DNA of 64,000 nucleotides, from contig OZ024740.1 in assembly GCA_964016885.1 (NCBI GenBank), forward strand, positions 167,772,001-167,836,000, written 5' to 3'. The stretch is from Eledone cirrhosa (lineage: Eukaryota). Below the pieces are notes generated by a model. The model did no database searches. It was given only the letters and a program-made list of their open reading frames with translations, and was not told where the DNA came from. The position numbers and the translations under genes were made by a program. Positions 1-64,000 of the stretch are shown here, piece after piece (within the stretch, counting starts at the first letter, position 1; each line of letters starts with the position of its first letter).

Positions 1-1330
1 TTCTTAGTTGATGACCTGAAGTTGTATGGGCCAAATATCAATGACATCAAGAAACAATTGGACCTCATTACACATTTTCAACAGACATCAAAATGAAATT
101 TGGTGAGTCCAAGTGTGCATATTTGGCAGTAAAACGTGGAAGAGCTGTGCCCTCCTCTAGAAATCTAGACATGAACGGCCTGACAATACAACCTCTACAG
201 TCAGGTGACAACTACACATATCTTGGACAGGATGAGAATGTCAGATATGATGGACCCATAAATAAGGAGAGAACCAGAACTGAATACCTCAGAAGAGTAA
301 AGAAAATATGGTCATCAGAACTTTCAGCGGACAACAAATACATTGCCCACAATACTTATGCTGTGCCAATTCTAACGCCAACATTTGCCCTGCTGAACTG
401 GTCATTGCAAGAACTAAGTGAGATGGATGTTAGAACTCGCAAACTTCTCAGTGTTACTGGGAACTTTAACATAAATGGTGATGTGGATAGGCTATACTTC
501 TCACGCAAGAAAGGTGGCCGGGGTCTAAAATCCATATTAACATCATATGAGACCCGGATAGTAACACTGAAGCAACATCTTCAACAGAGGAAAAAGGTTG
601 GCAACCATCTTGCCCAGGTTTATGAGCATGAAAAAAAAATATCATTAGAATAGTCACTGATCTGGAGGAGAGATATGGAATAAAGCCTGATACAAATCTC
701 TCACCCAGAGAAATCGGAAGATCCTATTCAATGTTCAAACAAGATGAAAAAATTGACCAATTTACAGGAAAAGTTGTGCATGGATACTTGAGACGTAAAA
801 CACAGACCATAGAGGAAATAAACCACTCAAAAAGCCTGGCATGGAGTTCCGACAAGTTTATGACATCACACCTTGAGGGATATCTCTATGCAATACAGGA
901 ACAAGAACTCCCTACCAAATATCTGCTGCACAAAAGGGGAGGGCCATCAGCTGACAATAAATGTAGGCTATGTAAAACAAAGATCGAGGATGTAAGCCAC
1001 ATTGTTGCCAGCTGCGAAAGAATGTCATCTCGCTACTACCTCCCCATGAGACACGATGGTATAGCTAGAACCATCTAGAACGCACATCGGAAAACAAAAT
1101 TAACAACAAACGAGGGAGAATATATTGAGACAGATGGCACTAAGGAATACTGGTGGAACCTGAAAATAAAAACTGCCAACAAAATAATTCATAGTCTACA
1201 AATGGCTGCGATAGCTGGCACCTTCAATATTTGCAAAACATTCTTGCGATTCATGGGATGACAATTTCTTTTCTTTTACAACCTTGCCACCAGGAAGGTG
1301 GCCGGTCAAAAAAATATACTAGAAATTAAG
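1..1330 (+). mobile_element. 3' part of an R4/Dong-like non-LTR retrotransposon (RT C-terminal half, CCHC knuckle, truncated restriction-like endonuclease), disrupted
   Basis: Motifs in order: (F)LVDDLKLY, KFGESKC, YTYLG, RLYFSRKKGGRGL, CRLCKTKIEDVSHIVASC, RHDGIA, LQMAAIAGTFNICKTFL*. Frameshifts and stops near 90, 653 and 1078. Confidence 0.85.
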
Positions 1331-1353
1331 AGAAAGAGATAACATACACACAT

Positions 1354-1944
1354 GGTGGCTGCCAACTCGTTTTCGAGTACGGCCACTACTTTATATCCAT
1401 GTAGGAGAAACCCTACCGATGCGCTGAACAAGTGTGATTTTTAGTCCAGCCAGCGACTTGAAAACTCTGGTACAAACACTACACCTGTGACAATTATTGA
1501 CACATAGTGCTGGGCCCATGGTACCATGTGACGACAAGTGCAGAGAGATCTCCAGATATAAAGCAATGCCTGTGCCGTGAAGCTTTTATAGTGAGCAAAG
1601 GCACTGCACAAAGCCAGTCCCACTCTCTTAACCAAGATGATATTTACCAAAAAGAAGAACAAGTCAACATCATTGGATACCATCAGGGTTGCAGGTGTTA
1701 TATCAGAGTTTTCCTTCTCCTAGAATTCTGCCATGATAAAGGCTAACGGGTCATCTCTCCCGGTGATTTTGGATGGCCATTGACTCTTAAGAGCTCCTTT
1801 GCCCTGTGACAGGTTTTGTTTTTAGTCCTGCAGGATGTCCAAAGTCACCCTCCTCACCAAGAAACCTTGGTGGGGTTGCCAGTTTAGTCGCCAACGACCC
1901 GACCATGGGACAGGTTGTACTGGGATACATGTTACCAGTAGCAC
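1354..1944 (-). mobile_element. ~600-bp bipartite non-autonomous RTE-derived element, copy 1 (slightly 5'-truncated)
   Basis: Reverse complement of 35333-35946 and 35978-36586. Carries an APE-like remnant and a C-terminal C2H2 finger. Flanked by CA/TACA microsatellite. Confidence 0.75.
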
Positions 1945-2289
1945 CATACATACATACATAAGCTCACGTGTGCATATATGCATTATGAGTATATATCATT
2001 TACTGCCACTGTTTGTATGTTTATGGTTATGTAATCAAACAGACCAAGCATTGTATTATGCTCTATAAATGTGTTTTATTTATTCAGCCGCTCGTGTGTG
2101 TGATGCTGTACGATGATGCCTGTATATATATGTTCAGAGAACGTGTATTTTATGCCTGTGTGTGAATGTGTCTTTGTAGGTGTGTATATATATATATATA
2201 TATATATATTGAGTCGCCAAGTATGAATGAAAATTGTAGAAATTTGGTTTAATTCTACAAATTGCTACAAATTTTATACTTGAAGACCC

Positions 2290-2290
2290 A

Positions 2291-2337
<47 letters not shown>

Positions 2338-2486
2338 TACACGCGCATACACAGACACATACACACACACACACACATACGCACACATACACACACACAC
2401 ACATTTTTATATATATATAAATACATTTATATATATATAAATATATAATAATAATAATATTATTTGTGTAATTTATAAGTATATAT

Positions 2487-2537
<51 letters not shown>

Positions 2538-2603
2538 CTCTCTATATATAAATATATAATAATAATAATATTATTTGTGTAATTTATAAGTATATATATA
2601 TTG

Positions 2604-2666
<63 letters not shown>

Positions 2667-2892
2667 GTATTTACATACATACATACATACATACTACCGA
2701 GCGACAGAGAGACAGGCATACTTATATATAAAAATATGTGTGCGGTTGCGTGTGTGTATATGTGTATGTGTGTGTATGTATATATATATATATATATATA
2801 TACACATGCTTAAGTGTGTGAGTTTCTCACTCTCTCTCTCTCTCTCTCTCACTCTCTCTCTCTCTCTGTGCCCGCGCGCGTCAGTGTGTGTC

Positions 2893-2935
<43 letters not shown>
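2290..2935. repeat. Compound (TA)n/(CA)n/(CT)n/(TG)n microsatellite block
   Basis: Directly visible; includes a duplicated AATAATATTATTTGTGTAATTTATAAG unit. Confidence 0.95.
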
Positions 2936-2938
<3 letters not shown>

Positions 2939-3097
2939 ACCGCTTCCAAGTATTCTGCCAACTATTATTAGTCGGAGAAGTATTCATTCCTCCGGAACCG
3001 GGAACACACTTGTGTACTTTATGTGGCGATAAAAGGAATTCAGTTAATTCATCCTCATCTAAAGCTACAGTTCTTCATGGGATGAGGGGGGGGGGTG

Positions 3098-3218
3098 AAG
3101 AAGAAGAAGAAGAAGAAGAAGAAGAAGAAGAAGAAGAAGAAGAAGAAGAAGAAGAAGAAAGAGAATTGAGACCAATATCAAGCATGGGGAAAGGGGAGAG
3201 AGAGTCATAAAATGAATT

Positions 3219-3258
<40 letters not shown>

Positions 3259-3259
3259 C

Positions 3260-3304
<45 letters not shown>

Positions 3305-3324
3305 AGTAGTAGTGATAGTAGTAA

Positions 3325-3390
<66 letters not shown>
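3098..3390. repeat. (GAA)n and (CAG)n/(TAG)n trinucleotide repeats
   Basis: Directly visible; source of the poly-E and poly-S ORFs. Confidence 0.95.
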
Positions 3391-3634
3391 AGGGGGCTAT
3401 GCGAGAGGTTGGGGGTGGAAATCAGTTGAAAGAGAGAGGAGGGGGTGTGAGCCAGTGTGCAATCATGGTGGATATCATATCTAAGGATTTATTAGCTCAA
3501 CATAGCCGTTTATTTCTAAAACCAATGAATGTTTTGTAATTTGATTAATAGTGTTTACGTGTGTATGTCGTTTATGAGTGGACTAGCAAGCATTTACATA
3601 TTTACATACTCACATACAAGAACACACACACGAT

Positions 3635-3659
<25 letters not shown>

Positions 3660-3665
<6 letters not shown>

Positions 3666-3787
3666 TTACATAAATGCATACATAACTACACACACATACG
3701 TATATATATATATATATATATACATAAATGCATACATAACTACACATACAAAGATATACACATACCTACATATAACTCTATACGTAA

Positions 3788-3829
<42 letters not shown>

Positions 3830-4031
3830 GTATATATATATATATATATATATACATAAATGCATACATAACTACACATACAAAGATATACACATACCTA
3901 CATATAACTCTATACGTAACCACACACACACACACACACACACACATACGTATATATATATATATACATAAATGCATACATAACTACACATACAAAGATA
4001 TACACATACCTACATATAACTCTATACGTAA

Positions 4032-4095
<64 letters not shown>

Positions 4096-4332
4096 GTGTA
4101 TATATATATATATACATAAATGCATACATAACTACACATACAAAGATATACACATACCTACATATAATTCTATACGTAACCACACACACACACACACACA
4201 TACGTATATTATATATACATAAATGCATACATAACTACACATACGTATATATATATATATATATATACATAAATGCATACATAACTACACATACAAAGAT
4301 ATACACATACCTACATATAACTCTATACGTAA

Positions 4333-4402
<70 letters not shown>

Positions 4403-4680
4403 GTATATATATATATATACATAAATGCATACATAACTACACATACAAAGATATACACATACCTACATATAACTCTATACGTAACCACACACACCCACAC
4501 ACACACATACGTATATATATATATATATACATAAATGCATACATAACTACACATACAAAGATATACACATACCTACATATAATTCTATACGTAACCACAC
4601 ACACACACACACACATACGTATATTATATATACATAAATGCATACATAACTACACATACGTATATATATATATATATATA
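3660..4680. repeat. Minisatellite: TACATAAATGCATACATAACTACACATACAAAGATATACACATACCTACATATAACTCTATACGTAAC plus variable (CA)n(TA)n, about 10 full or partial units
   Basis: Unit recurs every ~50-170 bp; an inverted copy lies at ~4780-4880. Confidence 0.9.
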
Positions 4681-5489
4681 TGGAGTTGCGACCGATAGAG
4701 AGTATTAGCAATTGGAAAGACCAACGGAAACATTGTTTCCTCGGTCCGATTTGACGAAAGTCGATCGACTTATATATATATATATATGTATATGTGTGTG
4801 TGTGTGTGTAGTTATGTATAGAGTTATATGTAGGTATGTGTATATCTGTGTATGTGTAGTTATGTATGCAGTTATGTACATGGGCATTACGTGTTTGTAG
4901 GTTTACATTTATGTATGAATTTAGATCATTTCATATGGAAGAATAAACTTATTTATAGTCCAATCATACTCTCTCTCTCTATCTATCTCTCCCTCACACA
5001 CCATACACACACTCTCTGTCTCTCTTTCTCTCTTTTTCTCTCTCTTTCTGTTTATCTATTTATTTATTTATCTATCTACTTATCTCGGTATCTCAATGTT
5101 TGCGTGTGTGTGTGCGTTTCTATCTCTTAGTGTGTTTGTGCATGTATGTGTTTATCAGAATGTTTATATGTATAAATAAAAAAACATACATGTATATATG
5201 TAATTATTTAAGTATATATATATATCCATGTGCATGTATGTAATTGTTTGTTGTGTGTGTCCGATATCAAATACATATTCGTTCGTATTTATAATGAATT
5301 TTTCCATAAAGAATATTGCAAAATAAAAAGAAAAGAAAAAGAAAAAAATAACTATACAATAAGATTTAGTAGCAACATATTTGCAAACAATAGATGAAGC
5401 TGCGAAGAAAACTCTTAGAAGAAATATTTTAGCAAATAATTGCAATGAAAGAACGTCTGGTTTTACATTACAATAAAATATCTGTTAAA

Positions 5490-5890
5490 CTGACCGTAAC
5501 ATAAGTTTCGGATTCCATTTCAACTTGGATCCATAACTGGTTGGAATGGAATGGACCTCCGTCAGTTTTAACGATGACTGATTCAGTTCAACGAAATGGA
5601 CTGCTTGTTAAATCAATGCGTAATTGAATGAGCATTCTACTGAAACATCTATATTTAACAGTTTTCAATGAGATTCAATGTGACTTAGTGAGTGTTAAAA
5701 CAGGTCTTTTGAGGTAGAGATGCACCCCGCCCGACGGCTTTCTAAAAGGTTTCCCTTAACCGAATTCCACTGACAAGGCTTGGGTTGACACGCGACTATG
5801 GTGAACGACACTTATCTAAGTTGTCAATAGGTAGCAGGGGATCTGATACTTAATGATTGCAAAGTAAACCTCTTAACCATTCGGCCAGCG
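5490..5890. mobile_element. Two adjacent, degenerate SINE-like relics
   Basis: 5490-5710 resembles 43150-43265 and ~33500-33550; 5735-5890 resembles 45285-45450 and, in reverse, 19975-20060. Confidence 0.45.
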
Positions 5891-6266
5891 TCTATCCATT
5901 TTGCAGCAATAAATAGAAATTATTTTTTTCGGCAAAAGTATCTTTTTTCGAATTCTCTACACATTTTTATGGTTGGTTTAATCCCAGATCCACCACGTGC
6001 TAGTATCCCTACGCTCAAAAACCTTCCAGTTGTGACTATCCCGCTTCTTTAGTTGTATATAAAGATATATTATCTAATGTGTTTTATTATTTATGAAAGA
6101 CAATCAGGTGTGATTTAGCTTCTTTTCTTCAAGCTGGGAGTAAGGTTGTATGGACACCAAGTAGTAAAATAGGTTCTGTTTTTATGTAAAGCGCGTAAAT
6201 ATTTTAGAGGTTAATGACACTGGCTTTAGTTTTGTTATAAATCTACTTTTTTGTTATAAATCTACT

Positions 6267-8497
6267 TTAGCTACCAGTTCCTTTTCGTTTTTTTTCTAAA
6301 GCTACTTCCTTGGTAAATGCTATCAATTCTATTCTAATTGCTCTCTTTAGAGAGCTCCACCACCTGTTGTTGACGATCGCCCCCGTCAACTGACACTTAA
6401 CTAAGGTGCTAATCCGTTTACTGTAGGCCTTACGCGCCGGAAGCGACATGTTTAGCTTCCAGTATCCGGGTCCCTGTCTATGTGTTCTATCAATGTTGAC
6501 TACGTAGGTGACTAATTTGTGGTCTGAATAGGCAACCGTGTGCATTTGTGGACAGCTTCATGTGTCCTTATCTTTCTTTCTAATTAAAAGTCTATCTAAA
6601 TACGATCGAGAAGACCCAGTACGGTTGCTCCACGTCCACAGTGGTGCACTTGGGAAATCTAGTCGATATCTATCAGACAGTTGGAATTGGCTGATGAGAT
6701 TTTTTAGGTTATTACACCCCCTCTGTTATCCCAAGCTCCTACATAGTCCTAACGTGCATTTAATATGCCATTCCAGTCCCCCGCTAACACTAAGGAGCGA
6801 GACGTTCCCAAGAATGGCGCCAGACGCTTGAAGAACTATGGTCGCGATGTCCCAGTCGGGGTATATACGGCCACCAGGCTGAAAGCGCCACCTTCACTAC
6901 CTTTCACGTCCAGGACCACCAAGCTTCCCTCCGGGTCCAAGTGAATCGTTTGTGCTTTGAGATCCAATTTTTTTCGAAACAGAACAGCAACTCTCTCTCC
7001 ACCTCCTGGCTGACAGAGAGATGCGTAGATCTCAAAGTCATCGAACATGGGCGTTAGCTGCTGTCTGTCGTGAATCCTGGACTCGGTGATGGCTATCACA
7101 TCTATACAATGTGACCTGAGGTCATTTAAAAGCTGACCCTGTTTCCAGGTGAAGAAGAGTTAGGGAGAGAAAATGCGGGAACACTTACCTTTTCGTTTCC
7201 TGGAGGTCGGGTTGTTCGATTTCCATGTCCAGATTGGGGGTGTTTGGGGAGGGAGGGAATCCTTTTAGCAGGACACGGCTAAGGGTTTTTTGGCAGGGTC
7301 AGGGGGACACATCACGTGGGAAGGTCCCTTTCAATGTTTCATGTTGTAGGGTTGTTACCCTGATCAGTTTGAGGTGTAGGGGTGGGTCGTTGGTGGGGAA
7401 GGTTTTCCCTTCCATTTGGATAGTAGAGTCCTTTCGGACAGTGTCTACCAATTCTTTGTTTGTTGTTTTTATGTATGTGTAATGTGTTTTGTTTTTTATG
7501 CGTGCTGTTTCTGTTTGTAGTTTTCTTTTTGTGGTTGGGGTTTGTGATTGTGGTGGTGTGGGTGTTTGTTTTGTTGGTGAAGTGTTTGGTTGTGTTGGTG
7601 GTGATTATGTTGTTGATGTGTTTGTAATTTGTGGCGGTGTGTTTATGGTGGGGTTGGGTGTGTGCGTGTTTTCTGTAGATGTTTTTTGTTTTTGTGTTTT
7701 TTCTTGTCTCTTTTGTTTCTTGGATTTTTGGGCTTCCGCTTCATTTTCACTTGGAGATATAGAGGTTCCCGTGTCTGAGACTCTGAATCAAGTGTAGATG
7801 GGAGGGGTATGTTGTGTGGTGGAGTGTTTGTGCAGGTGTTTGTGGAAGTATTTGACAGGGAGAGAGGAGGCAATGGAGGGTTTTTCAGTGGGATTTTGTG
7901 TGTGGTTGTCTCTGGTCTGTGGTGGTGTGGGAGTGGATGTTGCAGGTTTTTGTGTTGTGTTTGGTTTGGGGTGTTGATGTTGGGGTTTTGGTGTTGGTAA
8001 TAAGACCTTGTTTATCCTCCGTTTGTTTAAGAGAGGGCAAAAGGCCTTTAAGTGTGTGGTTTTCCCACACTTATGGCACTGAGGTATTTTCCACTAGTAA
8101 GTCACGTGTTCAATTGCTTACAAGCAGCTGAAGCTTGCTCCGCTTCTAAATGTTCAGGCGATAATGTTGGCATTCCTTTGTCCATGTCTGAAACTACCTG
8201 CTGGTCAAGTAGGCATGGCTTTCCCTTCCCATCTTCTTGTATTGACAAAGAAGTAAGTGCCTTTGCTTCGGCCATGCTTTAAAAATTGCAAAAGTATTTT
8301 CGAAAATATGTTGGATGTTTTTGCTCTGAGGGGCACGATATTTTGGAAGACTGACCAGATCAAAATTTGACCTGTCAGTCCCTCTACACATTGGTATAAA
8401 AATAAAAGTTCACAATGACGAATTTCTAAAGAAATTTAAACAAAACTTACCGAGCAAGTTTAACACATGTGTCCATCCCAAATAGACAGATAGATAA

Positions 8498-8582
<85 letters not shown>

Positions 8583-8880
8583 GTAAAAAATAGCGAACAT
8601 TTTAGGAAAGGAGGTCGCACCTGTTGGTAAGGCGCAGTGGTCAAAGTGAGGTGAAAATTGGTAAGAAGGGACGGAATATAGATGAGGAAAGGGGAAGATA
8701 ATTGGGGGGAAATGAAAATCGAGATGGAAAAGTGATGAAGTTTGGCAGTGAAAATGGGAAGAGTCAAAAGCAGAAAGAAAGTTCATGAGAGTTTATTAAA
8801 CTCTCTATAGGGGAGGAATTCCTTGACTAAACGTAAGATGAGGACTGTTTATAGAATATTTATGGTTGAGAAGCGGAGGG
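6267..8880 (-). mobile_element. 5' portion of an L1/Tx1-clade LINE (5'UTR, ORF1 remnants, APE endonuclease of ORF2), 3' part missing
   Basis: APE motifs IDVIAITESR, VAVLF, LVAVYTPTG, SDHKLV and the Tx1/L1-typical GPGYWKLN. Thr/Pro/His-rich ORF1-like remnants at 7200-8400. The 5' boundary is approximate. Confidence 0.8.
8491..8582. repeat. (GATA)n microsatellite
   Basis: Directly visible. Confidence 0.95.
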
Positions 8881-10493
8881 AATTGGGATTCGAAAATTTT
8901 GTAGAGATCCTTTTAGCGACGGACCAGCAAGGTAGTCTGGGGCTGTACGGTGTACTAAAGCAATTTTCGCGGCTCGTAAAATTATCCACACTGTTATTTG
9001 TATATGAGATATTTACCCCGGAAGGATTAAGTGCAAACTCGACCCTTGAATTCAGAACCGCATTTTTTCTGACGCTCTACTGATTTTGCCAATCATGGTC
9101 ATCAACTAGTATTATTATTCAGTTATCATAATTATGAACTACTATGCGCTACACATCTCCTAAGATGGTTTTATCATACCCTCGGATTGACGCAAGTTTT
9201 GTCGGTGCAATTTTGTTGATTGTGAATAAACTACTTCATAAGGTGGTAGAACTCAAGAAAGGAATATCCCTAGCAATTTAAAAAACAAAAATAATTGTTT
9301 CTAATTCAAAAATAATTAAATCTATTACATCGACACCAGTCTTTGACTGATACAGTAACTTATCATCCGCCAAAGAATCTTTAAAACAAAATCAAACAAA
9401 TAAATATTGTATATTTTGTCATAATGTCTGGTGAAAATATGATGAATTAAAAGAAAATTTTCGCCAGGAATATTTAGAAATTTAGCCGAAAATTTCAAGG
9501 ACAATCAATGTAAAGCCATTTAAAAGATGTTAGTAAAACAGACACAATAAAGATTCTGATTTTGTACATATTCATTTTTTATGGATGTATTTGAAGGTCG
9601 GATCAGTGCTCAGGACTTTGGCAGGCCTTTCGAAACTACTGAAACTTATGGGGGGGGGGGGGTTAATATTGAACATTAAATATCTGTAAATTAACGACTC
9701 AAGACAAAACGACGGCAGGGAAGAAATTCCAGAAATTCTCCCGGTTAAAACTAAGTACGATTAAGCATATTAGTAATTACGTAGCCCATGACATGGACAA
9801 CAACAATATGTTTAACGAGAAGTGGTGATAAAGTGTGTTTGGGGTGATAGGGTGAAGGCAATATGCAACTAGCTAGTTCTGATGAAATTATAATTCATAT
9901 TAAAATAACTCAGAAAATAAGCTTCTATTAAAATATTTCTATTTGCTATAGTTTACCAATATGTAGAATTAGCTACAAAAAAAAATTAGACAGAAAGCTT
10001 ACTCTAGCTAGGCATTAAATTGATTGAGAAATAAAGAGAAAGTTCGTTTATACTTCCTGATATTGATTTTTGCACGAACGAAAATATAGAAAAAATATAA
10101 TTTATTTCCCATTTATTTATTATTATCATTAACATGATAAAAATAATATCCTCGTTCAATTCATTTCTTGTTCCAAGACACATATTTATTACACAATAAT
10201 AGATTATATTCTCTATGGAAATTGCAATGTGTATTTTTTATTATATGTCTTGTCATTATTCGTATTTATATCGAATGACAAGGGCTAACGTTATATATAT
10301 AATTTATCTATGTAGAATATCACAAACTATTGTTGAGAAGTATTGTTCAGTATCTACTAACATTGATAAGTAAACTATATACTTTGGCCAATCATCGTAG
10401 TACGGTGTAATTCCATGTATCTAAAATATAGAGATTGAAGATTCACGGAGAATTATATCAATATATATCGGTAAAGCATGGAACAAATTACAT

Positions 10494-10982
10494 TGTCAGC
10501 TTATCTCCCTGTGTTTGTTGAAAAAAGAAGTAAGTGACATAGTCACTACTTTAAAACAATAGCGTAAGGTCTTCAAAATGCTTTTAACTAGGCATACAGT
10601 GTATTGCCAAATACACTATATATACATTCATATATACATCGCTATTTCACAGCACCAATTCTAATTTTCAATTTTGCTGGACCGGCAACCGCTCTGTATA
10701 ATCAGTTCCTGATTATTACTGGAATTCTATAAGAATCCAACATTCATAATTTTCAACAGACAAGGGGAGTGCTAAGCTCTGAGGAATACCAACAGTATGA
10801 AACAGAGATCTGTCAGCTTATCTCCCTTTGTTTGTTGAAAAAAGAAGTAAGTGACATAGTCACTACTTTAAAACAATAGCGTAAGGTCTTCAAAATGCTT
10901 TTAATTAAGCATACAGTGTATTGCCAAATACACTATATATACATTCATATATGCATCGCTATTTCAGAGCACCAATTCTAAT
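10494..10982 (+). mobile_element. Partial-tandem HHR-bearing unit (period 317 bp), Penelope-pLTR/retrozyme-like
   Basis: 10494-10664 is repeated at 10811-10982, followed by (TA)n; an HHR spans the junction. Confidence 0.75.
10773..10820 (+). ncRNA. Type I hammerhead ribozyme
   Basis: TAAGCT-CTGAGGA-ATAC(CAACA)GTAT-GAAA-CAG(AGAT)CTG-TC^AGCTTA: intact core, all three stems, GUC site. Confidence 0.85.
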
Positions 10983-11799
10983 ATATATATATATTAAAAT
11001 AATAGATTGAAGTTCAAGCAAAGAATTGCTGCTTTCACCCTTAATGGTAAGCTCCAGAATCCAAAGAACTGGTGGTAGCGTGTGTCACAAACAGTTTATA
11101 GGAGATCTCATGCGAATGTTTGTGAGGGAGCTTAGATTCTAATATTCTGTAAGGTTGTGCTACGTCTGAGATTTTGGAAATGAGAGATCGTAATGATATT
11201 TCGTGGGCTGTGGGCAAGTAAATGACGATGGAATTATGTAGGAAGTGAGGAAAAAGACTGATAGAAGTATCATGAGAAGTAAAAAAGTATGGGAGGCGGG
11301 GGCGTGATAATCGAAGTGTCAGCATTTCGGAGATATCTAACCTAAAGTGAGCCAATCAATTAACCGAGGTAAAATGAAATGATGAAGAGTTCAAGCAAAG
11401 ACAGACAGGGAAACATAACTGGAAATAGAATAGCAACCCCACTTAGATGAATGAGTTATGGACAAAGTCATACATATGACATCTTTAATTTCAAGTGAGC
11501 GAATTATTTAGCAAGGTGCAGCAGTAGTAAAAGAGTAAAAAGTGCTATAGCAAGGACTACTTATTAGATATAATTAAAATAAGAATAACTGAGATACCAA
11601 GTGTTGCAATATTTGCTTTTAACTTTAGTATAAATCTTCACGCGTCAGTATTTCCGTTCAGTTACTGTTCTTGATCATTAGTAGGATTACTCTCTTTTAT
11701 TTCCTTTTATCTATTTATTATTACATTTTATTTTATTTTATTTTTGGGGACCACAAATACCCGGAGAGAAACATACACACATTACCAGACACACATTAC

Positions 11800-11973
11800 C
11801 AGACCTCTCAACACTCCCCGTCGGACGGGGGTGATCTCCCACCCACTTTAGGATGTGTGAGAGATGTATTCTCTTGTGAAAATGGAGATAGTTATATTAT
11901 GTAAAATGTCCCCATTTTGCTTTATTTATAGTTTTGTACTCGCCGTTTGGGTTTTTAGAGATTGGCAAGTCTG
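11800..11973. mobile_element. MITE-like element, copy 1
   Basis: Termini CAGACCTCTCAA...TTGGCAAGTCTG; homologous to 43669-43899. No clear TSD. Confidence 0.6.
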
Positions 11974-12364
11974 CGTATATATCTATACAGTCATACAAGA
12001 AAAAAAACAACTCCATGTATATATATAGATATCCGTATAACCACTCTCTTATGTATTCTCTTTTAAGATAGTGACACTGATTTCTATCAATCATCTTTCA
12101 GGTGTTTTAAAAAGCCGAAGTTTGCTAATTATTTCTTAATTTGAAAGAGTGTTTAGTTAAACAAACATAATCTCCAGAAACTCAGTTATTAGTTGAAAAT
12201 AAGTTCGAAACATGTTAATTAAATAAATGAAAGTTAGCACTAATGTAATTGCCCAAAGTGAGATTGTATGGGAGTAGCAGATATAAGTGTGTGTGTGGGG
12301 GGGGGGGATCCTCTAGAGACTAATCAGGCAATTCTAATTGTCCGACGAGTATCAATTAAAATTC

Positions 12365-12715
12365 CCCAATGCGCCCGTGTGGACGTGGACCTGGACCGAC
12401 CGAATAGGTTTTGCCGTTGGTCAGTACATAAGGATATCGTAGGGGGTTATGTATTCAGATTAAAAGTGCGGGATCTGCATGGAGGAGATGAAGCTAGTCA
12501 AATACCGGGGCCTGGCCGACCGCTTCCTCCTTGTACTAGTCTCCGTCGAGACCTCTGGCGTCCTTGGTCCCCACACTGCTGATTTCCTCCGTAAGATCAA
12601 AAAGCCGGCGACCTGTTTAAGGAGGGTACCTGTGAGGTGGGATGACTGTTGTAGCGGATGTCTCGGGCCATTCTCCGCTTTACTTGATTTGTCTGCGGGG
12701 CGCTGCTGAAGCCCC
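12365..12715 (+). mobile_element. 3' fragment of a CRE-like (restriction-like endonuclease) retrotransposon
   Basis: EEMKLVKYRGLADRFLLVLVSVETSGVLGPHTADFLRKI matches the RLE C-terminal pattern E..K..KY......F.P..VET.G.WG; GC-rich island. Confidence 0.7.
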
Positions 12716-13009
12716 GCTCAGACTGTAGTATAGTTACTATCACCCCTTCTCTCTTTCTTTCGTTACTTGGTCCTTCTTTCCTTTTGTTTTTTCCCCTTTT
12801 CGTATCCTTTTCTTTTTTTCTTCTTTTTTAGTTCTCTTTAAAAATGTATTTTGTTTTTCTTACATATTGCTCAACATGTACGTGCATTTTACATTGATTA
12901 ATAAAAGATTTCGAGGATGGTTCTGGAATAAAGAACTAACTTAACAAACAACACATACTAGTTTTCAAGTTTGGAAGTAATATCAACTAAAAAAGTATTG
13001 GCTTTTGTC

Positions 13010-13111
13010 GTTGCTGTTATTTTTGTTGTTGTTTTTGTTATTTCGAACTTGGTTCGTCACACACGTCTGACTCACCCAAATGTCAATAATTTGAAAGTAA
13101 TAATATAAATG

Positions 13112-13161
<50 letters not shown>

Positions 13162-13246
13162 AAAAAGAAAAAAGAAAAGAAGAAGAAGAAGAAGAAGAAG
13201 AAGAAGAAGAAGAAGAAGAAGAAGAAGAAGAAGAAGAAGACCAACG

Positions 13247-13285
<39 letters not shown>

Positions 13286-13300
13286 TCATCACCAACAGCA
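13010..13300. repeat. (ATT)n-(GAA)n-(CAA)n compound microsatellite
   Basis: Directly visible. Confidence 0.95.
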
Positions 13301-13746
13301 ACTGCAAACAATGTAATTATACACATACAGGAAACAACAACGTTGATATTGAATTCTCGATTTCCCTTAAGTTTGCAATGCACCAATAACTCATTTTCCA
13401 AATAAAACACAAGGAGATAAAGAATATAATTCTACTGATTCCAACCTCGAGGAGGAGGAAGATAAAGGGAGGGGGGTGATAAAGTGGTGTAGGACGCGGA
13501 GAAAAAGATGGGAAGCAATCTGCTTAAGAAATCGTAATTACACAGTAAAATTTGCCTTCTACCTAGAGTTTTTGTTTTGTTGATTTTTGTGTGCTTTTTT
13601 CACTTTACTGTGTGTTTCCAAGCAACACAAATTCAAACTGATTTGAAATATTATACTTTTTAAATACTGTTTAAATATATATGTACGTATATATATATAA
13701 ATAACTATATATAGGTGTGTGTGTGTGTGCATATTTATATGTATTT

Positions 13747-13796
<50 letters not shown>

Positions 13797-14364
13797 CATT
13801 TATATATATGTACATGTATGTGTGTGTATATATATATATGTGTGTGTATATATGTGTATATATATGTATATGTATATATATATATATGTGTGTGTGTATG
13901 TATATGTATGTATGCATGTATACATACACGTAATATATATATATTATATATATATATTACATGTATGTATATATGAATATATATACGACAGTATGAAACA
14001 ATATGAATAACAACAATTACAACCATAACAAGTTGGTATGGGTCAACTACAAAAATTAAAAGTCAATATTTCGGCACCACTAATGTATGTTATGTGATGT
14101 GTGATGACCTCCATCACACCCACCACTATCCCCAGCAGCCATTACAACCACTACCATCACCACCATCACTGATGTATGTAATGTGATGTGTGATGACTGC
14201 CGTTCGGAATAATTTCTGTTCGTTAGTTTTGTAATATAAGACGTTAATTGAATTTGTTTTGAGTTGTATTTGTTTTCAGTAGCAACAGCAACATGAGTAG
14301 CACCACCAACAACAACAACAGAAGAAGCAGTAGCGTTAGTTTAGAGTTAAAAGTGCATTAATAG

Positions 14365-14428
<64 letters not shown>

Positions 14429-14514
14429 ATTAGTGTTATGCTAGAAACCATTATAGATGTTATAAATCATAATTATTAAAAAATAGACTTGTCATTAATT
14501 CTGTCGTTTTAAGT

Positions 14515-14720
14515 ATGGCGGATCGCCAGATTTGCTATGGCGTCGGATAAATAGATTCGTCCAGGTTCTTTATGTTCTGTGTTCAAAGCACACGGGAGCC
14601 AACTTTTCTTCCCCTTCTTCAAATTCAATATAATAAAATACCAGTCATATACTGGAGTTGAAATAAACGATTTTCCCTCCTTTATCAAATTTCAGGCCAT
14701 GTGTCTAAATTAGAAACCAT
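14515..14720 (+). mobile_element. SINE family A, degenerate copy
   Basis: Diverged match to the reverse complement of 32495-32679 (GTTCAAA B-box-like, TACCAGT..TACTGG, TTAGAAAC end). Confidence 0.5.
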
Positions 14721-15877
14721 AAGATTTTGGGTTATACTCCTTCCGGGCCCAAATTTATGTTTCGTCCTTTCGGTGTAGTCGTTGAAATACTGTAGCATTC
14801 TTGAAGTGAAATGGTTTAAATCGACTCTATTTTCTCTCACTTAAAAATATAACGTTATGAGTATGTTAGATTACCTTAATTAGTGTTGTGTGTTTTTTGT
14901 TTTATTGTGGTTCATGTTTCTTGCTTCCGATGAGCACATAGATAAGCAAATCTATAATCAAAATAATTCCAGCCATGACCTACCACTGTTTCTTTTTTTT
15001 TCAGATTACCAATGTGCCCATTGTATTCTTCTATTATTAAGATGTAAACCTCAGATATGTCGAGAATTTGGCCGCTGTTTCTAGCTGGTCAAGCAATCAC
15101 ATAGACGTCCCTCACAGTATCGTTTTAATTATTTTTGTCATTAGTGCTAACCATTAACGATTTGATCTCAAAACTCGATAGCTAATACATCGCCTTTAAT
15201 ATTTACGAAGTTGATTAAAAGTAAAGTGCGTATCAGTCAATTATGGAAGTCATATAAAGAAGCTATACAGTACCCAATGATATACCTATTAAATTATAGA
15301 CTAAACACACGAAATATAGGAGAAATGCATATCTATACAAACACAGTATATGAGTAACCGAGACTGTGCGAATGAGTATTTAAGTATACACTTGTACGGA
15401 ATGCAAACATATATATATTTATTCATAATTAGGTCAGAAATCTCTGTGATTGTTAATGCTGTCACCTTACGGAGTCAGTACATATACCACCCATGTACTA
15501 TTAGGTTCTTTCATTGTTTTGAGTTAAAGTACAATTGAATTAATTATATTGTTATAAACGATACCAGCTCCAGCCACAATTATATTCTCGTGCGTTTATA
15601 TTTATGATAATTCCAATATTCAAATATCAATTGTGTGAACTTTGTCTTTCATCAATCCTACATCGATCAATAAATTACTATTCAAATACTATTATCGACA
15701 TCATAAAAATCCACCATTACATTAAACGTATAGATGTTAACAGTAAAAGAGGAAACAGACCTCGTAAACGAAGCGGAATGACCGATTTGCATAAATAATG
15801 AATGTAATCATGGCAGTGCGTTCGATTAAATAATATTATTGAACACACACACAAACACACACATACACACACACACA

Positions 15878-15926
<49 letters not shown>

Positions 15927-16010
15927 ATAATAAATGTGAAGACTAAATTCCGAAGAGGGCTCTATAAGGATAATATATATATAAAATATGTAAAACCGTA
16001 GAGCTAATGT

Positions 16011-16119
16011 TTATTAAATAACAGATTAAAGTTTAAGCAAAGAATCGGTGCTTTCACCCTTAACGGGATCTTTAGGAGATCCCGTTTTCTTTGCTTAAAC
16101 TTTAATCTATTATTTAATA
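16011..16119. repeat. Fold-back hairpin between (TA)n tracts; same family as 10993-11046
   Basis: TATTAAATAACAGATTAAAGTTTAAGCAAAGAA pairs with TTCTTTGCTTAAACTTTAATCTATTATTTAATA, with an inner AACGGGATCT/AGATCCCGTT stem. Confidence 0.8.
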
Positions 16120-16135
16120 TATATATAAATATATA

Positions 16136-16240
<105 letters not shown>

Positions 16241-16640
16241 ATGTATGTATGTTTATATGTATATTCTAAAATGAAAAATAACATCCACTTGGATCTTTCC
16301 GCTCTTGCTTCATATATTCTGCTAACAAGTATTTAGTACAGTGGTACTTTAACACCCATGGCACTATATATATATATAAATACAAAAATATGGGTTCAGG
16401 AAGGCGAGGCTGTGTGGTTACTGATAAGGAATGTTAGAAGGTAAGGCGACACAAACAAGAGATGGAAAGCTTCGCTTCGTCAGCTGATTGCTACAGGACA
16501 TAGATATTTCGGCACATTATAAACGGAACATATATACGCATATATATGTGTGTATGTGTGTGTGTGTGTGTGTGCATAAATATATATATATACATATATA
16601 TGTGTGGTTGTGTGTGTGTGTGTGTTTGTGTATGTTAATA

Positions 16641-16811
16641 ATTGTTTCTACTTTTGGCACAAAGCCAGCATTTGTCCCAGTGCATTACTGGTGCTTTATT
16701 GTATCGACTCCGTAAGGATGAAAGGCAAAGTTAACCTCGACTTTGAAGTCAGAACGTAAAGAGCCGTAACTCTACGCTGAAAAGCATGGCGTCTGACCCT
16801 TCACCGCCCTT
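16641..16811 (-). mobile_element. SINE family A copy
   Basis: Close match to 32495-32679 (CCCAGTGCATTACTGGT...CCGTAAGGATGAAAGGCAAAG...CACCGCCCTT). Confidence 0.75.
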
Positions 16812-17225
16812 ATATATTTTAATTATAAGTATAGACAAGGTGTCAAATTTTCATTATGTTTATTCAGGTGTGACGTGCATTTCGCGACTGATCAGCTGAA
16901 GCTTCGATCTCCTTTGATCGGTCCCGAGTCTTGAATGAAAAGTTCATCAGACTTCTGTTAGCCTAAACATAGAGATAGTACCTTGAACTGACCAATCGCG
17001 AAATAAGTTTACACTTGAATAAACATAATGAGACGTTCAAACCTCATTCATATTTCTTATTAATATTACATACTGCTTAGTAAAGGCCAAAGTACATACT
17101 GGAGTCTACGTATCGAGTGCTCACTTTGGTGAACCAACAGTAACTTGAAGTTACAATCCGTAAACTATACATATATATATATATGTATATATATATACAC
17201 GCGCACACACACATATATACATATG

Positions 17226-17348
<123 letters not shown>

Positions 17349-18031
17349 TGGGAGAGAGATACATTTAGATGTGTGTGTGTGTGTGTGTGTGCGTTTGTAT
17401 GTATGTATATATGCAAATATATGCGTTGCATGTACGTGTGTATGCTTTAATATTCGTATTTCAAATATTTGAAATAAAATATGTATGGCACTACGTCTTA
17501 ATATGCTCTAACACATACATGTATACAAATCCACATATATATCATCATCCATAAAAATTATATGCAAATGCACATGGGGAAATACCGAAGGCACATACCA
17601 GAGGCATGGACTCTGTGTTGCCAAAGCATGTATCAGGTGTTCAGAGAGGCTCGTGTTTCATTTCGATATATCTAATACGAAATCTATCATTTAATTTCCT
17701 TCACAAAATATGTATTCGTTCGATCTCTTCGCATTCTACGTCTCAGCTGCCTTTATTTTAGTCTGTACACAAGTTTAGAGTGAATGTTCTAATTCAATCT
17801 ACTTCCTGTGATGTATCAGATATGTGAAACTTATTTTCAATAAGGAATTTGATACACTAGCTCAAGGAATTAAACAAAGATATTAAAATAAAACATATAC
17901 GCACACACATACACGCACAAATATATATATATACACAAATATATATGCAAGCAGCTTGGAATGCCAAGCAGCGTAATTCTCTGAAATATATCTGTGTCTC
18001 TACGTGTAAGTGTATTTTTGTTTAAATCTAT

Positions 18032-18078
<47 letters not shown>

Positions 18079-18295
18079 TTCAGACATTTAGTCTCTTCTC
18101 AAATTAGTTATATTGGTGGCACTATTATAGCCTCCGAATTTCCGGCATCCTAATGAATGACAGGCACATATTCCAATGCTTGTTTTCTTCATTGCATTAA
18201 AGAGAAATATATACACAGGCGTGAATAGTCACCAAAAAATTTAGATGTCTTGCTAGACAATTACATGTAAATACTCCATATTTTGTTTACATGGT

Positions 18296-18380
<85 letters not shown>

Positions 18381-18751
18381 TGTATATATATATATATATA
18401 TATAGTGGCCGATGTGTTCCGTTACGTTTACAGTTAAAGTACACAACACCTAATCGGGATATCAATAGCTTCTATATATTGAAGAGAAAACGAATAATTT
18501 CTATTAGTTAGATCAACATCAGCTAACGAGATGAAGTGTTATAGAAAAATTTGGATATCCCTCGAGATAACCTATGGTAAATGTTCCTTATTTTTTAATA
18601 TAATATGTGTTAGTTTAATTCTCTTTAATTCACATTGACGTAAAGTAATATTACAGAATAACTATCAAATAGCAGAGGACTGTCAGGGGTTAAATATTCT
18701 ACTTAGACGATAACGATGATTGATCTTCCTAATTTCATATACTAGAATGTA

Positions 18752-18826
<75 letters not shown>

Positions 18827-19105
18827 CGTTTGTGTATGTATGTGTGAGATTGTTTCTATTTGTCTGTATGAATGAGTGTGAAAAATCTGCAATAAAAAAC
18901 AACACAGGAGAGCTATACAGTAAGATGTTGATATATATTAGTTTAACGCATGATATTGTAGGAAAGAGTATCAAAGTTTTGGACGTTAGTCCTTCATTAG
19001 AAAATAGAATGAGACATAGAAGAGAAAGATGGGTGAACGAGAATGAGAAAAGGAAGAAACGAAAATATTTTTCACAGAAGTAGAGCACGCCTGTGGTTAG
19101 TAAAT

Positions 19106-19170
<65 letters not shown>

Positions 19171-20557
19171 CGTGTGTGTGTGTGTGTATGTGTATGTGTG
19201 TGTGTGTGTGTGAGTGTGTGTGTGTGTATTCCTGATAGATCACATGGCCAATGAGATGCTTTTTGATAGGCTGAGAAACCTGCTGTTAATTTCAGCATCT
19301 CTCACGTAACCACCCAACAAGCCCTTTTTACTCTGGCAACTGAAAGAAGCAGTCGTACAGCTGCCTCTCTGTAAGACTGAGGTGTTTGCCTTGGAAGGAA
19401 GACTGGTCGGTGAGATCCGTATTCCTCATTGTCCAACTATAAAGTTTCAATAATTGTGGTTGGCAAATTCTTTCGGGGATCGAAACCAAAATATTCTTGT
19501 CTAGGTGAAGAAGAATCTCCTTATTTGTTAAACTGTTGGAGTTTATGTTTTCTTTGATCTTTATCCGCCAGATCGTTCCTACATGGGTACTGCTGTGCCA
19601 GAACGAATCGATATGATGTGCTCCAAGTCTAATATCCACATGTGATCTTTGATGTTGTGGAGCAATTCCATAGGTAGCTAAATCGATAATTCATATTGGC
19701 ACCATGTCAACATATCGATTTAAATTATTTAATACACATATATATATATGAGAGATGGGTGAGATGCTACGAGTTGTGACCAGTAAGACATACAAAATAG
19801 TACTCTATACTTAAGAAGCGTTGAGTGTGGTATTATAATAATATATACATACCAACAAAAATGATGCATTCAACAACCTCATTCGCACAAGGCAGAGATG
19901 TTTCATCGTACAATCAGCCATACAACTTATATAGATGTTAGCATGGATGTATGTTTATGACGTTCGCTTCGCAATTGTGAGGCTTTGGGTTCAGTTCCAC
20001 TTAGCAACACATTAGATATGTGTCTTTTATCATTCCGTCATGTTCACGAAATTTTGTCGGGTGTGGGTGTGTGTGGGTGGGTGACGGCACTTTTATATTC
20101 TTCGATGGCGGATCCGCTTTAACACTACCTCTCTGGTTACATTTATCGGAGCACACTTTGTTGACAACATTCGGGTTAGTTTTCTTGTCAGAGGATAACA
20201 TAACATCCTTTCTTTCTCCCAAGACACTTGAAGGCTCAGAAAATTGTCGGAGTCAGTGCTTAACCTTTTCATACTATTGCATAAGCAAAAACTTTCCGAG
20301 ATATAGTACATTTAGCACTACATATGGGTCCTTCCATTTGAAGAAGATTTCAATCTTAGTTCTAGCAGGTCTGTAAACAACGGAAAACAGCTTAGAGTTA
20401 TGAGGATGCAGGATCGTCATTGTTTAAAGTGTTTCACTAAATCTACACAGTTACAGTATACTCTTATGATGTGTATTCTTATGATCTCTGTTAAGTAGAC
20501 GTTCATAGTGCATTGGGAGTTGAATGCATTTATTTATTTATATATTTGTGGGTCTTT

Positions 20558-20890
<333 letters not shown>

Positions 20891-21138
20891 CTTCAGTTTA
20901 ATACAATAATATAGTGTCGTGAATATCATATTGTTCATAATATATTTAAAGTATTTCATGTTAGGTAGTACAGATATGATAACCAATGGCGCCCTTGAAA
21001 CTTTAGAAATGAAATTCAAAGAGGGTGATGTGAAGAGAGTATGTTATCGACATATTTTATGATGTAGATGGCAATGAAAAGTAAATGCATTACAAAATAA
21101 AACACCTCATCCAGCTTGTCAAGAAGACGTTTGCTTTC

Positions 21139-21176
<38 letters not shown>

Positions 21177-21701
21177 ATTATTATTAATTTTAACTGCTCC
21201 TAGTTTGAGCTGCACGCCGCCTCATATATACGACTGTTATTTCTAGCAGTACGGTTATGAGACTAGTTAGATACTGTAAAGCCATGTGCGTCACGCAGTC
21301 TTTTAAATTATTTAGAAGTGAAGCATATCAATTTGTCTCTGGATGTTTACTGAGGAGAGCGGGACATGATATTCCTACACTTATTTAACTCGAAACATAT
21401 TTGGATCTTAAAGTCTAAACTTATCTACGGAACAGGTTTGATTTTGAAATTTAAATGTGTCTAAACATCACGGCCTTTTGGTAATACAGCTCGTCTCCGT
21501 TGATTTATTATTTTAAATCGATATGGACAAACTGTAGTATAATAATTAGTATACTTCAATCTGGCTAAATTTTTCTTTTGCAATATATATACAGATGTTT
21601 TGGTATCTGTGTTTCATCACATACATATTAATTTATACACTGCTCAGGGGATATTTTTCCTCATTCGAGCTGATTCCATTGTAAAAGAATTCATTACCTT
21701 A

Positions 21702-21816
<115 letters not shown>

Positions 21817-22249
21817 TGTATGTATGTATGTATGTATGCATGCATGTATGTATGTATGTATGTATGTATGTATGTATGTATGTATGTATATATGTATGTA
21901 TGTGTGCGTGTGCGCGTGTGTGTGTTTGTATGTTTTGATGATGCGAAAGTTGAAAAATAGCAATTGATAAGGCATAAAGTAGCAAAAACTCTATTCAATA
22001 GGTCATTTCATTAATGCGTTGCAAAGAAAAGAACCCTCGTAGATATTTATAATCCCTTAAATGTTCATTTTGGAACTAAATGTGAGTTTCTAGGACTGGT
22101 TTTTCATATAATTTAAGGTAAACCTTGAACCATACCAAGTATATATTAAAACAAAAGGCATCTGTAAGAATACATCGTTTCCAATTATTATGCATCAAAT
22201 ACTGCTTTTCTGTTGCTGGTCTGAGTCTGTCGTAATTCTGCATTATTGG

Positions 22250-22430
22250 CAGTATCGGTAGAGGGTCGGACGCAGCATAGAGTTACAGCATAGAGTTACA
22301 GCCTTTTACGGTTTGAGTTCAAATCCCGTCGAGGTTAACTTTGCTTTTCATCGTTACGGGGTCGGTAAAATAAAGCCCCAGTAATGCACAGGAATAATTG
22401 CTGGCCTTGTGCCAAATGTACAAGCAATAA
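22250..22430 (+). mobile_element. SINE family A copy
   Basis: GAGTTCAAATCCC B-box-like motif; reverse complement of 32495-32679. Confidence 0.75.
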
Positions 22431-22551
22431 TGATTATCTGAGTAGACACAATTGGGTAATAGTTAAAACGTCATATTTAGTTTGTAGCTTATTAAAAAGT
22501 AATGATTGTACTCATGTTTTAGTCGATTTCTATCAAATGCGTGTGTGTGTA

Positions 22552-22672
<121 letters not shown>

Positions 22673-22778
22673 ATGTGTGTGCGTGTGTGTGTGTGCGCGT
22701 GTGTGTGCATACGATAAGAGTACCGGAAAAATATAATCTTGGTAGATAATTCTAATAACAAATATATCATTAAGTATA

Positions 22779-23326
22779 CTAGCAGAAAAAGCACCCTTCG
22801 GGTGGTTTTCTGCTGGCATGTGTAGTGTGTATATTGATACCATACGCAAGTATATATACATGTAGATATGATACATCAAATAAAATCGTAATTGACAATA
22901 TAAACAGAAATTGAACGAAGACGTTGTTACACTGTCTTATGTAATCAGTAACGCAATTCATGATTCATTAAAAAAAAGACGATATTATATATAAACTGCA
23001 TTAGGAGAAAATTAGTGACAGATAATTAGTATGTTTATTTAAGTGATCGCCACTGGAATTGTTGACATCACACACTCTCTTTCTATATATATGGTAGTTT
23101 AAGTGGTGGTGGTGGCAACGATATACCGGAAGTGCAATTTTGAAAAGAAGCCAATTTTAAATTATTTATTTTTACGAAATTATTTTTGTTTACGAAATTT
23201 AGTAGATAAATTATGTAATATTCATTCATTATTTATTCAAAGTAATCCAACTTATTTTACTAACGGGATAAAAAAAAAAAATAAACCGTACGCAGTCCCG
23301 CAGACCTTCATTTATTATAGTTTAGA
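22779..23326 (-). mobile_element. Non-autonomous Helitron, copy 1
   Basis: Minus strand: A|TCTAAACTATAATAAA 5' end, CACCC-GAA-GGGTG hairpin ~9 nt before a CTAG|T 3' end. Homologous to 32400-33086. Confidence 0.8.
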
Positions 23327-25709
23327 TATAAATGTATGTGATTTTGTCACAATACTCGCAACAACTAATAATACATGTCAAAACAATTCCTCCTAAATTA
23401 CCCATTATTCATTATTCACATTGATCAAATAGGTGGATCTGTTAGTGAGACGCTGGATAAAGCAATCAACATACTGATTTAGAAATATGGATCCGCTAAG
23501 CTGCGTAGTTGTTGATGTAGATGCTGATGTTACAGTAGTAGAAGTAGTAGTAGTAGTAGTAGTAGCTTTGTCAAATTTGAATTTTTTTTAATTTAACATT
23601 TATCCAGCAAACCTACGATAACCTGTGTTCATTTTATTTTTCATTTTAAACCTAGTAATATTTGAGACTATTTTACGCCTTATATGAAATATCTCTAGCA
23701 AGTTGATCTCCTGCGAAAGGGCTCCCTATTTTTAATTGCAGAATCTTTTTTTACTCAAGAGCACATTATAAATAATCTTTCCGTTTAGTGACTCCGTTCT
23801 TAAGAAGGATTTTAACAATTCCAATACTTTTCTCATCCAATTAATTGGTAAGCAAAACACCCTTTCATGGCTATAAATAAAAATAACAACAGCGATTTCA
23901 ACAAGGTCTTATTATGGAAATATCTGGAGCATATAGAAAATGTATATTAGAATGAATTTAGTTCCATTGATTAATAATATTCCATTACTTTATATTGTCA
24001 AACCGAAAATCTGGCCAAATGTTTGCAACCAAATGCCAGATGTTGGAGCTAAAATAGGCGTTGGATAAAGTTCACTACTCATTCAAGCCACTGCGAGATT
24101 TGATCTCAGAAGGCAAATATTCAGAACAAATACAGTAAGGTGACTTGTCCGAACTTCTAGCAAATCTGTCAATTCAGCACTCCGGACTGGCGTTTCAATA
24201 TTATCGACCAGACCACAAAATATCATATCAAAGTAGACGGTGGTGGAATGTAAAATCAGAATGCAGAAAGCTATAAGAAATACTACAAGAAACCCTAACT
24301 ATTTCGTTGATCCATAAACCAGGAATTTTAATTTACTTTACTTTATCTTCCCCGAAAGAACAAACAGAACCGTAAAGCAGGTTGATCCTCAACAAATATC
24401 CTAACTACTGATGCAGCGCCGCCGATGATAGAATGTGGGCTACTGCTCGTTTGGTTGGTAGTCCATTAATTTACACGTTTCAAGCCCTAACATTCAGCCC
24501 TTGATTTATATTGCCCTATACACAGTGTTCAAAACTTCCGACATATCGATCGTGATTTCTGAGTTCAAAGCTAGTTATTGATGCTTTTGAAAGCGTCATA
24601 TATCCTTCGTATTTAGTACATCCTGTTTCAAATGTACTCTGGTTGTTATTATTGTTAATTTTCTTCTATAATGTTTTACTTGAGTAAAGGATTTATGAGT
24701 TTTGAAGTAGTTTCAATGTTGCTGTTGTATAATGCCGCTTGAGGATGTGAGTGAAATACATCTAATAACCCCAAACATTGTATTACACCACGAAGAAGTT
24801 ACACATATAGAGCAAAATATAATCAATAATAAATATATAAACAAAAATATCCTCAGATGGAACTGAAAACATTCTATATTATGCTGTATTATCCCATGCA
24901 CTCATAAACAAGAAAATAGTCGTACAGTCTACAACAAAATTTTGAATGAACACAAATTATGTAGAATACAAAATTTACAAAGAAAACACAGTTGAACATA
25001 ACGTACATTTATCAACCCCAAGATCAAATCAGACTTATACAAACTAAAAACTAAGACATTTCGTTTCTTATTATAATTAATATGCTGACACCCAAAAATA
25101 AAGCATCCAGATTATCAAGAATATAACTTCTAGCTCTAGAAGAGAATAAAAAAAAAACCCCAAAATATCCAACAACCTTTGATCTGACGGGGAACCTCGT
25201 TTAATTCTTAATTAATGTTGATTTTCCATTTGCTATCTATTTTAGTAAAGGAAAGCAAAATTGGCCATGCAAATATCTTAATCCTCTTCACACCATAGTT
25301 ATTCCATCTGATGAAGCGAGGCAACTAGGAAGTTTTTGTATGAGGGTCTCGAGAAATAGCAGCTAAATTTTCCTCAGATCACAGACTACTTTCTTAAAAG
25401 CGGATGAATGCTTTAGACAATGTATAACAAATCCAATAGACGACAGAATTACACCCCTTTCTATACTGTGATGCAAATGAGAAATATCAGTGATTCGGTA
25501 AAGTCAGTGTAGCAAAATTATCACAGGCGGATGTAATATTTAAAGTTAGTAAAATGCCTACAAGTAAAATATTAACATTGCTTTACTCCTTGTTTTATGT
25601 ATCAGGTAAATGTCCGTTATTTCATCTTTTACCGCATATACTAACGTCAAGATACATATGTGTTCACATGAAACATATTAGTTAACGTCGAACTCATGCA
25701 AGAAAAACT

Positions 25710-25850
25710 AAATAAATCACATTCTTTTAAATCATATATTTTAGAGTTGATAGAGTGAGTACTATAAGCTAATAGGTCGATATACATATAGCTTATAGTA
25801 CTCACTCTATCAACTCTAAAATATATGATTTAAAAGAATGTGATTTATTT
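25710..25850. repeat. Perfect inverted repeat, 62-bp arms with a 17-nt loop
   Basis: 25710-25771 is the reverse complement of 25789-25850. Confidence 0.9.
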
Positions 25851-26661
25851 CTGCAGTGTATATCTAGAGAAAACCAATCTGACAATTCTAATGTTTCCTC
25901 ATGTTGAACCCAGTACTGTAGGATATTGAAACACATGAGCTAACATATGAGCCTCCCGCAATATTGGGGTCGAGAGGAGGGAATGTGTATAAGTAGATAG
26001 TATCTGAGTGGTGGTATATGTGACTAGTCATCTCTAAGGAGCAGTAGCACTGTTATAAGGGTAGCAATGACAGCGGCAAAGGATAGAGTGAGTGTATTAG
26101 TAAGTGACTTCATGCCTATTAGTAGGGTAACCTACATTTAGATTGTGGTCTAGGATATGTGAATATGTAGCAGCAGTGCTGATCCAGCTGTAGGAGCACT
26201 ACCACAACAGCAATACTCCATCTTTATTAAATACTGTGAGCTAAATTGTTTTCTGCTTCTGACGAAAACAGCCAGTGTTTGGAAGGCAGTATTTACTATA
26301 TTTACGCAGGATAAAGCAGATTTGGCGATGGATACAAGCCGCTGAGAATGTACCGGGTTGTCAAACAATAGAGCAATTAAGTGAGTCTAATTTTGTGAAA
26401 GTGAAACTGTCCCTTAAGCATAAATGAAGCTATAAATCCCCAGTGTAAAACTTGGTTTCAACATATATCAAAACCTTAATTCTCTCCATGAAAGACAATG
26501 GCCTAGCTATTGGGAATCGAACTTATATCAACGTTGCAACTGCGTAAAAGCTTACCTTAAATTTTTATAATTTCTCTCTCTTACACACACACAAACACAT
26601 ACACACGCACCCATACATTTATGTATATATACAGAGAGAGAGGGGGGGGGGGGTGGAAGAT

Positions 26662-26689
<28 letters not shown>

Positions 26690-26692
<3 letters not shown>

Positions 26693-26850
26693 GTTTCTGA
26701 TATAGGCACAATTTTGGCGTGACTGGTACTATATTTTATCGACCCCGTAAGGATGAAAGGCAAAGCTAACTCCAGCAGGATTTTGAACTCAGAATATAAG
26801 GAGCCGTAACTCTATGCTGCGAAGCAGTGTGTCCGACGCTCTATCGATTG
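26690..26850 (-). mobile_element. SINE family A copy
   Basis: TTTTATCGACCCCGTAAGGATGAAAGGCAAAG...TTTGAACTCAGAA. Confidence 0.75.
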
Positions 26851-27019
26851 TGACTATTAATACGTTAAGAAAATTTTAAATTGTTTTTTAAAGCATATTG
26901 ATAAAGTTTTATTTAGCGTGATTCTCCAACCTGCCTGAAAGCTTAAGATATTTTCTTGTGTTTTGAAATATATATATAATATATATATATAATATATATA
27001 TATAATATATATATATAAT

Positions 27020-27115
<96 letters not shown>

Positions 27116-27116
27116 A

Positions 27117-27181
<65 letters not shown>

Positions 27182-27307
27182 AAGTTTTATTTAAATTGTT
27201 GGGTTACAACGAGTAAATATTTATAACTGATATAAAAGCACTCAACAAGTATTTGGAGTATATTTACGATATTAAATAAATGGAAACTATATTTATAAAA
27301 CCATATT

Positions 27308-27371
27308 TATTTCATTATATATTTCAGGGATATCATATTAAAAATATGGTATGCCTTCTTCAGACAAAATA
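27308..27371 (-). ncRNA. Type I hammerhead ribozyme (Penelope pLTR, sense to the GIY-YIG ORF)
   Basis: TATTTTGT-CTGAAGA-long stem II (AGG..CATATT TTT AATATG..CCT)-GAAA-TATAT-A^ATGAAATA. Confidence 0.75.
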
Positions 27372-27625
27372 CAATATAAACAGTCTTATAAATAGATAGA
27401 TTTGACATACCTTACAACTTCAACTTCCATTTAAAAAGTTGATTTGGTAGTGAAAATTGTTAGGGACAGTTATAAAAAGAAAGAAAGAAAAAAAGCGAAG
27501 AAAAAGAAGAAATGCATGCAACTAAATAGAGAGAGATAGATATAGAGAGATAGATAGAGAGAAGAAATTCATGTAAAGAAACAGAGAGAGAGATAGAGAG
27601 AGAAAAACCACAGAGGGAGATAGAT

Positions 27626-27657
<32 letters not shown>

Positions 27658-28762
27658 AAAAATAGAGAGAGATAGATATAGATAGAGATAGAGAGAAAGA
27701 AAATAGGTAGTTGGGCACCAGTTGAATGACGTATCAATGATATATTTATTTATTTATTTATTTGTTTAGTTCTAGTATTAAGGTAGAGAGAGATATATGT
27801 GGTTAGGAGAGAAAACAGCCGTTACATAGAGAGAAAAGAAAAATATCCAGATATAAACGAGGCAGATTTAAAACATTATGTTTCATCAATGTAAAAATAT
27901 CAATTCGTATGAATTAGGTATTATAATGTAAATATCAGTATTCATGAATGAGACACGTATCAATAATGTGTGAAAAATAATGATCATATGTCTAGTTTAA
28001 AATTCCTAGGTTTATATCAGAGTTGAGTTAAAAAACTGAGATAAAAAAACTGAGATAAAAAAAACTGAGATAAAAAACTAAGATAAAAAACTTCAAAAAA
28101 ATTGAAATACATAAGTATATATGCACTTTCATGAAAAAAGAAAAAGAAAAAGAAAATAGAAGGTTATCCCAGATTCGATACTATAGACTTCCATGTGAAT
28201 TTACGTGATCAACTCTGCAAATTCCTATTTCACATGAAAACATTCTCATTGTGCTATAAAAATTCTAGTATACATATATGTGTACATACACACAAATATA
28301 TATAGAATCTACATTAATTTTAACAATACTATTCTTGTCTTTACTCTACATGATTATCGTTCAAGCATAAATAGACAACAGATATCAATATATCAATAAA
28401 AATATCAAAAAATTAAAAAATATTAAAAATAAAACACAGTATGCCCCGCAAATCAACCCTTCAAAATTAATTGACAATATATTGCCAAGTTCATTATAAG
28501 CATCAGAATCAAAAGCAAACAAAACCAAAATTATTTACCAAATCCTGTCTAGCAGAAATCATTCCAAAAGTTTAGGATACCCATTTGATCTACAGATGGT
28601 CTTATATTTATTATAGAAGTTTATCTAGTGTAAAATTTATTCGATATATTTGGAGCATCAGCTTTTAGGGTAGTTTAATTATTCATGAAGAATGTTTAAA
28701 AAAAAGAAATCGAAAGATTTATCGGCGAGTTTCATAAATAATTATAAATCAAAGTAAATATA

Positions 28763-29184
28763 CTACATTTTAAATTTATATTTATATTTAAAAGTTGAGC
28801 AACTGAATAAATTTGTCCGTAAATTAAGGGAATTTTTAGATTTGAGTATAAAGAATATCTCCTCCGCGCAGAGGTCACATGTCTCAGAGGATGAATTAAA
28901 AGGAATCCCTCTTGAGACTATATTCCAAGCCGTCGAATATCCAACGTTATCATGCTTAAGTTGCCAGAGTAAGCCTGATAGTGATGTTGAAGATTTTTTG
29001 CTTGGATCTGTGAAAGAATTCTTGTGGTTATTATAGCGAAGTTTAAATTCTGTCGAGGTGGAACCAACATAGTTAAAAGAATTTAAGTCCGTTTTAACAT
29101 TACAGTTGTACATTATATTTTTAACTAAGCAATTGTTATTTAACGGACATTTAGATCTATCTCTACAGTTACATTTGTTTACTT
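28763..29184 (-). pseudogene. Penelope-like GIY-YIG endonuclease domain (N-terminally truncated)
   Basis: CNCRDRSKCPLNNNCLVKNIMY...NYVGSTSTEFKLRYNNHKNSF...CDLCAEE..ILK...LNLRT, the typical PLE linker plus GIY-YIG. Confidence 0.9.
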
Positions 29185-29431
29185 ATTGATATTTTTACAT
29201 TGATGAAACATAATGTTTTAAATCTGCCTCGTTTATATCTGGATATTTTTCTTTTCTCTCTATGTAACGGCTGTTTTCTCTCCTAACCACATATATCACT
29301 CTCTACCTTAATACTAGAACTAAATAAATAAATAAATAAATAAATATATCATTGATACGTCATTCAACTGGTGCCCAACTACCTATTTTCTTTCTCTCTA
29401 TCTCTATCTATATCTATCTCTCTCTATTTTT

Positions 29432-29465
<34 letters not shown>

Positions 29466-29723
29466 CTATCTATCTCCCTCTGTGTTTTTTCTCTCTCTAT
29501 CTATCTCTCTCTGTTTCTTTACATGAATTTCTTCTCTCTATCTATCTCTCTATATCTATCTCTCTCTATTTAGTTGCATGCATTTCTTCTTTTTCTTCGC
29601 TTTTTTTCTTTCTTTCTTTTTATAACTGTCCCTAACATTTTTCACTACCAAATCAACTTTTTAAATGGAAGTTGAAGTTGTAAGGTATGTCAAATCTATC
29701 TATTTATAAGACTGTTTATATTG

Positions 29724-29789
29724 TATTTTGTCTGAAGAAGGCATACCATATTTTTAATATGATATCCCTGAAATATATATAATGAAATA
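29724..29789 (+). ncRNA. Type I hammerhead ribozyme (inverted pLTR copy)
   Basis: Same as 27308-27371, with palindromic stem III TATATA and an AUA site. Confidence 0.75.
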
Positions 29790-29829
29790 AATATGGTTTT
29801 ATAAATATAGTTTCCATTTATTTAATATC

Positions 29830-29950
<121 letters not shown>

Positions 29951-30331
29951 CCGCAGAGTATTTTGAGTTTGTCTCTGTCATAAAGACACTTGCTGGAACT
30001 TGCTGGAAAATGCTGGTACAACTTATTGTACTTATGGACTAGTAAATGTACATGCCTTGTCGTGTCTTATTTTGTACTCTTTTTTAGCTAGTATGGTGAC
30101 CGTATTCACTATGTTGGTCGTACTCTCTGTATTAACTCCACACATACAGCACGTCATACTTTAAACAAGATCATCTATAACCTTGGTCTTAGGATGAGAT
30201 CAGCAGTGATTTAGTTTCCCTTTTGCATCAGTACTTAACTCAGCCGTTTATCTTTCGAATTGGCCATGCAATGTACGCCTATTTCCATCTGTAGATTCTC
30301 TTAAACTCTTCGTTACATTATTATTATTTTG

Positions 30332-30510
30332 ACAGTATCGGTAGAACATCAGACACCATGCTTTGCTGCATAGGGTTATGACCCTTTACGTTTTGAGTTC
30401 AGATTCCTCCGAGGTTAGATTTGCCTTTCATCCTTACGGGATGAATAAAAATAAAAGCACCAGTAATGCACTGATGTAATTGCTGGCCGTGTGTCAAAAG
30501 TAGGAACAAT
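30332..30510 (+). mobile_element. SINE family A copy
   Basis: TTTGAGTTCAGATTCCTCCGAGGTTAGATTTGCCTTTCATCCTTACGGG. Confidence 0.7.
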
Positions 30511-32399
30511 TATTATTATTATTATCATTGAAATTATCATCATCGTCATCATCATCACCATTATTATTTTACCGCTGTTGTTGTTATTTTTTTTTGGGGG
30601 GGGGGGGGGGGGGGGGTTGCTAGACATGCCTTTTGACAGAGCTCCGCTGATAAAACACTTTCTTCCAGGATTACTAAACCGAACGCAACGTTTGGCTTTG
30701 TTATTTTTACCCACATACAAACAGTTTCGGAATAATTGTAAGTTCACCTTATTAACCTGGTGTAAAAAAGAACGTTCGTCATTAGACATTTGTAATGCAT
30801 ACACAGATTTTGCAGATTTTTTATTACTTTCTAAATATGACTACTCAGAAAGAGATGGAGGTGGTGCTAGCCACTAACGTTGTAGCAGCAAATACAGCTC
30901 ACATATTTTGAGAATATTTGAAAATACGAAAATAGAATAGAAACTATATAAATAACCAAAATCCAAATCCAAATGATAATTATAAAAACATACACGGTTA
31001 TAAATACAGTCAGATACAAACTGACAAGCGAAACGCAAAATTAAAAATTAAATAACAATAACAGAAGTGCTACCACCAACATTAACAACTGATATTTCGT
31101 TATGGGATACAAGGTTTTCGATATGAGCCAATGTAAGAAGGAGAGATTAGATGGGTGAGACTGGTCACAAAGAATGGTGAATTATGAATTTATCCAAATA
31201 TGAACGAAGATTGAATCCTCACGCATTTGACAACACTGATGTCTTTGTTGAGCAAATTCATAAATACCAGCTTACAGTACCCGGAAACAGTTACGACTCC
31301 TCATTCCTTTGTGTAAGGTTTGTTTTTATTTATTTTAATATGTGGTATTACAATTTTACCTAGTTTTATATGTATGGTCAATTAAATAATGTACCAGTCA
31401 AGTACTGCGGTCGATGTAATCAACTTTCCTGTCTCTCCAAATTGTTGGCGTTATGCCTAAATTAGAAACCAGTATTATTGCTCAGAAAGCATGACAGAAA
31501 TGTAATACAAATACCAGCGAAAAATCACATATCTCCCCCCACTATCCAATTTATCACAACTACCACTACTACTACTACCACCACTACCACCACTACCTTG
31601 CACTCGGTGTTTACTGCGAGCAACCCATGGATCGTTGTTTACCCCCTCTCCGCTACTAGTCTCGGAGTGTCTGAAAAGGTCACAGGCACCGCCTTTCCTC
31701 CTCTGATTAAGACATTTATTTTTATAATTATTAAAGCACTACTACAACCAGAATGATGTAGACGATGGCAGATCAATAGTGTTTGCAGCCTCGTATATCG
31801 CAATAAAACATAATAAAATAAAAGATTGCGAGGGAAGGAATTTAATCTAGGTTGACCTAAATTCTGATAAAAACGAAATCTAAAATTAAATGTAAACTTT
31901 CATTTCTTAGTTACTAAAGTCGATATCGTCACAAATGCGATGAGATGGCAATTATTTCAATTTACTTGTAGTAATAATAGCCTTACAATAGTTACTTAGA
32001 TATTTACTAACCTTCAAATAGTTTTTAATTTTTCATTAGACTGTAGCCATGTTGGGCGTTGTCGATTATACCCTTCCCAATACTTCTTTATATATATTTA
32101 AAACAAAGGAACGCAAAGTACAAAACTAACGAAAAAACAACTGAAAATAGCCAGTCCCATCTCCCCAAATCAACCTCTGGGAATCACTACAGTTTTGTTT
32201 CAGTGCATTTACACACATATATATATATATGTGTGTGAGTGCGTTTGTGTGAATGTGTGTGCGTATGTGTGTGTGTGTGTGTGATGATGGGTTATTGTGG
32301 CGGTGTTGTATGTCCCCAAATCTATCCTTATCCTACAGACAAGACTAAAAAAATTCCACCTTTGACCATCCCGTATTTTTAGCAGTTTATCTCAGACTA

Positions 32400-33086
32400 T
32401 CTAAACTATAATAAAGTAAAGAGTGCGGGACTGCGTCCAGAATATATTTTTTATCCCGTTTGTAAAATAAGTTGGATTACTTTGAATAAATAATTGTTTC
32501 TACTTTAGGCACAAGGCCAGCAATTACCCAGTGCATTACTGGTACTTTATTTTATCGACCCCGTAAGGATGAAAGGCAAAGTCAACCTCGGCGGGATTTG
32601 AACTCAGATCGTAAAGGGACGTAACTATGTTGGAAAGCATGGCGTCCGACCCTCTACTGATACTGCCAATTCACCGCCCTTACTTTGAATAAATAATGAA
32701 TGAATATTACATAATTAATCTACTAAATTTTGTTATTCTTGATTAAAAATAAATAATATAGTTGCTTATGTTAAGATTCACTTCTTTAAAATGTTCAAAT
32801 GTCAACACTTCCGGTTAGCGATCGCTTAAATAAACATTCATATATTTCCGTCACTAATTTTCTCCTAATGCAGTTATATAATATCGTCTTTTTTTAATGT
32901 ATCATGGATTACGTTACTGATTACATAAGACAGTGTAACGCAGTCTTCGTTCAATTTCTGTGTATATTGTCAATTACGATTTTATTTGATGTATCATATC
33001 TACATGCATATATACTTGCGTATAATATCAATATTCACATTACACATGCTACCAGAAAACCACGCGAAGGGTTGTTTTCCTGCTAA
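32400..33086 (+). mobile_element. Non-autonomous Helitron, copy 2, interrupted by a SINE
   Basis: A|TCTAAACTATAATAAAG start, degenerate hairpin and CTAA|T end; colinear with the reverse complement of 22779-23326. Confidence 0.8.
32495..32679 (-). mobile_element. SINE family A, full-length with 18-bp TSD
   Basis: TSD TTACTTTGAATAAATAAT at 32477-32494 and 32680-32697; B-box-like GAGTTCAAATCCC on the minus strand. Confidence 0.85.
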
Positions 33087-35120
33087 TATTATCTAATATA
33101 GCCCTTCCGTTATTTTAAAGACAGATATTGTGAAATTAGAGCGAGATTTGGTTTCTATTTCTAACAAGTCTAGTGAACACGTAGAAGCTCTATATTATTA
33201 CCACGTTATTTTTGTTGTTTAAGCCCAGGTTACTATACTTCACGAAGTCCCACGATCAAAGATGCTATAGTATACGGCCGGCTCATATTTTTGTAATCAA
33301 AGACTACATTACTATAGCATGAGTGATTTTAACTGGGTCGGCGGAAAAATGTGAAAGCAAGTCAAATGAATTCTACCTGTAATTCAAATGTTTACCCTTG
33401 TCACTTACAGTCACGTTGATTTGGCTTGAGGATTCAGTTAAAGATACACGTGTCAGTGGAATGATACAGTTAATTTATGGAATACTTAACCACCTACAGG
33501 TTGGAATTCCAGTTGATCGAACAAGTGAATGCTCATCGTGGAAACTAACGGAGAAACCATCATCATATTGCTAAGATGGTAGGATGTCATTGTAGAGAGA
33601 TTTAATTGTTATTTTTTGCAGACTGGGATATCACATAGAAGCTCTTTCTCTCTCTCTCGTTCATCTGCTCACTCACTCATTAAGTTATTTTGATAGGGCA
33701 CAGATCAAAAGGGAGTGAATCATTGGTTACGAAGCTTGTTTTTACAGGTTAAAGACATGCGATGTGAGCTAATGATACTGCGTGACTTTATTATTGCAGG
33801 TTACAAGTTCGTGATCAGTTAAATATTGTACAAAAGTTGTGTTTACTTCGAAAATAGACAGTTAGTGAAACAAATTAGAATTTTGTCTTGATTTTTGTGG
33901 ACGTTTTCTACACTCAGTAGGTATATTTAGAAGCATGGGACGCTCAACGTTGATGCACACATTCCTGGGATAATTTCATGTATATATATATGGGGGGGGG
34001 GGATTGCATGTGTCTCTGTGTGTGTGTGAATGTGTGTGCGGGGTGTAAATAAGGACCATCTTTTCTTTCAAAAATGCTGTTAACACAACTGTGTTCAAAC
34101 ATATTCTTTATTAGTAAGTGTTTTTCATATTTCCTTAATTTATTTAATGTTTAGTTTGAGATAATAACGTTCCTAAATATATTAATACATCGAGAATTTC
34201 ACCACCTCATTAAAAAAAATCTCACATACAATTTAGGTGATAAACTTAAACTATGACAACTACCAGGCCATAGCAGTTGAGTGACTTTTTAACTACTTTG
34301 CGGCCACTGCAAAACACATGAACGACTTACCACTACCACAAGTATTCTGGAGATAGGACAGTGACGATTTCGAAACGTTTATTAGATTTAGATGCGCTAT
34401 TTTTCCAAGCCAAACATAAAAAATTAATAAAGAAATATAAAGACTCCTTAAAAGAAAGATCAAATTGGAAACATTCGTCTTCGAAATATAATAGAACATA
34501 TATATATATATATTAGCAAAAACTCCTCATCATACAGATAGAGTATAATATCTAATATATTTGTATGTAAATAGTGATAATAATGTAAACATAGAAAGAC
34601 GGGGGCTAAGTGATAGAGAGAGAGACAAACAGGCAGGCAGACAAATAGATCGATGGATAGACAAATAGGTATAGAATCTGCATGTACACTTGAAAAGAGA
34701 GAAGAGAGAGTTTAAGGGGAGAAAGGGAAATAGGAAAAAATAAATAATTTGGTAAAAATATCAGATAGACATAGAGAGATAGGCAAACAGACAGGCAAGT
34801 GTGTATAGAAATAGGATAGAAAATAGATACAGGAATAATAATCTCTCCTGATTTCATTTCCGTATAACTTTCTGAATAATGCATATTTTGCTGAGAGACA
34901 TTTTAAAAAGAGTAAATAATTATTATGTCGATAACATTAAAAAACAATACAGAATAAATTGCCGTTTTCACTTAAGTAAACTAAGGGAAGTTGTGTGTTA
35001 CCTTAAAACAAAAGATTGTCAAATTTAATTTATTTATATAAAACACGGTGTGCGTATAAACACAATATATATAATGTATATTATTTGCGAAAAAGTTAAT
35101 TGAATGAGATATGCAAGCAG

Positions 35121-35163
35121 ATGTATGTATGTATGTATGTATGTATGTATGTATGTATGTATG

Positions 35164-35194
<31 letters not shown>

Positions 35195-35260
35195 GTATGT
35201 ATGTATGTATGTATGTATGTATGTATGTATGTATGTATGTATGTATGTATGTATGTATGT
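35121..35260. repeat. (ATGT)n microsatellite
   Basis: Directly visible. Confidence 0.95.
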
Positions 35261-35332
35261 ATCGGTGTATATTTGTGATGCACCATAGAACGTGTGTTTA
35301 CGTATGTCATTGTGTTTATATGTGGATAGAAA

Positions 35333-35946
35333 TGTCAGGTCACCAGTTGGTGCTACTAGTAACATGTATCCCAGTACAACCTGTCTCATGGTCGGGTCGT
35401 TGACGACTAAACTGGCAACCCCACCAAGGTTTCTTGGTGAGGAGGGTGACATTGGACATCCTGCAGGACTTAAAAACAAAACCTTTCAAAGGGCAAAGGG
35501 CAAAGGAGATCTTAAGAGTCAATGGCCATACAAAATCACCGGGAGATATGACCCCTTAGCCTTTGTCAAGGCAGAATTCTAGAAGGAAAACTCTGATATA
35601 ACACCTGCAACTCTGATGGTATCCAATGATGTTGACTTGTTCTTCTTTTTGGTAAATATCATCTTGGTTAAGAGAGTGGGACTGGCTTTGTGCAGTGCCT
35701 TTGCTCACTATAAAAGCTTCACGGCACAGGCATTGCTTTATATCTGGAGATCTCTCTGCACTTGTCGTCACATGGTACCATGGGCCCAGCACTACGTGTC
35801 AATAATTGTCACAAGTGTAGTGTTTGTACCAGAGTTTTCAAGTCGCTGGCTGGACTAAAGAGTCACACTCGTTCAGCGCATCGGTAGGAGTTCTCCTACA
35901 TGGATATAAAGTAGTGGCCGTACTCGAAAACGAGTTGGCAGCCACC
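35333..35946 (+). mobile_element. Bipartite non-autonomous RTE-derived element, copy 2
   Basis: 5'UTR-like head, APE remnant (ESGTGF), WRSLC, then HKCSVCTRVFKSLAGLKSHTRSAHR* (35810-35887) and a short 3'UTR into ATGT/TA repeats. Confidence 0.75.
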
Positions 35947-35977
35947 ATGTATGTATCTATGTATATATATATATATA

Positions 35978-36586
35978 TGTCAGGTCACCAGTTGCTGCTA
36001 CTGGTAACATGTATCCCAGTACAACCTGTCTCATGGTCGGGTCGTTGGCGACTAAACTGGCAAACCCACCAAGGTTTCTTGGTGAGGAGGGTGACTTTGG
36101 ACATCCTGCAGGACTAAAAACAAAACCTGTCAAGGGGCAAAGGAGCTCGTAAGAGTCAATGGCCATCCAAAATCACCGGGAGAGATGACCTCTTAGCCTT
36201 TGTCAAGGCAGAATTCTAGGAGAAGGAAAACTCTGATATAACACCTGCAACCCTGATGGTATCCAATGATGTTGACTTGTTCTTCTTTTTGGTAAATATC
36301 ATCTTGGTTAAGAGAGTGGGACTGGCTTTGTGCAGTGCCTTTGCTCACTATAAAAGCTTCACGGCACAGGCATTGCTTTATATCTGGAGATCTCTCTGCA
36401 CTTGTCATCACATGGTACCATGGGCCCAGCACTATGTGTCAATAATTGTCAGAAGTGTAGTGTTTGTACCAAAGTTTTCAAGTCGCTGGCTGGACTAAAA
36501 AGTCACACTCGTTCAGCGCATCGGTAGGGGTTCTCCTACATGGATATAAAGTAGTGGCCGTACTCGAAAACGAGTTGGCAGCCACC
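35978..36586 (+). mobile_element. Bipartite non-autonomous RTE-derived element, copy 3 (head-to-tail with copy 2)
   Basis: Highly similar to copy 2, separated by ~30 bp of microsatellite; remnant LCQGRILGEGKL...ESGTGF. Confidence 0.75.
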
Positions 36587-36600
36587 ATATATATATGTGG

Positions 36601-36654
<54 letters not shown>

Positions 36655-36679
36655 GTGCGTGTGTGTGTGGGGGGGGGTT

Positions 36680-37060
36680 TCTACGCCTACCTCCATTCTG
36701 ATTACTGAAAGCTGAAGCTGGCACATTACTGCACAAGTTTTTGGAATCCTTACACTTAATTCAGCCTGTTGCCTTTCATCACTTGTGAACACGGCCCCGA
36801 GGTAGTTGAACTTGTCTACCTGCTTTAGCGGAACTCTATTATTCACATGTAGCGTGCACTGTGCAGGCTTCGTTGATAGGACGAGTGTCTCAGATTTGCA
36901 GCACTGATTTTCATTCCAACCATGCAGCACTTGGCATCAAACCTAACAAGTGCAAGTGGAAGATCATCTTCTGTCGAGTAACTCGCTTTCTTCAATTCGG
37001 TCTTCGTGCCAGGTGACCTAAGCAAAGACTGTTCAGTCATCAAACTGGCCAGTAGCCTGC
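36680..37060 (-). mobile_element. RTE-clade LINE reverse transcriptase fragment
   Basis: KSETLVLS...LKQVDKFNYLGAVFTSDERQQAELSVRIPKTCAVM matches RTE RT domain 7/thumb. Confidence 0.8.
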
Positions 37061-37296
37061 AGCTGACAGTGTTTCTTCTGTAAAGTGGCAGTTATCATAT
37101 ATATATGCCCCCACGATCCTCTCAGGAATAAGTGGGCGAAGAAGATGTGTCTATATATATATATTTATGTGTGTGCACGTGTGTATGTGTGCATGGGGGT
37201 TTGTGTGGCGTTTGTATGAGTATATTTATTCTCTTTACTTTTTTCATTCATAATTCTGTGGCCGTACCATCAATTTTTAATTGATATATATATATA

Positions 37297-38522
37297 TATT
37301 AGTAAAAAGGAAGAGAAAATGCTGACAAATTTTTCCCAGTGAAAAATTGTTTAATTAGGAATAAGTATTAAATAGTATTCAGTTTTAGTTTTAAATGTTT
37401 ACCGGTTGCGCATTTCTTATGCTTTTTAAAAATAATTTTGAGATAGAGTGCTCGTGATTTTTGCTCTAATCTGATCATTTTTGGAAATTCTTCCTGTTTT
37501 ATGTGAAAAAAGTGGCTAATGTGAAAAAAGTGGCTTGGAAGGTATTAAGATTTGGAGGTATAATCCGTTTGAAAAATCGATTCATAGCTTAGGAACCAAG
37601 CGGAACTTTTTTCCCAGCGTTGAAGGGATTTCAGCTCCTCTCTGTTGCAGTCCTCTTTCCATAATTTAGAGATCTTCTCTACGTTGGGGCCTTCAGTTTT
37701 ATTGTTGATTTCAAGGAGGATCTCTTCATCGGTGGTTTTGATTTTTTCCTCATTTGTCTGGGCCCTCAATTTAAGAAGTTCAATTTCTGTCTTCATTTTT
37801 TCCAATGCCATTCTTTCCCTAAGGCCTCTTTGAGGCTCGGGTTGGAATTGATTTTATTTGTATTTTACGGGGGAGAGTTAGAGGGGTTGAATTAAGCCAT
37901 TTTTCATATATCTCCGCTTTGTTGGGATTTTGTATCATCTTCCAGAAGGAGAACTTTCTGTCTCTGAGGGATTTGTTCCATTTTGGGATTGTTCGATTTT
38001 TCATTTTGTATGAATCAATCTCACGTGGTTCTTCGTCGGTTTCCCTGGGTTGGTAGTAGTGAACATAGGTTTTGAAGTTTATCGCCGATTTCGGAGGGTT
38101 TGTATCCGGTAACGGTTTCATCATTTGTGGAGTCAAATTTGTGAACTAGCACAGATAGGTTGGTGTTAATTTTCTTGAGTTCCTGTAGAATCTCTTCATT
38201 TATGTGGTTAAGAGTTGTATCTGTTTTTGTTGGCATATTCTGTATCTCGTGTGGGGATATGATATTTTAAAAAATAGAGGTGTGACACACGAATTGTGAT
38301 ATATTAGTAAAAAGGAAAAGAAAATGCTAACAAATTTTTCCCAGTGAAAAATAGTTTAATTAGGAATAAGTATAAATTAGTAATAATTATTAGTTAGTAT
38401 TCAGTTTTTGTTTTAAGTTTTTACCGGTTGTGCATTTCTTATGCTTTTCAAAAATAATTTTGAGATAGAGTGCTCGTGATTTTTGCTCTAATCTGATCCG
38501 TTTTAGAAATTCTTCCTGTTTG
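37297..38522 (-). mobile_element. Element with ~200-bp direct terminal repeats enclosing a frameshifted ORF of unknown family
   Basis: 37297-37499 is repeated at 38302-38522, with an inverted third copy at 39135-39313. Three minus-strand ORF pieces (38236-37545) read as one protein. Confidence 0.65.
37545..38236 (-). pseudogene. Frameshifted ~225-aa helical/coiled-coil-like protein of unknown function
   Basis: Consecutive ORFs 38021-38236, 37819-38136 and 37545-37811 with protein-like, non-repetitive composition (WNKSLRDRKFSFWK, LPRKIQIK, LEKMKTEIELLKLR, WKEDCNREE). Confidence 0.55.
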
Positions 38523-38973
38523 TTATTGATGTTATTGATGTTCCTTTGAGAGAATCGTTTTTGCAAATGACTGAAAATATCGAATAATGTACGCCATTTT
38601 TACCAGTACCACAAAATTTCTGGTCCATCCACACACACGTGCGCGCGCGCAGGCATGCACACGTGCACACTAACATACAGACAGACATACACACACACAC
38701 AGAGACACACACACTTCTCCGTATAAGACAAGAGCTGAAAAATATGTCTCAACATGTTAAAATAACCCCCCCCCCCCCCCCGCCCACACACACACACACA
38801 CACACATACACACACATTCCTACTGACCGATTCATTTCCATTATCACAACAATGAACCACTTTGCTACACACACACACACACATATTTGTCTTAATAGAC
38901 ACTTGAACTATTTACCTCTCAACATGACTGCAACTCAATCAAGCGGAAAAGGACACTCTTCGGCAAACCTACA

Positions 38974-39125
38974 TTTGGCGGGAAACCAGTACGCGCTAAA
39001 ATCAATTTAAACATTCACGTGACTTCTACCGACCAATCAAAATTGTTTTGTCTACAAGAACTTTTGCAAAACGAATTGGCGCGAAATTTATAGTGCTTAT
39101 TCACGTGACATTCAACAACCAACCA
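38974..39125 (+). promoter_or_regulatory. Duplicated E2F / E-box / CCAAT motif module
   Basis: TTTGGCGGGAAA 38974, TCACGTGAC 39015, CCAAT 39033, TTGGCGCGAAA 39076, TCACGTGAC 39101. Confidence 0.4.
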
Positions 39126-39310
39126 AATGTCCTTATAAGCCAGTTTTTTTCACATAAAACAGGAACAATTTCCAAAACTGATCAGTTAGAGCAAAAATTA
39201 CGAGCACTCTATCTCAAAATTATTTTTGAAAAGCATAAGAAATGCGCAACCGGTAAAAACTTAAAACTAAAACTGAATACTAACTAATACTTATTACTAA
39301 TTTATACTTA

Positions 39311-39396
<86 letters not shown>

Positions 39397-39445
39397 AAAT
39401 AAAGTTAAATAAAAGTCAAATGATTAAAATTTAGCTTCGTTTATT

Positions 39446-39500
39446 ACTGCTATATATATTTCAGTGACAGCCATCTTTGGCTGTGACCTCTTCAGGCAGT
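39446..39500 (-). ncRNA. Type I hammerhead ribozyme
   Basis: Exact inverted copy of 39639-39693. Confidence 0.85.
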
Positions 39501-39638
39501 TTGAATTAGTATGGTATAGTCATATGACTCCAGTTCCTCAGTGAATTAACAACCCAACAAGGAACTGGGTATATCAGAGTATTGACAATATTATACACCT
39601 AAACAACATATGTACTTGTCTATACCATACTAATTCAA

Positions 39639-39693
39639 ACTGCCTGAAGAGGTCACAGCCAAAGATGGCTGTCACTGAAATATATATAGCAGT
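39639..39693 (+). ncRNA. Type I hammerhead ribozyme
   Basis: ACTGC-CTGAAGA-GGTCACAGCC(AAAGAT)GGCTGTCACT-GAAA-TATATA-TA^GCAGT. Confidence 0.85.
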
Positions 39694-40126
39694 AATAAAC
39701 GAAGCTAAATTTTAATCATTTGACTTTTATTTAACTTTATTTTACACTACTCCGGAGTAACTAAACCAACCTGCGCACTTCGTCGAGTGCTCCAGCCTGC
39801 ATACTAAGGTGTTGATATACAACCAACATAAACTCAAAATATATATATATTTATATATATATATTCGTTACTGATTTTCGATAAAATCAATATCTTATTA
39901 TTCGATGTTTGAAAAAGCTGACAGGCGACAAGGAAGTGTAATTTCTGTTCTTTAATTATTGTGTATGCATAACAGGAAGCTTCAGAGAAAAAGTTATCCT
40001 TCATATTTGTGTGCGAGTACAGCAACAACATTCAGCAAACTTCTAGTACATTCATGTGTAAGCCTAAATATCTTAAACACGATCTCAAAAGATTTATATA
40101 TATATATATAGGTGTATATATAAGTG

Positions 40127-40176
<50 letters not shown>

Positions 40177-40225
40177 GAAAATTATTTGCAGTTATATATA
40201 TTTTTTATACAAACACTAAATATAC

Positions 40226-40292
<67 letters not shown>

Positions 40293-40675
40293 GGATATGT
40301 GTTCCTTCACGCACAAGGCGCTAAGGTACGCATGTATTGTCCAACCAAATGCCAGTGTGGTTCAATGGCGGGTTAATAAATTAACGAGCCAGAACAAATA
40401 TAAACAAGGTTTAGCAAATAATGAAAAAGTTTCAAAATAAATTTAAAAAAATTGACTTTACCTACTATAGTTACCTTTACCGATCGGTTTCGAATATATA
40501 ATTGAATATAAAAGAGAGATAAATAGAGATATAAACATAGATGTGTTCAAATTGTAAGGGACCAGGTTCGCTATGGTGAAAAAAATACTAACTATTAACA
40601 ATATGGTTTGCCAGGCTCAATTTAAAATAATAAATCAAGAAAAGAAATACAGACCTATATTCGGCAACTGCCGGA

Positions 40676-40753
40676 ACACCCAGACAGCTTATGGTAGGCT
40701 GTTTCGCAATTTTAGCGAAGGAAATTACCAATTCTTTGCTCATCACTAGGTGT
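40676..40753 (-). ncRNA. Hammerhead-like motif with non-canonical GUGAUGA core
   Basis: ACACCTA-GTGATGA-GCAA[26 nt]TTGC-GAAA-CAGC(CTACCATAA)GCTG-TC^TGGGTGT. Confidence 0.7.
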
Positions 40754-40970
40754 AAAATTAGTAATCCCTTCACTTCTAAGTATCTCGGCAGACTGAACAA
40801 TGTGCGAATATAAGATAACCCACACGGCATCAGAACCTAGCGTGTCTCATAAACGTACGCTACTAAAAATAGCAGCCAAGTTTACACGACATTTAAATTA
40901 GCTCGACAAAAATTGAAGGAGCCGATTATATCAAAGGTATATAGTGAGTTTCTAACTCACTATATACCTT

Positions 40971-41010
<40 letters not shown>

Positions 41011-42104
41011 ACATGGTCCTGATTTGATCGTATGACCTGAGTTGATGAATTTGATAAATTTAATATCCTTTGCCATAAACTTGTTACTTCTTTAGCGATT
41101 TCTTTATACGTCCTTTCCTTGCTTTGATGGATGCTCCAAGGAACTGATAGCGACAAACTATTTGTATTTTGAGTGGTATTCTGCTTTTATTTACCAGTGA
41201 TTGTTCTTCTTGTGGATGAGATCTTTTCTTATGTGATTCTTGAAATCTTATGGAATTCTTCGTTCAGCTCTTTTTCTTACTTTCGGTGGTAGAAGCACGT
41301 TTTATGCTTAAAATTGAATACTTGGAAATCTTTCAGCAAATCAACAGCTTGCCTTCTCAATCAGGAAGTTTGTATACTTTGGAAGAAAGAAAGATATTTG
41401 ATCACAAACACACTTTTCCCAATAGCCTTATCTGAATGACAACCCAACCAGTGCTCACGCTTATATAATCTGACAAATAGCACGCCATAAATTTTCAGCG
41501 AATGCTAGAAGGCTCAAAAAAACTCTAGAAGATTCCATAAAGTTCTAGGAGGCGCCAGAAAATCATAGTACTACTATAGTTATAAACGGTTTTAGAAATA
41601 TCGTATATATATATATATATATATTGATTTTTTCTGATTGACTTTCCTGAGGTTTTATCGACTAATTTGTTAACTCTCTTGACAACCAAGGGGTTGTGTT
41701 AGTATTAGTAACTTGTGCATGCGTATTGCGCTTGGCTGTTGAGGTTGGATCGCCGTCAGCAGGTTCCAGATCCTTTCTAACCTTGACGACGAAGGATCAG
41801 GCATCTTCCAAAAAGGAAGCTATCACTTAATCGCTATCCTGTTCCTTTAAGACGACGGTTACAGTGTACCTTTTAATTTGCTGAGTCAATTTAATGTCCG
41901 GCATTATTTATCTGAAAAAAAAAATAGTAGTAAGAAAGTGAGAGCTCTAGAAAGAGGTGTCCTAAAAAAAACTCACGCACCCTGTTTATATAAAGTTATA
42001 TCTATATAAATGCAGAGTTTGTATATAAATATACACATCTTTAACTCTAGACATGTGGACATGCCAGAAAATACGAATTTCCCTGTAAATTGAAATAATG
42101 TTAA

Positions 42105-42153
42105 ACACCTTTAATCGATTTTCGAATCTAATTGGATCCTCTTCAGAAGGCGT
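42105..42153 (-). ncRNA. Type I hammerhead ribozyme (minimal, palindromic stem III)
   Basis: ACGCCTT-CTGAAGA-GGATC(CAATTA)GATTC-GAAA-ATCGAT-TA^AAGGTGT. Confidence 0.8.
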
Positions 42154-42345
42154 GTCTATCATACATTCAACTACAAGGTAACATGGTAACATGAGTATAA
42201 ATATACATTCATTCTTAGTATTCTGAAACGATCATACTAATATGTATATAATTAGCGCTCGTGTTGATAATTAATTAAGATACATATATTTAGAAGTGCG
42301 CTATGTATACACGTGTATCTGTGAGTTATTGTGGGCGTACATGCT

Positions 42346-42415
<70 letters not shown>

Positions 42416-42418
<3 letters not shown>

Positions 42419-42915
42419 GGAAAAAATGAAACGACATTTCATTTCCCACTTTTAGTACGGCTGTTACTTAAATATAAGTATGTACACGTACATACATATA
42501 TGTATACAGACGTATAGTAGTATGTATATATATATACATACATGCACACATATATATATGTACGTATGGATTCACCGAACATTTATTATAATGCTCGGTG
42601 TGTTTGTAAACAAACATCCCGTATTAAGCCGTAGTGTCTAGCAACCATCGTTGCTCGTTTGTTCAACACTGATAAAGGAACGCTGTACTAGTTTCAAGCT
42701 TATTAGCTATCGTCAGCAACGTATACCTTCCTGCCAGATTGTTGAACGTATATACTTACCTTATGCATATTAACGGCTGAGTAGCCCAATTTGCATATCG
42801 AGTGGGTTAATCGGCCGGGTGCACCGAAAACGATTAACGGAAAAAATGAAACGTAATTTCATTTCCCACTCTTAGTACGGCTGTTACTTAAATATATGTA
42901 TGTACAAGTATGTAT
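42416..42915 (-). mobile_element. Partial-tandem HHR-bearing unit (period 420 bp) inside (TA)n
   Basis: AACGGAAAAAATGAAACG...GTACGGCTGTTACTTAAATATA at 42416 and 42836; HHR between them. Confidence 0.75.
42680..42722 (-). ncRNA. Type I hammerhead ribozyme (minimal)
   Basis: ACGTTG-CTGACGA-tAGCT(AATA)AGCTt-GAAA-CTAG-TA^CAGCGT. Confidence 0.8.
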
Positions 42916-43668
42916 ATATATATATATATATATATGGTGTATTTGAATTGCTATCGCATGCGAATTATATCCTATTTTCTCGAAAATGAAGTGGATACTG
43001 GTTCATGTATACCTAGATACCTTCTATATTGAATAGATAACATACTTATGGCTGAAAAGTATTTATACATTTAGTAAGAACTAAATAATAACAAACAACA
43101 TAATACTAAATAGCCACGATTTAATGCATTTTAGAAATAAATGTTTTACATAATCGGCACGTGGAAAGGAATGGACACTTTTTGGTTCTGATGATGAGTT
43201 CTTCAATCGTTCGATCAATGGACAGTCTGCACTAGAAACTAATGTGTAATTGACTGAGCACAGGTTTCCATTTTCCTTCTACACAATATCACTCACTGTC
43301 GTTCCGAGTCTATGGTACATGATGCTTGCCCAAGATGCCAAGCAGTGGGATAGAACAAGGGGCCTAATAATTGTGAGACTAACTTTTAAACATTCGGCCA
43401 TGCTACGGAAATAGTTAGGCAGCTGATCCTTCAATGTAATAACATAATTTATACTACAAACAGCTATTTGAAGAGATTGAATGAAATTTAACAGCGAAAT
43501 AAGGAGCAGCAACCTGGTATCGAAGCTAAAAGACGTTGTTTATTATAAAGCAATTAACACAATTTCACAATTGAAACAAATTTGCAGATAGAGGTTGCTT
43601 ACTGAATTATCTGTCAATAATTTTTTACTCTTAAACATGAAGCCACAAGCTAATAAGATGATAATACA

Positions 43669-43899
43669 CAGACCTGTCAATAATTCTCCCCGTCGGACGG
43701 GGAGATCTCATCCCCCCCCCCCACACACACACACCCACACACACACACACACCTTTGGGTGGGTGAGAGATGTCTTCTCTGTGAAAATAGGTATAGCTTT
43801 TATTATGTAAAACTCCCCATTTTGCCACATCTCTCCCCGTTTTGGGGCCCTTGTTTTCATAGTAGTCCCCGTTTCGGTTTTTAGAGGTTGGCAGCTCTG
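43669..43899. mobile_element. MITE-like element, copy 2
   Basis: Imperfect TIRs CAGACCTGTCAA...TTGGCAGCTCTG; internal CTCCCCGTCGGACGGGGAG hairpin shared with 11800-11973. Confidence 0.6.
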
Positions 43900-46426
43900 A
43901 ATATATTTGTACGATATTCCTATCTCTCTTGTAGACATTACGGATTTTTGAGAAGTGAATTTCCTTCAACGAACATTCGAAAAAGCATTACAAATTTTTA
44001 AGACTAGCGCTGTTGATGTTTCTTCGGAAACCGTCATACAAAACTTTAGTAGACTTAGTTATAACTGTCTATCAGTTTTGTGTTTTGTAACTTTTTTTAA
44101 ATATCGACAATAGGTTTCTGTCTGGAAATTATGTTTAGAAGTAAAAAAAATGAATACGATTAAAAGCAAATATTTTGCACAATGATTTACAAGCATAAGA
44201 TTAAATGTTGAAAAAAAAGAACTGAGCTATTTTTTAATATCTAGTTGATATTGATCTATATATGGAATTTCATTTACAAAGTGGCTTGGTGTTATGAATG
44301 TAATAAATGTTATAGACAAACTAAAATGTATTCATCAGACATTTTCTAGATACATATATAACAGCTTCTGTATATAAATACATACATCTACGAGCATAGA
44401 ACCAAAAATGACGCTCATGTATAAAGAAATGGTTGTATTTTTCATCGCTAGTATCAAATAAACCTTTTACTCAAAATCAATGCTCACTCGAAACAGACTT
44501 GAATTACCCATGTAAATTATCATTATAAGTAACATGGCTAGACACTAAAATAATACAAACAAGTAGACATCGAAAACAAATTAAAACGTTTACATTAGAT
44601 TTCGTAAATACGAACAGTAGCTTGAATAAACTAATAACTTCGATAGCAAACCTTGTAAATCTTATACAAAGGCAACAAAAAAATCAATTATGTAGATATA
44701 TTAAAAGACTTACACACACTTATGTCATAATGAATTAGTATCGAAGACATTATGGATATTTAAAACATTAGGAAATTTAGAAATTTGAATTGTGTTTGTC
44801 CCAAAGGATATGATAATATTAAAATTCCATCAATATAAATATTAGTAGAGGAAAGTGAATAATACTCCCTGGTGAGGATTGGAGAGTAGTTAATGTTAGC
44901 GCCCGGCATCCGACAGATAGAGCGTTCGATTCGTCGCAGGCACGTCTGACGACATTTTTCCCATCTCCAAGGGTACTTAACTCGATTTTCTCAACTATTG
45001 TTTATAATAAACGATTCACACATTGGTTTCTCATCCTCTTCCGCCAGTATTCTGTTGCTAGTTTGATGTTTATGGATGAATTAGGAAACAACTATAAATC
45101 GTAGAATTTCGTCATTTGTTCTCTATTTTGTCTTTCTCCTCACTTGTACTTCATCACCGTTCTGCTGTCTAGTTATGAGTATATTTGCTTTCGTATATCC
45201 ACCTTACAGCATAGCCACGCACAATTTTCCAAATAGCAGTTATCCTACCTGTCAGATCTCTAACTTAATATGCTACACATATACGACGAACTCTTGCAAG
45301 GTTTCCGTTTATGGAATTTATCTCACGTGACGTTGGTCATCATGACGGTATGGTAAAAGTTATTTACCTAGAGTGTTGCGCAGTGGGGTCAAATAGAGAA
45401 TCACCTAACATTGAATCAGACTTCCTAATCCCACATTATTATGCCACGTGTATAACATCCTATATGAATACACTCTGGAAGATATGAAATTAGACCTATC
45501 TCAATGTTGTAAACGTCTCCCTATGTTATCAATATTATTTTCACACGTACATTATTTTTCGCGATATCTTATACAATTCCTAGATATATAGATCGTACTA
45601 TAAGATTATGTTGGAGTAAACAATGCAAAGTATACTGAAAATCCCTCATCACAACCTCTACAAAAATTAACAAGTTGGAGCAGCAATAATAAGTTTGGCC
45701 AAGGAATAAAACAAATCAGCTTTATGAAAATTTGTTATCGGACAGATAAAGATAACGAATAGAAATGGTAATTTTAATTGTTATTGTTGTTGTTACCACT
45801 GTCATTGACATTATCATCGCTATTTTGGCATTCCTACTATGTTGTTCCCCTTCCAGAAGATTTGAGCTGAGAATTGCAAGTGGGCAAATCATCAGTGTAT
45901 GTCATCTACTTTGTTATGCGTATTTTTAATCCAAAGTAAGGGTCATAATTGCTAAAGTTTTCTTTCTCTTTTTCTTCTCTTTTGCTTCTCTTTTTCTTCT
46001 CTTTTTCTTCTCTTTTTCTTCTAACGATAAAGGAATCAATTTTGCATACAACACGATGGCTTCATTTCTAGACCAGATTCTTGGTTGTATGTGATTAAAT
46101 ACTAGAAATGTCAATCGTAAGAAGTTTGGCGTCAATGGACAACTACGAAGGGGAAGGTGAGGGAATTGATTTTTATATTTACAGAATGCGTCTGTTCAAA
46201 ATGAAGAGATTTGTCAGCATATGGAAAACATCGTTCGAGAAGTTCGTCTTTTAATTTACTCAATCTCCTCTGTAATCAATTAACAATCCAGTAACAGATA
46301 AACAAAATTAAAAAAATCCAGTAACCTTACCTACACACATACGCTTACACGTGTTGTGTCTACAGCTGTCTATTGATATTTTAATCAAGATATATATATA
46401 GATATATATATATGCCATTCACATAG

Positions 46427-46493
<67 letters not shown>

Positions 46494-46523
46494 ATTTATA
46501 TAGTAGATATATATATATATATG

Positions 46524-46592
<69 letters not shown>

Positions 46593-46608
46593 TATATATG
46601 TGTGTGAA

Positions 46609-47798
<1,190 letters not shown>

Positions 47799-47909
47799 TT
47801 CCAGTTCCTCAGTGAAATAACAACCCGACCAGGAACTGGGCATATCAGAGTATTGACAATATTATACACCTCAACAACATATGTACTTGTCTATACCACA
47901 CTAATTCGG

Positions 47910-47964
47910 ACTGCCTGAAGAGGTCACAGCCAAAGATGGCTGTCACTGAAATATATATAGCACC
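47910..47964 (+). ncRNA. Type I hammerhead ribozyme, stem I partly mutated
   Basis: Same core as 39639-39693, but the 3' arm is GCACC instead of GCAGT; within family fragment 47799-48011. Confidence 0.7.
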
Positions 47965-48005
47965 AATAAACGAAGCTAAATTTTAAACATTTGACTTTTT
48001 ATTTA

Positions 48006-48032
<27 letters not shown>

Positions 48033-48044
<12 letters not shown>

Positions 48045-51000
48045 GATCGAGTATCGAAAAATCGGCGCACGAGTTAACGAAAAACGAAATCCGATATGAG
48101 CGGCAGAGGGCTCAATAATTCAGATGAATCAGAGCTATAACTATCGTTAAAATACCGTCACATATAGAACAAGTCTACAATCAACCATACGATTTAAAAT
48201 CGATAAAGGAAGATTCGGGCCAAACAGATAAAAAATATCAATAAAACAATACGTCAATAATTTAAATGAATGTAAAATCATACCCGGACCCACTAGAAAG
48301 GTGTTAAATCTAGCTTCATGGGTTTCTGTAAATCCTTAGACAGTACTCTATCAGCTCACATATAAATATAAAAGCCTACTAGAATAAGTGGAATGGAGTT
48401 TACGTTGTCAACGAGTTTTATCCTGGCGGCAAAGGAGTCAACTAGCGGTGAAAAACGCACATGGCATTAGATAGGGGAGATGACCCCTATATCCGCGAAA
48501 ATAATTCGAGTGAATGTGGAAATACACATATCGAATTAGAGTGCTCAATAGACATGTTAAAATAAAACAAAAGCTATTCATCACTCAATAGAATCGACAA
48601 AATATGAGCAATAAAATTAACTGGTGGATAGCTATGTCCAGAGCTAAATATATTAGAAAGATCGAGTATCGAAAAATCGGCGCACGAGTTAACGAAAAAC
48701 GAAATCCGATATGAGCGGCAGAGGGCTCAATAATTCAGATGAATCAGAGCTATAACTATCGTTAAAATACCGTCACATATAGAACAAGTCTACAATCAAC
48801 CATACGATTTAAAATCGATAAAGGAAGATTCGGGCCAAACAGATAAAAAATATCAATAAAACAATACGTCAATAATTTAAATGAATGTAAAATCATACCC
48901 GGACCCACTAGAAAGGTGTTAAATCTAGCTTCATGGGTTTCTGTAAATCCTTAGACAGTACTCTATCAGCTCACATATAAATATAAAAGCCTACTAGAAT
49001 AAGTGGAATGGAGTTTACGTTGTCAACGAGTTTTATCCTGGCGGCAAAGGAGTCAACTAGCGGTGAAAAACGCACATGGCATTAGATAGGGGAGATGACC
49101 CCTATATCCGCGAAAATAATTCGAGTGAATGTGGAAATACACATATCGAATTAGAGTGCTCAATAGACATGTTAAAATAAAACAAAAGCTATTCATCACT
49201 CAATAGAATCGACAAAATATGAGCAATAAAATTAACTGGTGGATAGCTATGTCCAGAGCTAAATATATTAGAAAGATCGAGTATCGAAAAATCGGCGCAC
49301 GAGTTAACGAAAAACGAAATCCGATATGAGCGGCAGAGGGCTCAATAATTCAGATGAATCAGAGCTATAACTATCGTTAAAATACCGTCACATATAGAAC
49401 AAGTCTACAATCAACCATACGATTTAAAATCGATAAAGGAAGATTCGGGCCAAACAGATAAAAAATATCAATAAAACAATACGTCAATAATTTAAATGAA
49501 TGTAAAATCATACCCGGACCCACTAGAAAGGTGTTAAATCTAGCTTCATGGGTTTCTGTAAATCCTTAGACAGTACTCTATCAGCTCACATATAAATATA
49601 AAAGCCTACTAGAATAAGTGGAATGGAGTTTACGTTGTCAACGAGTTTTATCCTGGCGGCAAAGGAGTCAACTAGCGGTGAAAAACGCACATGGCATTAG
49701 ATAGGGGAGATGACCCCTATATCCGCGAAAATAATTCGAGTGAATGTGGAAATACACATATCGAATTAGAGTGCTCAATAGACATGTTAAAATAAAACAA
49801 AAGCTATTCATCACTCAATAGAATCGACAAAATATGAGCAATAAAATTAACTGGTGGATAGCTATGTCCAGAGCTAAATATATTAGAAAGATCGAGTATC
49901 GAAAAATCGGCGCACGAGTTAACGAAAAACGAAATCCGATATGAGCGGCAGAGGGCTCAATAATTCAGATGAATCAGAGCTATAACTATCGTTAAAATAC
50001 CGTCACATATAGAACAAGTCTACAATCAACCATACGATTTAAAATCGATAAAGGAAGATTCGGGCCAAACAGATAAAAAATATCAATAAAACAATACGTC
50101 AATAATTTAAATGAATGTAAAATCATACCCGGACCCACTAGAAAGGTGTTAAATCTAGCTTCATGGGTTTTTGTAAATCCTTAGACAGTACTCTATCAGC
50201 TCACATATAAATATAAAAGCCTACTAGAATAAGTGGAATGGAGTTTACGTTGTCAACGAGTTTTATCCTGGCGGCAAAGGAGTCAACTAGCGGTGAAAAA
50301 CGCACATGGCATTAGATAGGGGAGATGACCCCTATATCCGCGAAAATAATTCGAGTGAATGTGGAAATACACATATCGAATTAGAGTGCTCAATAGACAT
50401 GTTAAAATAAAACAAAAGCTATTCATCACTCAATAGAATCGACAAAATATGAGCAATAAAATTAACTGGTGGATAGCTATGTCCAGAGCTAAATATATTA
50501 GAAAGATCGAGTATCGAAAAATCGGCGCACGAGTTAACGAAAAACGAAATCCGATATGAGCGGCAGAGGGCTCAATAATTCAGATGAATCAGAGCTATAA
50601 CTATCGTTAAAATACCGTCACATATAGAACAAGTCTACAATCAACCATACGATTTAAAATCGATAAAGGAAGATTCGGGCCAAACAGATAAAAAATATCA
50701 ATAAAACAATACGTCAATAATTTAAATGAATGTAAAATCATACCCGGACCCACTAGAAAGGTGTTAAATCTAGCTTCATGGGTTTCTGTAAATCCTTAGA
50801 CAGTACTCTATCAGCTCACATATAAATATAAAAGCCTACTAGAATAAGTGGAATGGAGTTTACGTTGTCAACGAGTTTTATCCTGGCGGCAAAGGAGTCA
50901 ACTAGCGGTGAAAAACGCACATGGCATTAGATAGGGGAGATGACCCCTATATCCGCGAAAATAATTCGAGTGAATGTGGAAATACACATATCGAATTAGA

Positions 51001-54000
51001 GTGCTCAATAGACATGTTAAAATAAAACAAAAGCTATTCATCACTCAATAGAATCGACAAAATATGAGCAATAAAATTAACTGGTGGATAGCTATGTCCA
51101 GAGCTAAATATATTAGAAAGATCGAGTATCGAAAAATCGGCGCACGAGTTAACGAAAAACGAAATCCGATATGAGCGGCAGAGGGCTCAATAATTCAGAT
51201 GAATCAGAGCTATAACTATCGTTAAAATACCGTCACATATAGAACAAGTCTACAATCAACCATACGATTTAAAATCGATAAAGGAAGATTCGGGCCAAAC
51301 AGATAAAAAATATCAATAAAACAATACGTCAATAATTTAAATGAATGTAAAATCATACCCGGACCCACTAGAAAGGTGTTAAATCTAGCTTCATGGGTTT
51401 CTGTAAATCCTTAGACAGTACTCTATCAGCTCACATATAAATATAAAAGCCTACTAGAATAAGTGGAATGGAGTTTACGTTGTCAACGAGTTTTATCCTG
51501 GCGGCAAAGGAGTCAACTAGCGGTGAAAAACGCACATGGCATTAGATAGGGGAGATGACCCCTATATCCGCGAAAATAATTCGAGTGAATGTGGAAATAC
51601 ACATATCGAATTAGAGTGCTCAATAGACATGTTAAAATAAAACAAAAGCTATTCATCACTCAATAGAATCGACAAAATATGAGCAATAAAATTAACTGGT
51701 GGATAGCTATGTCCAGAGCTAAATATATTAGAAAGATCGAGTATCGAAAAATCGGCGCACGAGTTAACGAAAAACGAAATCCGATATGAGCGGCAGAGGG
51801 CTCAATAATTCAGATGAATCAGAGCTATAACTATCGTTAAAATACCGTCACATATAGAACAAGTCTACAATCAACCATACGATTTAAAATCGATAAAGGA
51901 AGATTCGGGCCAAACAGATAAAAAATATCAATAAAACAATACGTCAATAATTTAAATGAATGTAAAATCATACCCGGACCCACTAGAAAGGTGTTAAATC
52001 TAGCTTCATGGGTTTCTGTAAATCCTTAGACAGTACTCTATCAGCTCACATATAAATATAAAAGCCTACTAGAATAAGTGGAATGGAGTTTACGTTGTCA
52101 ACGAGTTTTATCCTGGCGGCAAAGGAGTCAACTAGCGGTGAAAAACGCACATGGCATTAGATAGGGGAGATGACCCCTATATCCGCGAAAATAATTCGAG
52201 TGAATGTGGAAATACACATATCGAATTAGAGTGCTCAATAGACATGTTAAAATAAAACAAAAGCTATTCATCACTCAATAGAATCGACAAAATATGAGCA
52301 ATAAAATTAACTGGTGGATAGCTATGTCCAGAGCTAAATATATTAGAAAGATCGAGTATCGAAAAATCGGCGCACGAGTTAACGAAAAACGAAATCCGAT
52401 ATGAGCGGCAGAGGGCTCAATAATTCAGATGAATCAGAGCTATAACTATCGTTAAAATACCGTCACATATAGAACAAGTCTACAATCAACCATACGATTT
52501 AAAATCGATAAAGGAAGATTCGGGCCAAACAGATAAAAAATATCAATAAAACAATACGTCAATAATTTAAATGAATGTAAAATCATACCCGGACCCACTA
52601 GAAAGGTGTTAAATCTAGCTTCATGGGTTTCTGTAAATCCTTAGACAGTACTCTATCAGCTCACATATAAATATAAAAGCCTACTAGAATAAGTGGAATG
52701 GAGTTTACGTTGTCAACGAGTTTTATCCTGGCGGCAAAGGAGTCAACTAGCGGTGAAAAACGCACATGGCATTAGATAGGGGAGATGACCCCTATATCCG
52801 CGAAAATAATTCGAGTGAATGTGGAAATACACATATCGAATTAGAGTGCTCAATAGACATGTTAAAATAAAACAAAAGCTATTCATCACTCAATAGAATC
52901 GACAAAATATGAGCAATAAAATTAACTGGTGGATAGCTATGTCCAGAGCTAAATATATTAGAAAGATCGAGTATCGAAAAATCGGCGCACGAGTTAACGA
53001 AAAACGAAATCCGATATGAGCGGCAGAGGGCTCAATAATTCAGATGAATCAGAGCTATAACTATCGTTAAAATACCGTCACATATAGAACAAGTCTACAA
53101 TCAACCATACGATTTAAAATCGATAAAGGAAGATTCGGGCCAAACAGATAAAAAATATCAATAAAACAATACGTCAATAATTTAAATGAATGTAAAATCA
53201 TACCCGGACCCACTAGAAAGGTGTTAAATCTAGCTTCATGGGTTTCTGTAAATCCTTAGACAGTACTCTATCAGCTCACATATAAATATAAAAGCCTACT
53301 AGAATAAGTGGAATGGAGTTTACGTTGTCAACGAGTTTTATCCTGGCGGCAAAGGAGTCAACTAGCGGTGAAAAACGCACATGGCATTAGATAGGGGAGA
53401 TGACCCCTATATCCGCGAAAATAATTCGAGTGAATGTGGAAATACACATATCGAATTAGAGTGCTCAATAGACATGTTAAAATAAAACAAAAGCTATTCA
53501 TCACTCAATAGAATCGACAAAATATGAGCAATAAAATTAACTGGTGGATAGCTATGTCCAGAGCTAAATATATTAGAAAGATCGAGTATCGAAAAATCGG
53601 CGCACGAGTTAACGAAAAACGAAATCCGATATGAGCGGCAGAGGGCTCAATAATTCAGATGAATCAGAGCTATAACTATCGTTAAAATACCGTCACATAT
53701 AGAACAAGTCTACAATCAACCATACGATTTAAAATCGATAAAGGAAGATTCGGGCCAAACAGATAAAAAATATCAATAAAACAATACGTCAATAATTTAA
53801 ATGAATGTAAAATCATACCCGGACCCACTAGAAAGGTGTTAAATCTAGCTTCATGGGTTTCTGTAAATCCTTAGACAGTACTCTATCAGCTCACATATAA
53901 ATATAAAAGCCTACTAGAATAAGTGGAATGGAGTTTACGTTGTCAACGAGTTTTATCCTGGCGGCAAAGGAGTCAACTAGCGGTGAAAAACGCACATGGC

Positions 54001-54919
54001 ATTAGATAGGGGAGATGACCCCTATATCCGCGAAAATAATTCGAGTGAATGTGGAAATACACATATCGAATTAGAGTGCTCAATAGACATGTTAAAATAA
54101 AACAAAAGCTATTCATCACTCAATAGAATCGACAAAATATGAGCAATAAAATTAACTGGTGGATAGCTATGTCCAGAGCTAAATATATTAGAAAGATCGA
54201 GTATCGAAAAATCGGCGCACGAGTTAACGAAAAACGAAATCCGATATGAGCGGCAGAGGGCTCAATAATTCAGATGAATCAGAGCTATAACTATCGTTAA
54301 AATACCGTCACATATAGAACAAGTCTACAATCAACCATACGATTTAAAATCGATAAAGGAAGATTCGGGCCAAACAGATAAAAAATATCAATAAAACAAT
54401 ACGTCAATAATTTAAATGAATGTAAAATCATACCCGGACCCACTAGAAAGGTGTTAAATCTAGCTTCATGGGTTTCTGTAAATCCTTAGACAGTACTCTA
54501 TCAGCTCACATATAAATATAAAAGCCTACTAGAATAAGTGGAATGGAGTTTACGTTGTCAACGAGTTTTATCCTGGCGGCAAAGGAGTCAACTAGCGGTG
54601 AAAAACGCACATGGCATTAGATAGGGGAGATGACCCCTATATCCGCGAAAATAATTCGAGTGAATGTGGAAATACACATATCGAATTAGAGTGCTCAATA
54701 GACATGTTAAAATAAAACAAAAGCTATTCATCACTCAATAGAATCGACAAAATATGAGCAATAAAATTAACTGGTGGATAGCTATGTCCAGAGCTAAATA
54801 TATTAGAAAGATCGAGTATCGAAAAATCGGCGCACGAGTTAACGAAAAACGAAAACCGATATGAGCGGCAGAGGGCTCAATAATTCAGATGAATCAGAGC
54901 TATAACTATCGTTAAAATA
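48033..54919. repeat. Tandem array, 11.2 copies of a 615-bp unit, flanked by (TA)n
   Basis: GAAAGATCGAG recurs at 48041, 48656, 49271 ... 54806 (step 615). Only two substitutions noticed (50171, 54855). No ORF of 60 aa or more. Confidence 0.98.
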
Positions 54920-54959
54920 TATATATATATTCCAACTCGTGTGTTCCTTCTCCACATTT

Positions 54960-55018
<59 letters not shown>

Positions 55019-55059
55019 AAGCTGACTCGTGAGCGAGTGCGGCCACTTCTTAGAACAAA

Positions 55060-55760
55060 AAAAAAAAAGACATTCGCAAAAATGTATTATTGATGCTGCT
55101 GTCATTGCTGGCGGCTTAGATAGCTCATTAAACCAGGATGCGACGTAGATGCCATACCACACAGTGTGCAGGTATGTTTCCTGCCTGTTTGAGTTTGATA
55201 GGTGTGACATGCTTTGTGATGCCGTGTAAGCCCACATGCAGAGTGACACATTTTGGCAGAGATACCACATGAAGAATCACGTTGTATGGGGTTCTCAAAG
55301 GTGTTGTTTCCATGAGTATGACATCTGCTATGGCTTTATGGTCTAGCCTTTCACATACATCAACCTCCGCATCCCTACTCGCTTCATTTCAGCATAGGCA
55401 CTTATCTTCTTTTCGAATTCCTATACACTGTTAGTAATCAGATTTGGCCATTAGGCTCTATCTGTTGCAAGATTTTCCCATGTTTCGGTGTCGATGTTGA
55501 CCTTCTTCGGGGTATATTTCATGCAGTCTTTCAAGCGCTGGTGGCGTTTGCACTGCAGGCGATTGCCTTGCAACAGTTCCCCATATCATAACTGGCGCTG
55601 TCCTCTAGGCGTACTATGTGACTTGATCACCGGAGAAGCTGTTTCATGATCATGGGCTTGATGCTTGGCAGATAGCAGAAGGCTCGCTTTGCGAATGTAT
55701 ATTTGTCTCACTGCACTCTTTTCCAATGCGGAAGAGAGATCTAGCTTGTTAATCACGGGA
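55060..55760 (-). mobile_element. Decayed 3' end of an RTE-clade LINE
   Basis: Minus-strand translation HIVRLED...IYGELLQGNR...RLKDCMK...NIDTETWENLATDRA.W, the RTE C-terminal signature; A-rich tract near 55057-55068. Confidence 0.7.
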
Positions 55761-55946
55761 CACTGCTACATGGCCTCAACCACGTCGGGATGAACTAAAG
55801 ATGCATGGCTAAGGTGTTCACGCTATCTTGATTTCATCAGGTTTACACGACACTTCGTTTCCATTATTTGACCCCAGTGGGGCAAACTCTGCGGTGGGTG
55901 GGTCATATACTTTGAACAGTTCGTCATATAATGCTTGAAATACAAG

Positions 55947-55948
55947 GC

Positions 55949-56016
<68 letters not shown>

Positions 56017-56036
56017 CAACAGCAGCAGGAGCAGCG

Positions 56037-56100
<64 letters not shown>

Positions 56101-56136
56101 CAACAGCAGCACCAGCAGCACCAATAGTAGTAGTAA

Positions 56137-56201
<65 letters not shown>

Positions 56202-56254
56202 ATAGCAGCAGCAGCAGTAGAAGTAGTAGCAGTAGTAGTAGTAGTAGTAGTAGT

Positions 56255-56334
<80 letters not shown>

Positions 56335-56354
56335 CAGCAGCAGCAGCAGTAGAT

Positions 56355-56408
<54 letters not shown>

Positions 56409-56506
56409 ATAGCAGCAGCAGCAGTAGAAGTAGTAGTAGCAGCAGCAGTAGTAGTAGTAGTAGTAGTAGTAGTAGGAGAAGCAGTAGTATTAGGAGGAGG
56501 AGGAGG

Positions 56507-56559
<53 letters not shown>

Positions 56560-56575
56560 CAACAGCAGCAGGAGT

Positions 56576-56607
<32 letters not shown>

Positions 56608-56619
56608 TAGTAGTAGTAA

Positions 56620-56672
<53 letters not shown>

Positions 56673-56737
56673 ATAGTAGTAGTAGTAGTAGTAGTAATAG
56701 TAGTAGTAGTAACAGCAGCAGGAGTAGCAGCAGCAGC

Positions 56738-56789
<52 letters not shown>

Positions 56790-56865
56790 ATGGTAATGGT
56801 AGTTGTTGTTGATGATGCTGGCAGTGGTGTTGTTGGCGGTGGTTGTGGTGGTTGTGGTGGTTGTG
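55947..56865. repeat. ~900-bp compound (TAG)n/(CAG)n trinucleotide repeat
   Basis: Directly visible; source of the poly-L, poly-S and poly-V ORFs. Confidence 0.97.
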
Positions 56866-57750
56866 GAGCATTAAGCCTGTCGGACCGATTTAGTTTGACC
56901 GTAAGGCTTAAGAAGTCGAATAAAAGTGGAAGCGGATTTATCTTGAACTAGCCAGTGAGTGCCATTTTACTACCTAGTCCTTTCGCTATCAAGCCATTTT
57001 CCCATTTAGCCATCTAGAAACATTTAACCTAGCTATCCAAACTATCCGAACAATCCGCCTTACCAATATTGTAAGCTGGCTGGCCTGTCAGCTTATCCAG
57101 GATCGTAATGGTTTCAATAAATTTTCTATTATGTATTCACATGTATTCCCCCGTCCCAAAGAAAGAAGCCTGAACCAACTCCTCTAAACTCCGTCACGTT
57201 AATTCGTTCTGTATGAAATTAGATTTCAGTTGCCAACGTCGATTAAATGTGTAAAATCAGTAACTGGGTCAATAAAAATCCGTGTCGTTACTCATTCAGA
57301 GTACGTCTTGACTTGGTATAATTAATCTTTTCCTTATAGCTAACTAAATGGACTTTCTTCGGCATATCGTGCAATGTCTTTAGCTCACCGTCATCACCCA
57401 AATAATATACATCTTTCTTCGGTTTTTTGTTCTATCCTACCCAAACCAGAAATGGCATTGCTCTTTTCGGTATCGCTCTCCATTTCCCCACACTCACACG
57501 GACATCATTGGCTAGTGTTAAATAGTTTAGGTGTAAGCTAAGACTTTGTTATAAAAGATCCTGCTAGTGGCTCATGTGGTTGGAGTAAGTTATGGTGGTG
57601 GTGGTGGTGGTGGTGGTTTCCGTCCTTTTTTTTGGCTTAGCGTGTGTGTCTGTCAATGTTGTCGACGGGGATGATAGCAATGTCTACGGTGGTGACACTG
57701 GCGGTGGCAGGTGGATGATATATATTTAGATATACCTGAATAGGGAGTTA

Positions 57751-57786
<36 letters not shown>

Positions 57787-57859
57787 ATCATATGTATATA
57801 TATATATATATATATAAGAGGGTGTTAAAGTTTGCTTGAAGCATTGTGAAATGTGTAAA

Positions 57860-58371
57860 ATACGTAGTTAAGAAAGCCACAACAATGCAGAGGGGAATCT
57901 CGAGGTAGGAAGTGAATGATAGATAGGAGAAACAGGTGAAAGTGAAAATTGAGAGAGACAAAGATGAAAACAAAACAAAGGTAGAAGGGTTACCGTAGTG
58001 AAGATTTAATCCCAATATTTCGGGCTCACGCCCATCAACGGGGGAAAAGTTCCAAAAGGCGGGGAACAGGCCAAGCGGAGAAAGTTGTGATGTCGTTAAG
58101 ACAGGAATGCCGTTATGACGGCATTCCTGTCTTAACGACATCACAACTTTCTCCGCTTGGCCTGTTCCCCGCCTTTTGGAACTTTTCCCCCGTTGATGGG
58201 CGTGAGCCCGAAATATTGGGATTAAATCTTCACTACGGTAACCCTTCTACCTTTGTTTTGTTTTCATCTTTGTCTCTCTCAATTTTCACTTTCACCTGTT
58301 TCTCCTATCTATCATTCACTTCCTACCTCGAGATTCCCCTCTGCATTGTTGTGGCTTTCTTAACTACGTAT
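57860..58371. repeat. Perfect palindrome, 254-bp arms with a 4-nt loop, in (TA)n context
   Basis: Centre CGT-TATG-ACG at 58111-58120; ORFs on the two strands are identical except at the loop. Confidence 0.95.
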
Positions 58372-58389
58372 ATATATATATATACATAT

Positions 58390-58444
<55 letters not shown>

Positions 58445-58454
<10 letters not shown>

Positions 58455-58455
58455 C

Positions 58456-58516
<61 letters not shown>

Positions 58517-58554
58517 CATATATATATATATATAATCATATATATATATATATA

Positions 58555-58590
<36 letters not shown>

Positions 58591-58630
58591 CATATATATA
58601 TATATATAATCATATATATATATATATATA

Positions 58631-58668
<38 letters not shown>

Positions 58669-58675
58669 CATATGT
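58445..58675. repeat. AATC(AT)n minisatellite
   Basis: Directly visible. Confidence 0.9.
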
Positions 58676-58891
58676 ATATGGCGGCTGTTGCGTGCGATCC
58701 TGTTACATACGCCGTGTTTGGGAAGATGGGTTGTCCGTGTATGTGTGTATCCCGGGTTCAATCAGGGGTAACCACAGTAAGTAGGGTACTCAATATACAA
58801 AGAAATGTTTTATTCTGCCCGAAAGAAATGTTATATTCTGTTACACACAGACACACACACACGCAAACACACGCACGCACACACACACAGA

Positions 58892-58930
<39 letters not shown>

Positions 58931-58933
58931 ACA

Positions 58934-59026
<93 letters not shown>

Positions 59027-60392
59027 ATTTGATCCATAAAAGTCGACTACTGACGTTTTATTCCGCATGCATCGACTAAAATTAGTCTATTACGTTCCCA
59101 CCCCTTACCTGTTCGCAAACACAATTAATGTATTTATTATGCAATAACCACCGTAAATTTTCTGCTCTATCTGTAGCGTGGATCTAGTTGAACCCTTTCA
59201 TTCTATTTTTCTACATACCGTTGGCAGAGGAAAATAGATCTATATGACTGGTTTCAAATCTCATTTGAATCTTATCAGAAATAGAATATCATTGGACATG
59301 CCCACGAGGAGACTTATACCTATATGTGGTAACTAAACGTAGTGAGTTTGCTTAACCCACCAACTAGTTCGATTTGCATAAATAGTGTTTTGTTTAATGA
59401 TTTTTTTCTTTCTGATATTCAATTATTCAGGTGTGATGGCGAAAAGGACTACGTAGGTGGGAGTGGCGATACTCACAAGCCCACGGTTGTTGGAATATGC
59501 TATGGAATGGATCCAATTAGGAGGGAGAATTTGCCTCTTGAAGCTTAGGCTCAAAGAAAGGCCTCTGTGGATGGTGCGCGTTTCTGCAGCAAACAACGTA
59601 TCCGAATACAGAACCTTCCTTGAATAAGTCTCTGCAGCGTTAGATGTAATTAAGAATCATAAACCCTACAGGAAGACTTCAATGCACCTGTTGGCATTGA
59701 CCACCTGCCATCGAAAGGTTTGAGTGGAAGGAACTAATGCATTCATATTAATTAATTATGAACTAAACGCCATTTATTATCTGCTCTGTTTGTATATGTG
59801 TGATTATGTATATTCGAATCCGTTTTACTATATATTATAGATACCAATATCTGAAATGAAAATATTGGTGCTGTTGTTATTGTTCAATCCTAGTTTAGCT
59901 ACCATCTAAGTAGACCTATGATCAAATGCTTGTTTACCGTGACCATAACTTCTTTTATTTTTCAGTCTTCATTGAAGTACACTATCGAATGTGTCACACG
60001 CTACCCCTTATTATCAATGATATGGCTGGTGTTTCTAGTTAAACCATTACAGAAACATCGCCACAGCTATCATCCCTACCTCTATAATCCCCATTACCAA
60101 CCACCAACACAGTCAGTATCTCCCACCACTAACAATACCACTAACACCCCCAGCAACGTTGCCGGCGTGATCCATTCGTACCACTATGACCAACACCATC
60201 CCTGCTCATCAATAAATCTCAAGATTTATCTGCTATGACAGATCAACTGTAATCAGCAGCTTAACAATAATGTTGTTGGATAGACTCGAAGTTTTGAATC
60301 TCTCTATATCCCTTCAGCTAACTCACTTTCCTTTCCAGAACCATCTTTTATCTCTCCTCCTCGCATTCTCTCTCTCTCGCGGCATCTCTCTC

Positions 60393-60459
<67 letters not shown>

Positions 60460-60884
60460 TCACTGGCGCTTAGGCTTGATTTCCTACCTAATAAGCACAG
60501 TACGTTTCTTCTGGCCCTCGATCAATATAAAATGATGTAACATACAAAAAAGATGTATTTATGTTCAGACCGAAACATAGTAGGCACTTTCATACAACAC
60601 ACACACAACACACGCACACCCCATACACAAACACACATATACAGAGAGAGAAGGAGGGAGGGAGAGCAAGAGAGAGAGAGACGCACAAGCTCACACACAT
60701 ACATATATAGGTATATTAACAGATGCACTAACATAGAGTAATTCATAATAGAATATTTTTCTATTATATATTTGTTATTTATTTAAGTAAATTGATGTGT
60801 GATTTCAGAAAGATTTGACTATTATTTCTAATGCGGTGATCAAGAGCATGTATGCTCGATCATTGCTTTTTCTGGTTGCTGCTG

Positions 60885-61870
60885 TTTTTTTTTGTTTTTT
60901 TTTTGTTTTTTTCTTATCGTAGGCGCCTGAGGATTACCCTCAGTAGCGGTAGACTGGCGTGTGGGAGTCGCACGAGCTCATCCATGCTGGAGCCGAGTTG
61001 GTGGTGATAACAATCCACCATCAAGGCCGGACATCTCAGCCAAAGATGTTCGGAGGATTCTTCTTCCTCTCCGCACAGACGACATGTGTTGATTTCCGCT
61101 TGGCCGATCATATGAAGCCATCTCCTTAATGACATTTGATGTCCTCTGCGGAAGCGGACGAGATGTTTCCTATCTGCTTTGGAGAGAGTTTGCTCACTCT
61201 CTTCATTTGGGTGGCGGCTAAAGACTGATTGTAGACGTTGATGCTGGATCGGTGGTGGGCGAAATTCCCGGCGGGTAGCGGCATCGATTGAACTTTTCAG
61301 TTGAGTAGATGCTGAGCCTTGTTTCGCCTGGGCGTCCGCCAGTTCATTCCCGGGACCCAGACAGCTGCTAAGGTTCTCCCCTTTGTGATGTTGTTAGTGA
61401 TCCCTTGCAGTTCGGTAATGAAAGGGTCATGGGGGAAGGGGTTGTTGACTGCTTGAACCAGCGACTTGCAGTCACAGATGACATTGGAGGACTCCCAGCT
61501 GGTGTCTGCCTGTAACCCTAGGCGGGCTTGTTTGATGCAATTCTTTCGGAATGAAAGGAACTGATACGAGCGCCCGTGGGAGAGTGCCACTCGTGAGCTA
61601 CCTCTTCATTTTTGATGATTACGAGACCGGCACCGCCATTGGTTGTACCGTCGGATGTTGATCCATCTGTATACACGCAAATGTCGACCGGGGGGAGTGT
61701 TGATAGATGATCCAGTGCCGCTTTAAGTTGTAGTGCTACTGGCATTGATTTGTTCACCGGGGTAAAGGTAGCAGGGATTGGTGCTGGTAATTCCCACGGC
61801 GGCTTCTTATGTGGTAGTTGGGTGTCTGTTGTCGAGTGTATGCCAAGAGGATCAAGGGCTGGCAGCTGTC
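60885..61870 (-). mobile_element. 5'-truncated RNase H-bearing LINE (I-group/Ingi-like) with A-rich tail
   Basis: RNase H motifs VYTDGS...GGAG...SSFHSE, ICDCKSLV, VWVPG; knuckle CRLCGEEEESSEHLWLRC; stop at 60914 followed by poly(A). Confidence 0.85.
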
Positions 61871-62044
61871 TACATCTGTTGTGGTTGTTGTTACTGATGT
61901 TGTTGTTTTTGTTGTTTTTGATGTTTGTGTTGTTTTTGCTTAGCCATAGGGTAAGCTCTGACGGAGAAAACCAATGATCGAGCGCATTTTATTCATGTTC
62001 ATCGCGTGTATGTTTTTCAGACATATAGGACTGCACTAAATAAT

Positions 62045-62221
62045 GATTTCTAGTATAGGCACAAGGCTAGTAATTTTGGGGGAAGGGGAAAGTCGATTAA
62101 ATGGATCCCAGTAAGTTACTGAGCTTTATTTTATCGAACCTCGGCGGGATTTGAACTCAGACCGTAAAGGACCGTAACTCTATGCTGCAAAGCATACCAA
62201 TACTGCCAATCCACCGCCTTT
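62045..62221 (-). mobile_element. SINE family A copy with 16-bp TSD
   Basis: GACTGCACTAAATAAT (62029-62044) and GACTGCATTAAATAAT (62222-62237). Confidence 0.8.
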
Positions 62222-62818
62222 GACTGCATTAAATAATGTCTCCTTTCATTTAAGACGGTGAGTTATTATTTGATGAAGATACGTGCCTCTGGAGAAGTGT
62301 TATAGAGGTTCCCTAGTTCGACTTGATTTTCTGTTAATTCCGTAGCAATAGCTGATGTGAAATATATTTTCCTCTATGATGTTAGAAACAGATAAATAAT
62401 AGATAGTCTTTTTTATAGAATGAACTGAATTCGGCACCAGATTAGTCACTCATTCATTCCACCACAGGCTGGTTGTGGCCCAAAGGACGGCCATTGAAGT
62501 TTTCTCTGTATTCTTCAAACCTTTTTCAAATGTTTATATGTAAGATATCATATACTACATATGAGCGTCATTAGCAAATCTATAAAATATACTCAAGTAT
62601 GAAATTACAAACAGAAAAGTCTATCCTCAAGCAAATTCAAAATGAACAATTATAGAAAAGTACCGATTTATATCTATAGGGTCCAATCTTTCGAGAAATA
62701 ATCTGTAGACACAGGCCAACATTGGCGTTACAATATAGAAGTTCAGTATTCTGTTGAAATCAACCAATTTCGACACTCCATATCGCCAATATAAATGTAT
62801 ATATATAACGAAACAAAA

Positions 62819-62928
62819 GACTCGCGTATAATCCTGTAATTAAATGAGCTCAAAGGAAAGAGTTTTCCTAAAGTGCCCAGGAAACTCTTTCCTTTGAACT
62901 CATTTAATTACAGGATTATACGCGAGTC
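62819..62928. repeat. Inverted repeat with ~50-bp arms
   Basis: GACTCGCGTATAATCCTGTAATTAAATGAG...CTCATTTAATTACAGGATTATACGCGAGTC. Confidence 0.9.
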
Positions 62929-63142
62929 CTTTGCCACGTTATTTTACTTGATATTCGCTCCTTACGTTCTCTCTGCTGTCGAGCACCATAAATTGAACAG
63001 TATGGGCTGCGATCTCTAGCAGCTTGCTCTGTTCATGCCACCGGTTACTGCCTCGCGCACGTATTTCCCTTATATTTACACGTGCTACAAGTGGTTTACT
63101 TTAGTTCTCTCTCTCTAGTAGTGCGGACAATATCGGTCTCTC

Positions 63143-63220
63143 CACATGGTGATGACCCACAGGGCCGAATTGGAACCCACTAAAATGGCGAAACAATCCC
63201 CTGGTGAGTTTGTACATGTG
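63143..63220 (+). ncRNA. Hammerhead-like motif with non-canonical GUGAUGA core
   Basis: CACATG-GTGATGA-cCCA[26 nt]TGGc-GAAA-CAA(TCCCCTGGTGAGT)TTG-TA^CATGTG. Confidence 0.65.
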
Positions 63221-63374
63221 TGATCTAGGTATGAGATTGGTTTCTCATTTTAATTTATACTTTTAATTTTAATGTTTTTCCTATGCCTCTATTAGATTAT
63301 ATTCTCTTCACGCTAGTGGTTTGAAATTCCTGTAAAGTAAAACACACTCTTCTGTGTTTTTCCCCTCTATATAT

Positions 63375-63422
<48 letters not shown>

Positions 63423-63429
<7 letters not shown>

Positions 63430-64000
63430 AATTAGTATATCTACCAACATATGTATACAGATGCATACCTATGCTAGCAAATATATATATGTTATGTCTT
63501 AGTAACTTTGTGGTTCTAGGCAAGGGGATGCAGAACAATTATATGAAAGACGTAAATAAGAAAATTATGAAAATCGACTTACTTACTAAAATTTCACTCC
63601 GACTAATTAGTTTCTGTAAGGGAATAAATATGGTTACGTAACGTACCCACAGAGAAACCTTACGTCATCAGGGAGTCTATTCTCAGCTAAGCTTCCAGGC
63701 AATGCGAGGACACTGGGAACTTATATAAAAATAATTCAGTGGAAGGAAAAAAGCGAGCGGGGACTAAATTCCAAGACATTGAAAAAATTCACTGCCTACT
63801 TGGTCAGTGGCAAATTCAAAAGAATAAATCACGTGACACTGAGGTTAATCAGTGAGGAGTGGAGTGCTATTAAGACAAGGGCCTAGCCACTACCATGAAC
63901 CACAGTAGTAATTTCGGCAAGTTTTGCTCAACAAATAATTTGGAGATAATTATAAAGAATTAGTATATCTACCAACATATGTATACAGATGCATACCTAT
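63423..64000 (-). mobile_element. HHR-bearing tandem unit (period 528 bp) starting at (TA)n and running off the window
   Basis: TATAAAGAATTAGTATATCTACCAACATATGTATACAGATGCATACCTAT at 63423 and 63951. Confidence 0.75.
63596..63676 (-). ncRNA. Type I hammerhead ribozyme with extended stem II
   Basis: ACTCC-CTGATGA-cGTAAGG[...]CCTTACa-GAAA-CTAATTAG-TC^GGAGT. Confidence 0.85.

Follow-up and report, generated by a model that had tools for sequence, protein, structure and literature searches.

A 1.54-unit copy of a non-coding 317-nt hammerhead repeat family, probably written by a Penelope-like enzyme

An insert at positions 10494-10982 of the window, the 64,000-nucleotide stretch of repeat-rich, animal-type DNA analysed here, begins close to the equivalent of the place where its own hammerhead ribozyme is predicted to cut. 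The locus therefore raises the question of what kind of RNA the insert was copied from, and whether cleavage by the ribozyme determined where the copying stopped.

Architecture of the insert and its hammerhead

The insert contains a 172-nt direct repeat (10494-10665 and 10811-10982), the copies of which were 97% identical with five substitutions (10511, 10588, 10591, 10636 and 10650 in left-copy coordinates) and no indels. The copies are spaced 317 nt apart, which gives the period of a 317-nt unit. The preliminary description had proposed a tandem unit of this length and the period held, though the insert is 489 nt or 1.54 units long, has one complete core and is not an array. On the forward strand it opens with an upstream partial unit (10494-10665), composed of TGTC and the first 168 nt past the equivalent of the cut and without the catalytic core, and closes with the downstream copy of the same segment (10811-10982), which ends at the recurrent 3' end of the family, 168 nt past the cut. 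A single unit on the forward strand, taken from cut-equivalent to cut (10498-10814), is 317 nt long with 35% GC and a longest ATG frame of 28 codons, and this falls within the approximately 150-450 nt and under 50% GC of the non-coding units of retrozymes. The left copy starts at 10494, which is 4 nt before the cut-equivalent (10497/10498), as had been described.

A (TA)n run of approximately 13 nt (10982-10994) follows the insert, in agreement with the earlier account, and being absent from the unit is likely both target and primer. The right flank (10995-11047) is the end of a different high-copy repeat, designated X, of which another copy is located at 16012-16130. Repeat X also ends at (TA)n, its 16-kb copy is an inverted pair, and its minus strand features a hairpin, GAAA and a CAGAAGA core-like word in the read consensus, a possible variant hammerhead. 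The left flank (10422-10493) is single-copy and consists of 33 nt resembling the right flank followed by 39 nt that separate these from the insert. The left junction is not an assembly artefact, since it is bridged by a contig of run X1 (10200-10526, 2 differences); no contig bridging the right junction was present among the pieces listed.

The resemblance between the flanks (10422-10454 and 10995-11027) extended to 26 of 35 matching columns, a score reached by one of 2674 control windows. It was rejected as a target-site duplication because, at approximately 26% divergence, it can hardly be as young as the internal repeats. The longest exact match between the flanks was 9 nt of TA type located 25 nt from the edge and was not credible as a duplication, reconstruction of the target site from the flanks failed, and no clean duplication was found at the locus. 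A continuation of the upstream part of repeat X into the left flank was also rejected, as 140 of 1000 shuffles scored equally well.

The degenerate copy of the right flank within the left flank indicates that a local rearrangement may have happened, and the repeat copies differ by 2.9%. Both would suit a history in which a monomer inserted first and the repeat arose from a later DNA duplication, an unequal crossover or a collapsed satellite with no circle involved, and local tandem amplification has been proposed in the available text of a recent preprint (10.64898/2026.07.22.740005). Such a history is nevertheless distinctly unlikely, as the repeat is without indels and the right end coincides with the recurrent (TA)n end of the family, which would not be expected from random duplication or deletion.

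The hammerhead is of type I and is located on the forward strand at 10773-10820, with a cut predicted between 10814 and 10815. Stem I is formed by 10773-10778 and 10815-10820, the core word CUGAGGA lies at 10779-10785 and GAAA at 10799-10802, stem II is 10786-10789/10795-10798 (4 bp with a 5-nt loop), stem III is 10802-10805/10810-10813 (4 bp with a 4-nt loop) and GUC lies at 10812-10814. The CUGANGA, GAAA and NUH elements of the core were all present together with three stems, stem I being open. Beyond a 3+1 internal loop stem I continues for 20 further pairs (10750-10769/10822-10841), 26 bp in total, and the extended hairpin of 6 + 20 bp on the forward strand (10750-10841), recognised from the repeat and fold analysis and from read variants, encloses the core.

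An equally good motif (stems I, II and III of at least 6, 4 and 4 pairs) occurred in none of 60 order-3 Markov copies of the window. Fold z-scores were -5.7 for the 101-nt hammerhead region (0 of 200 shuffles) and -6.2 for the 317-nt monomer folded as a linear molecule (0 of 100 shuffles). The predicted 317-nt circle was 63% paired, and the active hammerhead fold was approximately 2 kcal/mol above the ensemble in read-through RNA and 2.1 in the circle; a stable predicted circle that leaves the ribozyme fold accessible is a further feature of retrozymes. The Rfam hammerhead model was unmatched at the gathering score and at E<=10, and the identification therefore draws on the core pattern together with the fold and with variation within the family. 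Core pattern and fold both bear out the canonical hammerhead motif at 10773-10820 of the preliminary description, with its predicted cut at 10814/10815, and no second core was found on the minus strand of the insert.

Because only one core is present, no circle would come from the locus itself, and its RNA is predicted to undergo a single cut of the read-through transcript, with release of neither monomer nor circle. A type III layout, in which the single core would cut at the upstream TGTC and free a monomer, can be drawn as a fold but was rejected as its predicted share was negligible (7e-6 for the 5' product, 6e-6 for nascent RNA and 2e-10 for the full-length RNA, relative to 0.035 for the downstream site, all computed without tertiary contacts). 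Stem III (10802-10813) is nearly self-complementary, with a duplex at -12.2 versus a hairpin at -1.8 kcal/mol, and intermolecular pairing of stem III could, on these predicted energies, allow a dimeric hammerhead.

The repeat family in public reads and its 3' end

In run X1, 7075 contigs mapped and summed depth was 10,630-617,857 over the unit versus mostly 12.5-12.9 on the flanks, and at the left edge the depth climbed from approximately 21 to more than 25,000 between the bins that meet at 10495/10496. Summed depth contrast is not equal to copy number, and is that of a sequence with many dispersed genomic copies; it suggests that the 317-nt family has hundreds, and probably thousands, of them. 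Forty-two contigs of a run carrying another organism label also matched the unit. The exact 31-nt core was found at 0 loci in metagenome contigs, a scan of viral contigs for relatives gave 0, and the one metagenome locus with a degenerate core (L001) was dismissed as a chance match in unrelated sequence without stem II. Joints from 10983 to 10672 showed that in other copies the unit runs on, while a contig with two cores was not found among those listed. Opposite-strand joints inside the unit were also found in other copies, and these fit Penelope-type inverted insertions; no inverted arm was present at 10494-10982.

Variants reaching at least 4% were collected over 10765-10895 (131 positions), and the best 40 of 42 variants fell on 35 positions. 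None of the 12 core positions was among the 35 variable positions listed (P=0.02) and the free N7 position varied. Partner changes affected the two outer pairs of stem II, 10786 A>G being accompanied by 10798 T>C, and 10787 T>C by 10797 A>G (33 and 24 reads), and in the long stem I 10756 A>G (335 of 474 X9 reads) matched 10835 T>C (554 of 824). This suggests that the stem variants are compensatory, on frequencies that are marginal and unphased, and a conserved core with paired changes in the stems shows signs of selection on the ribozyme. At three of the five differences between the repeat copies (10591, 10650 and 10953) one copy carried a letter rare in the family, which fits copies that were identical at birth and drifted after insertion. 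With a type I hammerhead, a non-coding unit and a high copy number, the assignment to a retrozyme-type unit made in the preliminary description was upheld.

The best-supported loose end in X1 (top of the 6 rows shown) was the TA run behind 10994 with 99 contigs, and run X4 had one contig with loose letters behind 10994; over four runs there were 849 further loose-end rows beyond those listed. The family accordingly has the constant internal 3' end, joined to AT-rich or (TA)n sequence, of Penelope-type insertions, and no second fixed end was seen among the loose-end rows listed. The (TA)n is best read as target rather than as a tail of the RNA, since where the TA run begins the unit itself reads TTTCAATT. 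The equivalent of the 3' end, 10665, is located in a 9-nt unpaired run (10661-10669), the second-longest in the predicted circle, and within a predicted 20-nt hairpin loop on the forward strand (10655-10674) that is a candidate for the internal site where reverse transcription begins. PMC11167929 describes a Penelope-like enzyme that nicks AT-rich DNA and initiates copying at an internal stem loop of its RNA, located downstream of the hammerhead, and Penelope-like elements of the Hydra clade, whose mark is a CxCX5C linker, insert into (TA)n (PMC8557442).

Within the window, a broken frame on the minus strand (28766-29182) was closest, among named Atlas clusters, to GIY-YIG (score 0.94, 31% of members) and has a CxCX5C linker seen by eye; Pfam returned no family for this endonuclease remnant. 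Flanking the remnant are inverted repeats (27259-27904 and 29185-29838) that are 98% identical and end at TA runs, and each holds a hammerhead-like motif, at 27363 on the minus and at 29732 on the plus strand. Within the window the 317-nt unit showed no link in sequence to an autonomous element, and no frame for a reverse transcriptase with GIY-YIG, as in an autonomous Penelope-like element, was found in the unit.

Several other elements were observed in the window. Three copies of a repeat with a hammerhead-like motif (39495 minus, 39644 plus and 47915 plus) are located at 39395-39744 and 47797-48012, two of them forming an inverted pair in a Penelope-type layout. Further hammerhead-like motifs were located on the minus strand at 42120-42146, with stems of 7, 5 and 3 pairs, and at 42692-42716. 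The region 48030-54919 comprises 11.2 head-to-tail copies of a 615-bp unit between TA runs, with 1-2 differences from the first copy, and this array is very young; it had neither the canonical hammerhead order nor an Rfam match, and close to its end a GAAA precedes the core-like word CAGATGA, possibly a reordered hammerhead. Broken non-LTR retrotransposon frames at 45-1078 and 60914-61988 matched zf-RVT (E 2.5e-7 and 2e-4) and weakly RNase H (E 0.012). Long near-palindromic segments at 57718-58495, 25710-25850 and 62805-62942 are possibly more two-armed insertions.

Pseudo-LTRs are described as partial tandems that carry a hammerhead and end at (TA)n (PMC8557442), and the insert could on that ground be the pseudo-LTR of an autonomous Penelope-like element that lost its 5' part, and not a non-coding replicon of its own. 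This is very improbable given that the unit returns to its own start after 317 nt, that no frame exceeds 28 codons and that in the hammerhead stem III is complete and stem I long, while Penelope-type hammerheads are described as minimal in the accessible text of PMC7761336.

The insert is instead probably a 1.54-unit copy of a high-copy non-coding 317-nt family, likely written by a Penelope-like enzyme from a predicted circular or multimeric RNA. By analogy with the tested retrozymes of coral, mussel and axolotl, some copies of the family would likely be transcribed, cleave themselves at GUC and be ligated to 317-nt circles. A Penelope-like enzyme would then likely nick (TA)n DNA and start copying at the fixed loop 168 nt past the cut, and copying would proceed for one full round plus 172 nt, crossing the cleavage junction once and stopping 4 nt beyond it the second time, a stop that was likely an ordinary 5' truncation. 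The two 172-nt copies would afterwards have drifted 2.9% apart. While the recurrent end, the TA run and the lengths were observed, the authorship of a Penelope-like enzyme is likely by analogy with known elements. Its clade may be the Hydra type, which is one candidate; Naiad and Neptune also favour microsatellites in the available text of PMC8557442. The report that eight of nine tested frog elements did not cleave (preprint 10.64898/2026.07.22.740005, in its accessible part) counts against this account.

A copy longer than the unit requires a circular or multimeric RNA template, or else a template jump. The earlier proposal had been that the insert was copied from a self-cleaved or circular RNA of about 317 nt, and its circular part can be kept in this widened form. 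The self-cleaved linear monomer is not the template without a template jump, because the insert of 489 nt exceeds the monomer.

The 5' end and the cleavage site

The preliminary description had further equated the left boundary of the insert with the self-cleavage site, and this was not supported. TGTC (10494-10497) is present upstream of the cut-equivalent and precedes 10498, with a chance of 0.0026 of having come from the composition of the flank, and a circular RNA offers no end at that point. A multimer cleaved upstream would give a stop at 10498; since TGTC was retained, the junction was most likely copied by the enzyme, which stopped just past it. For a single copy the chance of a left edge within 4 nt of the cut is approximately 1.6-2.8%, with p approximately 0.016 for random termination 0-4 nt upstream of it. 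This value is for one copy in a family of probably thousands, and the position of the left edge near the cut is likely chance, the outcome of ordinary 5' truncation.

The same two probabilities, p 0.016 for the position of the edge and p 0.0026 for a TGTC derived from the flank, would also favour an edge set by the ribozyme, whereby a multimer or circle nicked at the cut is held together by the 26-bp stem and the enzyme crosses the nick by 4 nt and falls off. The long stem would, on the predicted fold, keep the cleavage products together, and approximately 63 of 601 X11 reads appear across 10810-10819. We consider a ribozyme-set edge unlikely on the following evidence from the reads.

A weak form of the 5'-end check that had been suggested gave no support. 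The eight 5' loose-end rows listed in X1 and X11 (among the best 12 of 130 rows, with one RAD run; the smallest rows listed had 10 contigs and 101 reads) were at 10806, 10840, 10845 and 10859 in X1 and at 10794, 10840, 10845 and 10859 in X11, and none was at 10811-10815. Of these, 10806 and 10840 are subfamily variants while 10845 and 10859, which have mixed flanks, look like true junctions. The depth step of X11 across the cut was +56 and then +7, no larger than 5-nt steps elsewhere (147, 404 and 219), and subfamilies with a different stem III can cause it. The ten ends of five opposite-strand joints were 17-132 nt from the cut, and none was within 16 nt of it, though the 5' nature of these ends is uncertain; the probability of this would be P=0.03 if 30% of ends lay near the cut. 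These joints exclude 10770/10822, which reflects the inverted repeat of stem I, and four at 11001-11047 in repeat X, and at least 18 further rows exist. Peaks of read ends at 10723/10726 (GAATTC), 10748 and 10903/10906 (AATT) were set aside as library cuts. In PMC11167929, insertion in vitro did not require cleavage, and RNA reads with an end at the cut were not found. Overall the read data gave no sign of a hotspot at the cut site and are compatible with a modest one, X11 being a RAD library in which short overlaps can be missed.

It is doubtful, then, that both ends of the insert record a single reaction, namely Hydra-type priming at (TA)n in the fixed loop, one round of the circle and a nick crossed by 4 nt. 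If true, the ribozyme would set the length of the insertion, 5' ends across the family would cluster immediately upstream of the cut, and the hammerhead would have a new role in Penelope-type transposition, a function described as unclear and left open in the accessible text of PMC8557442 and PMC11167929. A pile-up of 5' ends at the cut would raise the importance of the locus, but none was visible in the data.

Comparison with known systems

The plant LTR retrozymes, which have type III hammerheads in both LTRs and a 4-bp duplication, were excluded as relatives since the hammerhead here is of type I with a single core and no exact duplication. Among the Penelope-like elements, the Anolis Poseidon element PAc (Frangieh et al. 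2024, PMC11167929) resembles the 317-nt family in its type I hammerhead, AT-rich targets and reverse transcription that begins internally, in a stem loop past the cut, a start that is putative for the present family. According to the available text PAc is autonomous with two start sites 111-118 nt into its frame, whereas the 317-nt unit is without a frame and one recurrent end was seen, 168 nt past the cut. The Hydra-clade elements (Craig et al. 2021, PMC8557442) share insertion into (TA)n and canonical hammerheads with the family. As described there they are protein-coding, unlike the unit, and the repeats of the 28766-29182 remnant had no similarity to it.

Hammerheads have been recorded in cephalopods, with 235 Rfam hammerhead-1 loci in the giant squid (PMC6962438, in the part available). 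A literature search for cephalopod retrozymes listed only PMC8557442 with its preprint, PMC10886601 and PMC6962438, and one for crustacean retrozymes listed only PMC7229834 with its preprint; the supplements of PMC7229834 or of the bioRxiv preprint may contain the 317-nt family or its insertion ends. No study of retrozyme insertion sites was among the best 15 literature matches.

The vertebrate non-LTR retrozymes (Li, Clavereau, Pollet 2026, 10.64898/2026.07.22.740005) have units within 51-972 bp, a range that includes the present unit, and the mean unit is 313-342 bp for amphibians, insects and coral. Copies that are single and full-length are frequent among them and a Penelope-like partner has been proposed, in these respects similar to the family described here. 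An active copy is characterised in the accessible text of that preprint by two consecutive complete hammerheads, in contrast to the one core at this locus, and no pseudo-LTR homologue was found here.

The closest likeness is to the non-LTR retrozymes of coral, mussel and axolotl as described by Cervera and de la Pena (2020, PMC7229834). These also have a non-coding head-to-tail unit of 170-400 nt with GC under 50%, a canonical type I hammerhead, a high copy number and a predicted well-paired circle that would leave the ribozyme fold accessible. Differences are that the locus has one core, that cleavage and circles are predicted here, and that the sequence is unrelated as judged by Rfam, the published families having been compared by description alone. 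A fixed 3' end at (TA)n is likewise a feature of the 317-nt family and not one described in the available text of PMC7229834. A Penelope partnership has been proposed for retrozymes (PMC7229834, PMC7761336 and 10.64898/2026.07.22.740005), and the 317-nt family is likely a new metazoan non-LTR retrozyme family mobilised by a Penelope-like enzyme. The finding adds one family to a known class and another Penelope-type 3' end on a retrozyme.

Follow-up and report, generated by a model that had tools for sequence, protein, structure and literature searches.

Near-identity among the units of a tandem array raises the question of whether the array was inserted as such, by repeated copying of one template, or was expanded and homogenised in place, and, in the former case, what kind of molecule was copied. 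The question is posed here by a 615-bp repeat in Eledone cirrhosa. The stretch of DNA analysed (the window) comprises 64,000 nucleotides of assembly GCA_964016885.1 (contig OZ024740.1, positions 167,772,001 to 167,836,000, forward strand), and coordinates refer to this window. A first-pass annotation, made from the letters alone, had read the repeat as a candidate hammerhead retrozyme that arose in a single recent insertion, from repeated copying around a 615-nt circle. A single recent insertion by repeated copying of one 615-nt template is supported by the present analysis, whereas the hammerhead, and with it the retrozyme assignment, is not. The repeat belongs to a mobile family that is young, dispersed, non-coding and devoid of a hammerhead, and it represents one of its insertions.

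The Array and Its Unit

The array has a period of 615 bp, 11.20 units and exactly two single-unit substitutions, as had been described (Table 1). Its start lies within (TA)n at 48010-48038 and its 3′ side carries a short TA run and later (TA)27, in agreement with the reported ends in (TA)n; no target duplication is discernible at the right flank (54920-55016). The absence of an ORF was likewise borne out, the longest stop-free stretch in the six frames of a unit dimer being 62 codons, and so was the enrichment in CpG (observed/expected 1.32 in the unit vs. 0.88 in the left 10 kb and 0.70 in the right flank). All of the hairpin arms that had been named are present, but the perfect ATAGGGG..CCCCTAT hairpin is specific to the window array, since the other arrays of the family have two G.U wobbles on the minus strand at this site. 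What had been taken for a terminal redundancy of about 120 bp is the twelfth unit, cut short after 122 bp: the end phases of other arrays number 63, and the redundancy is therefore a truncation and not a terminal repeat. The array is missed by Tandem Repeats Finder, whose period limit is 500.

Two short motifs of the unit, a TATA-like stretch on the plus strand (48358-48372), absent from the third family described below, and a CATGTG/CACGTG hexamer (48458-48463), common to all three families, are possible candidates for a promoter or dimerisation signal. Elsewhere in the window, a broken C-terminal region of a non-LTR retrotransposon with a zf-RVT match occupies 45-1078 (+), and an (AGT)n-type trinucleotide tract of 840 bp occupies 55949-56788.

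Table 1. Features of the window that bear on the 615-bp array (for the array, + is the presumed first-made strand and - the presumed template)
Feature	Position	Strand	Remarks
Fragment (endonuclease-like end) of a young resident Penelope-like element	28763..29182	-	Candidate helper family, outside the array
(TA)n target tract	48010..48038	.	Runs into the start of the unit; ATATAT microhomology is the putative priming site
Tandem array	48033..54919	+	11.20 copies of a non-coding 615-bp unit
Fixed start common to the family	48033..48056	+	Exact (TA)n-start junction occurs 742 times in the assembly; reversed control 0
Conserved multi-hairpin domain adjoining the fixed end	48092..48167	-	All three families; putative enzyme-binding element
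Phase 111, minor second start of the family	48143..48152	+	12 places in the assembly vs. 742; unused as a start in the window array
Conserved stem with internal loop	48280..48332	-	All three families; may serve in processing or bind a protein
Double change, phases 440 and 442	48472..48474	+	All 11 units of the window array
Long-range helix	48543..48644	-	48636-48644 with 48543-48553; 7/8 pairs changed on both sides between families
Single-unit substitution C>T	50171..50171	+	Unit 4
Truncated twelfth unit	54798..54919	+	Variable end of the array, 122 bp long; contains 54855 T>A
Right flank	54920..55016	.	Short TA run, about 32 unrelated bases, (TA)27 at 54963-55016

A Dispersed Family with a Fixed Start and a Variable End

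Exact matches of the 615-bp family were counted over the 3.0-Gb assembly. The junction of (TA)n with the start of the unit occurs 742 times, which corresponds to at least 742 insertions, and the internal junction between units 1,426 times; the reversed control gave 0 for both. A variant motif tags 3,644 units belonging to other subfamilies. Two further families have the same layout: a second one with a 608-bp unit, about 80% identical and also young (1,678 first-look candidates, 40 scored), and a more distant third one with a unit of about 610 bp (4,825 first-look candidates, 40 scored), whose copies (L224, L241, L245, L220, L331-L338) are mostly short and combine the fixed start with the conserved fold. 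Dispersed copies of differing unit number, the existence of which had been put forward as a check, are thus found in abundance. Differing start phases had been expected too; instead, the starts are fixed and the ends vary.

Whole-unit similarity was used to choose 23 arrays; phase 1, in TA, is the start of 22 of them, and the remaining one abuts an N gap. All 121 of the second family among the matches listed begin at position 1 or 2, and 69 of 71 third-family matches begin at position 1. The variable end was described from 79 loci taken in order from the first 100 listed junctions, leaving out 5 already sampled and the last 16. They range from under 0.1 to 26.6 units per insertion (33 below 1 unit, 20 with 1-2, 16 with 2-5 and 10 with at least 5) and end at 63 distinct phases. 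TA is found at the variable end in 52 of them, while stops at the unit end (2/79) are not above those at other TA-like sites (phases 107 and 242, 5 each). Inverted arms were present in none of the 79. The one two-armed copy among the 23 similarity-picked loci, L038, consists of a phase-1 arm joined to an inverted phase-111 arm. The two start sites of the family are 110 nt apart, and all three of the phase-111 starts that were fetched run on in tandem.

The unit was also recovered in independent sequencing runs, with 5 differences in 564 bases and 9 in 645. Near-identical units (48033-48647) occur in runs X1, X2, X5, X6 and X8, which carry several organism codes and represent either separate species or mixed samples; they are not taken as a sign of horizontal transfer. 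A related unit that skips 136 bases was seen in one run. In one run guessed to be RNA, a single 144-base exact piece of the unit was found together with low-complexity matches. A literature search outside most subscription journals and Repbase yielded neither a published account of the 615-bp family nor a genomic study of lesion signatures read lap by lap.

Evidence for One Template per Array

Throughout the assembly, exact matches of the double change at phases 440 and 442 number 11, every one inside the window array, and the change turns two minus-strand G.U wobbles into Watson-Crick pairs, by which the hairpin is perfected. Array-wide haplotypes of this kind number 32 in 52 arrays of at least three units each. 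One of these arrays, L182, was kept out of the variant counts as a mosaic; the other 51 hold 64 single-unit substitutions in 246,477 bases, and a single one of these changes recurs in two arrays, out of register. On the plus strand, A>G occurs 18 times and T>C never (P 3e-4), and the bias of the remaining strand pairs is not significant in the same 51 arrays. In 24 young arrays the single-unit rate is 1.35e-4 (21 in 155,328 bases), which falls within the range of 5.7e-5 to 2.2e-4 errors given in the accessible text of PMC11331410 for three reverse transcriptases on RNA circles. According to the same text, the group II intron enzyme has an A>G-rich error spectrum, which the bias matches, while L1 and R2 favour thymine substitution in the cDNA; because these two favour the opposite change, the bias is evidence of one-stranded, unrepaired copying, but its A>G direction does not tell the first-made strand from the second. 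The array data resemble Roll-Seq, in which variants of all repeats are ascribed to the template and variants of one repeat to the enzyme, at a similar rate; Roll-Seq differs in being an in vitro concatemer method, with spectra that vary by enzyme (PMC11331410, as far as accessible).

A further class of variation consists of 11 sites, each of which changes state more than once within a single array. Starting at the fixed end, one such mixed site gives T G A A and another C C C C A C C C A A C A A. At a third site, nineteen T come before A T A A A A T A (a switch after lap 19), and a fourth, with gaps, runs T, gap, A, gap, A, A. One site, at which the family has T, never shows this base and reads A A G G. 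At 4 of the 11 sites there are at least two derived states. Among the 10 sites of substitution type, unit 1 has the family base at 8, and a minus-strand purine lies opposite 9 (P 0.002), the base inserted opposite the putative lesions being mostly A. Such sites may represent a damaged or modified template base that was misread lap after lap, and their pattern points to a template on the minus strand and to synthesis from the fixed end. Conversion that spread a single mutation cannot account for a site at which two derived bases occur and the ancestral base is missing.

That the units of an array were made by repeated copying of a single template is, on this evidence, very likely. Under the contrary view, inserted monomers or copies of multimeric transcripts were expanded or homogenised later by unequal crossing-over or gene conversion, crossing-over being the route proposed for vertebrate retrozyme arrays (accessible text of bioRxiv 10.64898/2026.07.22.740005). 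It is also in keeping with L182 (with L222; G000:C1:81720000-81739800), a second-family array of at least 32 units and a mosaic with 51 recurrent sites, which reflects either later recombination or mixed templates, a satellite at a later stage. For young arrays, in-place expansion or homogenisation is already largely refuted, and the whole scenario is very unlikely: a single-unit change neither spreads to adjacent units nor recurs in register elsewhere, a site with two different derived bases, in one case with no ancestral base left, would have to be hit repeatedly, and neither strand-biased errors nor the geometry of fixed start and random end is expected from it. Unequal crossing-over, which the annotation had listed among its alternatives, is disfavoured on the same grounds of single-unit changes, strand bias and geometry. 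Its two other alternatives, homogenisation by the assembler and a tandem TRIM-like element, fare no better. No contig of the sequencing runs examined spans the array, so that near-identity of the assembler's making could be suspected, and a 122-bp terminal repeat would suit a TRIM. Yet the arrays retain distinct private haplotypes and biased single changes, the unit is present in independent runs, and the end phases (63 in 79 loci) leave no fixed terminal direct repeat, which renders both ideas extremely improbable.

Search for a Ribozyme and Class Membership

One hammerhead-like motif per unit had been claimed, but CTGANGA is absent from both strands of the unit. A descriptor of the hammerhead core plus stem II, which matched a Penelope-like hammerhead as positive control, matched none of 20 aligned units on either strand; with one mismatch allowed, it matched 3 of the 20 unit rows, on the plus strand only and without conservation. 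The nearest look-alike, CAGATGA at 48121 (+), inside the 48092..48167 domain, fails the core. Rfam gave nothing at gathering score in the whole window, and in two units searched with E up to 10 it gave only a chance bacterial sRNA at E 8.5. The catalytic cores of the Rfam ribozymes (HDV-like, twister, hairpin, pistol and others) were not found in two units, nor did our own HDV-like descriptor, which had no positive control, match any of 20 unit rows.

Several other candidates were rejected. For a tRNA-derived SINE, ARAGORN gave 0 genes and Rfam none, hence no tRNA-like head. Look-alikes of the hairpin ribozyme, twister and a CRESS origin within the unit were dropped on inspection by eye, and inspection of the same kind revealed no conserved AG/GT of adjoining splice sites in the unit.

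Since neither a hammerhead nor an Rfam match is present, the family is not a retrozyme as defined. It does consist of non-coding dispersed tandem repeats, as retrozymes do, and it has the fixed 3′ end, variable 5′ truncation, partial tandems and microsatellite target of Penelope-like elements.

Candidate Helpers

A resident Penelope-like family with a C-terminal endonuclease is young and abundant (57,742 first-look candidates, 150 scored). It has frames of about 750 aa, a 3.9-kb monomer, intact copies and a type I hammerhead, and the named relatives of its protein come from Argonauta hians. Of 29 loci, 28 terminate next to TA at one or other of two fixed sites, which are separated by 94 nt, the opposite end of the element being truncated. 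Inverted arms occur in 17 of the 29 (12 of 24 without five loci that were chosen as inverted pairs) against 0 of 79 in the 615-bp family (P 2e-9). Three full-length Penelope-like copies stand in tandem with a 4,011-bp period (L272-L274). Apart from a 45-base low-complexity match, the unit has no homology to the Penelope-like loci, and no 3′-end similarity to an autonomous Penelope-like partner was found in the one resident lineage sampled (101,009 first-look candidates overall).

Helitron coding regions with long open frames are present in the genome. The unit shares no sequence with 28 Helitron stretches, only 4 elements of which had about 8 kb on each side; a short fragment of the 615-bp family lies in the flank of one stretch. 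A non-autonomous Helitron was rejected as the identity of the unit: it does not start with TC, its CTAA forms part of one arm of a 5-bp hairpin, and a terminator-like stop is seen in 2/79. Helitron-domain matches recur every 100-150 kb or so on one strand (G000 C20, C27, C19 and C16), which suggests very large tandem segmental repeats. The matches of an RTE-like query are old, broken copies only. When a covariance model of the fixed-end domain was run on 68 Penelope-like, Helitron and RTE-like loci, its sole match was a member of the 615-bp family. Given an RNA template, the case for a Penelope-type helper is evenly balanced.

Nature of the Template and Proposed Mechanism

The minus-strand elements conserved among the families are listed in Table 1. 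The fitted structure beats shuffled and slid controls, although it was itself derived from the 12 related rows in question. Folds of single units have z of -4.35, -1.68 and -5.80 on the minus strand vs. -0.73, -1.69 and -1.86 on the plus strand; the alignment fold exceeds shuffles on both strands (plus z -7.9, minus z -4.1), and the strand-neutral G.U count is 9 vs. 5, both results being neutral or adverse to an RNA template. Array-wide private changes comprise T>C 6 vs. A>G 7, compared with 0 vs. 18 among single-unit changes (P 0.002). The six array-wide T>C are A>G on the minus strand, all after U (P about 0.006), and two of them come from one older array. An A after U is the context of A-to-I editing, and these changes provide an editing-like hint of an RNA template. 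The covarying fold fits RNA as well, and we regard it as fairly likely that the template was RNA.

A unit-length DNA circle, copied by rolling-circle synthesis from a TA break in a Helitron-like process or by repair on an excised circle, would account equally for the polarity, the private variants and the lesion read-outs, and it suits the one-armed geometry. The insertion of A opposite purines is also compatible with DNA as the template, if it had abasic sites. Moreover, this genome has long-frame Helitron coding regions, and Helitron-derived tandem arrays are on record (accessible text of PMC12001565). We nevertheless consider a DNA circle unlikely, as terminator behaviour is missing (2/79 stops at the unit end), there is no 5′ TC end, and nothing is held in common with the 28 Helitron stretches, 4 elements of which had the wider flanks. 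The twin-primed inverted copy (L038), the second fixed start and the editing-like hint, minus-strand A>G after U, also speak against it, and both the substitution rate and the strand bias are high for proof-read host synthesis. The template may otherwise have been a linear RNA slightly longer than one unit, with the reverse transcriptase jumping back to its own 3′ end at each pass. Neither a ribozyme nor a ligase is needed in that case, in keeping with the lack of a recognised cleavage motif, the same array-wide variants and lesion read-outs are predicted, and concatemeric cDNA is known to be made from a non-coding RNA by bacterial DRT2 (PMC12039810). Since register is kept for up to 26 laps and young arrays are of a single haplotype, the jumps would have to be exact and never intermolecular, which makes such a linear template quite improbable.

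The explanation that we favour, as a probable one, is that one 615-nt template was copied round and round from TA, likely a circular minus-strand RNA copied by a borrowed target-priming reverse transcriptase. Both the RNA nature and the circularity of the template are what we infer from the arrays. Arrays would be transcribed on the minus strand and cut to unit-length, probably circular RNA. A helper endonuclease would nick (TA)n, after which the DNA 3′ end could pair with the internal AUAUAU of the unit, and the reverse transcriptase would make the plus strand for under 0.1 to 27 laps, until it falls off. The cDNA would then be joined to the other target end, often via TA microhomology; rarely, that other end may prime at phase 111 and give rise to an inverted second arm.

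Relation to Known Systems

The family resembles the non-LTR retrozymes of metazoans in its non-coding dispersed tandem repeats, low GC and range from dimers to long multimers, and its unit length lies inside their reported 51-972 bp (accessible text of PMC7229834 and bioRxiv 10.64898/2026.07.22.740005). Non-LTR retrozymes are, however, defined by a type I hammerhead (PMC7229834, same proviso), which the 615-bp family does not have. Primed reverse transcription of circular RNA into tandem cDNA was proposed for retrozymes by Cervera and de la Pena (2020; PMC7229834, accessible text), whereas Li, Clavereau and Pollet (2026; bioRxiv 10.64898/2026.07.22.740005, accessible text) favour later crossing-over, with which the young arrays described here do not fit. 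In the accessible portions of both papers the tandem-cDNA step is proposed without being shown; here, the within-array variation probably records it. The supplements of Li et al. (bioRxiv 10.64898/2026.07.22.740005) could list hammerhead-free relatives.

Non-autonomous Penelope-like elements such as Chlamys MRC1, and the Naiad and Hydra clades, are similar in their head-to-tail multicopy organisation, truncation at one end, (TA)n target and occasional inverted copy; Naiads and most Chlamys also do without canonical hammerheads (accessible text of PMC8557442). They differ in that no autonomous 3′-end partner was found for the 615-bp family, in which inverted arms are rare, and the Naiads of cephalopods, according to Craig et al. 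2021 (PMC8557442, accessible text), lost their activity long ago. A resemblance also exists to the non-autonomous Penelope-like elements in the accessible text of PMC3846280. The resident Penelope-like family is alike in being young, in its TA target, fixed 3′ ends, partial tandems and two starts (94 vs. 110 nt apart), but it has a hammerhead, often uses both starts and is two-armed in at least half of its loci, and it has no sequence or fold in common with the 615-bp unit. Helitron-derived tandem arrays, for which Xiong et al. 2016 is cited in the accessible text of PMC12001565, are similar as tandem copies of rolling-circle origin; unlike them, the family has no Helitron termini, no terminator stops and no homology to the resident stretches tested.

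Implications

Whether tandem non-coding retroelements and satellites originate by rolling-circle copying at insertion or by later crossing-over has, in the accessible portions of PMC7229834 and bioRxiv 10.64898/2026.07.22.740005, been proposed rather than demonstrated. Variation within young arrays makes it possible to tell template variants from copying errors, and it reveals single template positions that were misread in more than one way on different laps, a pattern hard to obtain by recombination. Since dispersal takes place without a hammerhead, the family either has no need of the ribozyme or has some other motif for processing. A construct of 615 nt makes both template copying and hammerhead-free processing testable at the bench. 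It is a speculative idea, and an improbable one, that the conserved covarying fold contains an undescribed self-cleaving or self-circularising RNA motif, which would make the family a second class of animal circular-RNA retroelement with its own helper. If this were true, thousands of arrays would constitute an in vivo, lap-by-lap record of rolling-circle reverse transcription, in which editing and chemical damage on single RNA molecules would be logged.

Follow-up and report, generated by a model that had tools for sequence, protein, structure and literature searches.

Metazoan non-LTR retrozymes (PMC7229834; bioRxiv 10.64898/2026.07.22.740005) are non-coding tandem units with one type I hammerhead per unit, built on a C3-G8 core with a canonical helix II of 4 bp and a helix III of 1-2 bp. 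Their units range from 51 to 972 bp in Li et al. 2026 (bioRxiv 10.64898/2026.07.22.740005), and the circles described by Cervera and de la Pena 2020 (PMC7229834) measure 170-400 nt. Of nine Xenopus retrozyme dimers, one was cleaved in vitro (bioRxiv 2026.07.22.740005). Minimal hammerheads of Penelope-like elements (PLEs) cleave poorly or slowly; large helices III are known in fungal and protist PLEs. PLEs of the Hydra clade have (TA)n targets and 3' hammerheads (PMC8557442), and internal initiation and AT-rich targets are described for an anole PLE (PMC11167929). The U3-A8 core is a natural covariant stated to be active in vitro (PMC3088659), with about 1,300 matches in S. mansoni (PMC4209133). 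In that species, the motifs of the Cercyon PLE are minimal, have no real helix III and a helix II of 7-8 bp, and are thought to depend on dimers (PMC4209133).

The locus considered here belongs to a 64,000-nt stretch of Eledone cirrhosa DNA (the window, i.e. the whole stretch analysed), which is AT-rich, microsatellite-rich and crowded with retroelement debris. It contains a tandem array of a 615-bp unit that is non-coding, no frame between stops exceeding 62 aa, and carries a type I hammerhead in one unit after another, which is the sequence definition of a retrozyme. The unit length falls within the range of Li et al. and, as for non-LTR retrozymes, the array shares its surroundings with PLE remains. 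The unit is nevertheless longer than the published circles, its core is U3-A8 instead of C3-G8, and its helices II and III extend over 76 and 36 nt. This likeness is read from sequence, with both circles and cleavage predicted. The array likely represents a non-LTR retrozyme, that is, a non-autonomous Penelope-like element.

In the modelled folds, each 615-bp unit carries a U3-A8 type I hammerhead with a long helix II, for which self-cleavage is predicted; the parse itself is held with very high confidence. A sequence-only reading had instead taken CUGAUAGA for an atypical core on the same strand. The parts of the corrected parse are listed for copy 1, together with the other features on which the argument depends.

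48036..54919, minus strand: tandem array, 11 complete units of 615 bp and a partial one of 119 bp (11.2 units), with (TA)n runs on both sides
48282..48416, minus strand: type I hammerhead of copy 1, repeated at +615 n (n = 0-10); the descriptor matches 10 of 11 copies
48412..48416, minus strand: 5' strand of helix I, ACUCG, paired with 48286-48282
48405..48411, minus strand: core positions 3-9, UUGACAA (U3-A8), with N7 at 48407; 57 nt upstream of CUGAUAGA
48404, minus strand: extra C after A9 (position 9a), facing an extra A (48327) before G12, the two forming a C-A mismatch at the foot of helix II
48328..48403, minus strand: helix II, an interrupted hairpin of 76 nt whose first pair is G10.1-C11.1, with CUGAUAGA in its 3' arm
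48323..48326, minus strand: G12, A13, A14 and A15.1, the sole GAAA used by either parse
48288..48323, minus strand: helix III, six proximal pairs plus a distal hairpin
48286..48287, minus strand: predicted cut after C17, by analogy with hammerhead numbering
48282..48286, minus strand: 3' strand of helix I, CGGGU
48216..48220, minus strand: candidate off-switch stretch, which would pair with the 3' strand of helix I in longer folds
50171, minus strand: G12-to-A change, private to copy 4
63596..63676, minus strand: related hammerhead with a C3-G8 core, from another tandem family (528-bp unit), the covariation partner

UUGACAA, GAAA and GUC occur together in 10 of the 11 copies, in agreement with the type I core (Y3-U-G-A-N-R8-A with a Watson-Crick 3:8 pair); copy 4 is predicted to be inactivated by its G12A change. 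Three helices surround the core, with helix I open, and the proximal pairs of helices I, II and III number 5, 5 and 6. Helix II starts after one extra C with GUAAA, paired with UUUAC on the 5' side of the extra A and GAAA. It does not stand directly beside A9 and G12, as the strict filter of Perreault asks, since one extra base intervenes on each side. Nor does helix III, with its six proximal pairs and distal hairpin, belong to the minimal PLE type, where it is missing or has 1-2 bp and a palindromic loop. The blocks follow one another in the order C-G-S of an ordinary type I hammerhead without pseudoknots, unlike the SGC and CSG hammerheads of Eckert 2023 (PMC10085705), whose idea of separated blocks prompted the corrected parse. 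Permuted arrangements (SGC, CSG, GCS) were considered by eye and dropped, the order being C-G-S and the type I parse fitting; a twister reading, also by eye, was dropped once that parse fitted.

Every unusual feature of this hammerhead is found in print. With the U3-A8 hammerheads (PMC3088659, PMC4209133) it shares the UUGANAA core, the extra base after A9, the G10.1-C11.1 pair and a short helix I; in contrast to the Cercyon motifs (PMC4209133), its helix III is stable and an extra base precedes G12. With the hammerheads of Hydra-clade and Chara PLEs it shares a position near the 3' end and (TA)n, which is a target of those elements and lies on both sides of the one array described here (PMC8557442). 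File S2 of that source likewise has helices II flanked at their foot by a base on each side that is unpaired or mismatched, U-U in most Hydra rows and, as in the unit, C-A in PLE-X1_cBra; the rows of that file all have a CUGANGA core, unlike the unit, and none has a 76-nt helix II. A narrow literature search found no paper on this combination of features, and none on an animal retroelement whose helix II has 76 nt.

Folding calculations agree with the parse. The three-way junction is both the free minimum-energy structure and the centroid of 48278-48424, and forcing it on 48260-48440 gives -34.2 against a free minimum of -35.6 kcal/mol, a cost of 1.4. The helix II hairpin is already visible in the fold of the whole unit (z = -2.1; 5 of 200 shuffles fold as well), and the first four pairs of helix III form with a probability of about 0.7-0.8, so that helix III is predicted by these models to be stable enough for a monomer. 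The 147-nt span as a whole is no more stable than its own shuffles (z = -0.52). A distal helix I beyond a 3x3 loop appears in one of two tied folds, and no tertiary contact between helices I and II could be assigned.

The fold is also supported by covariation between two families. A second tandem family occupies 63424-64000, with a 528-bp unit that starts at a (TA)n run and is stopped by the window end. Its hammerhead is built on the same plan and has a palindromic helix III, and this family has a long hairpin at its 3' end. By BLAST, the 615-bp and 528-bp units have no similarity. When the two hammerheads are aligned by core numbering, double changes preserve the pairs I.1 (G-C/C-G), 3:8 (U-A/C-G), II.5 (A-U/G-C), III.3 and III.4, with a one-sided change at I.3 and one pair lost at II.6. 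The extra C-A pair of bases is common to both, and identity by blocks is 16/27, 10/11 and 12/18.

Variation in public sequencing runs bears on the same question. Part of the unit is contained in 17 of the 24 listed runs (13 studies), with no RNA run among those listed, which speaks neither for nor against expression; reads of eight of the 24 were placed on the unit, and four cover it almost throughout. From X12, X13 and X14 came only short pieces, all of them outside the ribozyme; X18 yielded 0 reads from about 1% of the run. Counts were made on 40 listed of 50 substitution rows. None of these 40 variants falls in the 42 fixed positions of the core and proximal helices (hypergeometric P = 0.054), and the two located at the core concern free positions, N7 (48407, varying in X3 and X6) and 9a (48404, varying in X3, X6 and X11). 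All six listed variants of distal helix II keep or lower its energy (-1.4, -2.6, 0, -2.3, -0.3 and -0.6 kcal/mol); a third of all single changes score zero or better, which gives P of about 0.001-0.004 for six, and five of the six appear, from their equal depth, to lie on one X6 contig and hence not to be independent. When the X6 changes (depth 3) are combined, all three helices are kept, at -37.7 against -31.6 kcal/mol. In X3, for which changes at plus-strand C are fully listed, G5, G10.1, G12, G2.1 and G16.2 are free of variants at or above 1%, and the change G12A of copy 4, absent from all four listed C>T rows, is thus private. Of the X3 rows, one A>G and one T>C lie outside the listed 40 and may be changes at U3, U4, A8 or A9; a C3-G8 subfamily may exist among the X3 variants. 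The variant at 48420 (30% in X3) breaks one pair of the predicted distal helix I. Collectively, the sparing of the core and helices by the listed variants, and their covariation in the two families, point to selection on the fold.

Near-identical pieces of the unit were also noticed under 14 organism labels, mostly at a depth of 2-15 in the runs whose reads were placed, and are missing from other runs of the same label; they may come from trace DNA, related species or horizontal transfer. Minority letters of the window in X3 have no clear A-to-G bias, with A>G and T>C each counted six times, and RNA editing of the unit is accordingly not claimed.

The weak point of the predicted ribozyme is helix I, which is marginal in the models. 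Short constructs give its pairs a probability of 0.52-0.66, and in local folds ACUCG pairs with CGGGU at 0.58-0.63; the other windows tried never exceed 0.20, and the value for the whole unit or circle is 0.01. Once the RNA extends to 48150, CGGGU pairs with 48216-48220 at 0.97-0.98. In a construct four bases longer the active fold is tied with an inactive one, and in the 615-nt circle it costs 2.8 kcal/mol.

Taken together, a type I U3-A8 hammerhead within a likely non-autonomous Penelope-type element, copied from one RNA template into (TA)n, is the reading that can be put forward with good confidence. Two of its components are more modestly graded: useful self-cleavage of the unit hammerhead is rather probable, and rolling-circle copying by a PLE enzyme, proposed by analogy, is probable to about the same degree. 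The predicted array RNA corresponds to the minus strand, and its 3' end would lie near 48036. Read-through transcription of this strand would yield an RNA that every intact ribozyme would cut, releasing 615-nt monomers, for which the stable helix III may make a dimer unnecessary, and the monomers would then be ligated into circles. In the circle, helix I would be trapped by 48216-48220, and the circle thereby spared re-cutting. A Penelope-type protein with reverse transcriptase and GIY-YIG domains would nick (TA)n and begin the copy at a point 251 nt downstream of the cut site, and the reverse transcriptase would go round the circle about 11.2 times.

It is tempting to go further and propose a giant type I hammerhead that is active as a monomer and cuts only during transcription, is then turned off in the 615-nt circle by the conserved downstream pairing, and has a helix II (76 nt, with its C-A mismatch) under selection, the circle being copied 11 times by a Penelope reverse transcriptase from a start 251 nt past the cut. 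This fuller scheme is tentative and on present grounds doubtful. If true, the long helix II would serve a separate function, e.g. as a protein handle.

The alternative that survives best, although rather unlikely, accepts the U3-A8 parse and holds that the ribozyme is dormant or very slow alone, either needing a Penelope protein or being merely carried, so that spread proceeds from uncut multimeric RNA. The loss of helix I to other pairings in all long folds and the C-A mismatch adjoining the core speak in its favour, as do eight uncleaved dimers among the nine from Xenopus (bioRxiv 2026.07.22.740005) and the anole PLE, whose insertion in vitro is independent of hammerhead cleavage, with protein assistance suggested (PMC11167929). 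This alternative sits poorly with a core and helices that are spared by the listed variants and covary, and with a stable helix III as in a fungal PLE hammerhead that cleaves as a monomer.

The 11 full units differ by a single substitution, C>T at 50171, and the partial copy adds one at 54855. At 11 places, more than half of the X3 depth has another letter and all 11 copies nevertheless carry the letter of the window (a twelfth such place lies at 0.50 of depth), which indicates that the array descends from one template. Both ends adjoin (TA)n at TA-like letters of the unit, and the minus-strand 3' end lies 251 nt downstream of the predicted cut site; the 528-bp family has the same end layout, at 177 nt. 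This one locus has (TA)n on both sides, and the depth in X3 is very high; summed over the unit it reaches 1e4-2e5, which is not a copy number, a single-copy control being absent. A linear cut monomer offers only about 250 nt from the start; to reach 11.2 units, the template must be a circle or an uncut multimer, or else the enzyme must jump between templates or the array must have grown later at the DNA level. The circle route is preferred, by analogy, over the other three.

Growth at the DNA level is the basis of the next alternative, which is distinctly unlikely. Here the ribozyme is real, and the 11.2-copy array arose by unequal crossover from a short insertion, or owes its length and purity partly to the assembly. 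Unequal crossover is the accepted route to such arrays according to Li et al. (bioRxiv 2026.07.22.740005), and near-perfect identity between copies fits an RNA or a DNA route alike. Against this alternative stand the position of both ends, at (TA)n and at TA-like letters, the private changes at 50171 and 54855, which oppose a full collapse of the assembly, and the head-to-tail joints between units in three independent public runs (X2, X3 and X11).

For the preferred reading, copying of one RNA template by a Penelope-type enzyme, no autonomous partner or partner open reading frame was identified in the window. Compared with six other repeats of the window, the 615-bp unit matches none. A term search of the Craig supplement (PMC8557442) found none of four motifs of the unit's family at a ribozyme, so that no family listed there is shown as a partner. 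The first 120 bp of the unit (48036-48156) are deeper than the rest in X2, X3 and X6 and continue into another sequence at 48156. This loose end adjoins unit position 119, where the partial copy of the array stops, and may reflect a subfamily, a relative or a 3' end shared with a partner element. Searches of the unit with consensus sequences found neither Pol III A and B boxes nor a PSE-like motif; one TATAAAT lies at 48361 on the plus strand.

The third alternative, now highly improbable, restores the core of the sequence-only reading, with CUGAUAGA as an inserted-base core (A6a-like), a short helix II and a helix I of 1 bp. That reading was right on much: the letters that it quoted are present at 48279-48363 on the minus strand, and the motif recurs every 615 bp in 11 copies. 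Its helix III (A15.1-U16.1 plus five pairs), its GUC site and its cut between 48287 and 48286, the latter set by hammerhead numbering, are retained here. It also noted correctly that TTACAGAAAC is common to the unit motif and the hammerhead at 63596-63676, and that the variant at 50171 turns the G of GAAA, i.e. G12, into A in copy 4. A minus-strand hammerhead akin to the one at 63596-63676 therefore stands; the atypical core with a weak helix I does not. CUGAUAGA (48354-48347) is located in the 3' arm of the long hairpin, whose closing pairs have a probability of 0.85-0.96, and stem I ceases to be weak once the corrected 5' core block supplies a helix I of 5 bp.

Some observations fit CUGAUAGA as a core, which precedes GUA..UAC-A-GAAA, has none of its eight positions among the 40 listed variants, and would resemble a known insertion after A6 with low activity. 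The energetic evidence is opposed. Forced on 48260-48440, the first parse gives -18.8 or -13.3 kcal/mol, 15-21 kcal/mol worse than the corrected fold. The pair probabilities of its helices I and II are 0.00, both in 48260-48440 and in the whole unit. Its helix I consists of one pair followed by A-G and G-G at the second and third positions, and has no counterpart in the helix I of 63596-63676. Matches at its level (relaxed core, with at least 1, 3 and 6 pairs in helices I, II and III) occur in 42 of 10,000 shuffles, and a narrower descriptor is matched by 5-12 of 3,000. No deletion making CUGAUAGA into CUGAUGA is listed in any of the four runs, and the exact patterns of this parse have 0 matches in viral contigs and 0 in metagenome contigs.

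The remaining evidence concerns the chance level of the corrected U3-A8 parse. Its descriptor (four core patterns, loops up to 130 nt) was composed after the motif had been seen. Among 10,000 dinucleotide shuffles of the unit, none reaches the motif at 5/5/6 pairs, none reaches 5/5/4, and two reach 4/4/4. Rfam, searched with the window, the unit and the 63.6-kb motif, returned no hammerhead family among the matches listed (150 of 173 for the window), and it also misses the C3-G8 hammerhead at 63596-63676. A pattern search for the UUGACAA core in metagenome contigs supplied 120 loci of an estimated 320, none of them like the unit by BLAST. Chosen by core letters alone, one of the 120 has helices I and III of at least 4 pairs, and the core matches were treated as chance since the other 119 lack them. 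The one exception, a minus-strand match at 701-786 of its locus, has 5/4/6 pairs around a U3-A8 core; its helix I is mostly G-U, it has no similarity to the unit, and it is probably due to chance. For the unit hammerhead itself, chance resemblance in a satellite repeat, to which the missing Rfam match and the descriptor composed after the fact would lend some credit, is next to impossible in view of the shuffles, the single metagenome locus with such helices and the covariation with an independent 528-bp family.

The sequence-only reading had offered a new core variant, an inactive relic or chance; none of these describes it best, since the core is the known U3-A8 one and the type I fold around it is enlarged. 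The claim of a new core falls away, and what remains is a large predicted hammerhead that is well supported. Rfam and descriptors restricted to a short helix II or to C3-G8 miss it, so that counts of animal retrozymes are likely too low. If the unit hammerhead cleaves as a monomer, the known architecture of animal type I hammerheads is widened. Together with its C3-G8 relative with a palindromic helix III, 9 kb away, it would form a natural pair for the passage from dimer-dependent to monomeric cleavage. An array of 11 copies from a single template, in which one copy is predicted to be dead and which ends 251 nt from the cut, is a handy test substrate, and it is suited to testing the proposed rolling-circle reverse transcription of retrozymes by Penelope enzymes.

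Other features of the window deserve mention, which holds at least five separate hammerhead-like families. Inverted repeats at 27259-27904 and 29185-29838 flank a frame of 139 aa (28763-29182, minus strand), which by its motifs looks like a Penelope GIY-YIG end and has no Pfam match. Minimal hammerhead-like motifs start nearby, at 29732 (plus) and 27363 (minus). A third family, at 39368-39744 and 47797-48038, has a minimal CUGAAGA hammerhead with a helix III of TA repeats; it includes an inverted pair at 39495 (minus) and 39644 (plus), and a copy at 47915 (plus) that has a shortened helix I and faces the 615-bp array across the same (TA)n run. Further matches to the type I descriptor, with 6-8 pairs in helix I, are located at 42146 (minus), 42716 (minus), 10779 (plus) and 21350 (plus).

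A repeat of about 650 bp occurs in three copies, two of them in tandem (1342-1946, plus; 35302-36596, minus). UUGACAA is present in two copies, with a hairpin holding GAAAC, and another parse may apply; the U3-A8 type I match at 35569 was rejected, its GAAA being lost in the two other copies. Protein fragments of non-LTR retrotransposons (zf-RVT, with weak endonuclease and RNase H matches below the cut-off) are found at 45-1078, 6836-7159 and 60914-61988. Finally, a long inverted repeat lies between (TA)n runs at 57718-58495; its arms of about 300 bp join head to head around 58115, and it resembles an inverted PLE-type insertion.
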